From positions 1-48,974 of the forward strand of contig JBKJQV010000347.1 in the NCBI GenBank assembly GCA_046593815.1: a stretch of DNA of 48,974 bases. Direction: 5' to 3'. A program made the translations under genes and the position numbers. Source of the stretch: Sediminibacterium sp. (lineage in GTDB: Bacteria; Bacteroidota; Bacteroidia; Chitinophagales; Chitinophagaceae). Under the pieces are notes generated by a model. That model saw only the letters and a list, made by a program, of their open reading frames with translations. It was not told the DNA's origin and ran no database searches. This document shows, one piece after another, positions 1 through 48,974 of this stretch. The first letter of the stretch is position 1; each line of letters begins with the position of its first letter.

Positions 1-200
1 GGAAAAACAAAAGTGTTTTGTTTGTATTTTCCACCTGCTTTGCTTAAAGCTGACTTGACTTGTGGATAATCACTAGAAATGTGCATGGTTCACGGAAACG
101 TTGTTTATTTACCGGAACAGCAATTAAGTAATTATCCACAAGTCAAGTCAGCTTTAAGCAAAGCAGGTGGAAAATACAAACAAAACACTTTTGTTTTTCC
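1..200. repeat. Perfect 70-bp inverted duplication (1-70 is the reverse complement of 131-200)
   Basis: Checked block by block: ggaaaaacaa...tgtggataat is the exact reverse complement of attatccaca...ttgtttttcc. It lies at the window start and is probably a fold-back artefact. Confidence 0.95.
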
Positions 201-783
201 TAATGACGCTAAGCCATATATGGACTTGCTCATAGGTGGCAAAAAGGTAAATATTCAAAAAGAGTTTCAATTTTTTGCAACTCCAAAGGCATTAGCGAGC
301 AAATTAGCCAGGATGGCATTCATAGAGTCTGGTCAGGTAGTATTGGAGCCTTCAGCAGGACAAGGCGCTATTGTGCAAGCAGTCAATGAGCTTGTATCAA
401 ATGTAAAAATAGATGTTTGCGAATTAATGGAATTGAATCAAAAAGTTTTGAGAGACACTACCAACACCAGTTTTATTTGCTCGGACTTTTTAGAAATACC
501 CGATGGATACAAAAATCATTATGATGTGATAATTGCCAATCCTCCTTTCACAGGAAATCAAGACATCATACATATTGAAAAAATGCATGAATGTTTGAAA
601 AAAAGTGGGCGGTTAGTAACTATTGCATCAAATAGCTGGAGAACTGGAAGCCAAAAAAAACAAGTAGCTTTTCGTGAATGGTTGGATGAAATCGGAGCAG
701 ATATAGAAGACATTTCGGCAGGAGAATTTAAAGAAAGCGGAACAATGGTTGGTGCTTGCATTGTCTCACTTTGGAAGATATAA
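79..783 (+). CDS. N6-adenine-type DNA methyltransferase (true N-terminus probably lost to the fold-back)
   Basis: SAM-binding motif VLEPSAGQGAI and catalytic motif IIANPPF; C-terminal FKESGT motif seen in phage methyltransferases. Confidence 0.85.
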   Translation: MCMVHGNVVYLPEQQLSNYPQVKSALSKAGGKYKQNTFVFPNDAKPYMDLLIGGKKVNIQKEFQFFATPKALASKLARMAFIESGQVVLEPSAGQGAIVQAVNELVSNVKIDVCELMELNQKVLRDTTNTSFICSDFLEIPDGYKNHYDVIIANPPFTGNQDIIHIEKMHECLKKSGRLVTIASNSWRTGSQKKQVAFREWLDEIGADIEDISAGEFKESGTMVGACIVSLWKI

Positions 784-1019
784 TAAATAAATTAAACGGG
801 GGTGGTGCGTGGTAACTATTGGTCAAAGCGCATCGCCATTTTAAAAGAAGATTAAATAAAAAATCAACATAAAATGGCTTATAAGAAAGTGAATTTATGC
901 CCCGCAATATATTGAAAGTGTTTCTGAAAGTGATTTTGAAAATATACAAAAGCTATTACAACCACATTTAGATAAACTAGCAAAGATTTGGCTTCCTTTT
1001 ACGGTTTCTGAATAATTAC

Positions 1020-1151
1020 TGCTAACAGATTGTGGCTTTATTTCAGTTGCGAATTTCGTAACTGTATATTTTCCGCCGCCACTAAACGTAATGCGAAAGG
1101 TGAACGTAATTTTACCACTAAACTCGCAATTGGATAAAACCGCTGTTAGTG
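1020..1151 (+). repeat. attC-like site 1
   Basis: TGCTAAC ... GGCTTTATTTCAGTTGCGA / TCGCAATTGGATAAAACC stem ... GTTAGTG. Confidence 0.75.
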
Positions 1152-1185
1152 GCTGGGCGGATTATAACCACTAAATATAAATAGA

Positions 1186-1431
1186 ATGACAGCAAAAGAA
1201 TGGCTTGATGTAATGAAACAGGCAGCAGATTATAACCCTGTAATGACAGCATTGATTGAGAAGTATGGCGATATGTTATTAGAAGAACAGAACTTAGCAA
1301 TTAAAAATTTCCGTGTAGCTGGTGTTACCAGCATGTCTTCGCTTATGCACCACTGCGGTAATGAATTAACCGAAAAGGAGGTTTTTCACGACCACTGCCT
1401 AAAATGTAGTGAATACATAAGCGAAGATTGA
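1186..1431 (+). CDS. Hypothetical cassette protein with C-terminal Zn-ribbon-like motif
   Basis: 81-aa ORF with HHCG...CLKC; stop codon abuts attC-like site 2. Confidence 0.6.
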   Translation: MTAKEWLDVMKQAADYNPVMTALIEKYGDMLLEEQNLAIKNFRVAGVTSMSSLMHHCGNELTEKEVFHDHCLKCSEYISED

Positions 1432-1562
1432 TGCTAACGGATGGTGCTTTGCGAGGTTGTGAACTTCGTAACTACAATTATTCAACTTAAAATAAATATA
1501 AATGCGAAACGAAAATATGATTGAATCACAGGATTCACAATCTTGCAAAACACGTGTTACAG
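1432..1562 (+). repeat. attC-like site 2
   Basis: TGCTAAC ... GTGCTTTGCGAGGTTGTGAA / TTCACAATCTTGCAAAACAC ... GTTACAG. Confidence 0.8.
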
Positions 1563-3340
1563 GCATTACGGGTTTGAATGTACTATCTCTTTTTGACGGT
1601 ATGAGTTGCGGACAAATTGCACTCCAAAAAGCAGGGATAAAAGTAAATCAGTATTACGCTGCCGAAATAGATAAACACGCTATGAAAGTAACGCAACACA
1701 ATTTCCCAAACACTATTCAGTTGGGAGATGTAACCAAAGTAAAAGTAAAAAAACTTTACTTATCGGAGGTTTATTCGTATATTTGTAATTATGATAATAA
1801 TTTACAAAGCAAAATTTCCGAATGGGAAATGTTATATTGGATTGACAAGAAATTCACTATGTCAACGAAAATCGGAACACAAAAGCCGAATGAAGGACAA
1901 AAAGTACAACAATTTACTGTTTTACAATGCATTGAGGAAATACTCTTTTCAAGCAATACTTTGGGAAGTATTGGCAAAAATGGAAACGATAGAAGAAGCC
2001 GAAAAGATGGAAATAAGGATGATTTTAGAAAATCCTTCAAACTACAACGTAGCTGCTGGTGGTATGACTATGAGTTTTACCCCAGAAATTTGCAAGAAAA
2101 TATCGGAAAGTCAAAGAGGGGTACAGAAAACGGAAATTCAAAAAAAGAGAATATCGGAAACATTAAAGAAGAGGTTTTCAAACAAAAACGAGAGGTATTT
2201 GATTTCGGAAAGAACCAAAAAAGCGATGTGGAAGCCAGAGGTGAGGGAAAATTATTTGAAAGGTCGGGAGAAAATAAATTACAAAGAGAGGTCAAAGAAA
2301 AAGAGGGAAACGGAGGAAGTGAAGAGATTGATTCTATTAAAGAAATTATCCGAGAATTACAAGCATGGGATGAAACTAACGGAATTGAAAGTGATTACTG
2401 GAATATCCTACGACTTCATAAGGAGGAACAAGTTACGGTGGTTGAGCATGAATATGGATTTCAAATCTTTAAAGGAAGTATAAATCTTTGTATTGGCGGC
2501 AGCCCCTGCCAAGGGTTTAGTTTTGCAGGTAAACAATTGAATTTTGACGACCCAAGAAGTAAATTATTTTTTGAATTTGTAAGACTATTGGACGAAACGA
2601 AACCAAAATACTTTTTACTTGAAAACGTGCTTATGAAAAAAGATTACGAGCAAATAATTACAGAACATTTAGGAGTTGAACCAATATTTATAAACAGTTC
2701 TTTAGTTTCTGCTCAAAACAGAAAACGCCTTTACTGGACGAACATACCAAACGTAAGCGAGCCAAAAGACAAAGGAATAACCTGGGGTGATGTACGAGAA
2801 CGAGGTGTAAATACTGAAAGCTATTACTACACAGAAAAAGCAATGCAATGGCTGGCAAGAGTGAGCCAAAAGAAGAATAAAACTTTAACGGTTCATTCTG
2901 ATAATGACAAAATGCAAATGCTTGAAGCAAGTCATCATAAAAAATATAGCAATCAAAGATTTTTTGGAATAGTAGATTTACCTGAAAACGAACAAGCTAT
3001 TGCAGCGATGAGAGGCAGGTATTTAATTGACGGTAAAAGACAAGACGGTAAACAAAAAACAGAAGGATTGACAAAGCAATACATTGAATTTAGGTACGAT
3101 GGTAAAACAAATGCACTAGCTACTGTTGGAAAAGATAATGTAGTAGTTCCTTTTACTTTACCAAATAGAATACCTGCTGATGAATTTTTCTTTAGGTACA
3201 TAACTCCTTTAGAATGCGAAAGATTGCAAACTGTACCCGATAATTATTCTGCTATTGTAAGCAATTCTCAAAGGTATAAAATGTTAGGCAACGGATGGAC
3301 AGTTGATGTAATAGCTTACATCTTCGGAGGACTTTCGTAG
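1502..3340 (+). CDS. C5-cytosine DNA methyltransferase with a ~246-aa in-frame insertion
   Basis: Motif I LSLFDGMSCG, motif IV GGSPCQGFS, motif VI LLENV, motif VIII QNRKRLYW, and motifs IX-X ECERLQT...LGNGW; insertion lies between GDVTKV and INLCIGGSPC. Confidence 0.92.
   Translation: MRNENMIESQDSQSCKTRVTGITGLNVLSLFDGMSCGQIALQKAGIKVNQYYAAEIDKHAMKVTQHNFPNTIQLGDVTKVKVKKLYLSEVYSYICNYDNNLQSKISEWEMLYWIDKKFTMSTKIGTQKPNEGQKVQQFTVLQCIEEILFSSNTLGSIGKNGNDRRSRKDGNKDDFRKSFKLQRSCWWYDYEFYPRNLQENIGKSKRGTENGNSKKENIGNIKEEVFKQKREVFDFGKNQKSDVEARGEGKLFERSGENKLQREVKEKEGNGGSEEIDSIKEIIRELQAWDETNGIESDYWNILRLHKEEQVTVVEHEYGFQIFKGSINLCIGGSPCQGFSFAGKQLNFDDPRSKLFFEFVRLLDETKPKYFLLENVLMKKDYEQIITEHLGVEPIFINSSLVSAQNRKRLYWTNIPNVSEPKDKGITWGDVRERGVNTESYYYTEKAMQWLARVSQKKNKTLTVHSDNDKMQMLEASHHKKYSNQRFFGIVDLPENEQAIAAMRGRYLIDGKRQDGKQKTEGLTKQYIEFRYDGKTNALATVGKDNVVVPFTLPNRIPADEFFFRYITPLECERLQTVPDNYSAIVSNSQRYKMLGNGWTVDVIAYIFGGLS
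1755..1785 (+). promoter_or_regulatory. Bacteroidota sigma-A-type promoter for the nested GIY-YIG gene
   Basis: -7 box TATATTTG at 1778-1785, 5 nt before ATG 1791; TTTA about 19 nt upstream. Confidence 0.65.
1791..2483 (+). CDS. GIY-YIG homing endonuclease with NUMOD3-like repeats, nested in the +1 frame of the methyltransferase
   Basis: IIYKAKFPNGKCYIGLT, conserved R..EH, E and YN residues; NUMOD3-like FTPEICKKISESQRG and KTEIQKKRISETLK. Confidence 0.9.
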   Translation: MIIIYKAKFPNGKCYIGLTRNSLCQRKSEHKSRMKDKKYNNLLFYNALRKYSFQAILWEVLAKMETIEEAEKMEIRMILENPSNYNVAAGGMTMSFTPEICKKISESQRGVQKTEIQKKRISETLKKRFSNKNERYLISERTKKAMWKPEVRENYLKGREKINYKERSKKKRETEEVKRLILLKKLSENYKHGMKLTELKVITGISYDFIRRNKLRWLSMNMDFKSLKEV

Positions 3341-3343
3341 TAT

Positions 3344-3470
3344 TGCCTGTAACGTTTGCGGCTTGGCGATGTTGCCGCTTCCGCAGCCAAATTGAAAAAC
3401 AAAAGTTGATATTATGAATAAAAGTCTAATAGATATTCACGGCAATATTGCCAAACCGTTTGTTACCTGC
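3344..3470 (+). repeat. attC-like site 3
   Basis: TGCCTGTAAC (exact complement of cassette start GTTACAGGCA at 1556) ... CGGCTTGGCGATGTTGCCG / CGGCAATATTGCCAAACCG ... GTTACCTGC. Confidence 0.85.
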
Positions 3471-3506
3471 TGGGCGGTCAATCAGTAGGAACTAAAAACT
3501 AATAAA

Positions 3507-3725
3507 ATGAAAAGATTTATTTTGGTAGAAGTCCCAACAGAAGCAACAGAAGTTTTTATAAATAATGTTGGATGTCTTAGATATTCGCATAATAAAGGCA
3601 GAGAATCAACAGCTATTGAACCAACTCAAATAGGGCATTATTTAGAAAAAGACAAACATAGGATAGTTGGTGAATCGTTAAGCGAAAACAAAAGACGGAT
3701 TGTCATTGAAATGGATGAATGGTAG
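3507..3725 (+). CDS. Hypothetical cassette protein
   Basis: 72-aa ORF with A-rich leader that fills the interval between sites 3 and 4. Confidence 0.7.
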   Translation: MKRFILVEVPTEATEVFINNVGCLRYSHNKGRESTAIEPTQIGHYLEKDKHRIVGESLSENKRRIVIEMDEW

Positions 3726-3729
3726 CCTT

Positions 3730-3867
3730 GCAGGTAACGTTTGCAGCTTTGCGAAGGCAGGGCAATTGAAATACAAATGTTCAAACACTTGATGAAGATA
3801 AATTATTAAATAACTGCTCGGATTAAGAACGTCAGCCCTGCTTTTGCAAAACTGTTTGTTAGCTGCC
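3730..3867 (+). repeat. attC-like site 4
   Basis: GCAGGTAAC (exact complement of GTTACCTGC at 3462) ... CAGCTTTGCGAAGGCAGGGC / GCCCTGCTTTTGCAAAACTG ... GTTAGCTGCC. Confidence 0.85.
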
Positions 3868-3899
3868 GTTTTTTGTCAGAGTGCAAAAACAAAAAATAA

Positions 3900-4169
3900 T
3901 TGAAAACAATTGATGAAATAGCTGATAATAATATATCAGGATGGGAAGACTTCACTTCTGGCTTTTCTTCTGATATAAAAGATGCTATGAAAGAGTATGC
4001 AGAAGAGTATCATTTATCTCAATTACAAAAAAAATATAAACCACCTTTTTGTAAAGGGTGTAAGTATTGGACTGTAATAGATGCTTTAGGTGGAGATTAT
4101 TGTAGGGTTTTAGAAAAATCAGTAGCATCGCCAAAAATTGATTATAAACACATAGACTGTCCGCTATGA
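3900..4169 (+). CDS. Hypothetical protein with CxxC...C...CP motif
   Basis: TTG start after an A-rich leader; ATGA overlap with the next gene. Confidence 0.6.
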   Translation: MKTIDEIADNNISGWEDFTSGFSSDIKDAMKEYAEEYHLSQLQKKYKPPFCKGCKYWTVIDALGGDYCRVLEKSVASPKIDYKHIDCPL

Positions 4170-4618
4170 TACATAATATAAAAGATAAAAACATAACACT
4201 TACACCATTGAATTTAATTAAAAATTTTGGTGTATTTGACTTAGACCCTTGTGGTTTACAATGGCATAAAACAGCAAATAAAATAATCTCTTTGCCTGAT
4301 GACGGATTAGTTGAAAATTGGGAAGGAAGAGTTTGGCTTAACCCACCATATTCAAATACAAAACCATTTATTAAAAAACTTGCAGAATACGGTAACGGAA
4401 TTGCATTAGTGTTAAACTCTACTGATACTGATTGGTTTCAAGAATATGGATTAAAAAAGGCAAACGGAATGTATTTATTGAAAGGCAGACCAAAGTTTAC
4501 AAGAATGGATATGTCCCCTGTATCAATAATGAGAGGAGTTGTTTTGTTTGCTTATGGAAAGTCAAATTGCGAAGCACTCCAAAATTGTCAATTAAATGGT
4601 TACTATGTCGGTCTTTAA
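4166..4618 (+). CDS. Phage N6-adenine DNA methyltransferase (Dam-like)
   Basis: FDLDPC, DGL..NWEGRVWLNPPYS, TDTDWFQ and LKGR.KF motifs typical of phage Dam-family methyltransferases. Confidence 0.85.
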   Translation: MIHNIKDKNITLTPLNLIKNFGVFDLDPCGLQWHKTANKIISLPDDGLVENWEGRVWLNPPYSNTKPFIKKLAEYGNGIALVLNSTDTDWFQEYGLKKANGMYLLKGRPKFTRMDMSPVSIMRGVVLFAYGKSNCEALQNCQLNGYYVGL

Positions 4619-4631
4619 AATGGCAGGTAAC
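4617..4631 (+). repeat. Orphan R''-like half-site closing the two-gene cassette
   Basis: AAAATGGCAGGTAAC matches the complement of cassette start GTTAGCTGCCGTTTT (3858) at 13/15 positions; no stem follows. Confidence 0.7.
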
Positions 4632-4831
4632 ACATATATATACGAACCTTTTTATTCATATCACCCCAAAGTGACCAGTTTATTGAGCAAAAAACTTGAC
4701 AACTACAATCTACAGCCGCAAAAAGAATACAGAAGTTAAAACTTATAAAATGATTTCTGATACAATGGGATTTATGTTTAAGTTTTTAACTGATGATGCC
4801 GAAAGATTTATGAACGATTATAAAGAATATC

Positions 4832-5047
4832 ATGGATACAAAGTTGCTAAATACACTTACGAAGAAGCTAAGTAAAATAGAAGCGGCACTGGATAAGTGC
4901 CGTACTTCTGTTTTAGAAGATGGCTGGCAGACTATGCGTTATGCCAAAAAATCCAGGAAATGGGATTACTACGCACAAGAGAAAATGAAACTTTTACAAC
5001 AAATTGAAGATTATGAAAATAGTATTGGTATCAATGAGAAAGTATAA
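4832..5047 (+). CDS. Hypothetical protein
   Basis: 71-aa helical ORF in a run of closely packed genes. Confidence 0.6.
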   Translation: MDTKLLNTLTKKLSKIEAALDKCRTSVLEDGWQTMRYAKKSRKWDYYAQEKMKLLQQIEDYENSIGINEKV

Positions 5048-5255
5048 AATGAGATTAGGTTGGAAGTATCGACTAAAGAACTTTTTCACAGTAGAAAAAT
5101 ATTGGAGCGGTAAAATAATTCAATTTAGAATCCTTTGTGAATATGGGTTTGATATTGATTTACGGCAAGGTGGATTTAAGATTACTGATTTATTAAATGA
5201 AAAAGAAAAGAAACGATTTTATTTAGGCATGTGGTTAAGAAAAAACAAAAACTAA
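5004..5255 (+). CDS. Hypothetical protein (true start probably an internal ATG)
   Basis: ORF track; overlaps the upstream gene. Confidence 0.5.
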   Translation: MKIMKIVLVSMRKYKMRLGWKYRLKNFFTVEKYWSGKIIQFRILCEYGFDIDLRQGGFKITDLLNEKEKKRFYLGMWLRKNKN

Positions 5256-5261
5256 TAATAT

Positions 5262-5462
5262 ATGAAAACAGCAATGACGCAACTAATTGAGATGCTTGAA
5301 AAGACAGTGCCGGAAATAACAAACGGTAATGCTATTGATAAAGCGTTTTGGATTGAAATGGAAAAGGAACAAATTACTGAAGCAGTAAAGATTGGTGGCA
5401 TGAGGAAGCTGGGAGATTTTAAAGCCGAAGATCATTATAACTTTACTTTTACTAATGACTGA
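5262..5462 (+). CDS. Hypothetical phage protein
   Basis: MKTAMTQLIE...EMEKEQI.EA pattern resembling small proteins of Bacteroidota phages. Confidence 0.7.
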   Translation: MKTAMTQLIEMLEKTVPEITNGNAIDKAFWIEMEKEQITEAVKIGGMRKLGDFKAEDHYNFTFTND

Positions 5463-5664
5463 TAAACGCAAAAACAACGGCGGAGCTAGGAAAGGTGCTG
5501 GCCGTAAAGCAAAAGAAAACACGGTTACAACCGGATTTCGTGTGCATGAAGAAAGTTTGAATATTATCCGGGCTGAAAATTACCCGATAAACAAAGACGT
5601 AAACTCTTTAATTAAACGGGTTGCAAAAAAGCTGAATGTCAAACGAAATGCTGAATATGATTAG
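5455..5664 (+). CDS. Small DNA-binding protein (GGARKGAGRK motif plus ribbon-helix-helix-like region)
   Basis: DKRKNNGGARKGAGRK followed by a beta-alpha-alpha-like pattern. Confidence 0.7.
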   Translation: MTDKRKNNGGARKGAGRKAKENTVTTGFRVHEESLNIIRAENYPINKDVNSLIKRVAKKLNVKRNAEYD

Positions 5665-5690
5665 GATGTGTGGCAATGGCGCAATATGAC

Positions 5691-5824
5691 ACATAACGTT
5701 GGTGCTTGCCGAAGTAGCGGAATTGGCAGCACTAAAGTTAAATTGAAAAACAAAAGCTAAACAAATTATTCATCAGCCGAACAATGAACGTCAAGCAGCT
5801 ATTTTGGCAAACACATTGTCAGGC
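5691..5824 (+). repeat. attC-like site 5 (core GTC instead of GTT)
   Basis: ACATAAC ... GTGCTTGCCGAAGTAGC / GCTATTTTGGCAAACAC ... GTCAGGC. Confidence 0.8.
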
Positions 5825-5839
5825 ATAGTACGGTAAATT

Positions 5840-6157
5840 ATGGAAGCAATAAAATTCAGATTTTGGAACACAGACTATACTCATAATCCTATGATGGAAG
5901 TCGGGACTACGGAAGATTTAAAATTTGTAGAACGGTCTATTGGCAAAGATAAAATGCTATTTACAGGGCTTTTATCAAAGAATGGGAAAGATGTTTATGT
6001 TGGCGACATTATGGATTATGGTAATAACAGGATGAAAGAAGTCATATTTGTAAATGGCGTTTTTTGTCTTAAAGGATTAGAAACAATGGCTTGGCTAATT
6101 CCTATGTGTCCGTTGATTAGTAACAAATATGAGTACCCCGAATTAGTAGGAGTGTAG
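5840..6157 (+). CDS. YopX-family phage protein (cassette-borne)
   Basis: IKFRFWN...MLFTGLLSKNGKDVYVGDI...NKYEYPELV. Confidence 0.85.
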   Translation: MEAIKFRFWNTDYTHNPMMEVGTTEDLKFVERSIGKDKMLFTGLLSKNGKDVYVGDIMDYGNNRMKEVIFVNGVFCLKGLETMAWLIPMCPLISNKYEYPELVGV

Positions 6158-6160
6158 TAT

Positions 6161-6295
6161 TGTGCCTAACGGTATCACGCTTGGCGAAGGTGGCGATTTT
6201 AACCACAAATGCTGATGCGGAGAACGAATGTTGAACATAGCACAAAACTGTCTCTGGAGTAGCGAACCGCCACTTTTGCCAAACGTCTGTCATGC
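6161..6295 (+). repeat. attC-like site 6 (core GTC instead of GTT)
   Basis: TGTGCCTAAC (near-complement of GTCAGGCATA at 5818) ... ACGCTTGGCGAAGGTGGCG / CGCCACTTTTGCCAAACGT ... GTCATGC. Confidence 0.8.
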
Positions 6296-6384
6296 TCTCG
6301 TTGCGGTTTTTACCACAAAACTTCATTCGGAGCAAGGTTTTTTGTTCTTTTTTCAGCGTAGGCAAAAAATATTTTACTTTTTTC

Positions 6385-6415
6385 TTGTGTATGTCGTATA
6401 TATGATGTATATTTG
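6385..6415 (+). promoter_or_regulatory. Bacteroidota sigma-A-type promoter
   Basis: TTG(6385)-N20-TATATTTG(6408-6415), upstream of ATG 6438. Confidence 0.75.
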
Positions 6416-6437
6416 TATCGGATTTAAAACAAAGCAA

Positions 6438-6641
6438 ATGGCAACTACAAAAACACACGAATTATCAGCTTACACAATAGCTAAAAATTGTTCAGATTTA
6501 TCAGATGTAAATGCTGGTATGGATGAATTAAAAGACTACTTCACCGCTTGTGAAAAAGCAGGTAAGAAACCAACTACAACTGCATATATAAGATTTGCAA
6601 AACTTGGAATTAAAAGAGATAAACTAAATAAAAAAAAATGA
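6438..6641 (+). CDS. Hypothetical protein (start revised to ATG 6438)
   Basis: MATTKTHELS... follows the promoter; the longer ORF from 6228 reads through site 6 and the promoter. Confidence 0.7.
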   Translation: MATTKTHELSAYTIAKNCSDLSDVNAGMDELKDYFTACEKAGKKPTTTAYIRFAKLGIKRDKLNKKK

Positions 6642-6904
6642 AACAAGACTTTAAAAAATGGATTACTCTACATAAGGGTAAGCTATTAAACGCAGAAATG
6701 ATTGAAATGATTTCTCAAAAACACGAAGATGAAATAGGTGATATGTTATACAATGAAGGGATGTGCCTTGAAAGTATGGATACAGGCAAAAATATAATTT
6801 ATGGCGGTTGTGAAAAAGATGATATGAATTGGGCTGTGCAAGATATGTGGAAAACAGAACGTGAGTTTAAAACATTGAAAGGAGCGATAAAATTTGCACA
6901 ATGA
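6638..6904 (+). CDS. Hypothetical protein
   Basis: ATGA overlap with the next gene; C-terminal FKTLKGAIKFA motif. Confidence 0.7.
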   Translation: MKQDFKKWITLHKGKLLNAEMIEMISQKHEDEIGDMLYNEGMCLESMDTGKNIIYGGCEKDDMNWAVQDMWKTEREFKTLKGAIKFAQ

Positions 6905-7044
6905 AAAAGCTAATTGATATACCCGAAAAAATAGTCAAAGACCTAAAAAAGATGGCTATTGATGCAGACAAAGACCTTAAAAACTTCATTCAAGACCATT
7001 TAGTTTTACTTGTGTGTGAGGAGAAAAAAGAACAAAAAACTTGA
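6901..7044 (+). CDS. Ribbon-helix-helix-like small regulator (47 aa; not in the ORF track)
   Basis: Own translation: MKKLIDIPEKIVKDLKKMAIDADKDLKNFIQDHLVLLVCEEKKEQKT. Confidence 0.7.
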   Translation: MKKLIDIPEKIVKDLKKMAIDADKDLKNFIQDHLVLLVCEEKKEQKT

Positions 7045-7456
7045 CAAACAATAGGTATATTGAATTGATTAATAAGCAATTATAAAGAGGCACATAGTAA
7101 GTAAAATACATAACAATGAAATTAATATAACATCAAATGTTTACATTTGTATAAGTTTTTAATAACGGTGCAGGTTATATTGGAGAAAAGAATTGGCATC
7201 AAAATCATTCGGCTGAAAAGTGGAGTTAACATTTGTTTTAAATCACACAATTTTGATTCGCCAATATGTGCTAAAGAGGTAATAACGGAATAAAATGCTT
7301 TGTAGAGTGAAATTATTAGTGTAAATTTACGTATCAAAAATATATGTGTAAATTTTCTACATTTTAGTTGCGTATATCGTTGATAGTTAGTATCTTTATG
7401 AGTATAATTACAAAAAAATGAGAACAACAGAAGAAGAAGAGGGTTAAAATCAAAAT

Positions 7457-8941
7457 ATGTATACAATAAGAATAGAAAAAAGGTGTGGACCTGAACTTAG
7501 TGCCATGGGTTATAGTGTGGCGAAATACGCAGATACTTTTAAAACGATAGCCGAATTAATTGCTTATCTTAATGATATATGGAATGACAATATTACATAT
7601 ATAGAGATTAATTCAGATAAAGAGATTATTGATGATAACCATTGTACTATTGTAGTATGTTCTAAGGATAAGCGCGATTCAATGTTCTATATTAACGATT
7701 TGGTATCTTATATTAATTCTCTTGATATATCTTCAGTAAGAAAATTATTCATAAGAGCGAATCAATATAGGTGTGGAGAGGCCACGGTACTTCCTCCATG
7801 TTCTGATGAAGCGAAGTTAGATTTTGAAAGCTTATATTTAATAGAGAAGGAGAATTTAAAGATTGTCACCAAAATTAAAGATGGGTTAAGTAATGCATAC
7901 AAGGAGTTAAACAAAGATTATAATCAGTACAGGGCCAACCAAGCCCATATCTGGGCCAAACATTTGACTGCTAATCCATTACAAGAAAAACAAACAAAAA
8001 TAGAGCTTGTTTCAAAGGGAATAAAGATAGCTGAGCTAGAAAGGCAAGTTGCAAATTTCAAACGTAGATTTGAAGAACAGCGCAGTATAAATGAAAAACT
8101 TAGAGAAGATGCCGAGAAAAAGACTTATCCACCGGGAGGTTATGCCTGTAGCAAAAACAAGGAAGCACCTATGAATACAAAGAGGCCTTTATATTCATTA
8201 ATGAAAGAAATTGTAATAGATGGCATTAAAATATTGATTACCGATATCAGAGAGGAGAATGGCCAATATAGTTACAAATTAGAATTATGGCCGAGACCTG
8301 AATACACACAACAGCATGAAAATATTGTAATAGCCACTTTATATAAGGGAATAAGATTAAACTGGTATACTGAAAAAGCAGTAACTGATTTATTAAAAAT
8401 TGGTGAATTTCCTAAGCCAGAGAACATTGTAAGTCAAAATGCGCCTTTTAGGAAATCGGAAGAAGTAAAAAAAGAAGATAATTCAAAGGGAAAGGATGGA
8501 TTAATTGAAAGGGATTTTTTAGAAAAATTTAAGAACCTAAGCCCAGAAGACAAGGCCTCAGCACAACAATTCGCTGATTCATGTGGAAAGAAGCTAGAGG
8601 AACTAACGATAACGCATTTATTGAACGGTGGTCCTGTAAAGATGACGTTCTCATGCAGCGACATAGATTTAAATAATGTAACGCTATATCCAGAAATGGA
8701 CTGTTCGGCAGTAAAAAAAGAAGAGCCAGATAAGCCTGGGCCTGGTGAAATCCTTAGTAAATATGGAAAAATAGTAACAAGTAATGCATATTCACTTGAC
8801 GGTCTGTTAATTGTGATAAGAAGGGATAGCAAGGATGTAGCTTTTAATATATCTGATTGCAATAAAGCCTATCCAGACTATACAAGACCAGAGATTAGTC
8901 TGATAGATGACGAGATAATAATTTTAAATCTAATAAAATAA
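7457..8941 (+). CDS. Hypothetical protein with central coiled coil
   Basis: 494-aa ORF with no recognised catalytic motif. Confidence 0.75.
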   Translation: MYTIRIEKRCGPELSAMGYSVAKYADTFKTIAELIAYLNDIWNDNITYIEINSDKEIIDDNHCTIVVCSKDKRDSMFYINDLVSYINSLDISSVRKLFIRANQYRCGEATVLPPCSDEAKLDFESLYLIEKENLKIVTKIKDGLSNAYKELNKDYNQYRANQAHIWAKHLTANPLQEKQTKIELVSKGIKIAELERQVANFKRRFEEQRSINEKLREDAEKKTYPPGGYACSKNKEAPMNTKRPLYSLMKEIVIDGIKILITDIREENGQYSYKLELWPRPEYTQQHENIVIATLYKGIRLNWYTEKAVTDLLKIGEFPKPENIVSQNAPFRKSEEVKKEDNSKGKDGLIERDFLEKFKNLSPEDKASAQQFADSCGKKLEELTITHLLNGGPVKMTFSCSDIDLNNVTLYPEMDCSAVKKEEPDKPGPGEILSKYGKIVTSNAYSLDGLLIVIRRDSKDVAFNISDCNKAYPDYTRPEISLIDDEIIILNLIK

Positions 8942-8954
8942 ATCAAAATATCAA

Positions 8955-9515
8955 ATGAAAATTTTTGTAGTACTCAAGGATGAAAATCGTAATCATTGGA
9001 CAAAGAGGATTGGCTATTTTGAATCAATTCCAGATGATGCAATATGTATTTGTAAGAACAAAGAGGCCGCAGACGCTATAAGTGAATTCTTGAATAAGAT
9101 TAATAAGATTAATAAGATAAAGGCTAGTCGCTTAGATGCTAATAAGAGAAAATACTTTTTAGTAAATGGACCTTGTGGCTTACACGTTCATGATATTGTA
9201 CCAGGCGAAGTGACCCCAGAGAACACAATAGGAGAGCTTAAAGACCAAGAAGCAGTAAAGACACTACAAACACATCTAAGCGCTCGTATAGAAGCCCCAG
9301 CGCCTAAATTTGGCTATACTATCTATGAGAATAACGGAAAGTTTCGCTACGAAGCCTATCCATCCACATGTGGAGATACAGAAAACCGCATAGGAGTAGT
9401 CCTAGATCTCCCCTCAGCAACAACCTTAACAAATTATCTAAATCTACCAGACATCCTGGCAACCCATAAATTGCTATTCTCGAAGATCCTATATGCCCTT
9501 ATGGAGGTCCTTTGA
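8955..9515 (+). CDS. Hypothetical protein
   Basis: 186-aa ORF containing a short (NKI)3 tandem. Confidence 0.7.
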   Translation: MKIFVVLKDENRNHWTKRIGYFESIPDDAICICKNKEAADAISEFLNKINKINKIKASRLDANKRKYFLVNGPCGLHVHDIVPGEVTPENTIGELKDQEAVKTLQTHLSARIEAPAPKFGYTIYENNGKFRYEAYPSTCGDTENRIGVVLDLPSATTLTNYLNLPDILATHKLLFSKILYALMEVL

Positions 9516-9608
9516 CCAAACAGCACATCCCACCCTTCAATGGATATACATAGTAACCAACAAGAAGAATACCACTCGTCCCAATAACAACAACGAAATG
9601 ACCCCTTA

Positions 9609-9798
9609 TTGTTAGTAACTTACCACAACTACCTGCAAATCACACCTATACGTATTGCGATTTTGTTAGTAACTTGTTAGTAACTCGTTGTAAAATGTTA
9701 GTAACCCCCCTTTTATCCACATATTCGCACATACAGGCCAATTTTTTTAAACATTTTATCCCACTTTTAACCACTTTCACCCACCTTTTCAAAGGTGG
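9609..9798. repeat. Four GTTAGTAAC palindromic boxes plus a CCACCTTT/AAAGGTGG hairpin in non-coding DNA
   Basis: Boxes start at 9611, 9665, 9676 and 9697; hairpin at 9781-9798. Confidence 0.8.
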
Positions 9799-10033
9799 AA
9801 AAAATTTTTGCGCTTAATTTTCGGGAGAAATAAGTTAAAATATAATGAATAATGATAATAAATTGGAGGATCGTTGACGAATCTGGTGAATAATGTAGGA
9901 ATATGAATGATAATAATATATTGTGAAAGGAAAGTAAATCAAAATATAATATAAGTTTAGGTATGGGAAAATAGGGTAAAGGCAAAAAATCTCCGCAGTG
10001 TGGAACAAATATAATTTGGTTTGATTGCAGAAG

Positions 10034-10064
10034 AAAGCCCCAATGATTTGATCATTGAGGCTTT
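10034..10064. terminator. Hairpin between convergent gene blocks; probable terminator
   Basis: AAAGCCCCAATGAT-TTG-ATCATTGAGGCTTT. Confidence 0.65.
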
Positions 10065-10135
10065 GATTATATTAGTATTTAATTATATTATGATTCCCTT
10101 TCGGGTGGTCCTTTGTTTCTGGTCATAATGGTTTA

Positions 10136-10519
10136 TTAAATTGGTTTGAAGGTAAAGTTTTCAATGTGACCTACGGTATCTATGCGGTTATTGTTTCGTT
10201 TCAGGACATAAGTAAAGGCATTATTTATTAAACAGCCATTGGCAAGCATACAATCTTTAGGGATGATATCTTGAATGATGCTTAGTTGAACGGTTATGTC
10301 TTCAACTTTTAGAAACAGATCCTGTAGATCAGAAGCATGATATACTATTTCATTAGCATTCTCCCCAGTTATTTCTAGTTTATCAAGATTGACATATAGG
10401 ATATCAAGGGGGGTGTATATTACTAGATCTAAGGTAGGCCGTTTACGAATATCATATAGTAAGGTTATTGATAGGCATAGCAAAAGGAATAATGCGGTTA
10501 TTATAAAGAATTTTTTCAT
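10136..10519 (-). CDS. Membrane-anchored hypothetical protein
   Basis: N-terminal MKKFFIITALFLLLCLSITLLY hydrophobic segment. Confidence 0.7.
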   Translation of the reverse strand: MKKFFIITALFLLLCLSITLLYDIRKRPTLDLVIYTPLDILYVNLDKLEITGENANEIVYHASDLQDLFLKVEDITVQLSIIQDIIPKDCMLANGCLINNAFTYVLKRNNNRIDTVGHIENFTFKPI

Positions 10520-10538
10520 TTGTTATTTAAATTGTTAG

Positions 10539-11114
10539 TTAATTAATATCCCATATTTCAATAGGTAAATACTTACGGCATATATTAGCTGTTTCTAATT
10601 GGTTTTTAGTTCTTGCAGCATTAGCATAAGAAGCAGCAATAACAGCAGCATTAGCTGCTGCAAAAGCTGCATCAGCAGCATCATTAGCAGCATTAGCTGC
10701 TGCAAAAGCAGCATCATTAGCTGCATTAACTGCTGCAAAAGCAGCATCATTAGCTGCAAAATCATCAGCAAAAGCAGCAGCATTAGCAGCATCAGCCGCC
10801 TTAACAGCATCAGCAGCAGCAACCTTTAATTGCTCTATTTCTATCTCTCCATTTCCAAAAGCAATAGCCGCCTTAACAGCATCTATTGATCTTTGATCAC
10901 TCATTAGGTGTGATACAGTAGCTGCACAATGGCCTTTTGTCAAAGTTAACTCTCGTAAATTATTTGGATTAACTTTTTTATAAAGCCATAACAACCAATC
11001 ACCACGTTGGCAATCATCAAAAACTTCTTGCCATGTTTTATCTTGTGCCCATAGCTTTGCATCATGACAGGCATTGTGCTTTTTTAATAATTCTTGAAAT
11101 TCAAAAGTATTCAT
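10539..11114 (-). CDS. Phage protein with Ala-rich low-complexity repeat
   Basis: HNAC...RGDWLLWL N-terminal domain, DQRSIDAVKAA motif, then AANDAAFAA-type repeats (~10614-10822). Confidence 0.8.
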   Translation of the reverse strand: MNTFEFQELLKKHNACHDAKLWAQDKTWQEVFDDCQRGDWLLWLYKKVNPNNLRELTLTKGHCAATVSHLMSDQRSIDAVKAAIAFGNGEIEIEQLKVAAADAVKAADAANAAAFADDFAANDAAFAAVNAANDAAFAAANAANDAADAAFAAANAAVIAASYANAARTKNQLETANICRKYLPIEIWDIN

Positions 11115-11120
11115 ATTTGG

Positions 11121-11237
11121 TTAAGATTTTTTGGTGAGTCGTTGACGAATCCAATTGATAATTTCCGAACGGTTTACTATTGCGATCCAAGATAGGACCA
11201 CAATAATATTAATTAGATAAAGATAATGTAAATTCAT
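11121..11237 (-). CDS. Putative 38-aa membrane peptide
   Basis: Own translation: MNLHYLYLINIIVVLSWIAIVNRSEIINWIRQRLTKKS. Confidence 0.4.
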   Translation of the reverse strand: MNLHYLYLINIIVVLSWIAIVNRSEIINWIRQRLTKKS

Positions 11238-11275
11238 GATATGTTTGTATATTGTGGTTAAATTAAAAATCAAAT

Positions 11276-11608
11276 ATGAGTAGTTTACAAGTTAGCGGTA
11301 TATTGGTTGAAGTTGGGTTGTTGCAGGAAGTAAGCCCAAAGTTTAAGAAACGAGATTTGATCGTTGATACTGGAGGCGAATATCCGCAGGTAATACGATT
11401 TGAGGCACAGAATGAGATGTGCGATGCTTTGGAAGGGGTTGAAGTTGGTAAGTACATAACTGTTAGTTTTTCATTACGTGGTCAAAGATGGAAAGATACT
11501 GTAATCAATACGTTAAAGGCTTATAAAATAGATGGATTGGTCAAGTCTCAGGTAGCGCCAATTGAGGCGGTAGCCGTTGACGAATCCATTGACAAATTGC
11601 CGTTTTAA
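11276..11608 (+). CDS. DUF3127-like OB-fold ssDNA-binding protein
   Basis: FKKRDLIV...EYPQVIRFE...VSFSLRG..W...NTLKAYKI and an SSB-like DKLPF tail. Confidence 0.85.
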   Translation: MSSLQVSGILVEVGLLQEVSPKFKKRDLIVDTGGEYPQVIRFEAQNEMCDALEGVEVGKYITVSFSLRGQRWKDTVINTLKAYKIDGLVKSQVAPIEAVAVDESIDKLPF

Positions 11609-11958
11609 TGGAAGTCAATCGGTTCATTTAGTTTTATGGCAAGTTTGCAACCATCACGAAATCGTATTAATTGATCTATGAAACCAATATAAGGGATACC
11701 GGTTTTATGTATATTTAGGACAATAAGGTCTAAGCCTTTAACAATTTGTTCAGCTTCTTTGACGGACAATTCACCGTCACAGTCTGAATGATTGAGTAAT
11801 GGAATCAAATCGTGTTTAATAGATTCAAGATCCATTGTTCCTCCGAATCCTAAACATTGATCAAGGTCAATATCTATTAACTTAGCTAAGGAACGACGGA
11901 AAGTATAGAATGAGTTATACGATCCATGCCAAGCATTATGAGAAGTATCTAAGCCCAT
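11605..11958 (-). CDS. Hypothetical phage protein
   Basis: MGLD...GSYNSF..FR...LLNHSDCDGEL motif. Confidence 0.8.
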   Translation of the reverse strand: MGLDTSHNAWHGSYNSFYTFRRSLAKLIDIDLDQCLGFGGTMDLESIKHDLIPLLNHSDCDGELSVKEAEQIVKGLDLIVLNIHKTGIPYIGFIDQLIRFRDGCKLAIKLNEPIDFH

Positions 11959-12167
11959 GGTAATAATATTTGAGGGTGATAACCATCTTTAACGATTAAA
12001 GCTTTTTTAAGTTCTTTGAGTGAATATTTTTTTGAGTTGTAGACGAATCCGTCATGGAATACGTATTTGCCTATGTATCTGGCAATCCACATTCTAGCTT
12101 CTGAATGGGTGTGGACATTTTTAAGGGGTTCGCCTGTAATGGTATTTAGTATATGGTATCTGTTCAT
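11949..12167 (-). CDS. Hypothetical protein
   Basis: Overlaps both neighbours in the minus-strand gene run. Confidence 0.6.
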   Translation of the reverse strand: MNRYHILNTITGEPLKNVHTHSEARMWIARYIGKYVFHDGFVYNSKKYSLKELKKALIVKDGYHPQILLPWA

Positions 12168-12742
12168 GAGTAGGTAAGTTTAAAATTTTGTGAGTAATTG
12201 TTTGGTGTAAAGTCTTCAAATGTTATTCCATTGATGGAATGATCAAGGCCTCCAAGTAGATTGGATATTTCGGTACGTTGGCACGTTGACGGATTAGGCC
12301 CCTTGATTGGCATTAGTTTTAGAATTTCTTCCATATTTGCGAGTGCGGAGATAAATTTGTCTTTAGTCTGCTCATACTGTCTTTGTTGCGCTGTTTTACC
12401 ATCATCTACAAATATGCTTAGTAAGTTTGCTTTCCAATCTATAAAGTCTTGAACACCAATTGATGCACCAATTTCATTTCTATATCTTTCATCTTCTAAG
12501 TGCATTCTTAATTCATCGTCAATATTAATGTCATTTACTCTTTCATTAAATAACTCGATAAAATGTTTTGCATTTTTAGGGCTCATTTCGCTATTCCTAA
12601 AATCAATAAACACGATTTGGTTTACGCCAGCATCTGTATAGGTATTTAGTTCATACCCACAAAGTTTATTGTTCTCTTTGTATGCATCAACTGTAATACC
12701 ACACTCATTTAATTTTTCAATTGCTTCGTTAACGGTTTTCAT
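12164..12742 (-). CDS. Hypothetical protein
   Basis: 192-aa ORF, tightly packed with neighbours. Confidence 0.75.
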   Translation of the reverse strand: MKTVNEAIEKLNECGITVDAYKENNKLCGYELNTYTDAGVNQIVFIDFRNSEMSPKNAKHFIELFNERVNDINIDDELRMHLEDERYRNEIGASIGVQDFIDWKANLLSIFVDDGKTAQQRQYEQTKDKFISALANMEEILKLMPIKGPNPSTCQRTEISNLLGGLDHSINGITFEDFTPNNYSQNFKLTYS

Positions 12743-13010
12743 TTCTTGGTATTAGTTTAATGGTTCGGACAATATCGTCATTTTTTAGTTTATTCTTTTT
12801 GATTAGGATTTTATCTGTTATAAAAGTCAATGGGCCATAAAATGGATGGTCATATATATGATCTTTTACTTTTAATATAGATAGGCTTTCCTCAGTCTCA
12901 TTTGTATTAAAATGCCTTTTAGCGGCCTTTGCTATGGCACAGTTACATGGCTCTTTGAATCGTGTATTTTTGTAATCAATTGCTAGTAAATTTAAATTTA
13001 TTTCTTGCAT
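12729..13010 (-). CDS. Hypothetical protein
   Basis: PCNCAIAKA motif; tightly packed with neighbours. Confidence 0.7.
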   Translation of the reverse strand: MQEINLNLLAIDYKNTRFKEPCNCAIAKAAKRHFNTNETEESLSILKVKDHIYDHPFYGPLTFITDKILIKKNKLKNDDIVRTIKLIPRNENR

Positions 13011-13025
13011 TGTTTTTATTATTGT

Positions 13026-13041
13026 GGGGGCTTTCGCCCCC
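13026..13041 (-). other. Intergenic GC-rich hairpin with GAAA tetraloop on the transcribed strand
   Basis: GGGGGC-GAAA-GCCCCC on the minus strand with no following U-tract. Confidence 0.55.
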
Positions 13042-13049
13042 CTTGTTAA

Positions 13050-14057
13050 TTAATATTTTGCGCTTTGTTGTAAATGTAACGGTATATTTGTTTTGAATAG
13101 CTCGTTGACGGCATTAATACTGTCCGCTGTGATAAATCGCTGCCATACTTGATTTGTAGGGGACCATTTAAAGGCCTTTCTCTTTAGTGCGCTTCTTACC
13201 TCTTCTGAGGGTTTAACGTCATGTGTAATTTGTATGCGGTTGTCCGGATAATTTACAAACACGTTGCCTCCTTCAAATTCATAGGTAAGTGAATCAGGGT
13301 TTTCCTTAGTTTCTTGTATCCTGTTTTCTCTTTGTTCTAATTCTGCTATTCTCTTTTCGTTGTATTTAATGTTAGCACCTAGATTGGTTAGCACGAAGGA
13401 AGCGAATCCAATTCTACCCGCATAGTCCCGTTCTAATAGGCTATCTACATTTGATGAACGGCTAAGTTTTTCCAAGTTATTTTTTGCAAAATAATCTAAT
13501 AGCAAGGGCCGTAATACTTCATTGTTGCCAAAGTGTTTTTTAATAATGACATTCAAGGCTTTTATATGCGTTTTTGTTTCGTTGTCTTTTACCACTTGCC
13601 GTTTTAGTCTTTCGATTTCTTCATTCAATGGTAGCGGCTTTGGGGCTGTCGTTTTAATAATGGCCGTCATTGACTTTTCTCTAAACTCTTTGAAAATCGT
13701 ATAATGTCGGTCTTCAGATCTTCTTTTTTTCTCTTGTTGTCGAGCAGGATAGCCGCTAGGACCTGTAATCATTGCAGATAATATTCCTGATCTGGCATTT
13801 AGCCAATTTGCAAAAAATGATTTATACCGGTATATGTACTTTTCGATCAATTCAGGCTCAACGCCTTTACTTTTAAAGAGATCAATGTTTGCGGTTAATT
13901 CTTCTGAATAATCTCTTATCATTTGTTTACCTCTCTTCTCAGGGTCAAATGACGTTCCATGGTGGGCACGCTCTGCCCGTTGTAAGAATTCCGCTAAAAT
14001 TAACGTTTCTTCTTGTGTCGTTGTCGAATCTGTTGTCATTTCAAATAAATTGTTCAT
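13050..14057 (-). CDS. DUF3560-like / polyvalent-protein-associated protein
   Basis: SFDPEKRG, SAMITGPSGYP and C-terminal LKRKAFKWSPTNQVWQR motifs. Confidence 0.65.
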   Translation of the reverse strand: MNNLFEMTTDSTTTQEETLILAEFLQRAERAHHGTSFDPEKRGKQMIRDYSEELTANIDLFKSKGVEPELIEKYIYRYKSFFANWLNARSGILSAMITGPSGYPARQQEKKRRSEDRHYTIFKEFREKSMTAIIKTTAPKPLPLNEEIERLKRQVVKDNETKTHIKALNVIIKKHFGNNEVLRPLLLDYFAKNNLEKLSRSSNVDSLLERDYAGRIGFASFVLTNLGANIKYNEKRIAELEQRENRIQETKENPDSLTYEFEGGNVFVNYPDNRIQITHDVKPSEEVRSALKRKAFKWSPTNQVWQRFITADSINAVNELFKTNIPLHLQQSAKY

Positions 14058-14171
14058 ATTTAATTATTTTGATTATTAAAATAAAAGTTATTAATTACAA
14101 AATTTGCGTGTCCTTCCCTAATAGATAATGAGTTGCGCAGTTAAGCTAATGAGTACTTTTGTATATTTGTA

Positions 14172-14498
14172 TTAATCTAAGCTATTTTCCAGCCTTTTGA
14201 TCTTATCCTTTGCGGCTTTTAGTTCTAATTCTAGCTCATCAACTTTCGCAAAGCGAAAATAATAATTAGAATCTTGCAAAGCAGCTTCCGCTACTTGTTC
14301 AATTTCTGATATATCCCATTCGCAAAATTTGGAAATAATAACCCCTAATACTGTAAGGTTACAAGAACGGCTTTTAAATTCTTGGCTTCTCTTATAATCA
14401 GGGGTATACATTATCTCTTTGATCTCGTTAATCAAAGAAGTTAACTTTTCCTGGATTATTGCTTCGCTGCTTCCCTTTGGGTAAATTGTTGTGTTCAT
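14172..14498 (-). CDS. Hypothetical protein
   Basis: 108-aa ORF with a coiled-coil C-terminus. Confidence 0.7.
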   Translation of the reverse strand: MNTTIYPKGSSEAIIQEKLTSLINEIKEIMYTPDYKRSQEFKSRSCNLTVLGVIISKFCEWDISEIEQVAEAALQDSNYYFRFAKVDELELELKAAKDKIKRLENSLD

Positions 14499-14521
14499 TT
14501 TTATAAGTTTTAATTGTTGTG

Positions 14522-14992
14522 TTAAAATAATCCTTCGTCAGCCATCGACAAATGAGATTCCGCAGTAATAATAATATGATCTAGCAATTTAAGATCTAAG
14601 ATTTTAGCTCCTTGATTTATTTTCGTGCTCAAGGCTATATCCGATTGACTGGCTTGTAAATTGCCACTTGGGTGATTATGGCATAATATTATCCCACTTG
14701 CATTGGCATTTAACGCCAATTGAAAAACTACTTTCGGATCGCACATGGTGCCAGTCGTTCCACCTTGTGAAATCTTGGCCCAACCTATGACCTCGTTATT
14801 TCGGTTTAATAGTAAAACCGCCATACTCTCTCTGTATTCGATTTGATTGTCATCAAATACAGACCGTAATAATGGCATACAGTCCTGAGATCTTAACACT
14901 TTTGTTCGGTCTTCTTTTTTGATCTTTGATTTGTATGATAGTTCCACCTCCGACATTAGCGGCATTTTCTCGATTTTAAATAATGTTTTCAT
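14522..14992 (-). CDS. radC: RadC-like JAB-domain protein
   Basis: E....LLLNRNNEVIG, HNHPSG...S..D and LLDHIII motifs. Confidence 0.92.
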   Translation of the reverse strand: MKTLFKIEKMPLMSEVELSYKSKIKKEDRTKVLRSQDCMPLLRSVFDDNQIEYRESMAVLLLNRNNEVIGWAKISQGGTTGTMCDPKVVFQLALNANASGIILCHNHPSGNLQASQSDIALSTKINQGAKILDLKLLDHIIITAESHLSMADEGLF

Positions 14993-14993
14993 G

Positions 14994-15305
14994 TTAATTT
15001 GTCTTAATGTTATATAATGATTTACCTCCTTTACTTTCTCTTATCCCTATTATGCAATGCGTTAATATTGCCCCACCGCCAAGGCTTCTCGAATTGTATA
15101 TTAATATAGGAATTTTGATATTTCCCGTTGACCTGCTAATCCGTCCTTTAATACCGTATTCTTCGTTCCAACTTTTACCGGTTTTCCTATCGCCATAATC
15201 TAATACTATTCTTGTCTTATTAAGTCTGCATTTTTCTAACACTTCAATTACTTGAATATGGGTTTTACTGTTATAGTGGGTTTCATTTTTAATCGTGTAT
15301 TTCAT
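14994..15305 (-). CDS. Hypothetical phage protein (start revised to MKYTIK)
   Basis: YGDRKTGKSW..E....GRISRSTG.IKIPIL....RS.GGGAIL motif. Confidence 0.75.
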   Translation of the reverse strand: MKYTIKNETHYNSKTHIQVIEVLEKCRLNKTRIVLDYGDRKTGKSWNEEYGIKGRISRSTGNIKIPILIYNSRSLGGGAILTHCIIGIRESKGGKSLYNIKTN

Positions 15306-15306
15306 G

Positions 15307-15600
15307 TTATTTGGTTTTATATATTTTATTTCCTTTTGCATTTATGCAAAATTGTCCACCTCTTGGACCTGTGCACCAATTAACGGTCTTACTTGCAGGA
15401 ACTAAGCAATTGCATGATCCATCATTTATTATGGTTTTTGGCTTGTAGTGTTTATTACCGTCTGCTTTGGTGCAATACGTGCCGCCCTTCGCACCTGTGC
15501 ACCAATCAATAGTATTTTTTATTGGTGTTGCACAATTGCAACTTTGAGCGTTCATATTGAACGCTACTAAATTGAATAAAATAAAGATTGAAATTTTCAT
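15307..15600 (-). CDS. Small secreted protein with two Cys-rich TGPRGG-type repeats
   Basis: Signal peptide MKISIFILFNLVAFNMNA-Q followed by two SCNC...WCTG..GG..C....GNK.Y units. Confidence 0.75.
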   Translation of the reverse strand: MKISIFILFNLVAFNMNAQSCNCATPIKNTIDWCTGAKGGTYCTKADGNKHYKPKTIINDGSCNCLVPASKTVNWCTGPRGGQFCINAKGNKIYKTK

Positions 15601-15636
15601 ATTATGTAATTTATTTGTTATGATTAATTGATAGGA

Positions 15637-15644
15637 CAAAGATA
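15637..15644 (-). promoter_or_regulatory. -7 promoter box for the minus-strand gene block
   Basis: TATCTTTG on the minus strand, 36 nt upstream of ATG 15600. Confidence 0.7.
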
Positions 15645-16076
15645 CAACGGCTAACTACAATTTCCTAATTATTTAATAATTATTTTTTAAATATCTTATA
15701 ATTTTATTATCGTAATACGTACCGGCTTGACATTCACTAACTTACAATAAGGCCAAATGGCATTTATTTTTTACCATCACTCATATTTCATTCCGAAATA
15801 TGGAATACAGAAAAACCTATATACCTATATACCTATATTATATATACATACTGTTCTTTATAGTTTATAGCATATATAATAAGCTTCTACTGTCCTTTTT
15901 GCTTTTGCTTTTACTTTTTTATTTGTTCTTTTTTTTTTCAGATTTCGATTCGAAAAATTGATAACGGGGGGGGCCGGAAAATTTCCCAATTCGCGCGGAA
16001 AGCGGGTTTTATCATTATATTTTAGGTAGGTTTTCGAAAAAGATAGTTAATGGCTAGGTAAATATGAAGAAATGCG

Positions 16077-16084
16077 TATCTTTG
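16077..16084 (+). promoter_or_regulatory. -7 promoter box for the rightward gene block
   Basis: TATCTTTG upstream of ATG 16138. Confidence 0.7.
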
Positions 16085-16137
16085 TCAAGTTATTAAGTGA
16101 TAAGTAATAAAATTTAGTTATTTTAAAAGAAACGATA

Positions 16138-16320
16138 ATGAAAGAGATAAATTTATTTATACGGAGCAAGTCAGGGAGGGTAATGTTATTTGTGTTGGTT
16201 GGAATTGTTGGGGTAAATTTGTGGAACAGGGCTGTTACGCCTGCGTGGGCATTTTTGTTGATTGGATTTCAGGTTGGGGTGTTAGTGTTGGGTTGGTATT
16301 TTATAAATAAGAGAAGATGA
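16138..16320 (+). CDS. Small two-transmembrane protein
   Basis: Two hydrophobic helices; ATGA overlap with the next gene. Confidence 0.65.
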   Translation: MKEINLFIRSKSGRVMLFVLVGIVGVNLWNRAVTPAWAFLLIGFQVGVLVLGWYFINKRR

Positions 16321-16562
16321 ATAGTGTAAAATGGTATAAGAGGAAGGGGAGTGTTAGTCTTAATGAGTTTGAGTCGGCACGTTTATTTGGATCTGCGAAA
16401 TACGAGGAGGAGGTTATAGATGGGTTGCTTGTATATGAAACTCTTAATAAGGAGTTAGATGTGAGGAAGAAGAGACTAAAAATCAGGGAGCAGGAAATTT
16501 TGGAAAGGGAATTGCAGATAAAATTGGAGGCAGAGAAGGAGAAGTGTGAATTTATGAGATAA
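16317..16562 (+). CDS. Hypothetical coiled-coil protein
   Basis: ORF track; overlapping start/stop. Confidence 0.65.
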   Translation: MNSVKWYKRKGSVSLNEFESARLFGSAKYEEEVIDGLLVYETLNKELDVRKKRLKIREQEILERELQIKLEAEKEKCEFMR

Positions 16563-16593
16563 GTGTGTATAGGGTTATCAAAAATAAAATAAA

Positions 16594-16914
16594 ATGTGTA
16601 AAATAGGAGGACTAGAGACGGTAAAGAGTATTTTAAAAAAACGTTTAGCCTTTGCAGGATATAATGTAACAATGGATTTTTTAATGAATTGGATAATGAA
16701 GGCAACGGCTTTAAGTGAAGAGGTGGAGGTGTTAAAGAAAGATTTGGCATTAAAGGAGGGCGAGATAGTGATTTTGAGTAACAAGTTAAAAAATGAGTTT
16801 AGTAATGTGAATGATATACATGGATATATTAGAGAAAAGGCAGAGAAAGTAATTACGATTGAAGGCTGGATGGAAGGGAAATTTCAAATAATCAGTAGAA
16901 AAACAGTGAAATGA
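16594..16914 (+). CDS. Hypothetical protein
   Basis: ORF track; A-rich leader. Confidence 0.65.
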   Translation: MCKIGGLETVKSILKKRLAFAGYNVTMDFLMNWIMKATALSEEVEVLKKDLALKEGEIVILSNKLKNEFSNVNDIHGYIREKAEKVITIEGWMEGKFQIISRKTVK

Positions 16915-17165
16915 GAATAGTATTATTAATGTTATTGTGTTTCAAAATGCAGGGGCAAGTAGATACGGGAATTTACCAATGGTATGTGAGGGGGAATAAG
17001 ATTGAGATAAGGAATGACACGTTGAGAGCGGAGTTCTTGATAGTGGGGGGAAATAGAATTAGCGGCTGGTATGTAAACCCTACGGAGAGCCATGGAAGTT
17101 CATGCCTGGATAAACGGAAGAGAGTAATACGAAGAAAAGATATATTAAATATAAAAATAAGATAA
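16911..17165 (+). CDS. Hypothetical protein with signal-peptide-like N-terminus
   Basis: MRIVLLMLLCFKMQG-Q. Confidence 0.6.
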   Translation: MRIVLLMLLCFKMQGQVDTGIYQWYVRGNKIEIRNDTLRAEFLIVGGNRISGWYVNPTESHGSSCLDKRKRVIRRKDILNIKIR

Positions 17166-17650
17166 TGGAGGAGGTAAAATTCAAGGACGGAAATATTTGC
17201 AAGGCTAGTTACGAGGCTGGGGAGTTGATTATTAAGTTTGCCAGTGGTAAGGATTATAGATATTTTGATGTCCCTAGTCCGGTGTGGGAAAGATTTAAGA
17301 ATAGTCCTAGTCCGAATAACGCGTATTTTGCGGAGATAAATGGAAAATTCAGACATGAGATAATGGGAAATGTGATAGAAGGGAAGGAGGAAAGATCTAT
17401 TCATATCAATAAGAATGTAAAGAAATTTGAGCGCCTTGGAGGCACTGGAATTAAGATAAGTCCTAAGTCAACGGTAAGTAAGTGTTATCCAGGATTAAAG
17501 ATTACCATTCCTGGGGAGAGCATAGTGTTGGAAATAGAAATTGGGAGTGGTCACGATGCGTATGTGGTGATGGGAATTGAGGCGTGGGAGGCAATAAAGA
17601 GACGTGAGGCTATAAGGCTGGATACTATAAATGATCATAAGAGATTGTAG
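17165..17650 (+). CDS. KTSC-domain protein
   Basis: Y....LIIKFASGKDYRYFDVP..VW..F..SPS...YF...I.GKF. Confidence 0.8.
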   Translation: MEEVKFKDGNICKASYEAGELIIKFASGKDYRYFDVPSPVWERFKNSPSPNNAYFAEINGKFRHEIMGNVIEGKEERSIHINKNVKKFERLGGTGIKISPKSTVSKCYPGLKITIPGESIVLEIEIGSGHDAYVVMGIEAWEAIKRREAIRLDTINDHKRL

Positions 17651-18318
17651 TATTTAAAGAGTAGTCCGATTTCAAATTTAAAAAAAGGTACTGGAACAAA
17701 TTTATTCTTAATTCTAAAACAGGTTTTAGTAACGGGAATGTATGAGTCTAGGATGAAAGCATCCAAAGACAATTTTATTATTTCACGATTATAGTAAGAG
17801 AACAATAGATGATCGAAGGGAAATAGGAAAGGAGTTGTTGTGGTTATTCCTAATTTACGATCTTGCATCGGATATGCGTAGTCAGAAAAGATGACGGCTG
17901 TTTTCCCTATGAATACACCATCTGGGACGCAAGTAATATTTTTATAAGTTAGATTAAGGAATGGATAGAATCCGTCTGCAGAAATATCGGCATCACGAAT
18001 AAGCTTATATTGTTTTTTATCTGGACCGAGGATATAATCTGGGTGCAGTAATTTTTGGTCTAATTTGTAATTGAGACAAGCCTGAACTATATCGCTTCCG
18101 AGATCCAATCTTTCTTGATTATTAGTATTAAATAAACTTAGTTGCTCTGGTGTAATTTTAGTAAGGAATACATGGATGAAATCGGATGCATGTTTGAATT
18201 TTTGTTTTTTAAGTTCTTTGTATAGGTGTGGGTCTGTATGGTTTGCTAGGTATAGCTTATACTGAATGACATAAGGGTTGTAGTCTAGTATTTTACTTAA
18301 GAATTGATGATTATTCAT
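17635..18318 (-). CDS. Hypothetical protein (start revised to MNNHQF)
   Basis: The upstream extension in the ORF track is antisense to the tmRNA and is unlikely to be coding. Confidence 0.65.
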   Translation of the reverse strand: MNNHQFLSKILDYNPYVIQYKLYLANHTDPHLYKELKKQKFKHASDFIHVFLTKITPEQLSLFNTNNQERLDLGSDIVQACLNYKLDQKLLHPDYILGPDKKQYKLIRDADISADGFYPFLNLTYKNITCVPDGVFIGKTAVIFSDYAYPMQDRKLGITTTTPFLFPFDHLLFSYYNREIIKLSLDAFILDSYIPVTKTCFRIKNKFVPVPFFKFEIGLLFKYYNLL

Positions 18319-18366
18319 GGTGTAAAAATAATACAAAAAATAATAAACAGATATTAAAAATTTACA

Positions 18367-18374
18367 TATCTTTG
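18367..18374 (+). promoter_or_regulatory. -7 promoter box for tmRNA
   Basis: TATCTTTG ending 4 nt before the GGGGACG 5' end. Confidence 0.75.
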
Positions 18375-18378
18375 TATC

Positions 18379-18678
18379 GGGGACGAATTGGAATCGACAG
18401 GGGATAACAGGAAAGGGATTAGCAACTGACAATCCGAAAGCGGATGAAAAAGTAAATAACGAGTTTTTATCTCGCAGTAATGCGAAAATGGAAGTAAGAA
18501 ACGCAATGCGTTCAAATCTTCTACGCGCCAATTTCAGAGGCGTAGGAAAAGAAGTGGCTTTGGCTGCCTGAGAATATTTTTTTTTGATTGTTTTTATTAA
18601 GTCCTAACGAGGCTATGTTGCTTAAACTGAACTTTTTATGATTCATCTGGACCGGAGAATCGAAGCTCCGCGTCTCCA
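18379..18678 (+). ncRNA. ssrA: tmRNA (one-piece, ~300 nt, CCA not encoded)
   Basis: 5' GGGGACGAATTGGAATCGAC; acceptor stem GGGGACG/CGTCTCC-A with G3:U70 alanine determinant; T-arm CGGAG/CTCCG; internal frame ending EVALAA-TGA at 18571. Confidence 0.9.
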
Positions 18679-18736
18679 GGTCTATAATTAATGTGCCTCC
18701 ACGCGGCATAGACTGGGTAGTGCTAAAACATTAAAA

Positions 18737-18874
18737 ATGATAGAATTTGAAGAAAATCCTTATTACGAACATGAAGAAGAAGCCAATTATTTTTGGTCAG
18801 GTTGTTTTCCTTGGATTATTGTTGGCATCGTTGTAGTAATTATTGTTTTATTAGCCTTTATATTTTTAAAATGA
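18737..18874 (+). CDS. 45-aa single-pass membrane protein (not in the ORF track)
   Basis: Own translation: MIEFEENPYYEHEEEANYFWSGCFPWIIVGIVVVIIVLLAFIFLK; ATGA overlap with the thioredoxin gene. Confidence 0.6.
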   Translation: MIEFEENPYYEHEEEANYFWSGCFPWIIVGIVVVIIVLLAFIFLK

Positions 18875-19701
18875 CAGAAGAACAAATTGAAATTATCAAT
18901 AACAACGGACTTGTTGTTGTTTATGTTGGAGCCGTATGGTGCGCGCCATGCGTTTCGCTAAAACCAGTATTAAAAAGATTATTGGAAAACATAGGAGGCA
19001 AGATAATAGAATTAGACTTGGATATAGTGGGGCATGATCCGGAATGGAAGCATCTTAGAAGCATTCCGTTTGTTCAAATATTTAGAAACGGACAAATGCA
19101 GGAACAAGGCAATTATAGGTGGCCTGATCTTGCTGCTGCAGTAAAAGGACATATTTTAGAAGGGTTTTATGAATGGCTTATCAAACAGGAAGCAACAGGA
19201 TATGCTTATAGGAGGTATAAAATAGAAAACAGGAAATTAATGCGTGGCGAAAAGATAATGGGAAAGATCATTATACCTGATAACTTTTTTACCACCACGG
19301 TTACTCCAATGGATGGGGATACATATATGAGTTTTATTGATCCACGTGGGAATATATTAAGAAGCGATAGTACTTATTATGTTGATGAGGACGCTGAAAT
19401 ACATGAGAATCATAGTGATATCAAACCTATAGAAGAATGGGATGAATTGGAAAAGAAAATAGCAGATAGCGTAGAAGTTCATTTGAATAATCCATTGGCA
19501 CCAGCTGACATGGAAGTAAAAATAGAACACGATCCCATTTTTGATAAAGCTAGCAATGATAAATTAACGGAAGATCTTAAAATGGCTAAAATTAAACGTA
19601 TTCACCCCAAAAAAGTGGTGGAATCTTTAGTAAAAAAGCAAAAAGCTGAAAAAACAACTAAGGAAAAAGTAGTTAAAGTAGCTAAAAAGAAAAAGGGATG
19701 A
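18871..19701 (+). CDS. Thioredoxin-domain protein with acidic then Lys-rich C-terminal extension
   Basis: VVVYVGAVWCAPC active site and cis-Pro motif RSIP; start revised to ATG 18871. Confidence 0.85.
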   Translation: MTEEQIEIINNNGLVVVYVGAVWCAPCVSLKPVLKRLLENIGGKIIELDLDIVGHDPEWKHLRSIPFVQIFRNGQMQEQGNYRWPDLAAAVKGHILEGFYEWLIKQEATGYAYRRYKIENRKLMRGEKIMGKIIIPDNFFTTTVTPMDGDTYMSFIDPRGNILRSDSTYYVDEDAEIHENHSDIKPIEEWDELEKKIADSVEVHLNNPLAPADMEVKIEHDPIFDKASNDKLTEDLKMAKIKRIHPKKVVESLVKKQKAEKTTKEKVVKVAKKKKG

Positions 19702-19898
19702 ACGAAAGAATGGAATGTGAAATAGCCAAATTATGTAAAATGGCTGAAGATGATCACACTGTCTTTATCAACGAAAAAAATTGGTGTCCCGGCTTGATGG
19801 AAGAGCTTTTGAAAAGAGATTTAATTTACACTGTTCCGAGCAAGCATTATGGAGCGACAAAAGAAATATTTTTTAAAATACAAAATGATGTTTACTAA
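19698..19898 (+). CDS. Hypothetical protein
   Basis: ATGA overlap with the upstream gene. Confidence 0.6.
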   Translation: MNERMECEIAKLCKMAEDDHTVFINEKNWCPGLMEELLKRDLIYTVPSKHYGATKEIFFKIQNDVY

Positions 19899-20153
19899 AT
19901 GAATATATTGGATTGGATTGGATTGGATAACGCTTGGGATGCTAAAAGTCGTACACGAAAATACACTAGAAGCTTTATTTATATGAGCATAAAGAACGAA
20001 GCAGATAGAGGATTTAATACAGCAAAGATTCTTATACACATTCCGCTATGGGATAGTTTCCGAAAGCAATTAAAAAGAAGAGGCTTTGAGGTAGAATATG
20101 AAGGAAAAAATCACGACACTCAATATTTAGTAAAAATTACTTGGAAAATTTAA
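19899..20153 (+). CDS. Hypothetical protein
   Basis: Abuts the previous gene; I...A..G...L...GFEV...I.W pattern. Confidence 0.7.
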   Translation: MNILDWIGLDNAWDAKSRTRKYTRSFIYMSIKNEADRGFNTAKILIHIPLWDSFRKQLKRRGFEVEYEGKNHDTQYLVKITWKI

Positions 20154-20198
20154 GAATGGATGCAGAAAAAGCATATAAATAATTATTAAACAATCAAA

Positions 20199-20663
20199 AT
20201 GATGAAACAAAATGACATTTTATACCACAATTCACAGCACAAAGCTTATGTGGTTGTTGCAGTGGGCGACAAGTTGAGTTTGCTTAAAAGAATCACTTTA
20301 AAGGCATTGGAAGAAGCAGATGGCGGATGTTGCATAGCAGTAATTAGTAATGAATTAACATGTGATGACCTCCTTGTGAGAACTGATGTTGAAATGGTCG
20401 GACCTATGAATGAAACAGGAACAAACAGAATCGCACTACCTGTTTTCACTAAATTCGGAATTTGGCAGGATAGTCCATCCAGCTATATGTTATCAATTGG
20501 AAATCCATTTTTGGATCCGAGGCAAACAGAAATCGTATTAGGAAGGAAGAAAAGATATTTGGAATCATTAGAAAAAAGCAAACCGGTGGTTCCCAAAGAG
20601 GTAGTAAAGAAGCCTGTGGTTCGTAAAGCTGTGGCCAAAAAAGTAATTAAAAAGCGTAAGTGA
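20199..20663 (+). CDS. Hypothetical protein with Lys-rich tail
   Basis: 154-aa ORF followed by a terminator. Confidence 0.75.
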   Translation: MMKQNDILYHNSQHKAYVVVAVGDKLSLLKRITLKALEEADGGCCIAVISNELTCDDLLVRTDVEMVGPMNETGTNRIALPVFTKFGIWQDSPSSYMLSIGNPFLDPRQTEIVLGRKKRYLESLEKSKPVVPKEVVKKPVVRKAVAKKVIKKRK

Positions 20664-20704
20664 AAATATTAAAACCTTAAGCAAGTCTTCGAATAACCAA
20701 AATT

Positions 20705-20738
20705 AAGCGGTGGGGCATTAGAATCCTGCCGCTTTTTT
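20705..20738 (+). terminator. Intrinsic terminator
   Basis: AAGCGGTGGGG...TCCTGCCGCTT stem running into a T tract. Confidence 0.75.
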
Positions 20739-20839
20739 AATATAAAGACACAGGCATAAACACTGCTAGTAAAAAATAAATAAATGTATATATTATACAA
20801 ATAATTAATATATATTAACTAAGCAGCTATAAATATAGG

Positions 20840-20847
20840 TACATTTG
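20840..20847 (+). promoter_or_regulatory. -7 promoter box heading the packaging/structural operon
   Basis: TACATTTG upstream of the ORF at 20870. Confidence 0.55.
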
Positions 20848-20869
20848 AGCTTAATTAACTGATAATAAT

Positions 20870-21214
20870 TTGGAATTTAAGGACATAAATGAATATTACT
20901 ATGCGTTAATTTCGATGGCTTCGGCAATACTTCCTTCTACAAAAAAAGACGATAAGTTAACTGAGGCGGAGATAAGATTTTTAACGGCATGTTGCGTTTA
21001 TAAGCATGAAGGTAATTCATTGGCCTTATTCAGTCCTTTGGCTAAATACTTAGTCAATGCTAAGGTCTGTAAAAACACCAGACTGGTTTCATTTTATAAA
21101 TATAGACTAGGAATGAAGAAATGGGTAAAAGTATCCAGAGATGTATTTGAGTTAAATGATTTGTTGATTTCGCCAGAGGAACTTAAAACTTTTAAATTTG
21201 TCTTTAAAGGATAA
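20870..21214 (+). CDS. Hypothetical protein, possibly winged helix
   Basis: KLTEAEIRFL...YKYRLGMKKWV pattern. Confidence 0.65.
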   Translation: MEFKDINEYYYALISMASAILPSTKKDDKLTEAEIRFLTACCVYKHEGNSLALFSPLAKYLVNAKVCKNTRLVSFYKYRLGMKKWVKVSRDVFELNDLLISPEELKTFKFVFKG

Positions 21215-21614
21215 TGTTATTTTAAAATGGAATATTGACACTGAGATAGGGTTAATAATCAATGAAATTGCAGAAAGTAAAGGGTTGTCAACTGCTGAGG
21301 TGAAAGAGATTTTAATGATTTATTACCACAATATAGATCAATGCATGGAGTTTAATTCGCTTCCAATGATTAGATTTATAGGAATAGGCAAGCTAAAAGC
21401 GCCTCCAAGTTATATAAATTCATATCTACAGAAGGCAAAACCTAGTTTAACGGAAGCTGATAAGCAAAAAAAGGAGGAATTAATGGAATCTATGAGGCGA
21501 AGGATAGGAGAAAAGATTAGGAGAAAAGAAATCAGAGTCAAATATACAAAAACAATAGAAAGAATCAAAAATGAGCAAAAAAACGTCAATATTGGGGAAC
21601 ACAAGCAGGAATGA
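21198..21614 (+). CDS. HU/IHF-like DNA-binding protein
   Basis: IINEIAESKGLS..EVKEIL...IRFIGIGKL; IHF-like genes are typical of crAss-like capsid modules. Confidence 0.7.
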   Translation: MSLKDNVILKWNIDTEIGLIINEIAESKGLSTAEVKEILMIYYHNIDQCMEFNSLPMIRFIGIGKLKAPPSYINSYLQKAKPSLTEADKQKKEELMESMRRRIGEKIRRKEIRVKYTKTIERIKNEQKNVNIGEHKQE

Positions 21615-22116
21615 ACCTGGCTGGGAAGCTAAGGCATATGCAGAATTTGTTCAAAATCCCATTCCGGAGGTACTATCACAGTATGAATTTCCTGCTGACA
21701 TGATTTTAGTGGATATATTTGCATTAAGGCCAATAATGGAGTCGGCTTTAATACTTCCTGATGCCATGACGGACACGGAAAAGGGATTTATGTGGATGCC
21801 AATAGCAAAAGTTATGTCTGGTGAAACGGAAATGATAAAAAAAGGGGATATTGTTAGAATTTCGGATTTTAAAGTTCTGGTTTACGCTAATCCTAAATAT
21901 GAAGAATGGAATACATTAAAAAATAATCCAACAATAACCAAATTAGGCGAGGCACCACCAAAATACACCACCAAATTTTTCGAAAGCTTTATGAGGTATT
22001 CATTTGCGTTATCACCAATCCCTAATGAAGTAATAAGTGAAACATTACGGTTGTTTTTGATTCCAAAATTTGAAATAATTGCTAAAATTAAGGACCCATA
22101 TGTTATATTTAGTTGA
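21571..22116 (+). CDS. GroES-like co-chaperonin-related protein
   Basis: DMILVD...ESALILPD...AKVMSG...IKKGDIV pattern. Confidence 0.5.
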   Translation: MSKKTSILGNTSRNEPGWEAKAYAEFVQNPIPEVLSQYEFPADMILVDIFALRPIMESALILPDAMTDTEKGFMWMPIAKVMSGETEMIKKGDIVRISDFKVLVYANPKYEEWNTLKNNPTITKLGEAPPKYTTKFFESFMRYSFALSPIPNEVISETLRLFLIPKFEIIAKIKDPYVIFS

Positions 22117-22504
22117 AATATATGTAGGATCAGTCATCATCGCCTTATTGATGAATTACAACTTAAAGTCACATGGACTTAAAGGAATAAGTTGGGCGAA
22201 TTGCTTCAATCCAATAAAAATAATAGGGGTTGCAATTGGGTTCACTTTGAGTTACATGTTTCCATTGCATATATTCGAACAATATATTTTAAGATTTTAC
22301 GATGTTGACTGTAGAGCTGAATGTTTGATTGGAAATGAGGGAAAATGCGTATCTTGTGGATGCAATACCAGGGCAAAAATGTGGTCTCCATTTGAAAGTT
22401 GCAGTAAGAATAGATGGGCTAAAATAATATGGTCAAGAAAAAAATATAAAGAATATAGATTAAAATATCCTGTACAAATCAAAACACAATATGGCATTAT
22501 TTAA
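22079..22504 (+). CDS. Membrane-anchored Cys-cluster protein (true start probably ATG 22100)
   Basis: Two hydrophobic segments followed by C..C.....GKCVSCGC...K......C....W. Confidence 0.7.
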   Translation: MLKLRTHMLYLVEIYVGSVIIALLMNYNLKSHGLKGISWANCFNPIKIIGVAIGFTLSYMFPLHIFEQYILRFYDVDCRAECLIGNEGKCVSCGCNTRAKMWSPFESCSKNRWAKIIWSRKKYKEYRLKYPVQIKTQYGII

Positions 22505-22850
22505 GAACGACACAATTAACATTGGCAATATCAAGCCGCAAGCAAAAATCGAAGTATTTTGGGCCTTCGAGGAGCTGAAAAGAAGCGACATTGCTACTTA
22601 TCTTGAAAACGGGGTAAGGGTATATGCTATTGAGAAGAACTGTAGCTGCCAAGGAGAAACAAAAATAAGCGATGCTGGAATAGCTCTTGTCTATAATGAT
22701 AAGGGGTTGGAGCAGGTAATCGATAAAAGCATTAGAGTCTACCTTGACAATGGGAATATGCCTGTAAGGGTAAAAAATGATCGAGGGATAGAAGAATTCA
22801 ACAGTCAATTAGGATCACTTCAATTAAAATTCACAGGAACTGCCAAATAA
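22491..22850 (+). CDS. DUF1573-like Ig-fold protein
   Basis: INIGNIK....EVFWAF...EKNCSC...K.IRVY...LKFTG pattern. Confidence 0.5.
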   Translation: MALFKNDTINIGNIKPQAKIEVFWAFEELKRSDIATYLENGVRVYAIEKNCSCQGETKISDAGIALVYNDKGLEQVIDKSIRVYLDNGNMPVRVKNDRGIEEFNSQLGSLQLKFTGTAK

Positions 22851-22865
22851 CTTAAAATGAAGTAG

Positions 22866-25193
22866 ATGGCTAAGGCGTTAGAGCCAATTAATATTATTCC
22901 TTTTCATATCTATAATCGTCCTGCGTTTTTAGAGCAGAATCACCCTATAATAAATCCTAGAGATCCGGAGTATTCAAAGTATTGGTGGGAAGTTACGGAA
23001 AAATGTATTTATGGCAAATGGGGGTATGATTATGACGATGAATTAAAACTCGGAGGCTGGAGATGGCAACCAGGAAATTTATATTTTTACATTGAGTTCA
23101 CCCCTATTGAAGTACAAGGAGAAGATAACTCCACGGATCAAGAAACGCCTACATTGCGTTCAATAGATTGGCTTAAGTTTTACGGCATGGTTACTTGTGA
23201 TGGGTTTTCCGGAATGAGCGATGACGAAGAAATAACATGCTACCGACCTATTCAAAAATTAGAACAAGGGCTTACACTTAAACATGCCGAAAGAATACAG
23301 TTAGAATTAGAATCCGAATATGTAAAGAAAAAAGACGGCACGTATAAGAAATACATGGATGCCAGGGAATATCTGTATATGGTCCATGATAAACCAAAGG
23401 GAAGACCGAATTGGAGAAATGAAGCACAGAACTGGCTTGAATTAACCACCAGGGGATTAGGAAAATCATATACAATAGCTAATGCTGAAATAGCTTATAC
23501 GTTTTGCTTTAATGGATGTAGGACAATCGAAGATTTAAAAGAAGGCAAGAAAAACGCTACGATAACTGTTGGATCTAGCTTAAGTGAATATACGGATGAC
23601 TTACTTAAAAAATTCTCAGACACATATGAATGGCTACGTACACATTATGGATATTACCATGATGGAATAAGAGAAACATATGGCTGGTTTTGGCATCCAA
23701 CTGAAGGGCAATTGACTATATCCGGGAAGGTATTCACTAATAAAGTGGAAAAAAAAGGAGGACAGGGCAAACTTGGTGCCGGTTCCAAAATTTACAATAT
23801 AACTTATTATAAAAAAGATAATGCAGCTATTGGTAAAAGGGGAAAGTATATTGTCGATGAAGCAGGAACATTAGAAAACTTCAAGAAAGTCCATGGCTTC
23901 AATAATGCGGCACAAAACAGAGAAAGCAAGTTTACCAAATCAGTTTATTCCGGAACAGGTGGTTCAATGACTCAAATTATAGGAATCAAGGATGCATTTA
24001 CAAATCCTGCCGCTTATGATGTTTTACCATATGAAGACTTGTTTGGATATAATAATTTATATACAGGATTATTTGTTCCAGTTTACTATAGGAAGAAGAT
24101 CTATTTAGATAAAAATGGTAATTTAAAATTACAACAAGCATTTGAAGATGAATTAGCAGATAGGAAGAAAAAGGCTAAAGATAGTACCCAAGCTTATGAT
24201 GAACATGTAATCTCTTATCCTTTTTGGCCGCACGAAATGTTCATGCAAGCGAAAGAGAATTTATTTCCTACGGTATTACTAGAAGAAAGATTGAGTGAGC
24301 TAGAATCAGGAGAATGGACCAAAATAGCAAAACCAGGTTGGCTAGAATATACCGATAACGATAAAACTAAGGTTGAATTTAAATTAGACCTTCAAGGTAA
24401 ACTTGAAATATTAAATAGATACGAATCAGAAAAAAAGGCTAAGAGTAAAAAGGGAGGTATTGTTATTTATGAAATGCCAATGGCTGATAAGCCTATTTCA
24501 ACATACAAAAATCCATTATATCTTACAGTATATGACCCAGTATTAAAAGACCTAGATGGAACATCCGTTTGTGCGGTAATCGTATTTAAGTTTTTTTATC
24601 CTAAAGATATGGATACAATACAATTTAATATTGTTGCTGAATGGTATGGAAGAAATGACACTTTGGATGAAAACCATGAAGTAGCTTGGAAATTAGCTTG
24701 TTTTTATGGATCTAAATTATTGCCAGAGATAAATAATGCGGATATATTAAGAAACGGAAAAGATACTTATCGTTGGGGTACTTTTCAACCAAAACCAAAA
24801 GGAGCATTGGGAGAATTTAACCAAACTAAAGAATATGAAGTAGGGGTCCTTATTACTGCAGGAATGAAAGGGTCATTAGCATTATACCTAAATGAAATGT
24901 TTAACACAATAATTGATAAAAAAGTAACAATAGAAGATGGCGTTGTTATTGAGAAAAATATAAAAATGGCATCACAAATTCCATCTATTAGAGTAATCGA
25001 TGAAGCATTACAATATGGAGATGGAAACTTTGATGCAATATCCGCAATGTTTCTTGTCAGTCTTATCCATAGAGACAGCGTATTAATCCCTCATTCAACA
25101 AATAAACCAAGCGAAGAAACACTAAGATCATATAAAAGATTTGTACAGAAAAAAACATACAAAGTATTACGTCACCCAGCCTACAGCAAATAA
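22866..25193 (+). CDS. terL: Terminase large subunit (crAss-like)
   Basis: Walker A TTRGLGKSY, Walker B YIVDEAG, GTGG coupling motif, nuclease YDP...D and GNFDAISA. Confidence 0.93.
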   Translation: MAKALEPINIIPFHIYNRPAFLEQNHPIINPRDPEYSKYWWEVTEKCIYGKWGYDYDDELKLGGWRWQPGNLYFYIEFTPIEVQGEDNSTDQETPTLRSIDWLKFYGMVTCDGFSGMSDDEEITCYRPIQKLEQGLTLKHAERIQLELESEYVKKKDGTYKKYMDAREYLYMVHDKPKGRPNWRNEAQNWLELTTRGLGKSYTIANAEIAYTFCFNGCRTIEDLKEGKKNATITVGSSLSEYTDDLLKKFSDTYEWLRTHYGYYHDGIRETYGWFWHPTEGQLTISGKVFTNKVEKKGGQGKLGAGSKIYNITYYKKDNAAIGKRGKYIVDEAGTLENFKKVHGFNNAAQNRESKFTKSVYSGTGGSMTQIIGIKDAFTNPAAYDVLPYEDLFGYNNLYTGLFVPVYYRKKIYLDKNGNLKLQQAFEDELADRKKKAKDSTQAYDEHVISYPFWPHEMFMQAKENLFPTVLLEERLSELESGEWTKIAKPGWLEYTDNDKTKVEFKLDLQGKLEILNRYESEKKAKSKKGGIVIYEMPMADKPISTYKNPLYLTVYDPVLKDLDGTSVCAVIVFKFFYPKDMDTIQFNIVAEWYGRNDTLDENHEVAWKLACFYGSKLLPEINNADILRNGKDTYRWGTFQPKPKGALGEFNQTKEYEVGVLITAGMKGSLALYLNEMFNTIIDKKVTIEDGVVIEKNIKMASQIPSIRVIDEALQYGDGNFDAISAMFLVSLIHRDSVLIPHSTNKPSEETLRSYKRFVQKKTYKVLRHPAYSK

Positions 25194-25195
25194 CC

Positions 25196-27643
25196 ATGAG
25201 CACTTTTACAAAATCCATAAAATTCAATTTATCAGAGGCACAGAAAGTTGCCAATGATTTTGAAAACGCAAAAATATTGATCGATAAATATGCTGATCAA
25301 ACTTTTGAACCAGAAAGGATAAAAAATATTAAAGAAAATATAGGAATCCATGCAGGTAGATGGAAAGAAATTGAAGACCTCAACACTGGAGTTGAAATTA
25401 CCGTGGACGGAGAAACATTCACAATCGGGAATTCAAAATTAAGGCACTACGATAAAATAGGCAGGATAAGTCGAGGGATGCACGGAAGTATGATTGCTTC
25501 TCCTTTGGTATTCATCATTAAAGATGAATCAAGTAAAAGTAAATCCATTAGAGATAAATTAAGATTAGAAGGAGTGAAGGATCTATTATATGAAAAATAT
25601 ATTGCGCCAAAAATAGATTTAATTACCAAGCAGGAATTAATGAAAACTGGTACTTCAAATATGTTTGATCTTGATCCTGAGCAGCAACAACAGATTCAAC
25701 AACAAATTCAACAAAGGACTCAACAAGAAAGTCCGGAAGAAATATTAGATATTTTAGATAAAATAAAAACTCCAGATGAGCAAGTATGTCAATTATTATT
25801 CAAACATACTTCAAATGCTCAAAAGATAAAGCAAAAGTATGATACTGGTGGTGAATTTGCAATTATAACTGGCGAAGAGTATTATAGACCGTCTATTATT
25901 AATGGGCTTCCACATCTTCAGGTATTGATACCTTCCCAAGTGACGTATGGGGGCTCACCTAGTAACGATATGGTCGAGGATGGCACATTTGCCACTTACC
26001 ATCAACAGATAAGCATAGAAGACACTATTGCAAGGCACGGACTAGGGTTCTTAAAGGGAGATATAAATAACTTGGACCGATATTATAGCGGAGAGTATGT
26101 TAATGGGTACACAGGGAATAATGCAAGCAACAGGGTGGAAATGCTAATGACTGAGGTTATTGGAAAGGACGCTACTCTTAGTCAAACGAATTTCTTGACC
26201 AGAGACGGACAAAATATGCTTAATGCCGTATATAATAGAATTGGAAATTCAATAGGAGGATATAGAATTTCAGAGAAATACGTAACATGGAGATGGACAA
26301 CTAGAATGAAGGTAGTCACCAGATTATTCAATGGACTTCCAAAAGATTACATTGTTTCTGATCATTATACTAAAAATCCGGCTACTGATTTAAAAGTAAG
26401 AACAATTGTAGTTCCTCAAACATGGCAAGCGACAAGACTTGCTCATGACTGGTACATTAATATTGAACCAATACCTTATCAATATGATTCTATTCAAAAT
26501 CCATTCAATTCAAAACTAGGAATATATGGAGGACAATACAATACATTATTAGGTACCACAAAAAATTATTCATTAATTGATAATGGCAAGATCTGGAACT
26601 TTAGATACAATCAGATTATGGCCAGAATGGACGAGATCGAAAGTACTGATCATGGGAAAATAGCATTACTATATTTGAATTCAAAACCAGAAGGGATTAA
26701 AGTAGAAGATTGGTTGACTGGGATGATTACGAGCAAGATTGGAATCGTAAGTCAAAATAAAGAATTCCAACAATCTGGTGCTGACAAAAAAGTTTTCGAT
26801 AGTGTTGATTTAAGCCGGATGTCAGATGCTGCAGCTACAATTCAAAAACTACAATATACTGAATCAGAATTGCAAAAGTCAATGTATTATTCAGATGCAA
26901 AGTCTGGGGATATAGGACAATATGCAACAAATCAGAATTCGGCTTTACAAGTTGAGGCAACCGACAGGCAATTGAATCCATTCATGTCTAAGCATAGACT
27001 AATTAATACCAATGTTTCTAATGCATTACTTAAATTGTCATTGATTGCCTATAGAGATAACGAGGTTATTAAAGATGCAGTTCTTGATGACTTATTGAAA
27101 GCTCATTACGAGCTTAACATGAAAAACGAGGATATTGGGCAATATGCATTGACCGTGGTGGATACAATGAACGAATTGAACTCAGTCAAGCGAATGACCG
27201 ATCTAGCTCTTGCCTTTGTTCAGAATGGGGTAATAGGCTTAAGCGAGCTAAGTAGATTATTTTCAGCTACAACCATGTCAGAGGCTCAGGATATCATCGA
27301 TGAAGCGGAAGCAAAGAGGAAGAAAGAGATGAATCAGAAAAATGAAGCAGATAAAGAATTGCAAGCACAAAACGCTAAATATCAGCAAGATCTAATGAAG
27401 ATGAAGCAGGAATACGATACGATAGAGGCTAATATGGACAGAAAGATGAAGGTTACTTTAGCAGATATAGGTAGTCATTTAATGTCAAATGCAAATGATA
27501 TCGATGGAAACAAAGTAAGCGATGCATTACAGAAGGCGGTATTAGAGGTTACGGCTAATAAGCAAATAAATGATAATATTCTTGAATTTAAGCGAGAAGA
27601 GCTTAACAAAAAGATAGCAAACGATAGGAAAAAGAGTGCGTAG
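25196..27643 (+). CDS. Portal protein (crAss-like)
   Basis: 815 aa directly after terL; AIITGEEYY motif; coiled-coil C-terminus with NDIDGNKVSD. Confidence 0.85.
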   Translation: MSTFTKSIKFNLSEAQKVANDFENAKILIDKYADQTFEPERIKNIKENIGIHAGRWKEIEDLNTGVEITVDGETFTIGNSKLRHYDKIGRISRGMHGSMIASPLVFIIKDESSKSKSIRDKLRLEGVKDLLYEKYIAPKIDLITKQELMKTGTSNMFDLDPEQQQQIQQQIQQRTQQESPEEILDILDKIKTPDEQVCQLLFKHTSNAQKIKQKYDTGGEFAIITGEEYYRPSIINGLPHLQVLIPSQVTYGGSPSNDMVEDGTFATYHQQISIEDTIARHGLGFLKGDINNLDRYYSGEYVNGYTGNNASNRVEMLMTEVIGKDATLSQTNFLTRDGQNMLNAVYNRIGNSIGGYRISEKYVTWRWTTRMKVVTRLFNGLPKDYIVSDHYTKNPATDLKVRTIVVPQTWQATRLAHDWYINIEPIPYQYDSIQNPFNSKLGIYGGQYNTLLGTTKNYSLIDNGKIWNFRYNQIMARMDEIESTDHGKIALLYLNSKPEGIKVEDWLTGMITSKIGIVSQNKEFQQSGADKKVFDSVDLSRMSDAAATIQKLQYTESELQKSMYYSDAKSGDIGQYATNQNSALQVEATDRQLNPFMSKHRLINTNVSNALLKLSLIAYRDNEVIKDAVLDDLLKAHYELNMKNEDIGQYALTVVDTMNELNSVKRMTDLALAFVQNGVIGLSELSRLFSATTMSEAQDIIDEAEAKRKKEMNQKNEADKELQAQNAKYQQDLMKMKQEYDTIEANMDRKMKVTLADIGSHLMSNANDIDGNKVSDALQKAVLEVTANKQINDNILEFKREELNKKIANDRKKSA

Positions 27644-27680
27644 GCACATAAGCCCATTCTTTTTAGATCAATGCATACCC

Positions 27681-27708
27681 TTGTAAAGTGATCAATAACT
27701 TAGTTTTG
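27681..27708 (+). promoter_or_regulatory. Promoter for the scaffold/capsid genes
   Basis: TTG(27681)...TAGTTTTG(27701-27708) in the only gap between the portal and scaffold genes. Confidence 0.55.
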
Positions 27709-27739
27709 TCATGCAATTCAAGACAAAAAACAAGTTATT

Positions 27740-28831
27740 TTGGTAAACGACAACGACAGTCTAGTATTAAATGAAGTCGATCATATTGACACTTTTGATA
27801 TTTTAAAGCAAATGGGACAAGAACGGTCTAATTCTCCATTAGATATGTTGCCTGGCAGCGATGACGATGATCTTGATGAAGAAGAAGAGGAAGAAGAAGA
27901 AGGAGATACCGGTGAATTATATGACAAAAGCAACTCAAAAAAAGAAGCTGCCGATTCAGACCAAGATACTCCTATAACTATTTTTGCAAAGCAATGGATC
28001 GCAGATGGAAGACTTCCAAGCGATTTCAAAATCACTTCTAAAACTACAGAAGAAGACATTGATAAGGCTTTGTATGATTACAAGTTAAAAAATATTAGTG
28101 ATCAAAAAATCAATGACTACATATCTGAAAACGGATTATCCAAAGAAGATATTGCTAAATTACGTGGTCAAAGGCTAGGAATTGATACTCAGCAATATGA
28201 TAAAGCTAATGCGTATAATCAATTATCTGAATATCAGTTTGATGAAGATGATAATGACTACGAAAAAGATGTTAAGGACTATCTGTCCGTATATTATAGA
28301 GAAATAAAAATTCCTGCCAATAAAATAGAAAGAACAATTAATGATGACCTAGACAGCAATGATTTAGGTGAAACATTAAAAGAGGCAAAAAAATATTTTA
28401 AAGAAAAAGGCGAAAACTTAACTACCTCACTTAAAAATGCTGAAGAAGAAAAAATTAAGGACAATGAGGATAGAATAACACAAAGAATAAATAAGGAAAA
28501 AGAGCTATTAAGTAAAAAAACTATTTCAGGTAAATCCTTTACCGAATCAGAAATAAAATTCATAGAAGACGCACTGTACAATAACACAGAAACGGTGACT
28601 CGTAAAGATGGAACAGCAGTTAAAACCACTCTTTACAATAAGATGATTGCAGAAATGACTAATGATCAGGAAAAGGCTCTTTTGACTAAGGCGCTTTTTA
28701 TTTTACAAGATTTTAAATCAGATAATCCAGAAGAAAAAGCTGCAAAAGGAATTCTTAAGCAATTAACAGGCGTATTAGCAGGTACTCACAATATAAAAAA
28801 CAATAAAGTTTCAATGCGCGAAATAAGCTAA
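27740..28831 (+). CDS. Acidic scaffold-like protein
   Basis: Poly-D/E N-terminus, helical composition, position between portal and major capsid genes. Confidence 0.7.
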   Translation: MVNDNDSLVLNEVDHIDTFDILKQMGQERSNSPLDMLPGSDDDDLDEEEEEEEEGDTGELYDKSNSKKEAADSDQDTPITIFAKQWIADGRLPSDFKITSKTTEEDIDKALYDYKLKNISDQKINDYISENGLSKEDIAKLRGQRLGIDTQQYDKANAYNQLSEYQFDEDDNDYEKDVKDYLSVYYREIKIPANKIERTINDDLDSNDLGETLKEAKKYFKEKGENLTTSLKNAEEEKIKDNEDRITQRINKEKELLSKKTISGKSFTESEIKFIEDALYNNTETVTRKDGTAVKTTLYNKMIAEMTNDQEKALLTKALFILQDFKSDNPEEKAAKGILKQLTGVLAGTHNIKNNKVSMREIS

Positions 28832-28859
28832 TTGAGATATTTAAACTTAAAAAAATACT

Positions 28860-30410
28860 ATGGCAATTCCAGCAAAATTTGAAAAATTTAAAGTATTCCA
28901 ATACGATGCTAGTTCACAAGAATTAGCAAATAAGCTAGTTGACGAGAGAGCATTTTACTCGTATTACCCTCATGCTATGCAATATGACGAGCTTGAGCCG
29001 TCAATGCGGAAAATGGCATCCAACAATTACCCTACGATTATCAAAGGGGATTCGTTGATGAATATCTTTGAACAGCAATCCAAAATAGTAAATACTACTA
29101 TGGATTACATCAGATGGAAGCTGTTTTTTGAAGCGTCTGATCTTAGAGCTATAATCACATCAATTCAATCAACAAACAATGGTTGCTTGGGTGTAAATGG
29201 GTCTATTTTTGAAATGGGAATGACTGCAGATGTGTTCGGTCCAAATGATGTAATTATCTTAGAAGGTCTTCCTGAATTGCCTTTGTTATGTAAATCACAT
29301 CCTAAGTCAATAGGAATTGAATATGTTTATGAATGGGCATTGCTTGATGGCGAAGGATATATCGATTCAGCTTGGATTAAAGTAGGTACACAGGCTAAAG
29401 CTCAAATAGGTTCACTAAGAGGAGAAGGAAACGTAGAGCGTGGTAACGTTCACTGGACTTCTGGAAACTCTTTCATTGAATTTGAAGTACCAATGACCTC
29501 AATGGGTTGGGAAATGAAAGTTACAAACAAAGCATGGTTGGCAGCTAAGCATTATGCTATCAGGCCATGCATGAAAGAATATATTGACATGACCGGTGGT
29601 ACGGATATTGTATTCTCTCAATTTGACAGCAAGTTCAAACAAGTCACTGACAGACAGTTAGACTTATGGATGGCTTGGGGTCGATCATCTGGAAAATATA
29701 CAGGTAAGCACTTAGACGGTATCACCGAGAAGCCGTTAACAACCGGTCCTGGCTGGTATCAATTCATGGAAAGTGCAAACTATCTTGAATTTAATCCACA
29801 TCAAAACATTATTGAATTTTTCAGAAATTATATCCCTCCAACGTGGAATGATAAGGTAAAGATCGAAGATCAAATCCTTGATGTCTATACAGGTAGAGGT
29901 GGATTGACATTAGTTCAGAAAGCAGGAGAAGAGTTAGACAGCAAAGGCGCTGTGCTTCAAACTGCTGAATATAACTATACCACTGAAAAGGCATTTTTCG
30001 CAGGTAGGAAGGCAATTGCGCTTGGAGCCAAGCAATACCGAGCATTCTATATTGAGCCTTTTGGATTGGTTAGATTTCACCATTTACCAATGCTAGATTC
30101 AACTACAATTGATACTAGAAAGTATAATGGTTTACCATATCAATCATACGAATTTATCGTATTCAATGATGGACGTGGTGACGGAAGAGAAGAGAATATT
30201 TACATCTTAAGAAATGAAGATGAATCACAATACTTATATTCTACTGGTACTTGGACACCAACAGGAGCAGCTGGAAAGAATGGCAATGCTCAAAAATACC
30301 ACAACGGTATGGGGAACGAGAATGCATACAAAATCATCAGGGAAGAAAAAGTCGGATTAGCTGTTAAGGATCCAGGTTATATTACTTGGTTGAGAATGGC
30401 AATGAAATAA
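28860..30410 (+). CDS. Major capsid protein (crAss-like)
   Basis: 516 aa; position; YIRWKL, WGRS...TGPGW..., YTGRGG and G.V...HLPMLD motifs resembling crAss-like capsid proteins. Confidence 0.85.
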   Translation: MAIPAKFEKFKVFQYDASSQELANKLVDERAFYSYYPHAMQYDELEPSMRKMASNNYPTIIKGDSLMNIFEQQSKIVNTTMDYIRWKLFFEASDLRAIITSIQSTNNGCLGVNGSIFEMGMTADVFGPNDVIILEGLPELPLLCKSHPKSIGIEYVYEWALLDGEGYIDSAWIKVGTQAKAQIGSLRGEGNVERGNVHWTSGNSFIEFEVPMTSMGWEMKVTNKAWLAAKHYAIRPCMKEYIDMTGGTDIVFSQFDSKFKQVTDRQLDLWMAWGRSSGKYTGKHLDGITEKPLTTGPGWYQFMESANYLEFNPHQNIIEFFRNYIPPTWNDKVKIEDQILDVYTGRGGLTLVQKAGEELDSKGAVLQTAEYNYTTEKAFFAGRKAIALGAKQYRAFYIEPFGLVRFHHLPMLDSTTIDTRKYNGLPYQSYEFIVFNDGRGDGREENIYILRNEDESQYLYSTGTWTPTGAAGKNGNAQKYHNGMGNENAYKIIREEKVGLAVKDPGYITWLRMAMK

Positions 30411-30424
30411 GCAAAATCAAAATT

Positions 30425-31312
30425 ATGATCTATAGTATAAATTACACTAACAATCAAAGCTTTATGAAAGAGTGGGCAAAGGACCCAGGCATAAAGTTGG
30501 AAAAGGATGGAAGGACTAGCGGAACTGGAATGGTGTATAGAAAGGCATCCGTGCCAGGAACGACAGTAAACTTTGCTCCAAAATTTGCAGATGGAAAAAT
30601 GCAAATTGCATTATCGCAAGAAGAGTTGAATCAAGCGGTGGAAGACTTGAATTTCTTCGACAAAGAAGGAACTCAGATAAAAACGGCACCACTTGGTACC
30701 AATAACCATGCTTTCTGGAAGTCAGAACATGCATATTTATTTATTGAAGGAGGCGAAGCTAGGTTAGATGATAGCGAGCCAAAGGGAAAAATCATGTTAG
30801 CAGCAATGCGAAAAGATATCCATTTTTACTTTCTAGGCGAAAATGGAAAACCGCCAGTTGCAAGTATGGTGAAATGGACTGTAAAACCGATTGACAGCAA
30901 GCATACTGCAATCGTTGAAGATGAAGCCAATTCAATGCAAGCGGTTAAGTTCTTACTTGCTTCAGATTACGAGAAGCAGCTTAACATATTGAATTGCATG
31001 GGACGGCAAATGTCAGATAAAACAGATCCAGAAGTAATTCAATCTACTTTATATAGAATGATAACTACGGATCGAGATTTATTTGCTTCTGAAGGAGTTA
31101 CCAATCTGCAAAAGTTCACAACATTAGCAAAGGGATCAAATGAAGATGTAAACGTATTATCGTTGGTTAATAATTGTAAGAAGTATTTCGAAAAACGCCA
31201 AGGATACTATTATTATGGAGAAATCCGATTAGGTAAAACCATGGAAGAGATTGCATTATTTTTGAAAACTGATATAGACTTACTCCATGAGTTAAGTAAC
31301 AAAGTGAAGTAA
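30425..31312 (+). CDS. Conserved capsid-module protein following the major capsid gene
   Basis: Synteny; NHAFW and YYYGEIRLGKTMEEI..FL motifs; start revised to ATG 30425. Confidence 0.7.
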   Translation: MIYSINYTNNQSFMKEWAKDPGIKLEKDGRTSGTGMVYRKASVPGTTVNFAPKFADGKMQIALSQEELNQAVEDLNFFDKEGTQIKTAPLGTNNHAFWKSEHAYLFIEGGEARLDDSEPKGKIMLAAMRKDIHFYFLGENGKPPVASMVKWTVKPIDSKHTAIVEDEANSMQAVKFLLASDYEKQLNILNCMGRQMSDKTDPEVIQSTLYRMITTDRDLFASEGVTNLQKFTTLAKGSNEDVNVLSLVNNCKKYFEKRQGYYYYGEIRLGKTMEEIALFLKTDIDLLHELSNKVK

Positions 31313-31313
31313 A

Positions 31314-32030
31314 ATGATCAAAACAAAGAGGTTAGTTGTCGAATTCGATAGGCGATTTGACAGGTTCTCCTCAGATTATAAAAAGAATCTAAGAATTGAA
31401 GATAAAGTATCTGTTCTTAATGAAGCACAGAGCAAAATTTTTGAAAATAGAGTTTCAGTAGCCGAAACGAATTCAGAGATCAGAAATGACTTGAGAACTT
31501 TTGAATTAAAGAATACTTCTTTAACAAAGTTGAGAGTCGAAAAAGATTTCAGTGTTTTTGTTTTGCCTCCAAATCTTTATAAAATGTTACGTGTAAAATG
31601 TGTGGCATTTAAAGAAGGGTGTGGAAGTAAAGAAATACCGGTTACTATATTTCAAACGGATGACCTGGAACAAGCATTAACAGATGATTTCTGGAAACCA
31701 AGTTTCGAATGGGAAAATATCATTGGAGACGAAGGATCTGAGGGATTTTATGTTTGGCACCAAGATTCATGCAGGATAGATAAAGTAATAATCGATTACT
31801 ATAGATTCCCTCAAGAATTAGAATGTGCATCTATGTCACCTACAGGAATGTATAGAAACGCAGATGACACTTTGATTGACTTTGATGCTGATTGTGAGTT
31901 TGATAAAACCTTTCTTTGGCAATCAATAGTAGATTTAGCAGTATTAATTGCGAGGGGAGATATTGGTGATCAAAGAGATTACCAAATACAAAAAGATAAA
32001 TATTTATTAAAAGATAAAATAGAAAAATAA
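31314..32030 (+). CDS. Virion ring/adaptor-type structural protein
   Basis: LNEAQ, LPPNLY and IDYYRFP...IVDLAV motifs typical of head-tail adaptor/ring proteins. Confidence 0.65.
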   Translation: MIKTKRLVVEFDRRFDRFSSDYKKNLRIEDKVSVLNEAQSKIFENRVSVAETNSEIRNDLRTFELKNTSLTKLRVEKDFSVFVLPPNLYKMLRVKCVAFKEGCGSKEIPVTIFQTDDLEQALTDDFWKPSFEWENIIGDEGSEGFYVWHQDSCRIDKVIIDYYRFPQELECASMSPTGMYRNADDTLIDFDADCEFDKTFLWQSIVDLAVLIARGDIGDQRDYQIQKDKYLLKDKIEK

Positions 32031-33622
32031 TGAGTTCTTATAACAAAATAAGTTATTTAGTAGCCAACACGGACTATCCAATTAAAGCAGCAGGAGTTGC
32101 AATAGATGTCTGCCCATCTGGGGATTGTGGTGACGAGTGCAGGTACAATGCTGTTCCAGGCGAAATACTCATAATTGATCTTGCAACTCGATTGACTATA
32201 GATGCAGGAGATATTGCAACCACAAATAAAGTGGCTATTGCTCAGGCAATTGGTAGAAATGGATGTGCGACAGATTTGAAATTTCTTTTCGGAGATAATT
32301 TTGACTTATGTAAGCATAATTTCGATTTAAATACAGCTTCTCCGAATTGCGGTCAACAACAAATTTTGGATGTTTACTTCCCTACATGCACAGCCATAGA
32401 TACTACTTTTGGATTTGGGGTGTGGCTAGATGATAGTTACGTCCGATCTACAAACGGATACAACAATAAATTACTATACTCGTGGGCAGTAGACAATCAC
32501 AAGGCTGGTTGTACGGATTGTGACGAGGTAGCTGTTTGTGAAGAATTGGTGTGTAAATTGGTTGACAAGATAAATGGTTCAACCCAACCGGATCCAACAA
32601 AGGTTATCCATGGATTAAAGGCAAATTTGTGTCAACATTATCAGCCATTTAGAGCAGCAAGAGTGTACATGGGTACTGGAACCACTAAGAAATTCTGCTT
32701 AACGGTTAGTGACGGAGCAGTAGGATGTAGTGAATGTGCATATCTACCAGCAATAACAGGAATAACCATTAATGCAGTAAGTACGCCATTTGCATACACC
32801 GTAGATCCAAGTGATCCAACAAGATCATTGAAATCTCAAATAAATAGAATTGTTTCATTGATAAATAAAGCATTGAAGCCGATTGGTGGACATGCGTTCT
32901 TGACAAAAGGACTAGGCAATTGCTGTGATTATGGAATAGAAATAAACACATGTGCTACAACTGTGACATTAAATACAATTGTAAATGCATTGCCAGTGGC
33001 AATGGCACCTTGCGCTGTTGAAAATAATAATCCAACACAAGCGGCTGAAGTAATTTGTCGCGATTGTGGTGCTACGCCTGCTCCGATAGCAGTTACTTGT
33101 GCAATACGATTGTTTGTAGATCAGATGGAAGTTCCATGCAATTGTGCATATCCTCCAAATCTACCCCCTCCTAATACCTATATCAGAACGTTACAGCCTG
33201 GACTTTTAGGCGATGGACTCGGATCTAATTCAATTACCGTTGTAACAAAACAAGAACCAGAATACCCAGAAGGATTTGGATATTATTATCAAAATGCTGC
33301 TAGATACCAGTCAAATGGTGGACATGGTGGTGATTGGAGATACACAAATACAAACCGTGGATTTGTTGGGTTGCCAGATGAAGGATCAAGAGATTCAAAT
33401 AATGAAGTATTGTGTGAAGAAACATATTGCGTGTATGACTTTGAAGTGCATTACAATGCAAATGGATTCCACAACAACGCATTAAACTTTAATCAAAAAT
33501 CCAAAGCGGTTGTGTTGATTAGATCTAAAAATACGGTATTGATTCCACAATGGGAGGCTATATTGTTAGCATTAAAAACTAGAGGAGTTTGCTCTTCTAT
33601 TAATTATATCTGTACTCCTTAA
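32030..33622 (+). CDS. Cys-rich structural protein (auxiliary-capsid-like)
   Basis: Synteny; many CxxC pairs; Q...YPEG.G and CEETYCVY motifs. Confidence 0.65.
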   Translation: MSSYNKISYLVANTDYPIKAAGVAIDVCPSGDCGDECRYNAVPGEILIIDLATRLTIDAGDIATTNKVAIAQAIGRNGCATDLKFLFGDNFDLCKHNFDLNTASPNCGQQQILDVYFPTCTAIDTTFGFGVWLDDSYVRSTNGYNNKLLYSWAVDNHKAGCTDCDEVAVCEELVCKLVDKINGSTQPDPTKVIHGLKANLCQHYQPFRAARVYMGTGTTKKFCLTVSDGAVGCSECAYLPAITGITINAVSTPFAYTVDPSDPTRSLKSQINRIVSLINKALKPIGGHAFLTKGLGNCCDYGIEINTCATTVTLNTIVNALPVAMAPCAVENNNPTQAAEVICRDCGATPAPIAVTCAIRLFVDQMEVPCNCAYPPNLPPPNTYIRTLQPGLLGDGLGSNSITVVTKQEPEYPEGFGYYYQNAARYQSNGGHGGDWRYTNTNRGFVGLPDEGSRDSNNEVLCEETYCVYDFEVHYNANGFHNNALNFNQKSKAVVLIRSKNTVLIPQWEAILLALKTRGVCSSINYICTP

Positions 33623-33631
33623 TAGTAAATA

Positions 33632-33859
33632 ATGAATATAATTAAAGTAATATCTGGAATATTTAAAATCGGGAAAGAAGGCAGTACTGACTTCGGGAAA
33701 GTACTAGATGCTCAATCAGAGTGTTGTGCTGGAGTTAATTGCTGCCTACAAGTTTTAATTATGAAGGATCAAATCACTAAAGTAAAAACAGTCGGGTACT
33801 TCAAAAGTGGAGTATGGACAGTGAAAACTTATGCTGCATTTAAAGCTGACGGGGCATAA
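33632..33859 (+). CDS. Small Cys-containing protein
   Basis: ECCAGVNCC motif. Confidence 0.65.
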   Translation: MNIIKVISGIFKIGKEGSTDFGKVLDAQSECCAGVNCCLQVLIMKDQITKVKTVGYFKSGVWTVKTYAAFKADGA

Positions 33860-33861
33860 AG

Positions 33862-34365
33862 ATGGAATGTCCATGTCGTAAAAACTCATTCGATCTGCGA
33901 ATAAGCCACACAGATAGAAAGCACATGCTTATAACTGATGTTGGTGAGTGGATGAATAATGAGAAACCAGAAAATTGCGACATTAGGATAACAAATGCTC
34001 TTCATAATATTACAAGCATTGTAAGTATTTTAGCAAAAGGGACAAATGTTTTATCAACAATAGAATTATTTGGAACTGAAAAAAAACTATGCTTACAGGA
34101 TGGGTTTTATTGTATAAGCGCTGATTCTTGTGGACATACATACACGATTAACAGAGTTTATTTAGCGAATACAGCTTGCATGATCGATCAGCTCTATGTT
34201 AAAGCAAAAACAAAAGAGCACAAAGATAAAATAAACGATTTTTATCAAGATTTAAAAATGATTGAAATTAACACAAATATTGGTAGGTTAAAGTCGGCAC
34301 AAGAAATATTTACGACATTAACTAAGAAGCTGAAAGCACTTGGATGTAATGATTGCGGATGCTAA
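33862..34365 (+). CDS. Structural protein of the virion module
   Basis: LQDGFYCI motif and C-terminal CNDCGC. Confidence 0.7.
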   Translation: MECPCRKNSFDLRISHTDRKHMLITDVGEWMNNEKPENCDIRITNALHNITSIVSILAKGTNVLSTIELFGTEKKLCLQDGFYCISADSCGHTYTINRVYLANTACMIDQLYVKAKTKEHKDKINDFYQDLKMIEINTNIGRLKSAQEIFTTLTKKLKALGCNDCGC

Positions 34366-35242
34366 ACCAATTAATACGTGTTGCGACAGATGTAAAGACA
34401 TTTGTTATGATATAGATAGCCAAACTATACTAGATGCTATTTATGCCGCAAAAGTATTCTTAAGTGATAATTCAATTAAAAAGAATAATTTCCTAAAGCA
34501 AGGATATATAAAAGGGGTTCTTTGTAAAGATGAAGAACTAGATCTGACACAAAATATTGAAATATTAGAAAAGCATCTTGAATTAAATAGAATAGATGAT
34601 TTCCAAAAATGCTTATGCGATAATGAAATAAGTCAACTGGTAGATAATATACTAGGTATTGCAAATATTTCTTGTTGCACAAGTTCTGATAGAGCTGATC
34701 TTATTACTGATTCAACAGGATATGACGCATGGGTTGTAAAAAATCCAGATGCCGTAGTTTATGAATCATGGGAGGCTTCGTTTCTTGGAATATGTACTAA
34801 GTTTAGTTTGTCTGAAATGTTTGCAGAACAAAATATGACAATACTTTATCAATTAAGTGTTGCAAATATTACAAATAAATGCGATCTAATTACTGCAATA
34901 AGCATACAGAATGAAGTACGCGAAGAAATGCAAGTGAATTTTGAGGTTGGAGAGATTAAAGATTGCATAATTGATTATGATATTTTAGTATCAAAAACAA
35001 ATTGTGATTTAAAATTAGATACATATGTGACTCTAATAAATTGCGGAGTGAAAGCAGAAGTGATCAGTAAATTAGTAGAATGTGGATTTAAAATTGAAGC
35101 CAATGCAAAAAAACAAAGTTGCGACATTTTTATAGATGCAATTACTAAAATAACGCTGTGTGATTATAAATTTTCTTTGGATAGCAAAAACATAAATTGC
35201 GAATTGGCATCAGATATTTTAGGGGTCGAATTCTGCAAGTAA
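34340..35242 (+). CDS. Cys-rich hypothetical structural protein
   Basis: 300-aa ORF in the structural operon. Confidence 0.7.
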   Translation: MDVMIADAKPINTCCDRCKDICYDIDSQTILDAIYAAKVFLSDNSIKKNNFLKQGYIKGVLCKDEELDLTQNIEILEKHLELNRIDDFQKCLCDNEISQLVDNILGIANISCCTSSDRADLITDSTGYDAWVVKNPDAVVYESWEASFLGICTKFSLSEMFAEQNMTILYQLSVANITNKCDLITAISIQNEVREEMQVNFEVGEIKDCIIDYDILVSKTNCDLKLDTYVTLINCGVKAEVISKLVECGFKIEANAKKQSCDIFIDAITKITLCDYKFSLDSKNINCELASDILGVEFCK

Positions 35243-35253
35243 AAATAACATAA

Positions 35254-38200
35254 ATGAGCAAAACATACATAGCCAAGCTTACTCAAATAACAAATTCGGA
35301 TGGAATAGTATGTTCCAATCCGAAAATTACATTTGAAAAACCATCATGCGCAAATATAGTATGTGAATTAGTAAAAAATGCTCAAGGTCAAACGACCTCC
35401 ATTAAAATACAGGTTCCCGATGATTGCGAAGATGGTTGCGTTGATGTAAAAATTGACTGTAGCGCACAATGCTCAACATGTGGAGAACAAAGAATAAGAA
35501 TATGTCCATGTACTGTAGATAGCGATTGCCCAGATTGTTCTACATGTGGTCCCAATGGACTTTGTATTACCAATTGCAAAACAAATGAATTTTGTTCCGG
35601 GGAAAGATGCGTAGAATGTGATGAATTCACGCCATGTACCGGTGGAAAAGTCTGTGAGAGCGGAAAGTGTAATTGCCCTCCAGAAAAGCCATATCAAAAC
35701 GCAAAAGGGGAATGTGTACAATGTAATCAGTTTACTCCATTAACCCCGTGCGAAATATGCGACAATGGGTTTATTTTAGTCAAAGATTGCCCTGCTGGCG
35801 TACTTAATCCAGATACATGTGATTGTGTCGAGTGTTTAAAATCAAGCGACTGTAAAAAGCCTAATGAGAAATGCGGACCAAATGGATGTGAATGTATCGA
35901 TGGATTCAGAAGGAATGCAGTAACAGGTGATTGCGAGCCTAAAGATGATTGTACTAGAGATAGCGATTGTGGAGATTGTAGGAAATGTAAAGCTGATGGC
36001 AAGTGTGGAGATTTCGAATGTCCGCCTGGATTTACTCCAAGTAATATGCCTGGCAAATGTTGTGTAAAAATATGCGATTGCAATAATCCTTCTTGTCCTC
36101 CAGGTCACAAATGTGTAAATTTAGATGGAACCAAGTGTTTCTGCCAAGATTGCAATGTAAAATGTGCAAGTGGTAAATGTCCAGAGGGATGTATTTGTGA
36201 TAAGACTGACGATTGTAAGCCTAATCCATGTGGGGGGAAATGTATAGATGGCAAACCATGTGCGCCTGGTTGCGGTTGTGATCAAAATGACAATTGTGTT
36301 CCGTGTGATAATTTGAATTGCGCTGAATGTGAAAAAGTAATCGGTTGTGATTGTACAACCCCTGACAATTGTGAAGCATCTGATTGTACTGGCCCTTGTG
36401 ATCAGAATACTCCATGCGCTCCTGGCTGCGGATGCACCGAAAAACGAATATGCGAAAATTGCAGAAAAATAAACTGCTTAAAACATAGCGATTGCCCAGA
36501 TGGTTGCGATTGCAAATCAGATAATAAGTGCGGTCAAAAAGATTGCGTGAATACATATTGTTCTACTCCATCTGAATGCGGAGAGAATTGTGATTGTATA
36601 AAAGGGAAATGCGAAACAGGATTTGGCGGAGGCGATCCTAATGCACCATGTTCAGATGTGTTATCTATTAAAGAAGAAGCAGATTGCGCAATAAAAGGCG
36701 AATTAACTACAAAGCAATGCTGTGCTTGCAAAGATATTTATGTGCACGTAAACCAAACGCAATATGATCCATTATCAAGAACAGTAGCTGTTACTTTAAG
36801 AACAGGACCAAATGCAACAGACACAAAATTAAGTCAAACAGGAATAGTTGGGGACAATAGTATTACTGGTAATTTAAGATTAACATGGGTTCAACAAGCG
36901 CGCGAAGTGAATTCAAGCAATGTTGTTATTGCTGGTGGAAAATTAATTACTCTTACAAAAGTAGAAACCGTTTCTTTTTCAAATAACGATGAAGTAGCAT
37001 TTGTAAATTATGTTGCAGGCGTTGGTGTAATTATCACTCATACTGATGGAAAGAAATATAAGATAGTTGAATCAGCATTAAGTGTTGAATCAATTGGCTT
37101 ATTAATAAATACCGTTAATAAGTGTACATATAAAATTGGAAAAACTATAATTTACAGAAAAACAACTAGCGATGTTGGTAATTCTAGTACAATTTTAGAT
37201 AAAGTTCAGAGATGCAAGAATCCAATCTTTACTTGGTATAAATCTAACGATGGTAGCGCTTGGACTCAGGTTAAAAAGGTTTATGCTAAAAAAGTAGGAA
37301 CAAAATACGAAGATATCTTAAATGAGGTTGAAGGATTAGAATTATGTAAATACTTCAAATTGTCAAGTGATTGTGGTTGTGGCGATGATGTTATTTACTC
37401 TTGCGAAAATGGATCAATGGCGAGATACGTGCCTTATATCCCAAAAATCTTGAATGTAACTCAAGTTGATCCATGCGGTAAGATTATCGAAATTGAAGAA
37501 ATTAAAGTATGCAGCTTATTTAAGCCAACGTCTCTTCCATATAAATTATATATCAATGGAGTACTAGAGTCATCTTATAATGTTGATGTAAACGGAATGT
37601 TGTTTGTTGGTGGATTAACCATTACAAAATTAGTTCCAATTACAGAAGTCAAGCTAGTATATCCTTGTGATGATTGTAATAATCCATTAATAATAACTTT
37701 GCCTACTTTAAGCGCAGATTGTTTTACTTGTACTGATGCTAGTATTACATTAGCAGCCACAGGTACTTGTGCCACTGGAATCGTAGTAAATGGAACAATG
37801 TTCAAAGTAACAACTCCATTGGTAGCTATCCCAGGATGCAATATTGCAATATACTTAAATGGAGTATTTAAATTAAATGCAATTACAGATGCATTAGGTG
37901 CATTTGCGGCTAATTTGGCAATCACTTCCAATGGAACTTACACGGTAAAAGTAACGAACTGTTATGGCTGTGAGCAAACTGATACGATAACAATAAATGA
38001 CTGCTGTAGTGCTGCAATAAATGGAATCCAATATAATTGCGGAACATTAGCGCTTACATCTATATTGTCTGGGTGCGCTGTTCCTGGTAACTACTTAATA
38101 AAAAGAAAAGCCACAGGCTTAACAGTAGATTCCGGGGTATATAGCAATTCTATTACATTGCCATTTACATTATCTAATGAGATTTACATAATTGAAGTAG

Positions 38201-39864
38201 GTTGTGGTGCTGGATGTGATCCTTCTGCTGAATTTACGGTTTCTTGTGGGGTTCCTAATTTTACATTAATTCCAACATGCACTGGAATACAAGGAATTAT
38301 CACATCTTCTGCTTATACAGGGGGAGCAGGTGCGCCTTGGTTGGTTGAATATAGCACAGATAATTTTGTAACTATTCTAGGAAGTAGTGCAGTAGATCCT
38401 TTTTCATTCAACTCAACAGATGGTATTGTTTACAAAGTAAGATTGACTGATTCTGCTGGTAATAGTATTGTAAAGACAGCAACTGGGCTTGATTGCTTAA
38501 GTAATTCATTCGATTTCACCACAGTAATGTCATGTATGGCTGGAATTCAAAAATTCTGTTTCACCCCTACCGTAACAGGTTTTTATACTGCGGTTGCGAA
38601 AGATGTAAATAATGTTACTGTTTTCTCTGCAAGTGTTTTTGGAGCTGCAGGAGTGCCTACTTGTAATAACTTTACGATAGCACCAGCTGCAGGAACTGGA
38701 ACAATTGAATTAACTCATAATGGAAATACTGTAACGCATAATATCAATATTACGGCTTGTGCCATTGCAACCATAGCGTACAATTGCAGTACGGGATTAA
38801 GCGTAACAGGGGTTGCAACTTTCAATGTACATAGCCCAGGATATCCACCAGCAGGATACGGTCCATTTGCTTCTGGTGATCCAGGATTGTTCTTTACTGA
38901 TGGCGTTTCTGATTCAAGAACGCTAACAATTAAGAGTCCTGACGGATCAGAAACTTACGGAACTGTTGTTGTAAATTGCTGTACTCATAGCTCAGTAATT
39001 CAAGACGATGTATGTAACGGCATAAACGCTAGATTGAAAGTATCTTTAACTGGAGTTGCTGGAGCATACAGAATAACAATATTTACTGGGGCATCACAAG
39101 TTTGCGTACCAACAACAGTTAATCATGTAGGTGGCACCGTTTTATATTCAATTGCGTGTGACTTAGTGTCAAGTACTACATATTCAGTAGAAATAGTTAA
39201 TGTTGATTATGGAAATAAAATATACAAGGATCAATTGATTGGAAATGTAACTTGCTCTACTACTACAAACTATACAAGTACAAATTGTGGATTCACTGGC
39301 CCAGGAGGAGGAGGACAAGGATGTCCTGTGCAGTCTAGCGATATTGTTATAACTGGATCATGTACGCCTTCAATAACAAATAATGCCTCTATTGCAGTAT
39401 CCGTGTTATTTAAGTCTACTGAATTCACAAATTGCACAGGTCAAGAATTCCCAGAAGGATCACTGGTAAGTATAAATCCTGGACAAACAATAAGTTACGG
39501 GGTTTTAGGCCACGTAAACTTAGGGAAGAAATTATTTGTAAATTCAATTGGTCCAAATGGTGATTCTTGTGTGTTTTCGATGTGTTATACAGGATGTGTT
39601 GGCGCTTCTTCTTGTTCTTTGACTACAGATCCATCGCCTGCTTGCTCAACTACTGGTGCTGCTCCTGGAAACAGAAGATTAACAACTACTAACACAAATG
39701 CTAATGCAGTATTCTTAATGATTGATGGCATTGATAAAGGAATAGTACAACCTGGAGCAAGTAACATATCATACTATGCAAACAACACAAATCACACGAT
39801 ATTATTTAAGTGTGTAGATGATGTAGCGCAAACAAGAACAATAACGTATCTATTAAACTGCTAA
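35254..39864 (+). CDS. Giant Cys-rich repeat protein with C-terminal Ig/FN3-like beta domains
   Basis: N-terminal ~490 aa with roughly one Cys in five (C..DSDC, PCAPGCGC repeats), then T/V/G-rich beta modules with Y.V.VT..xGC motifs. Confidence 0.85.
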   Translation: MSKTYIAKLTQITNSDGIVCSNPKITFEKPSCANIVCELVKNAQGQTTSIKIQVPDDCEDGCVDVKIDCSAQCSTCGEQRIRICPCTVDSDCPDCSTCGPNGLCITNCKTNEFCSGERCVECDEFTPCTGGKVCESGKCNCPPEKPYQNAKGECVQCNQFTPLTPCEICDNGFILVKDCPAGVLNPDTCDCVECLKSSDCKKPNEKCGPNGCECIDGFRRNAVTGDCEPKDDCTRDSDCGDCRKCKADGKCGDFECPPGFTPSNMPGKCCVKICDCNNPSCPPGHKCVNLDGTKCFCQDCNVKCASGKCPEGCICDKTDDCKPNPCGGKCIDGKPCAPGCGCDQNDNCVPCDNLNCAECEKVIGCDCTTPDNCEASDCTGPCDQNTPCAPGCGCTEKRICENCRKINCLKHSDCPDGCDCKSDNKCGQKDCVNTYCSTPSECGENCDCIKGKCETGFGGGDPNAPCSDVLSIKEEADCAIKGELTTKQCCACKDIYVHVNQTQYDPLSRTVAVTLRTGPNATDTKLSQTGIVGDNSITGNLRLTWVQQAREVNSSNVVIAGGKLITLTKVETVSFSNNDEVAFVNYVAGVGVIITHTDGKKYKIVESALSVESIGLLINTVNKCTYKIGKTIIYRKTTSDVGNSSTILDKVQRCKNPIFTWYKSNDGSAWTQVKKVYAKKVGTKYEDILNEVEGLELCKYFKLSSDCGCGDDVIYSCENGSMARYVPYIPKILNVTQVDPCGKIIEIEEIKVCSLFKPTSLPYKLYINGVLESSYNVDVNGMLFVGGLTITKLVPITEVKLVYPCDDCNNPLIITLPTLSADCFTCTDASITLAATGTCATGIVVNGTMFKVTTPLVAIPGCNIAIYLNGVFKLNAITDALGAFAANLAITSNGTYTVKVTNCYGCEQTDTITINDCCSAAINGIQYNCGTLALTSILSGCAVPGNYLIKRKATGLTVDSGVYSNSITLPFTLSNEIYIIEVGCGAGCDPSAEFTVSCGVPNFTLIPTCTGIQGIITSSAYTGGAGAPWLVEYSTDNFVTILGSSAVDPFSFNSTDGIVYKVRLTDSAGNSIVKTATGLDCLSNSFDFTTVMSCMAGIQKFCFTPTVTGFYTAVAKDVNNVTVFSASVFGAAGVPTCNNFTIAPAAGTGTIELTHNGNTVTHNINITACAIATIAYNCSTGLSVTGVATFNVHSPGYPPAGYGPFASGDPGLFFTDGVSDSRTLTIKSPDGSETYGTVVVNCCTHSSVIQDDVCNGINARLKVSLTGVAGAYRITIFTGASQVCVPTTVNHVGGTVLYSIACDLVSSTTYSVEIVNVDYGNKIYKDQLIGNVTCSTTTNYTSTNCGFTGPGGGGQGCPVQSSDIVITGSCTPSITNNASIAVSVLFKSTEFTNCTGQEFPEGSLVSINPGQTISYGVLGHVNLGKKLFVNSIGPNGDSCVFSMCYTGCVGASSCSLTTDPSPACSTTGAAPGNRRLTTTNTNANAVFLMIDGIDKGIVQPGASNISYYANNTNHTILFKCVDDVAQTRTITYLLNC

Positions 39865-39867
39865 AAA

Positions 39868-40689
39868 ATGGCTTGTAATTGTAATCCAACGATAGTCCCA
39901 CCAATAAATCCGTGTAACGGATGCTTGCAAGTCAATGGCATGCTCGTTGGGTGTTCTACAGGGCCATTGCCTTGCGGAGAAACCACGACAATAGACTTGG
40001 CGGCAAATAATAATTTGGCGGTATGTACAGGTGTTCCTGTGTGGAGTATAAAAAGTTATGATCCGCTTGCGTTCATAAATGTTACTTTGTCTCAATTAGG
40101 AATATTATCATTTGATACTACTGATTATTATAAAAACGAGAAAGAATTTATAATAATATATCAAGTTGATTGCCCGAATTCTATTTTGAGGGCACAAGGG
40201 GAAATCAAGGTTTGTTTTAAAAATCCATGTCCTTCAACTTGTAAAGATTGTAATCCTTGTTCTGGAAATTGCATAGAGGCTAATGATTCACCAGTTGATG
40301 CATTAATTTCAAATACAGACTGTCCAGTAATTACTAACAACTTTGATCTTAAAACAGTATCATCGTATAGTGATTGTGGAACAATCATAACATATGATTT
40401 TATTTATCCTGCCACAATATTCGCAAATGTAACTGAAGCATTAGGAATAATTAGTTTCACTGTTTTGGATGCTGCAATATCTGGAGCGACCTATGATATT
40501 AGATATACAATGACATGTAGTGATTTTAAAATCAAGAAAATCGGGGTTCTTCATGTATTGGTTAAGAATTTATGCCATGACGTTGTATGCGCAACAGGAT
40601 TTGTCTGTGAGTTATGCAGTGGAACATGTGTAGCAATTCCACCAGAAATATCACTAAACAACTTTAATCACCAAATTGGGCTAAGTTAA
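39868..40689 (+). CDS. Cys-rich protein with two Ig/cadherin-like repeats
   Basis: Duplicated DL.....C.......F.NVT...LGI.SF......Y.I.Y...C unit, each followed by KN.C...C..C.G.C. Confidence 0.75.
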   Translation: MACNCNPTIVPPINPCNGCLQVNGMLVGCSTGPLPCGETTTIDLAANNNLAVCTGVPVWSIKSYDPLAFINVTLSQLGILSFDTTDYYKNEKEFIIIYQVDCPNSILRAQGEIKVCFKNPCPSTCKDCNPCSGNCIEANDSPVDALISNTDCPVITNNFDLKTVSSYSDCGTIITYDFIYPATIFANVTEALGIISFTVLDAAISGATYDIRYTMTCSDFKIKKIGVLHVLVKNLCHDVVCATGFVCELCSGTCVAIPPEISLNNFNHQIGLS

Positions 40690-41567
40690 TGATAACAGGA
40701 AATAGTATATCGGCAGTAAACGAAACGGTCATTTGGAAAGTAACGGCTGTTAATGGAAATACAAACAATGTAGGAGTTTTTGTGACATTAAACTTAGATC
40801 CAGGTTGGGTAATTGCTCCGGGATTTATTGCATCACAAGGAACTTTGGCTGGGAATATTTGGACAATTGGAGGAATGACTCCTGGACAAATTGCGACAGC
40901 TGATATTCCTGTAAAGAAAATAACTAATTTATTAGGCTCACCATGGACGTTTATCGCTGTAGTTACAGGCCTTGATACCAATGCAGGGGATAACACATTA
41001 ACTGATACGGTGACGCTAGGAGAGTGCATTTTATGTCCTCCTTCTGCTGGGGCTATACCTGATCCATTTGCTTGTATTTGTGGAAGCAGTGGTGCTAATG
41101 ACACTCCATGTACTTCTGGAAGTACTTCATGGGAATATGATGTAGCATCTCTTACAAATGTAGAAATGCTCAATTACAATACTGTAAATGGCAATTACCT
41201 TGTAAGACCTATTGATCCATTTCTACCTTGGAGCTTTCAATATTCTATTTGGTGTGACACAGGAGGCGGTCCATTGCAAACTTCTGGACCTGCTTTGGTT
41301 AGTGGACCAGCTCAATATGCTAATTATAATAAATTTCCTCGATTAATACAAGAGGATTTTAATCCTGATGATGCGGATACTTTTGTGACATTAAGCCAAA
41401 TACCGTTAGCAGGTTTTCAAATATTTGCTCATAGGAACGGCACATTACAGCCTCAATTATCTTTTACTCTAGTTGGAGCTGTGGTAACGCCAACCGTAGC
41501 ATTTGGCCCTTCGGGTGGAGCTGAATTTTCTGAAACATATTCTGTACTTTATTATGCAATTGTCTAA
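40689..41567 (+). CDS. DUF11-like Ig-domain structural protein
   Basis: SQGT....WTIGGMTPGQIAT...DTNAGDNT. Confidence 0.7.
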   Translation: MITGNSISAVNETVIWKVTAVNGNTNNVGVFVTLNLDPGWVIAPGFIASQGTLAGNIWTIGGMTPGQIATADIPVKKITNLLGSPWTFIAVVTGLDTNAGDNTLTDTVTLGECILCPPSAGAIPDPFACICGSSGANDTPCTSGSTSWEYDVASLTNVEMLNYNTVNGNYLVRPIDPFLPWSFQYSIWCDTGGGPLQTSGPALVSGPAQYANYNKFPRLIQEDFNPDDADTFVTLSQIPLAGFQIFAHRNGTLQPQLSFTLVGAVVTPTVAFGPSGGAEFSETYSVLYYAIV

Positions 41568-42511
41568 TGGGTAGAGAAAATATTAATAATCAGGAAAAAT
41601 CAATAGTCCCTTATGCTATTCCAAGAACTAATTCTTTAAGAATTCAGGAATACATATCTCCTGGATTAGAAGGACAAGTATGGGGAGTCTCAGGAGGTAT
41701 TGCCCAATATATTACTTTCCCTTATCCTGATATAATTATTCAAGCAGACTCATTTGCAGAATTTCCTTTAGTTGGGGAGGCTGGGAATCTATATTTTGAT
41801 CGTGATGCATCACTATATTATATATGGACAGGTTCAGGATACATACTTTTACCTGGATTAACTGGATTTTCTATGAATTTAATAGGAGATTCAGGACCTA
41901 CTCAAGTAATAGGGAATACCGCCGATTTATATTTACTAGGTGTAAATGGTTTTAGTGTAATTGTTTCGGCAGTAGGAATTGCTACAATAACACCTCCAAT
42001 AGGAACAGCAGATGGGCAAGTACTATATTGGGATAATGGCACTTCAACTTGGAGTGCAGTACCATTAGATGGATCGGACATTGCAAATATTCCTGCTGGT
42101 AATATTGCTGCGACCAATGTAAAAGATGCTATAATTGAACTTGATGCTGAGAAGCAAGCAGGTATTCAATATAAAGAAGAAGGTACTAACTTAGGAAGTT
42201 CAGGAACAGTAGTTAGTTTAGATATTGTAGGACCAGGAGCTACAGTAACGAGAGCAGGGAATAATGTAACGCTTACGATAGCCAAACAAGTAATAGAATT
42301 CTTTTCTCCGAATGATGGAGATACATTAATAACACTGGCAAATATTCCTAAAACAGGGACTGCTTTAGTTGTTAATGCTTCAAATAATATATTGACTCCA
42401 ATTACGGATTATACGATTATAGGCGCGGCAATAACTAAAGTAGTTGCTTTTGGCCCATCACAAGGAGGTGAAGTAAATGCACAAAAAGTAATGGTAAGTT
42501 ATTGGGTATAA
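41567..42511 (+). CDS. Tail-fibre-like protein
   Basis: FP..GE...LYFD, DGQVLYWD and IAATNVKDAI.EL motifs. Confidence 0.7.
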   Translation: MGRENINNQEKSIVPYAIPRTNSLRIQEYISPGLEGQVWGVSGGIAQYITFPYPDIIIQADSFAEFPLVGEAGNLYFDRDASLYYIWTGSGYILLPGLTGFSMNLIGDSGPTQVIGNTADLYLLGVNGFSVIVSAVGIATITPPIGTADGQVLYWDNGTSTWSAVPLDGSDIANIPAGNIAATNVKDAIIELDAEKQAGIQYKEEGTNLGSSGTVVSLDIVGPGATVTRAGNNVTLTIAKQVIEFFSPNDGDTLITLANIPKTGTALVVNASNNILTPITDYTIIGAAITKVVAFGPSQGGEVNAQKVMVSYWV

Positions 42512-42525
42512 AATAAAATAAAGCA

Positions 42526-43191
42526 ATGAGATCAAAAATAAGCGATGGAGAGAAAAGTTTAGTCCAAGATAGTATTGCTATTACAGACGGAACTCTTATT
42601 CCAGGATATAAATTTCTTAATGATAAAGATTTTACTATAAGCTCAACGGATATCCAAAACAAGGGAATGAGCTTTGCGGATATCGTTGCATCAGTGGCTC
42701 CAGTAATTACTGCTATTCCGCCATCTGCTCCTACAAATCCAGGAAGGAATACAATTTTGAGAAGACAATATACTGACTTATATCGTACATGGAAGTATAA
42801 TGGAACGGCATGGTCACATGTTTATGATGAAATAATCAGAGTCATTGGCCAATTTTCATTAAGTTTAGTGGAAGCACAAACAGCGGTAACAGCAGCAGGG
42901 ACTGACATTGGTGACTTTTTTATTGTTCCTACATATATGAATGGTGCGGAGATAATAGAAATAACAGGCATGGCAGGGTCAGGAGCAGGGAACGTTGCAG
43001 TGTCTTTAAAGAAGAATGGAGTAGGGCCAGCTTGTTTTACATTAGCTGGGGTTACATCTACTTTAGTAACTCAAAGTACTTGCGCAGCAATTGTGCTTGC
43101 TACTGGTGACAAAATAACTGCGAGAATGAGTTCATTAGTAGGCTCTTTAAATGGGATGTCAATAACTATTGTTTACAAAATAACACCATAA
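42526..43191 (+). CDS. Fibre/spike-like structural protein
   Basis: WKYNGTAW motif and jelly-roll-like C-terminus (LATGDKI). Confidence 0.65.
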   Translation: MRSKISDGEKSLVQDSIAITDGTLIPGYKFLNDKDFTISSTDIQNKGMSFADIVASVAPVITAIPPSAPTNPGRNTILRRQYTDLYRTWKYNGTAWSHVYDEIIRVIGQFSLSLVEAQTAVTAAGTDIGDFFIVPTYMNGAEIIEITGMAGSGAGNVAVSLKKNGVGPACFTLAGVTSTLVTQSTCAAIVLATGDKITARMSSLVGSLNGMSITIVYKITP

Positions 43192-44261
43192 TGGGAGAAG
43201 TTGACAATAACATATTATTAAATAACACCCCTGATAAAACAATTTATTGGACAGGTGAATCTGTTCCAGAGTTGGGAATATTTAGGGGCATGTTATATAA
43301 TGACGTTATTAGCAATTTAATTAAATCTTATCTTGAATTAAAAAATGCGACAATAAATATTGGTGCGCTTAGTGGCAAGCCAGAAGTAAACGTAAGTAGA
43401 GATGAAGCTATTAGTGCTATGTCTCAAAAAATGTTAAATTTATCAACCAGTGATATTAAACATGATGGAATTCCTTTTACTTATAATCGATTAAGTGTAG
43501 ATGCTTCAAAATTCCTTGGATCTAAATTTTCATATAGTGTAGAAACTGATTCCAATGGATCTAAACTAGGAATTAACTTAAAAGAAGGATTAACAGGTGA
43601 TGTTTTATCATCTAGGGTAATTGTATCTGGAAAATCAACAAATGGGAAAAATGTAGTAATGGATAGTAGTGAAAAAGTTACTTCCGTTTCTATTAAAAAT
43701 GAAATGTATCCTATAAATATTGATATATTATCTAGGGTACAAACAAAAGGTGGTATTGTGGACCTAACGAAACAAATTGTTTTGCGCAATCCGTCTGAAT
43801 CTGGATCATTTGAATCACTTTATGATGTAAAAGACAGATCATTTTCAAGTCCGTTTTCGGGCAATCTTAGCGATTTACTTGGAGGGATGGAAGCGACACA
43901 AGACCGATTGGAGCAGTATCATGATGTGTTAAAAAACACAAGCGAAGGGGATATTGTGAATAGAGTAAGTAGCAATGAACACAAAATTGCTAGTATAGAT
44001 GAAATGGTTAAAAGTAATGAGACTGTTGAAATATCACTTGCTGGTTCATCAGGAACAGTGACGACAAAAACAGTTACTCCACAGAAAGCCATTAACAGTC
44101 TAACTGAGACAGTAAATAAGTTATTGGGTGACAGCACTCAACTTAAAAGCGACATTGCAGGCGTACAAAACAAGGTTGGTAATATTTCTAATCCGACTGG
44201 AGGAGGCATTCCTGGTACAACCAGTGAAAACTTAACTAGTGCGTCAAATGGAGCAGCATGA
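43191..44261 (+). CDS. Structural protein with coiled-coil C-terminus
   Basis: IYWTGESVPELGI..G..YNDVI motif. Confidence 0.7.
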   Translation: MGEVDNNILLNNTPDKTIYWTGESVPELGIFRGMLYNDVISNLIKSYLELKNATINIGALSGKPEVNVSRDEAISAMSQKMLNLSTSDIKHDGIPFTYNRLSVDASKFLGSKFSYSVETDSNGSKLGINLKEGLTGDVLSSRVIVSGKSTNGKNVVMDSSEKVTSVSIKNEMYPINIDILSRVQTKGGIVDLTKQIVLRNPSESGSFESLYDVKDRSFSSPFSGNLSDLLGGMEATQDRLEQYHDVLKNTSEGDIVNRVSSNEHKIASIDEMVKSNETVEISLAGSSGTVTTKTVTPQKAINSLTETVNKLLGDSTQLKSDIAGVQNKVGNISNPTGGGIPGTTSENLTSASNGAA

Positions 44262-44998
44262 TGCGACATTCAGTCAGAAGTACGATTGATGCATTTATAC
44301 ATTATTTAGGCGATCTATCTGGAAGACCTACGCAAAGTATAAGATTTCCAAAAAAGCTTATATATTATTATTTAAGCATTTTCAGGAATTCAGTTTTGTA
44401 TGAAGAAACAAAGAAACGTAAAGACGTTGATTTGACATTGCAGCAAACAATACCATGCATAGAATTAAAAGAAATTGATGTGGTTGGGGATTGCCCCTGC
44501 GCTCCAGAAAAAGGATGTATGTGGTTAAAATCAGTTGAACCTATTCCTGATTTAATGAATATGAAACCAGATACTGTTATTACCTTGGATGGATTGATTA
44601 AATTTGAATATGTTGAATGGTTTAGGTTTTCGCATGTTCTGTGTAGTAGATATGAAGGAATAAGGAAGAATCCATATTATACGTTTAGAAACGTAAAAGG
44701 AAGATTTCATCTTTACATATATGCAAATTCAGAATTAACGAAAACTACGCAATTAGAAAGAATTGCACTTACAGGTATTTTTAAAGATCCATTGGATGTT
44801 ATAAACTTTCCTGTTTGTGGAATCAAGCCTTTTATTTGTGATGTATTGGATAAGGATTTCCTTATCCCATTGGAGCTTGAGTCAATAGTTTTCTTGAAAA
44901 CGTATTCAGCATTAATGAGTTTAAATAGACTCACATTACAACATGGAGATGTATTGAATAATGACAATAATGATAGTGCCGCTAAGGTGCCAATTTAA
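44258..44998 (+). CDS. Tail tubular/ring protein (crAss-like)
   Basis: QTIPCIEL..ID...CPC....C..LKS..PIP and GIFKDP...C..LDKDF.IP motifs. Confidence 0.7.
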   Translation: MMRHSVRSTIDAFIHYLGDLSGRPTQSIRFPKKLIYYYLSIFRNSVLYEETKKRKDVDLTLQQTIPCIELKEIDVVGDCPCAPEKGCMWLKSVEPIPDLMNMKPDTVITLDGLIKFEYVEWFRFSHVLCSRYEGIRKNPYYTFRNVKGRFHLYIYANSELTKTTQLERIALTGIFKDPLDVINFPVCGIKPFICDVLDKDFLIPLELESIVFLKTYSALMSLNRLTLQHGDVLNNDNNDSAAKVPI

Positions 44999-45022
44999 AA
45001 TAAAGTTAATTAAACTATAAAC

Positions 45023-46651
45023 GTGCCTTCATTAAGAGAAAGAATAAAAATATTAGAAAGAAAATGTTGCTGTAAAGCAAACATTACATTTGACGAAATT
45101 AATTTGACAAATGATTTTCCTTTGAATCCAAAAGAAGGAGATATCTATATTAATACGACAACAGGTACTTATATATATACTGGCACTACTAATGACTGGG
45201 TATTATCTTCAGCTCAAAACTCTTCTCAAGAAGTAGCTTTTTCAACTACTGTACCTTTTGATAATTTGTATTCATATGCTCCTATAGAATTTATAAACTC
45301 AAATATTATTTTTACACCTAATCTTGTGGGGTCTATTCCTGGGGCAGTAACTGTCTATAGAGTATTAGCAGATGGAGTATCTACTGTAACTTTTTCTAGT
45401 ATTACCGAAGTTAATGGATCCCAAGGATATGATAATACTTTAAATATTGTAAATTATTTTGCCTTTTTCTTTGATGGATATAGTTATTTTGTAAATATAT
45501 ATCAAGATCTAAATGCTGTCCCTGTAGATTTAGTTCCACCAGTAATTCAAAGTGCTGAAGTACCTAATGTACTTAGAAATAGAATTATTTTAACATATAA
45601 TGATACTTTAAGTTTAGCTTCTCCTCCTATAGCTTCTAACTTTACTGTTAGTGGTGGTAAAACCATTACTGCAGTAACAATTAGTGGAATGGAAGTATGG
45701 ATTGACGTAAATACTGTTTATGCTTTTGGGAATGTTATTACAGTTTCATATACTGCTTCTGGAACTTCAATAAAAGATGTTCCATTAAATAATGCAGCTA
45801 ATTTAGTAAATTATAGTGTTACCAATAATATCGCAGCTCCAGATATTGTTGCTCCAGTATTATTAACAGCAACGGTAGAAAATGCAAATCTAAATAAGAT
45901 TGTATTAACATATGATGAAGATCTTAGTTTATTGGTTATCCCAGCAGTAGGAGATTATGCAGGAAGTGGTGGCAGAGCTGTAACTAATGTGGCAATAGCT
46001 TTAGGTGTAGTCACATTAACTGTTAATACACCATATGCATATGGTGATGTAATTACTATATCATATACGGCAGGAGTTAATAAATTACAAGATCCTAGTG
46101 GAAACTTTGCTGCGAACTTAGTTGCACAAAGTGTAACAAATAATATAAATTCACCAGCTACTATTGTTGCATGGGGAAATTTAGTAACAACTACTGATTC
46201 AGGAGGTTATTTAAATTATGGAGGAAGTTTACCTTCTGGTGGTAGAGGAACGGTTGCTATTGATACTACTGTTCCTTTTGAAGTGTATGCAGAATTTACA
46301 TCTTTATGTCCAGCCACTGTTTTATTTTTAGATAAAGACGCTGCTAATGGTTACGTTTGGGGTGGAGGACAGGTATTTGAAGCAGGAACATATCATGTAA
46401 GTGGACTTCATTATTGGGCAGTAGATGGAGGTACGGCAAATAGTTTAGGAGCATTTACTCCTCCAAAATGGGTTAAACTTAGAAAATCAGGAGCAAATGA
46501 TATTATTTTAAGCACTTGTGCTACTGAATTTGGAAGTTATGTAGATGCTCATACTTATTCAGGAGTAATTACTACTTCTACTTTATATATACATGTTTTA
46601 TTTGCAGCCAATACTGCAGGAGATAAGATTCAAGTAAAATATGTAAATTAA
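45023..46651 (+). CDS. Fibre/adhesin with two SwmB-like Ig repeats
   Basis: Duplicated D...P....A.V.N...N.I.LTY...LS......ITVSYT......D...N.AANLV..SVTNNI. Confidence 0.75.
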   Translation: MPSLRERIKILERKCCCKANITFDEINLTNDFPLNPKEGDIYINTTTGTYIYTGTTNDWVLSSAQNSSQEVAFSTTVPFDNLYSYAPIEFINSNIIFTPNLVGSIPGAVTVYRVLADGVSTVTFSSITEVNGSQGYDNTLNIVNYFAFFFDGYSYFVNIYQDLNAVPVDLVPPVIQSAEVPNVLRNRIILTYNDTLSLASPPIASNFTVSGGKTITAVTISGMEVWIDVNTVYAFGNVITVSYTASGTSIKDVPLNNAANLVNYSVTNNIAAPDIVAPVLLTATVENANLNKIVLTYDEDLSLLVIPAVGDYAGSGGRAVTNVAIALGVVTLTVNTPYAYGDVITISYTAGVNKLQDPSGNFAANLVAQSVTNNINSPATIVAWGNLVTTTDSGGYLNYGGSLPSGGRGTVAIDTTVPFEVYAEFTSLCPATVLFLDKDAANGYVWGGGQVFEAGTYHVSGLHYWAVDGGTANSLGAFTPPKWVKLRKSGANDIILSTCATEFGSYVDAHTYSGVITTSTLYIHVLFAANTAGDKIQVKYVN

Positions 46652-47403
46652 TGAATCTATTTTTAGCTAGTTTAAGTCGCAAATCTAATAAACCTGTATT
46701 AGTGATTATCAATGGAGAATCAAACTCTGGGGGATATGCTCTGAATTCTGAAGCATTAGCTGCTGAAATATTACCAAGAAGTTCTGTATTAATTTTAGAC
46801 AATACAGGATTAGCCTCATTTGATATATTAGATATAGGGACTAATAATTTAGTAGGACATGCAGGATTACCTAATGGTCCTACTCATGGATTTGAATTAG
46901 AATTAGCTAATAGAGCAGATGTAAATTCATTTTATAATCAACCAGTATATTTAATTAAAACTGGCCAAGGAGGATCTTCTATTGCTCAATGGAATTTAGG
47001 AGGGGGATATTTTACTACTTTTCAGGCAAGAATTAATGCAGCTAAGGCTCTTATAGATTTTGCTGATTATAACATAGTTATATTATTTTCTTTAGGTATT
47101 AATGATGCAATTAGTGGGACCAATACAGTAACATGGAAAGCAGCAGTACAAGCTCATTTTGTAAATTTAAGGGCTGAAGTTGGAGCAAATACTCCAATTA
47201 TTATGACTGAATTTCAAGGAATGGGATCTGGTGGAACGCAATACTCTTCTTATAATACTGTTATTCAAGCTATTGCTTCTGAAGATCCTAATGTATATTC
47301 TATTGATGTAACTGGCGCAGGATTACGAGATGTTAATCATTGGAATTATACAGGAATGAAGATTGTTGCAGGAAGATTACTAGATGTTTTCGAAAACTTA
47401 TAA
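46651..47403 (+). CDS. SGNH-family carbohydrate acetylesterase (SASA/CE6-like)
   Basis: GESNS nucleophile block, G..GSSI..W, GINDA and catalytic DVNH. Confidence 0.85.
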   Translation: MNLFLASLSRKSNKPVLVIINGESNSGGYALNSEALAAEILPRSSVLILDNTGLASFDILDIGTNNLVGHAGLPNGPTHGFELELANRADVNSFYNQPVYLIKTGQGGSSIAQWNLGGGYFTTFQARINAAKALIDFADYNIVILFSLGINDAISGTNTVTWKAAVQAHFVNLRAEVGANTPIIMTEFQGMGSGGTQYSSYNTVIQAIASEDPNVYSIDVTGAGLRDVNHWNYTGMKIVAGRLLDVFENL

Positions 47404-47413
47404 ATAAAATAAA

Positions 47414-47794
47414 ATGAGTTGGACCCCAGATGAATTTAAAGCTTTTAAGCTTTTGTCAGATAAAGTAAGAGTAATTGAAGATCAAATAAAATTATTGCTA
47501 GTCAATTTAAAAAATTGTTCTTGTGATTGTAAGATTCAGCCATATCGTAATAGCTTAGATGCTTTCTATTATATAAAAAATGAAGCAGGAGTGTCAGAGC
47601 CTTTACCATTATCGTCTTTGTTTTTAAATGATAAATTTCCTGGTGATAATATATGCATAGGAGAAAAAGGAGAATTATATATGTATGATGCGGTAATTCA
47701 TACGCATTATGTCAGTATTTATAACTCTGAAGATGAAAATTCAGGCTGGCAAATTGAGTTTGTATCATGTGGGGGAACGATTCCTTGTGCTTAA
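47414..47794 (+). CDS. Hypothetical protein
   Basis: 126-aa ORF with CSCDC. Confidence 0.7.
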   Translation: MSWTPDEFKAFKLLSDKVRVIEDQIKLLLVNLKNCSCDCKIQPYRNSLDAFYYIKNEAGVSEPLPLSSLFLNDKFPGDNICIGEKGELYMYDAVIHTHYVSIYNSEDENSGWQIEFVSCGGTIPCA

Positions 47795-47813
47795 ATAATA
47801 TTATCGTTGTGTC

Positions 47814-48974
47814 ATGGCTCATGTTTTATACAGATTACTTAGAAGTGGCGAAGAATCCGCTTTCAAAAACACTCTATTTAGAAGTAGAGAGCTGTGCTGT
47901 ATATTAGAAAAAAAGGCTGATCTTGTAGACGGCAAAGTTCCTTTAGACCAACTCCCCTCTGGGTTAGGCTTAGTTAATTTTTACGATAATTATAATGATC
48001 TTAATGCGGCATTGCCTCAACCTCAACCTGTAGATTCAATAGCAGGGGTAAGAAATTCACAAGGAACAAAATGGCTTCCTGGAAATTTAGGAGGAACATG
48101 GTATCCTAAAGGATTTTATATAAGTACTGGTACTGATTGGGTATGGGCAGGAGAATGGGCTAATCAAGCATTACAAATAACCGTAGATGCTGGAACTAAC
48201 TTCGATGAGTTTGTCACTCCTCTTACCTTTAACAATGCTGCTAAGTGGGATACCAAACATAATTCTATAAATTTTTTAGACGAAGGAGTAGCATTAGGTA
48301 CACCTGGAACAGTAGATTCTATTGACTTTGTAGGACCTGATGTTGTTGCGACAAGAATAGGCAATGCATTAACTGTAACTATTACAGGAGGAGGGGGAGG
48401 CGTGGGTGCTACTGGATATACTGGATATACTGGATATACTGGATATACTGGATATAGTGGTCCATCTGGCGCTATTGGGGCAACTGGTTATACAGGTTAT
48501 ACAGGATATACTGGAGCTGGAAACTTTACTGGTTACACTGGTTATACTGGATATACTGGATATAGTGGTCCATCTGGTGCAATTGGGGCAACTGGATATA
48601 CTGGATATACTGGATATACTGGTTACACAGGAGCTGGTAATTTTACTGGATATACTGGTTATACTGGATATACTGGATATAGTGGACCATCGGGAGCGAT
48701 TGGAGCTACTGGTTATACTGGATATACTGGTTACACAGGTTACACAGGAGCTGGTAATTTTACTGGTTATACTGGATACACTGGTTATAGTGGACCATCG
48801 GGAGCGATTGGAGCAACTGGTTATACTGGTTACACTGGTTACACAGGTTACACAGGTGCTGGTAATTTTACTGGTTATACTGGTTATACTGGATACACTG
48901 GTTATAGTGGACCATCGGGAGCGATTGGAGCTACTGGTTATACTGGATATACTGGTTATACAGGTTACACAGGA
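47814..48974 (+). CDS. Collagen-like tail fibre (3'-truncated; not in the ORF track)
   Basis: Open from ATG 47814 to the window end; [15 protein letters not shown] fibre motif, then Gly-X-Y repeats from ~48405. Confidence 0.88.
48405..48974 (+). repeat. Nested tandem repeat: 9-bp ACTGGWTAY units within ~110-bp higher-order units
   Basis: Encodes (GYT)[13 protein letters not shown](GYT)n-GAGNFT about five times. Confidence 0.95.

Follow-up and report, generated by a model that had tools for sequence, protein, structure and literature searches.

A row of probably exchangeable hairpin-site gene cassettes, with a putative docking site, in a partial genome of an apparent crAss-like phage

The substrates of Xer enzymes are dif sites in double-stranded DNA. 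In integrons, the strand that is recombined is described as the one that folds more stably (PMC5027507), and recombinases found near attC sites that lack the IntI domain are, according to Cury et al., not IntI (integron literature PMC5027507, PMC4889954). Clusters of attC sites without an integrase (CALINs) have been published from virulent phages, among them one that infects Bacteroidota and carries methyltransferase genes (Qi et al. 2023, PMC9892861). In the accessible text of that study, IntI1 recombined five of six tested phage sites, and no verified IntI1 junction is given for the site P12002L_attC1.

The window analyzed here, 48,974 nt of contig JBKJQV010000347.1, covers only part of a phage genome. 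A capsid protein that scores 64 bits against PF23898 (cut-off 27), together with a terminase and a portal (PHROG 6681 and 6547), supports assignment to the crAss-like phages and bears out the initial annotation on this point. The contig was placed in a bin, which is no proof of host. No capsid relatives were found in viral_contigs with the window's capsid as query, and only methyltransferases matched among the 50 of 82 records listed from a phage collection. No RNA data set was listed as holding the window sequence. Run X1 is left out of the support because it may be the source sample.

Six hairpin sites lie inside 5.3 kb, with a widest gap of about 1.8 kb (Table 1). Each consists of TAAC, a spacer, a stem, a loop, the stem partner, a right spacer and GTT or GTC. 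The sites reported initially are real, since a scanner that recovers all six in positions 1000-6400 (5.4 kb) gives 2 hits in 300 dinucleotide shuffles and never more than 1 per shuffle. Their length is 122-134 nt when counted with 7-nt cores and not 125-140, and 1-3 nt, not 2-3, make up the right spacer. No further site scoring at least 14 occurs on the + strand of the 49-kb window, and there is one weak match with a score of 12 near 43200. Stems are ungapped in five of the sites and still intact in all six, and in every case the coding strand is the stabler fold, marginally so for E1.

Table 1. Features of the cassette row and its surroundings (positions in the window).
Feature	Coordinates	Strand	Remarks
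Site E1 (TAAC, 5-nt spacer, stem, loop, stem, GTTA)	1023..1148	+	TAAC 1023, GTT 1145; scan
81-aa ORF, no family	1186..1431	+	
Half site	1300..1347	+	only the right arm found, with GTTA at 1324
Site E2	1435..1559	+	TAAC 1435, GTT 1556; loop contains in-frame ATGs (1502, 1517) of methyltransferase
C5 cytosine methyltransferase (PF00145)	1502..3340	+	cassette ~1438-3352; in-frame insertion of ~245 codons
Homing-endonuclease-like ORF (PHROG 314/7168/5123)	1791..2483	+	overlaps C5 methyltransferase in a different frame
Site E3	3350..3465	+	TAAC 3350, GTT 3462; scan
72-aa ORF, no family	3507..3725	+	cassette ~3353-3737
Site E4	3735..3861	+	TAAC 3735, GTT 3858; copies in other samples start at its TAAC
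89-aa ORF, no family	3900..4169	+	gene 1 of cassette ~3738-4630
N6-adenine methyltransferase (PF05869 Dam)	4166..4618	+	gene 2 of cassette ~3738-4630
Putative hairpin-less docking (attI-like) site closing the first row	4628..4645	+	no recombinase after it
Block with E5, E6 and partial cassettes	4710..7029	+	splits the docking-site region
Site E5	5694..5821	+	TAAC 5694, GTC core 5818; no pairing start found for the unit ending at 5697
YopX-family ORF (PF09643)	5840..6157	+	cassette ~5697-6169
Site E6	6167..6292	+	TAAC 6167, GTC core 6289; no TAAC-type end identified for the following unit (from 6289)

The initial annotation also proposed that each TAAC arm complements the start of its own gene unit. 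All eight arms of its four pairings are where it placed them, and cassette ends pair at 9, 8, 8 and 8 of 10 bases over positions 5-14. The pairings therefore hold, but none of the six hairpins includes the arm at 4617-4631, which is a hairpin-less end. These four are the only clean units in the window, E5 and E6 lying in a block with incomplete ends. Position 7556 was considered as the end of the unit from 6289; it pairs at 8 of 10 but has an AAT core within an ORF and was not accepted. The unit 1145-1438 is unpaired at its ends (2 of 10) and is chimeric. Within it, positions 1336-1347 pair perfectly over 12 nt with the unit end before the TAAC at 1435, and the half site at 1324 appears to be a decayed site. 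Because the 81-aa ORF reads through this half site, it is likely a fusion of two cassettes. The 2.3-kb block is edged by a short direct repeat and not by sites. It is missing from a counterpart on another contig (G000:C226) and from one contig of run X3; the joint is 4656 to 7033. Clear site rows accompany related C5 methyltransferases in only 4 of 80 viral loci, so this family is not confined to cassettes.

The polarity of the cassettes can be examined in a general set of 245 distinct units from 145 viral and own loci. Their ends pair at an average of 7.1 of 10 positions, and both random pairs and the two flanks of a single site reach 3.4, although end pairing by itself cannot show which arm is cut. 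The longest ORF is on the strand with the long left and short right spacer in 237 of the 242 units having an ORF, and of 378 phage sites, 333 fold more stably on the coding strand. Similarity among sites is about 53%. Their stems are ungapped, with fixed mismatches, in 339 of 373 cases from a set biased by the search patterns, and bulged bases are thus usually absent. Where the frame is open from GTT, 88 of 111 units have an in-frame ATG inside their own upstream site; random sites used as a control give a mean of 38 and a maximum of 50 units. Judged from these sequences, the site precedes its gene and often appears to hold the gene's start codon.

Comparisons between loci locate the exchange points. 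Two loci that were fetched by protein and not by site (L062 and L102) have in common an upstream site and gene, from just past TAAC to the next TAA. Among 21 pairs of homologous units, which have overlapping members and come mostly from loci fetched by site patterns that favor shared sites, upstream site identity is at least 0.91 in 9, whereas downstream identity never exceeds 0.62 (the 99th percentile of background is 0.71). The other 12 pairs, including two with bodies 92-95% identical, do not share an upstream site, which indicates that genes also change upstream sites. In run X3, from another study, positions 1474-1627 are present across the GTT of E2, and the cassette end before 4628 differs from that of the window. 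A copy in this run that is identical over 105 nt (3250-3354) changes its neighbor at 3354, where a different site follows. Copies in X2 and X4 start at 3735-3736 with foreign DNA upstream, and one X4 piece extends to 3894.

On the coding strand, the exchange points thus lie at the left TAAC, and each hairpin belongs to the gene that follows. They support the earlier idea of modular cassettes exchanged at TAAC/GTT sites. They do not support the claim that these are integron attC sites recombining at G^TT on this strand; related copies do change neighbors as had been anticipated, at TAAC and not at the GTT boundary. Excision joints or circle junctions, also suggested as a check, were not found at the sites in the contigs searched, and contigs drop rare variants.

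A small Xer-like recombinase follows the site array in 52 of 59 viral loci with at least 1 kb upstream (36 of 41 clusters at 90%), and sites occur downstream of it in none of 76 viral loci. The type member lacks the IntI insertion, the enzyme of locus L153 having 26 residues where IntI4 has 69. All four phage and host enzymes tested fall below the TIGR02249 (integron-integrase) cut-off, matching in two pieces. The best profile match of phage and host enzymes is NF040815 (XerA-like), also below its cut-off, and the best solved relative is 4A8E. The enzyme associated with such arrays is thus a small Xer-like recombinase and not IntI. As annotated, the window contains no integrase: no tyrosine recombinase was found on the contig, which is a partial genome. 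The suggested search of the bin for an IntI/Xer-like enzyme gave none that reaches the TIGR02249 cut-off, and yielded one related, frameshifted copy (C383). In the cultured Polaribacter phage Leef_1, the recombinase occurs together with two detected sites and a docking site like that of the window.

The candidate docking site was scored with a profile built from 27 of 37 recombinase-proximal ends in other phages. Position 4628 ranks first of about 97,900 positions in the window by a modest margin (13.9 versus 12.7). The profile replaced a degenerate pattern whose 2 matches at one mismatch, versus 1.04 expected, are not significant alone. Judged by eye, 4628 resembles the stretch preceding the Leef_1 integrase and, when reversed, a motif after host recombinases in 12 loci. 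No recombinase remnant was found downstream of it. By position and profile, 4628 is a putative attI-like docking site without a hairpin.

Arrays on Bacteroidota chromosomes have sites of the same build in the opposite orientation to phage arrays. On the strand of the recombinase, 15 of 17 sites have reversed offsets, as do 29 of 33 sites of a second set in which two loci are duplicates. This strand also carries the cassette ORFs in 12 of 13 cases. The host coding strand is the stabler fold in 1 of 16 sites and the non-coding strand in 15 of 16. No site was detected near the host recombinase in 14 of 37 loci with at least 2 kb downstream (within 1.5 kb, 31 of 45).

We consider it likely that this locus is a recombinase-less row of swappable cassettes, each a hairpin site plus the following gene, that ends in the docking site at 4628 and whose movement depends on a small tyrosine recombinase, Xer-like in type, provided from outside this contig. 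By analogy with the integron mechanism, the coding strand, when exposed as single-stranded DNA, would fold into the hairpin and be cut between A and C of TAAC. Recombination of two sites would yield a circle whose site is closed by the paired ends of the gene. Insertion of the circle at the docking site would place new cassettes last in the row, at its downstream end and on the strand that the phage transcribes. With the hairpin ahead of the gene to which it belongs, the start codon can lie in the loop. The phage would probably benefit by exchanging accessory genes rapidly, anti-restriction methyltransferases among them. The enzyme could be of the phage type, encoded in a part of this genome beyond the contig or by another phage infecting the same cell, the leading candidate at somewhat less than an even chance; a related host enzyme is a possible but weaker candidate, and it is rather unlikely that the system is no longer active in this phage.

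It is improbable that the row is a fossil platform that has lost its recombinase and whose genes now move by homologous or microhomology recombination between similar sites. The missing enzyme behind the docking site, the half site, the two GTC cores, the direct repeat bordering the block and the resemblance among sites would all fit such decay. However, breakpoints concentrate at TAAC and are not spread over the site, the 105-nt identical copy changes its neighbor precisely there, and the six stems are intact. A classical CALIN, with attC cassettes of normal polarity cut at G^TT of the coding strand by a host IntI, is quite improbable. The AAC/GTT cores, hairpins and end pairing do match integrons, and IntI1 was active on most of the phage sites tested (PMC9892861). 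The location of the exchange points, the bin without a recombinase at the integron-integrase cut-off and the scarcity of bulged bases argue against it, as does P12002L_attC1, the sole tested site of this build, for which the accessible text gives no verified IntI1 junction.

The sites might also be RNA elements such as terminators, translation-control stems or REP-like repeats, their end pairing being RNA structure and not a trace of recombination. The better folding of the coding strand and the start codons in loops are compatible with this, and a role in the mRNA could exist as well. However, no Rfam family matches the sites at threshold, and terminator-like and sigma-70 hits are no more frequent than in shuffled sequence (the promoter scan covers the sigma-70 type only). 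Neither exchange at TAAC nor a recombinase at one fixed end of the rows would be explained, and we regard this possibility as very remote.

Beyond the single locus, we lean toward the view that a second integron system, independent of IntI, is common to Bacteroidota and their phages. Its Xer-like recombinase, without the insertion regarded as essential for hairpin recombination, would act on asymmetric, bulge-less hairpins. Phages would run the system mirror-wise with start codons in the site, and enzyme-less phages such as this one would retain docking sites so that borrowed enzymes can give them access to a common pool of cassettes. Such a system would offer a site-specific explanation of why small variable genes and methyltransferases are clustered in phages of Bacteroidota. 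It would challenge the rule that hairpin-site recombination requires the IntI insertion, a rule by which integron surveys filter, and it is directly testable in Leef_1.

The locus resembles the published CALINs in having clustered AAC/GTT hairpins (at least two sites, with no integrase nearby) and methyltransferase cargo in an integrase-less phage (PMC9892861). Sites of the window's build occur on the coding strand of Polaribacter phage P12002L, where attC1 has an offset of +3. The P12002L_attC2 result was set aside as support for the cut position because it involves a different AAC and a heterologous enzyme (PMC9892861). The system is accordingly not wholly undescribed, contrary to what was first suggested. 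In its accessible text, that study reports only 'divergent directions' in P12002L and no systematic reversed polarity, docking site, phage recombinase family or phage called crAss-like; no description of the polarity, docking site or recombinase was found in the mainly open-access literature consulted. Phage and host enzymes, with an XerA-like best profile match below cut-off, resemble the simple tyrosine recombinases XerA/XerC/XerD (PMC8138268), but they are found where variable cassette rows end. As in integrons (PMC5027507, PMC4889954), a tyrosine recombinase adjoins a hairpin-less site and a hairpin array with a conserved AAC, one strand folds better and cassette ends self-pair. The window itself has the conserved cores, two of them GTC, and the complementary ends, and no IntI gene is beside the array on this partial genome. 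Unlike integrons, the arrays considered here have a recombinase without the IntI insertion, strongly asymmetric spacers (about 5 versus 1-3) and fixed stem mismatches in place of extrahelical bases. Whereas an integron cassette is a gene followed by its own attC, here the hairpin precedes the gene, and the genes face toward the docking site and recombinase.

The window array belongs, without an enzyme of its own, to an integron-like variant for which no published description was found in the literature searched. A stem scanner detects six TAAC...GT[TC] sites between 1000 and 6400, the six elements of the initial annotation, against two matches in 300 shuffles, and no further plus-strand site scoring at least 14 occurs anywhere in the window. 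All eight arms quoted there lie where they were placed, and the four units (stretches between sites) said to pair with their own ends do so, with 8-9 of 10 positions matching outside the core. Assignment to a crAss-like phage is supported by a Crassvirus capsid, terminase and portal, all on the contig. No recombinase or recombinase remnant was detected within the window; the initial annotation had likewise named no integrase there.

Window cargo comprises two methyltransferases, one C5 and one Dam-type, along with YopX and three ORFs that match no family. The unit 1145-1438 is chimeric and contains a half site. No pairing start was found for the unit before E5, and no end was accepted for the unit after E6. 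A putative docking site at 4628, hairpin-less and attI-like, closes the first cassette row; the docking region is interrupted by a 2.3-kb block with E5 and E6 that is absent from C226, another contig of the bin, and from a contig of sequencing run X3. The inverted repeat at the window start is likely an assembly artefact, because contigs from runs X1 and X3 aligned at this contig end begin at 68.

Coordinates of sites and neighbouring features (window positions unless a contig is named)
Feature	Position	Remarks
Near-perfect inverted repeat	1-74 vs 127-200	74 nt, at contig end
Third methyltransferase (N6 type)	79-783	upstream of E1
Hairpin-less TAAC	813	after N6 methyltransferase; poor docking-site score
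Sites E1-E6	1023/1145, 1435/1556, 3350/3462, 3735/3858, 5694/5818, 6167/6289	
Half site	1324	
Extra codons in C5 methyltransferase	1746-2490	about 245, frame open
Homing-endonuclease-like ORF	1791-2483	other frame, overlaps C5 methyltransferase insert
191-aa protein	10539-11114 (-)	alanine/aspartate-rich tract of 9-12-nt repeats
Frameshifted insertion-less recombinase	G000:C383:2031-2773 (L010)	downstream of purE-like gene; then two cassette genes, host polarity

The insert in the C5 methyltransferase is missing from relatives, and in run X4 the joint runs from 1627 to 2501. The endonuclease-like ORF occupies almost the entire insert and leaves scant space for an intron core, which points to a possible overprinted, non-splicing endonuclease insertion.

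Site orientation differs between phages and chromosomes. In phages, the spacer that follows TAAC on the coding strand exceeds that before GTT; the difference (offset) is 2-4 for 392 of 413 sites. The strand with the long left spacer carries the ORFs in 237 of 242 units. On chromosomes the offset is reversed downstream of the recombinase (15 of 17 sites in one set, 29 of 33 in another), and 12 of 13 cassette ORFs are on the recombinase's strand. Most named carriers belong to Chitinophagaceae or other Bacteroidota families; 49 of 151 genomes of the phylum have a homologue. The coding strand folds more stably in 333 of 378 phage sites versus 1 of 16 host sites, and for integrons a passage of PMC5027507 gives the stabler-folding strand as the one recombined. 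Offset, ORF strand and folding stability together place the phage genes antisense relative to the host arrangement and predict a cut in the left TAAC. Recombination at G^TT on this strand, as initially proposed, is not supported by the record of exchange.

Two compared loci, L062 and L102, have a site and gene in common; the shared stretch opens directly behind TAAC and reaches the next TAA. Among 21 pairs of homologous units, which are non-independent and mostly fetched by site patterns, the upstream site (preceding the gene on the coding strand) is shared at ≥0.91 in nine, the downstream site never at more than 0.62. These exchanges fit the predicted left-TAAC cut; counting against it, twelve pairs share neither site, two of them with bodies 92-95% identical. 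Among the matches listed, short contigs from other studies repeat the E2 loop together with the start of the methyltransferase, pass at 3354 from the cassette of that gene into another site, start at 3735-3736 with foreign DNA upstream, or join a different cassette end to 4628; further breakpoints inside sites occur in other-study contigs among these matches. Finally, 88 of 111 units with a frame open from GTT receive an in-frame ATG from their own upstream site, against a mean of 38 with random sites; these ATGs are putative start codons.

Three of the collected viral loci carry a recombinase directly behind the array. In the 80 recombinase loci obtained by alignment search, a site lies upstream of the enzyme in 52 of 59 viral loci having at least 1 kb upstream (36 of 41 recombinase clusters after dereplication) and downstream in 0 of 76. 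The last cassette in recombinase-bearing phages ends with a hairpin-less TAAC, mostly 40-70 nt ahead of the recombinase start. A docking-site profile built from 27 of 37 recombinase-proximal ends ranks 4628 at the top of about 97,900 positions (13.9 versus 12.7, a modest margin) and also selects both equivalent ends on C226. By eye, 4628 looks like the sequence that precedes the integrase gene in the cultured phage Leef_1, where two sites were detected upstream of that gene, and in reverse it resembles a motif after 12 host recombinases. In a FastTree phylogeny of 115 sequences, which excludes L311 and sequences below 200 aa and is weakly supported at deeper nodes, all viral recombinases but three form a single clade (support 0.945) apart from chromosomal enzymes. 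At the insertion the enzyme of viral locus L153 has 26 residues versus 69 in IntI4, and all four enzymes tested fall below the integron-integrase cut-off. Locus L311 has methyltransferase and recombinase in one frame, as a single 464-aa ORF.

The window is contig C335 in a bin of 400 contigs. Two other phage-like contigs, C226 (seven sites) and C237, have sites in the window's orientation; in four host-like contigs (C180, C344, C363 and C383) they are reversed. All five PF00589 matches in the bin are on contigs other than the window, and the array-associated recombinase copy on C383 is frameshifted. C226 (L009) has its sites in phage polarity and a pair of docking-like ends. One of these is 92-95% identical to the sequence obtained when window 4628-4709 is linked straight to 7030-7137; C226 is either the phage of the window or a relative. 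Among the cargo ORFs of C237 (L012) are some resembling an arginyl-tRNA synthetase and a Gp37/Gp68-type protein, and the start of one C237 cassette is nearly letter-identical to that of the unit after E6. This unit contains small regulator-like ORFs and a Bacteroidota-type promoter-like motif (6370-6420, 6901-7044; 5455-5664 also cited). A C226 cassette repeats its layout, which suggests that some cassettes bear promoters.

Most likely, an insertion-less Xer-like recombinase would cut the folded coding strand between AA and C, and cassettes would be released as circles and then inserted at the docking site. Transcription of the row would most likely begin at phage promoters farther upstream and proceed toward the docking site. 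Where the cut falls, that the substrate is single-stranded, that circles form and where the enzyme comes from are all deduced from the integron mechanism. Bulged bases are mostly absent from the stems (ungapped in 339 of 373), which show fixed mismatches, and the spacers are asymmetric; such features would fit a recombinase that lacks the IntI insertion.

The idea of an undescribed system needs narrowing. Phage CALINs are published: sections of Qi et al. 2023 (PMC9892861) report 17, with IntI1 active on five of six sites tested. The lone exception, P12002L_attC1, has the same build as the window sites. P12002L_attC2 (L483 29100-29250) lies on the opposite strand and overlaps the hairpin-less end of the P12002L methyltransferase row, which may account for the 'divergent' sites of that study. 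In the relevant excerpts, Cury et al. 2016 exclude from IntI those recombinases near attC that lack the IntI domain, Smyshlyaev et al. 2021 describe the insertion as incompletely conserved within the integron-like subgroup, the IntegronFinder 2.0 paper mentions one complete integron from Bacteroidetes proper, and Ghaly 2021 gives Bacteroidota merely as an integron-bearing phylum; the words 'integron' and 'cassette' are absent from the available portion of the Leef paper. What was not found in print, in the literature searched, is the reversed polarity, the docking site and the phage recombinase family. The proposed integron-like cassette array is real; the window system would work much as an integron does, but differs from one in enzyme, bulges and polarity, and on these counts falls outside that class.

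Follow-up and report, generated by a model that had tools for sequence, protein, structure and literature searches.

Out-of-frame homing nucleases have been described within phage genes for actinophages, where HNH nucleases interrupt DNA methylase genes (the ShiLan domain and the Pacc40 gp60 insertion; accessible parts of PMC11855218 and PMC9957025). The ShiLan layout was published in 2025 and was, like the present one, described without experiments (PMC11855218). The 48,974-nt stretch of DNA analyzed here (the window) holds the same layout. In both cases a phage methylase gene carries a nuclease ORF in a shifted frame and keeps its own frame free of stops, no intron or intein is detected, the distribution is patchy among divergent hosts, leaderless initiation is proposed for the nuclease, and relatives that stand free occur immediately ahead of an empty methylase (for ShiLan in Sashimi and Tiff81, here at locus L094). 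Literature searches, mostly outside subscription journals, returned no published GIY-YIG case. The element in the window is a widespread and likely mobile GIY-YIG variant of the published layout. The reading we favor, with a probability of roughly three in four, is that a phage C5 methyltransferase gene harbors, in a surface loop, an out-of-frame GIY-YIG gene that likely homes and is likely unspliced, the product being a long enzyme with a 239-residue insert.

The window was read as phage DNA on the basis of a terminase large subunit and a portal protein that match PHROG families, the phage possibly being crAss-like. The host ORF of 612 aa contains the motifs I, IV (PC), VI (ENV), VIII and X in order, which together with the fold identifies its product as a C5-cytosine DNA methyltransferase. 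A full-length AlphaFold model rebuilds the methyltransferase fold around the insert, with TM scores (by target) of 0.70-0.77 against the DNMT3 catalytic domains that were the top matches. An assembly-wide check of the source assembly recovered no second PF00145 gene. The proteins that carry the insert keep the host motifs, (G/A)(G/S)SPC in 88/88 and ENV in 79/88, and the stretch between motifs III and IV tolerates insertions, as natural linkers of 22, 33 and 39 aa are found there. The long methyltransferase probably still methylates.

The surroundings of the gene showed some further features. Two more orphan methyltransferase genes (79-783 and 4166-4618; N6-adenine types by Pfam) flank the C5 enzyme within 1 kb. 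Between the small gene cassettes there are divergent repeats of ~130 nt that are bounded by TAAC...GTTA (1018-1155, 1430-1570, 3343-3475 and 3730-3870), with similar pieces near 5700 and 6170. One such repeat encodes the first residues of the methyltransferase (from 1502) and the copy at 3343-3475 holds several loose ends of read contigs. An ORF in the minus-strand gene block at about 10-15 kb (14522-14992, minus strand) matches a PHROG 'DNA repair protein' family; on basis of its HNHPSG motif it looks RadC/JAB-like. The ORF at the tail end (48369-48974) contains many GYTGYTG / GPSGAIGAT repeats, over which two other frames are open as well.

The initial annotation placed ~740 nt between GDVTKV and INLCIGGSPC. 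The linker is indeed exceptionally long, but the net insert measures 717 nt (239 codons), a size that follows from the linker lengths and from contig joints. Alignment with insertion-free homologs, as proposed in that annotation, placed the junctions to within about 3 codons and yielded linkers of 20 aa when empty and 259 aa when filled. Among the stored proteins the linker was 259 aa in 135/140 filled and 20 aa in 12/12 empty cases, and of 94 viral methyltransferase rows, chosen by their N-terminal flank, 68 had motif III and GGSPC 20 aa apart, 10 had them 21-39 aa apart and 2 had them 259 aa apart (14 unscored). The site is spanned by joints in two X3 contigs, with 156 nt in place of 873 and 66 nt in place of 783, a difference of 717 each time. 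Up to 1627 and again from 2501 the window is matched almost completely by contigs of the runs X2, X3 and X4, which diverge from it between these positions; the depth of this comparison is low and only X3 bridges the site (runs X1-X5 all being DNA contigs, with X1 perhaps the source of the window). One X3 contig represents an empty allele with 1 difference in the 195 nt downstream. Filled and empty alleles also occur together in one 90% cluster, where filled P0262 and empty P0260 share the same sequence as far as QLG and once more from IGGSPC onwards. The resulting feature limits are collected in Table 1.

Table 1. Coordinates of the element, its host gene and the predicted parts of the read-through peptide within the window
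Feature	Position	Strand	Basis
C5-cytosine DNA methyltransferase ORF, 612 aa, unbroken through the insert	1502..3340	+	PF00145 in two stretches, E 3e-40
5' host flank, following motif I and reaching motif III; unlike that of near-identical empty alleles	1628..1750	+	X2, X3 and X4 contigs diverge after 1627
N-terminal portion of the read-through peptide, predicted to fold (residues 1-50 and 61-80 of the insert; pLDDT 71-88 per block)	1742..1981	+	AlphaFold
Inserted element, 726 nt replacing 3 host codons (net 717 nt)	1751..2476	+	Empty versus filled linkers, contig joints; ends uncertain by ~3 codons
Predicted Bacteroidota sigmaA-type promoter: TTTA (1755-1758), 19-nt spacer, TATATTTG (1778-1785)	1755..1785	+	Same place in relatives
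GIY-YIG endonuclease ORF, 230 aa, +1 frame relative to host	1791..2483	+	PHROG, motif residues, purifying selection
Read-through peptide, charged middle, predicted disordered (pLDDT < 50)	2075..2329	+	AlphaFold
Read-through peptide, C-terminal helix and hairpin into methyltransferase, predicted folded (pLDDT 73-88)	2402..2482	+	AlphaFold
3' host flank SINLCIGG, with nuclease stop (2481-2483) and element-associated Cys codon (2489-2491)	2477..2500	+	
Catalytic motif IV, GGSPC	2495..2509	+	Sequence

The frame of the methyltransferase is open across the whole insert. The initial annotation had counted ~246 codons without a stop, and indeed 0 stops were found over 1742-2490, against 2 and 30 in the other forward frames. 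The third frame of the nuclease gene has 29 stops, which is as expected. A stop in the host frame arises whenever a nuclease codon that ends in T precedes AA, AG or GA. The nuclease employs TCG GAA four times and ACG GAR three times, exactly as counted before, and T occurs at 0/43 of the risk sites versus 42/77 sites elsewhere, which is a per-site view of the same fact and no second proof. Synonymous recoding, another check put forward in the initial annotation, predicted 25.1 +/- 3.5 host-frame stops with the codon usage of the window and 14.7 +/- 2.4 after shuffling within the gene, and 0/20,000 recodings reached the observed number of 0 under either null. Controls taken from the window, 19 genes or parts of genes, had at least 12 stops each in the equivalent frame. 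Stops in the host frame of close homologs, which would have spoken against a translated loop, were absent from 18/18 nested sequences (the window and 17 loci, of which two are partial and one is a duplicate; nuclease identity to that of the window about 48-78%), and the host frame is also open in the distant nested copy L248. As the nested loci were recovered in searches with the nuclease frame, the sampling did not select for an open host frame. The free-standing relative at L094 contains 26 stops in the equivalent frame (T at 26/50 risk sites versus 46/79 elsewhere), and the open frame is therefore no by-product of the protein sequence. At locus L088 the nuclease is dead (2 stops, E74K) and the host frame is open, a case that is underpowered with only 1.7 host stops expected. 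Proteins P0003 and P0121 are frameshifted from the host into the nuclease frame (one contig each), which means either that broken host frames exist or that the assemblies contain errors. The 87 insert proteins recovered in the host frame form a set that is biased towards open frames, and these can thus not serve as independent evidence. Taken as a real and selected dual-coding element, the insert is well supported.

Ribosomes can bypass a stretch of mRNA, as exemplified by gene 60 of phage T4. For such a bypass of the insert we know of nothing beyond its mention in the initial annotation. It would predict that the take-off codon is followed by a stop and that internal stops are not selected against, which is contrary to what was found, and as bypassing needs no open frame we consider it highly improbable. 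The initial annotation had proposed that the element is tolerated as a translated loop, or else bypassed, by a route distinct from introns and inteins: the loop reading agrees with a frame that is open in all nested copies examined and closed in the free-standing relative, the bypass is unlikely, and the route is not new, having been published for HNH nucleases (PMC11855218). We infer that the insert is read through.

The assignment of the nested ORF to the GIY-YIG/NUMOD3 nucleases in the +1 frame could be maintained for the frame and, on basis of PHROG and the motif residues, for GIY-YIG, whereas Pfam finds neither GIY-YIG nor NUMOD3 in the protein of the window; NUMOD3 (PF07460) is annotated only on distant homologs. 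Searches against PHROG connected the nuclease to homing endonucleases (E 1e-13) and to a 'GIY-YIG motif' family (1e-6). Sequence searches in Pfam, NCBIfam and PDB gave no match for the nuclease of the window, and TIGR01453 matches 4/7 aligned members but not the window's own protein. The residues Y5, Y15-I16-G17, R26 and H30 are kept in 19/19 aligned copies, E74 in 17 and N86 in 18 (one copy is truncated). The conserved Arg, His, Glu and Asn are presumably the equivalents of those in I-TevI. In seven disjoint pairs, transitions that are silent in the nuclease occurred at 160/876 sites versus 30/748 for changes that alter both frames, and this excess of silent over replacement transitions implies that the nuclease is under purifying selection. 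Its stop had been said to fall exactly where the homology to the methyltransferase resumes. The TAA actually lies 7 nt inside the resumed host sequence, where it is spelled by the host codons I-N/I-D, and the nucleases of several relatives stop earlier.

The promoter box TATATTTG that had been ascribed to the nuclease is present and ends 5 nt before the ATG. The box by itself says little (TAnnTTTG occurs 40 times on the plus strand of the window) and the evidence lies in its conservation. In 9/17 distinct nested copies TAnnTTTG ends 5 nt ahead of the ATG and is preceded by TTT(G/A) at a distance of 19 nt; one of these copies varies the two free positions. L248 keeps the box with an A-rich leader of 17 nt. 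In another 5/17 copies, which form one clade, a hexamer 8 nt ahead of the ATG agrees with TATAAT at 5 of 6 positions, and 17 nt upstream of it there is a weak -35 that agrees at 2-3 of 6. The remaining 3/17 have neither type. According to the accessible parts of two Bacteroidota studies, TAnnTTTG is the sigmaA consensus at -12 to -5 and around 4-6% of the mRNAs are leaderless (PMC7366714, PMC9723704). The box of the window is predicted to start transcription at or beside the ATG, which would yield a leaderless nuclease mRNA. The type of box may switch with the type of host. With 78% nuclease identity, locus L161 ranks among the closest nested copies; its 3.5-kb contig was assigned to an archaeal MAG, but it has a Bacteroidota-type box and is probably mis-binned. 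The idea of an operator or target mimic, with the 5' end of the insert resembling the 3' flank, was rejected at only 4-9 of 21 ungapped matches in 15 copies.

Splicing was considered for both RNA and protein. Inteins with out-of-frame nucleases exist (accessible part of bioRxiv 10.1101/2025.01.02.630785) and keep alive a small chance that the insert is removed by an unrecognized form of splicing, for instance as a divergent intein of that kind. An intein would also need the open host frame and folded ends, and Cys is enriched near the 3' junction. On the other hand, the 5' end lacks an invariant C/S and the 3' junction is not preceded by N/Q, in line with the lack of intein termini reported earlier, and the Cys shifts between two positions. 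Pfam searches of 65 members gave no match to a Hint or intein family, and no Hint fold occurred among the matches listed in fold searches, in which the model was of low confidence and a very divergent form is possible; moreover, the predicted ends are alpha/beta and not all-beta. A group I intron core had likewise been judged absent. Instead of the ~50 nt estimated then, 40 nt remain outside the nuclease ORF, and Rfam gave no intron match at E values up to 1 in seven loci. Taken together, removal of the insert by splicing seems very unlikely.

Reading through the insert yields a peptide whose ends are predicted to fold. When the insert was modeled alone (AlphaFold), residues 1-50, 61-80 and 221-247 obtained pLDDT values of 71-88 and residues 112-196 values below 50. 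Foldseek returned no match at E <= 0.001 in the viral and PDB libraries, the best VIA-align Z was 4.2 (generic alpha/beta) and there was no usable Atlas match, results that show neither novelty nor absence. Over the whole insert there is no signal of amino-acid selection in the host frame (host-silent versus host-changing transitions, p 0.19 and 0.77; measured on pairs of present-day sequences with modest power). Transitions that are silent in the nuclease and change the host peptide occur in the parts predicted to fold (43/344) at about half their frequency in the middle (73/308; p 2e-4). This contrast survives stratification by base type and degeneracy and omission of the initial 15 codons of the nuclease (odds ratio 0.49-0.58, p 0.006-0.013), with the provisos that the model from which the regions were delimited itself draws on related alignments and that the two pairings share sequences. 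Transversions gave no significant contrast, and a constraint at the level of DNA or RNA could produce the same pattern. It is plausible, judging from the model, that the ends of the peptide form a folded clamp.

The data also bear on another possibility: an open host frame might be maintained because it prevents polarity on genes downstream or preserves coupled translation, with a long methyltransferase that is itself inactive or dispensable. The lack of overall amino-acid selection on the peptide would agree with this, as would the fact that some phage loci have 2-3 paralogous methyltransferases within 3 kb, of which one may be spare. Nevertheless, most carriers keep the catalytic motifs, host-changing substitutions are fewer in the predicted folded ends and the promoter-like site of the element itself would lessen polarity, which makes this explanation unlikely. 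A more far-reaching version of the reading we prefer, in which the insert is translated as part of an active enzyme, is tentative and on balance somewhat doubtful: the peptide might be a domain that arose de novo from the alternative frame of a selfish nuclease gene, with its ends clamping the loop and thereby doing the job of splicing; the promoter would have been re-tuned between Bacteroidota and sigma70 types with both frames open, the Cys flank would resist cleavage, and the origin may have been a split methyltransferase, the halves of which grew into the nuclease from both sides and then fused.

The search in the host frame yielded 87 proteins with the insert, 80 of which, together with that of the window, could be scored for identity. 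The identity of the insert is unrelated to that of the downstream host part (rho 0.009): among pairs with inserts at least 97% identical, 82/195 have hosts that are less than 65% identical, and 99%-identical inserts are found in hosts only 37% identical downstream. The spread is thus patchy and the insert has diverged less than its hosts, as for ShiLan. Near-identical inserts in divergent hosts, in combination with the near-identical empty alleles, make it likely that the element homes. These arguments, and those from co-conversion, are weakened by the mosaic nature of phage methyltransferases, as the host N- and C-flanks are themselves poorly correlated (rho only 0.14).

The sequences that travel with the element are long and variable at the 5' side (about 8 to 40 codons) and short at the 3' side, which would fit co-conversion after a cut in genes that are mosaic anyway; the 5' flank of the window itself was likely co-converted. 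A Cys within three residues before motif IV occurs in 138/140 filled proteins, 0/12 empty cluster-mates and 2/82 distinct empty viral linkers, and by these counts its codon travels with the element. The same Cys is found in the empty methyltransferase gene beside the free-standing nuclease of L094, and from this one locus we would guess that the codon represents a cleavage-resistant flank.

Locus L094 (L094:1472-3009) encodes a 44%-identical free-standing relative, 8 nt upstream of an intact, insert-free methyltransferase whose unusual linker ends in LLCAGSPC, and its layout is a candidate for the ancestral arrangement. The nuclease had been described as overprinted on the methyltransferase, but since free-standing relatives exist the direction has to be reversed: of the two frames, that of the nuclease is older and that of the read-through peptide newer. 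Ordinary recombination among mosaic methyltransferase genes, or domestication, with a nuclease that drives no homing into the site, would account for the poor correlation between the host flanks and for the rarity of the element (2/94 viral alleles chosen by N-terminal flank). It accounts less well for a single site with a length of 259 in 135/140 filled proteins, for catalytic residues that are intact and under purifying selection, for the replacement of the flank right at the element and for a free-standing relative directly upstream of an empty methyltransferase; we therefore regard it as quite unlikely.

A search of 400 other genomes from the host's phylum did not recover the element, a cultured phage collection gave 37 distant matches, none covering 80%, and a DNA pattern scan returned only one contig that was already known. 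Three loci with an open second frame over a distant GIY-YIG gene (L037, L039 and L043) were discarded, as they look like a high-GC antisense frame and lack a methyltransferase; the other distant GIY-YIG loci among the matches listed have stops in both other frames. Eight nucleases (P0005, P0008, P0103, P0104, P0268, P0269, P0271 and P0272) are fused in frame after 7-17 first residues of another C5 methyltransferase (MLKVATV...), possibly a third layout that borrows the start codon of the host. DNA context was recovered neither for these fusions nor for P0107, nor, in viral contigs, for P0006.

The favored reading suggests the following course of events. The internal promoter would give rise to a leaderless nuclease mRNA, the nuclease would cut empty alleles near the site, and repair would copy the element in, along with flanking sequence that is long and variable on the 5' side and short on the 3' side. 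The ribosome would then translate through the insert in the host frame to make a long methyltransferase. The two ends of the read-through peptide would form a joint fold that keeps motifs III and IV in position while the middle stays flexible, and the long enzyme would keep methylating. Matched filled and empty alleles make both homing and read-through directly testable. Gene callers hide such nucleases, as 8 close nuclease proteins were recovered versus 87 host-frame proteins. Should the predicted fold be true, the peptide would be a traceable case of domain birth by overprinting.

Compared to known systems, the element shares with the T-even Seg nucleases and I-TevI (free-standing and intron-encoded, respectively) the GIY-YIG family, the inferred cleavage of the recipient and the co-conversion of flanks, but it is neither intergenic nor located in a self-splicing intron, and the host frame appears to be read through (accessible part of PMC13096335). 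Inteins with out-of-frame or antisense homing endonucleases likewise have a host frame that is open across the nuclease, whereas here no splicing domain or splice-junction residues were detected (accessible part of bioRxiv 10.1101/2025.01.02.630785). The plant chromomethylases (CMTs) also accommodate a whole domain lying between motif I and motif IV of a C5 methyltransferase; theirs is an in-frame functional chromodomain and the one described here a by-product of a selfish gene (accessible part of PMC3934875). ShiLan remains the closest parallel, by similar working and not by homology, as the nuclease here is of the GIY-YIG and not the HNH type (PHROG, motif). Further differences are the position in the loop between motifs III and IV of a C5 methyltransferase, the AT-rich and probably Bacteroidota phage, the conserved promoter-like box of two types, and the peptide ends that are confidently predicted to fold, where for ShiLan confidence was poor except for a small helical bundle (PMC11855218). 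The element would extend splicing-free homing from the HNH nucleases of actinophages to GIY-YIG nucleases within C5 methyltransferase genes, and it points to a general third route in addition to introns and inteins.
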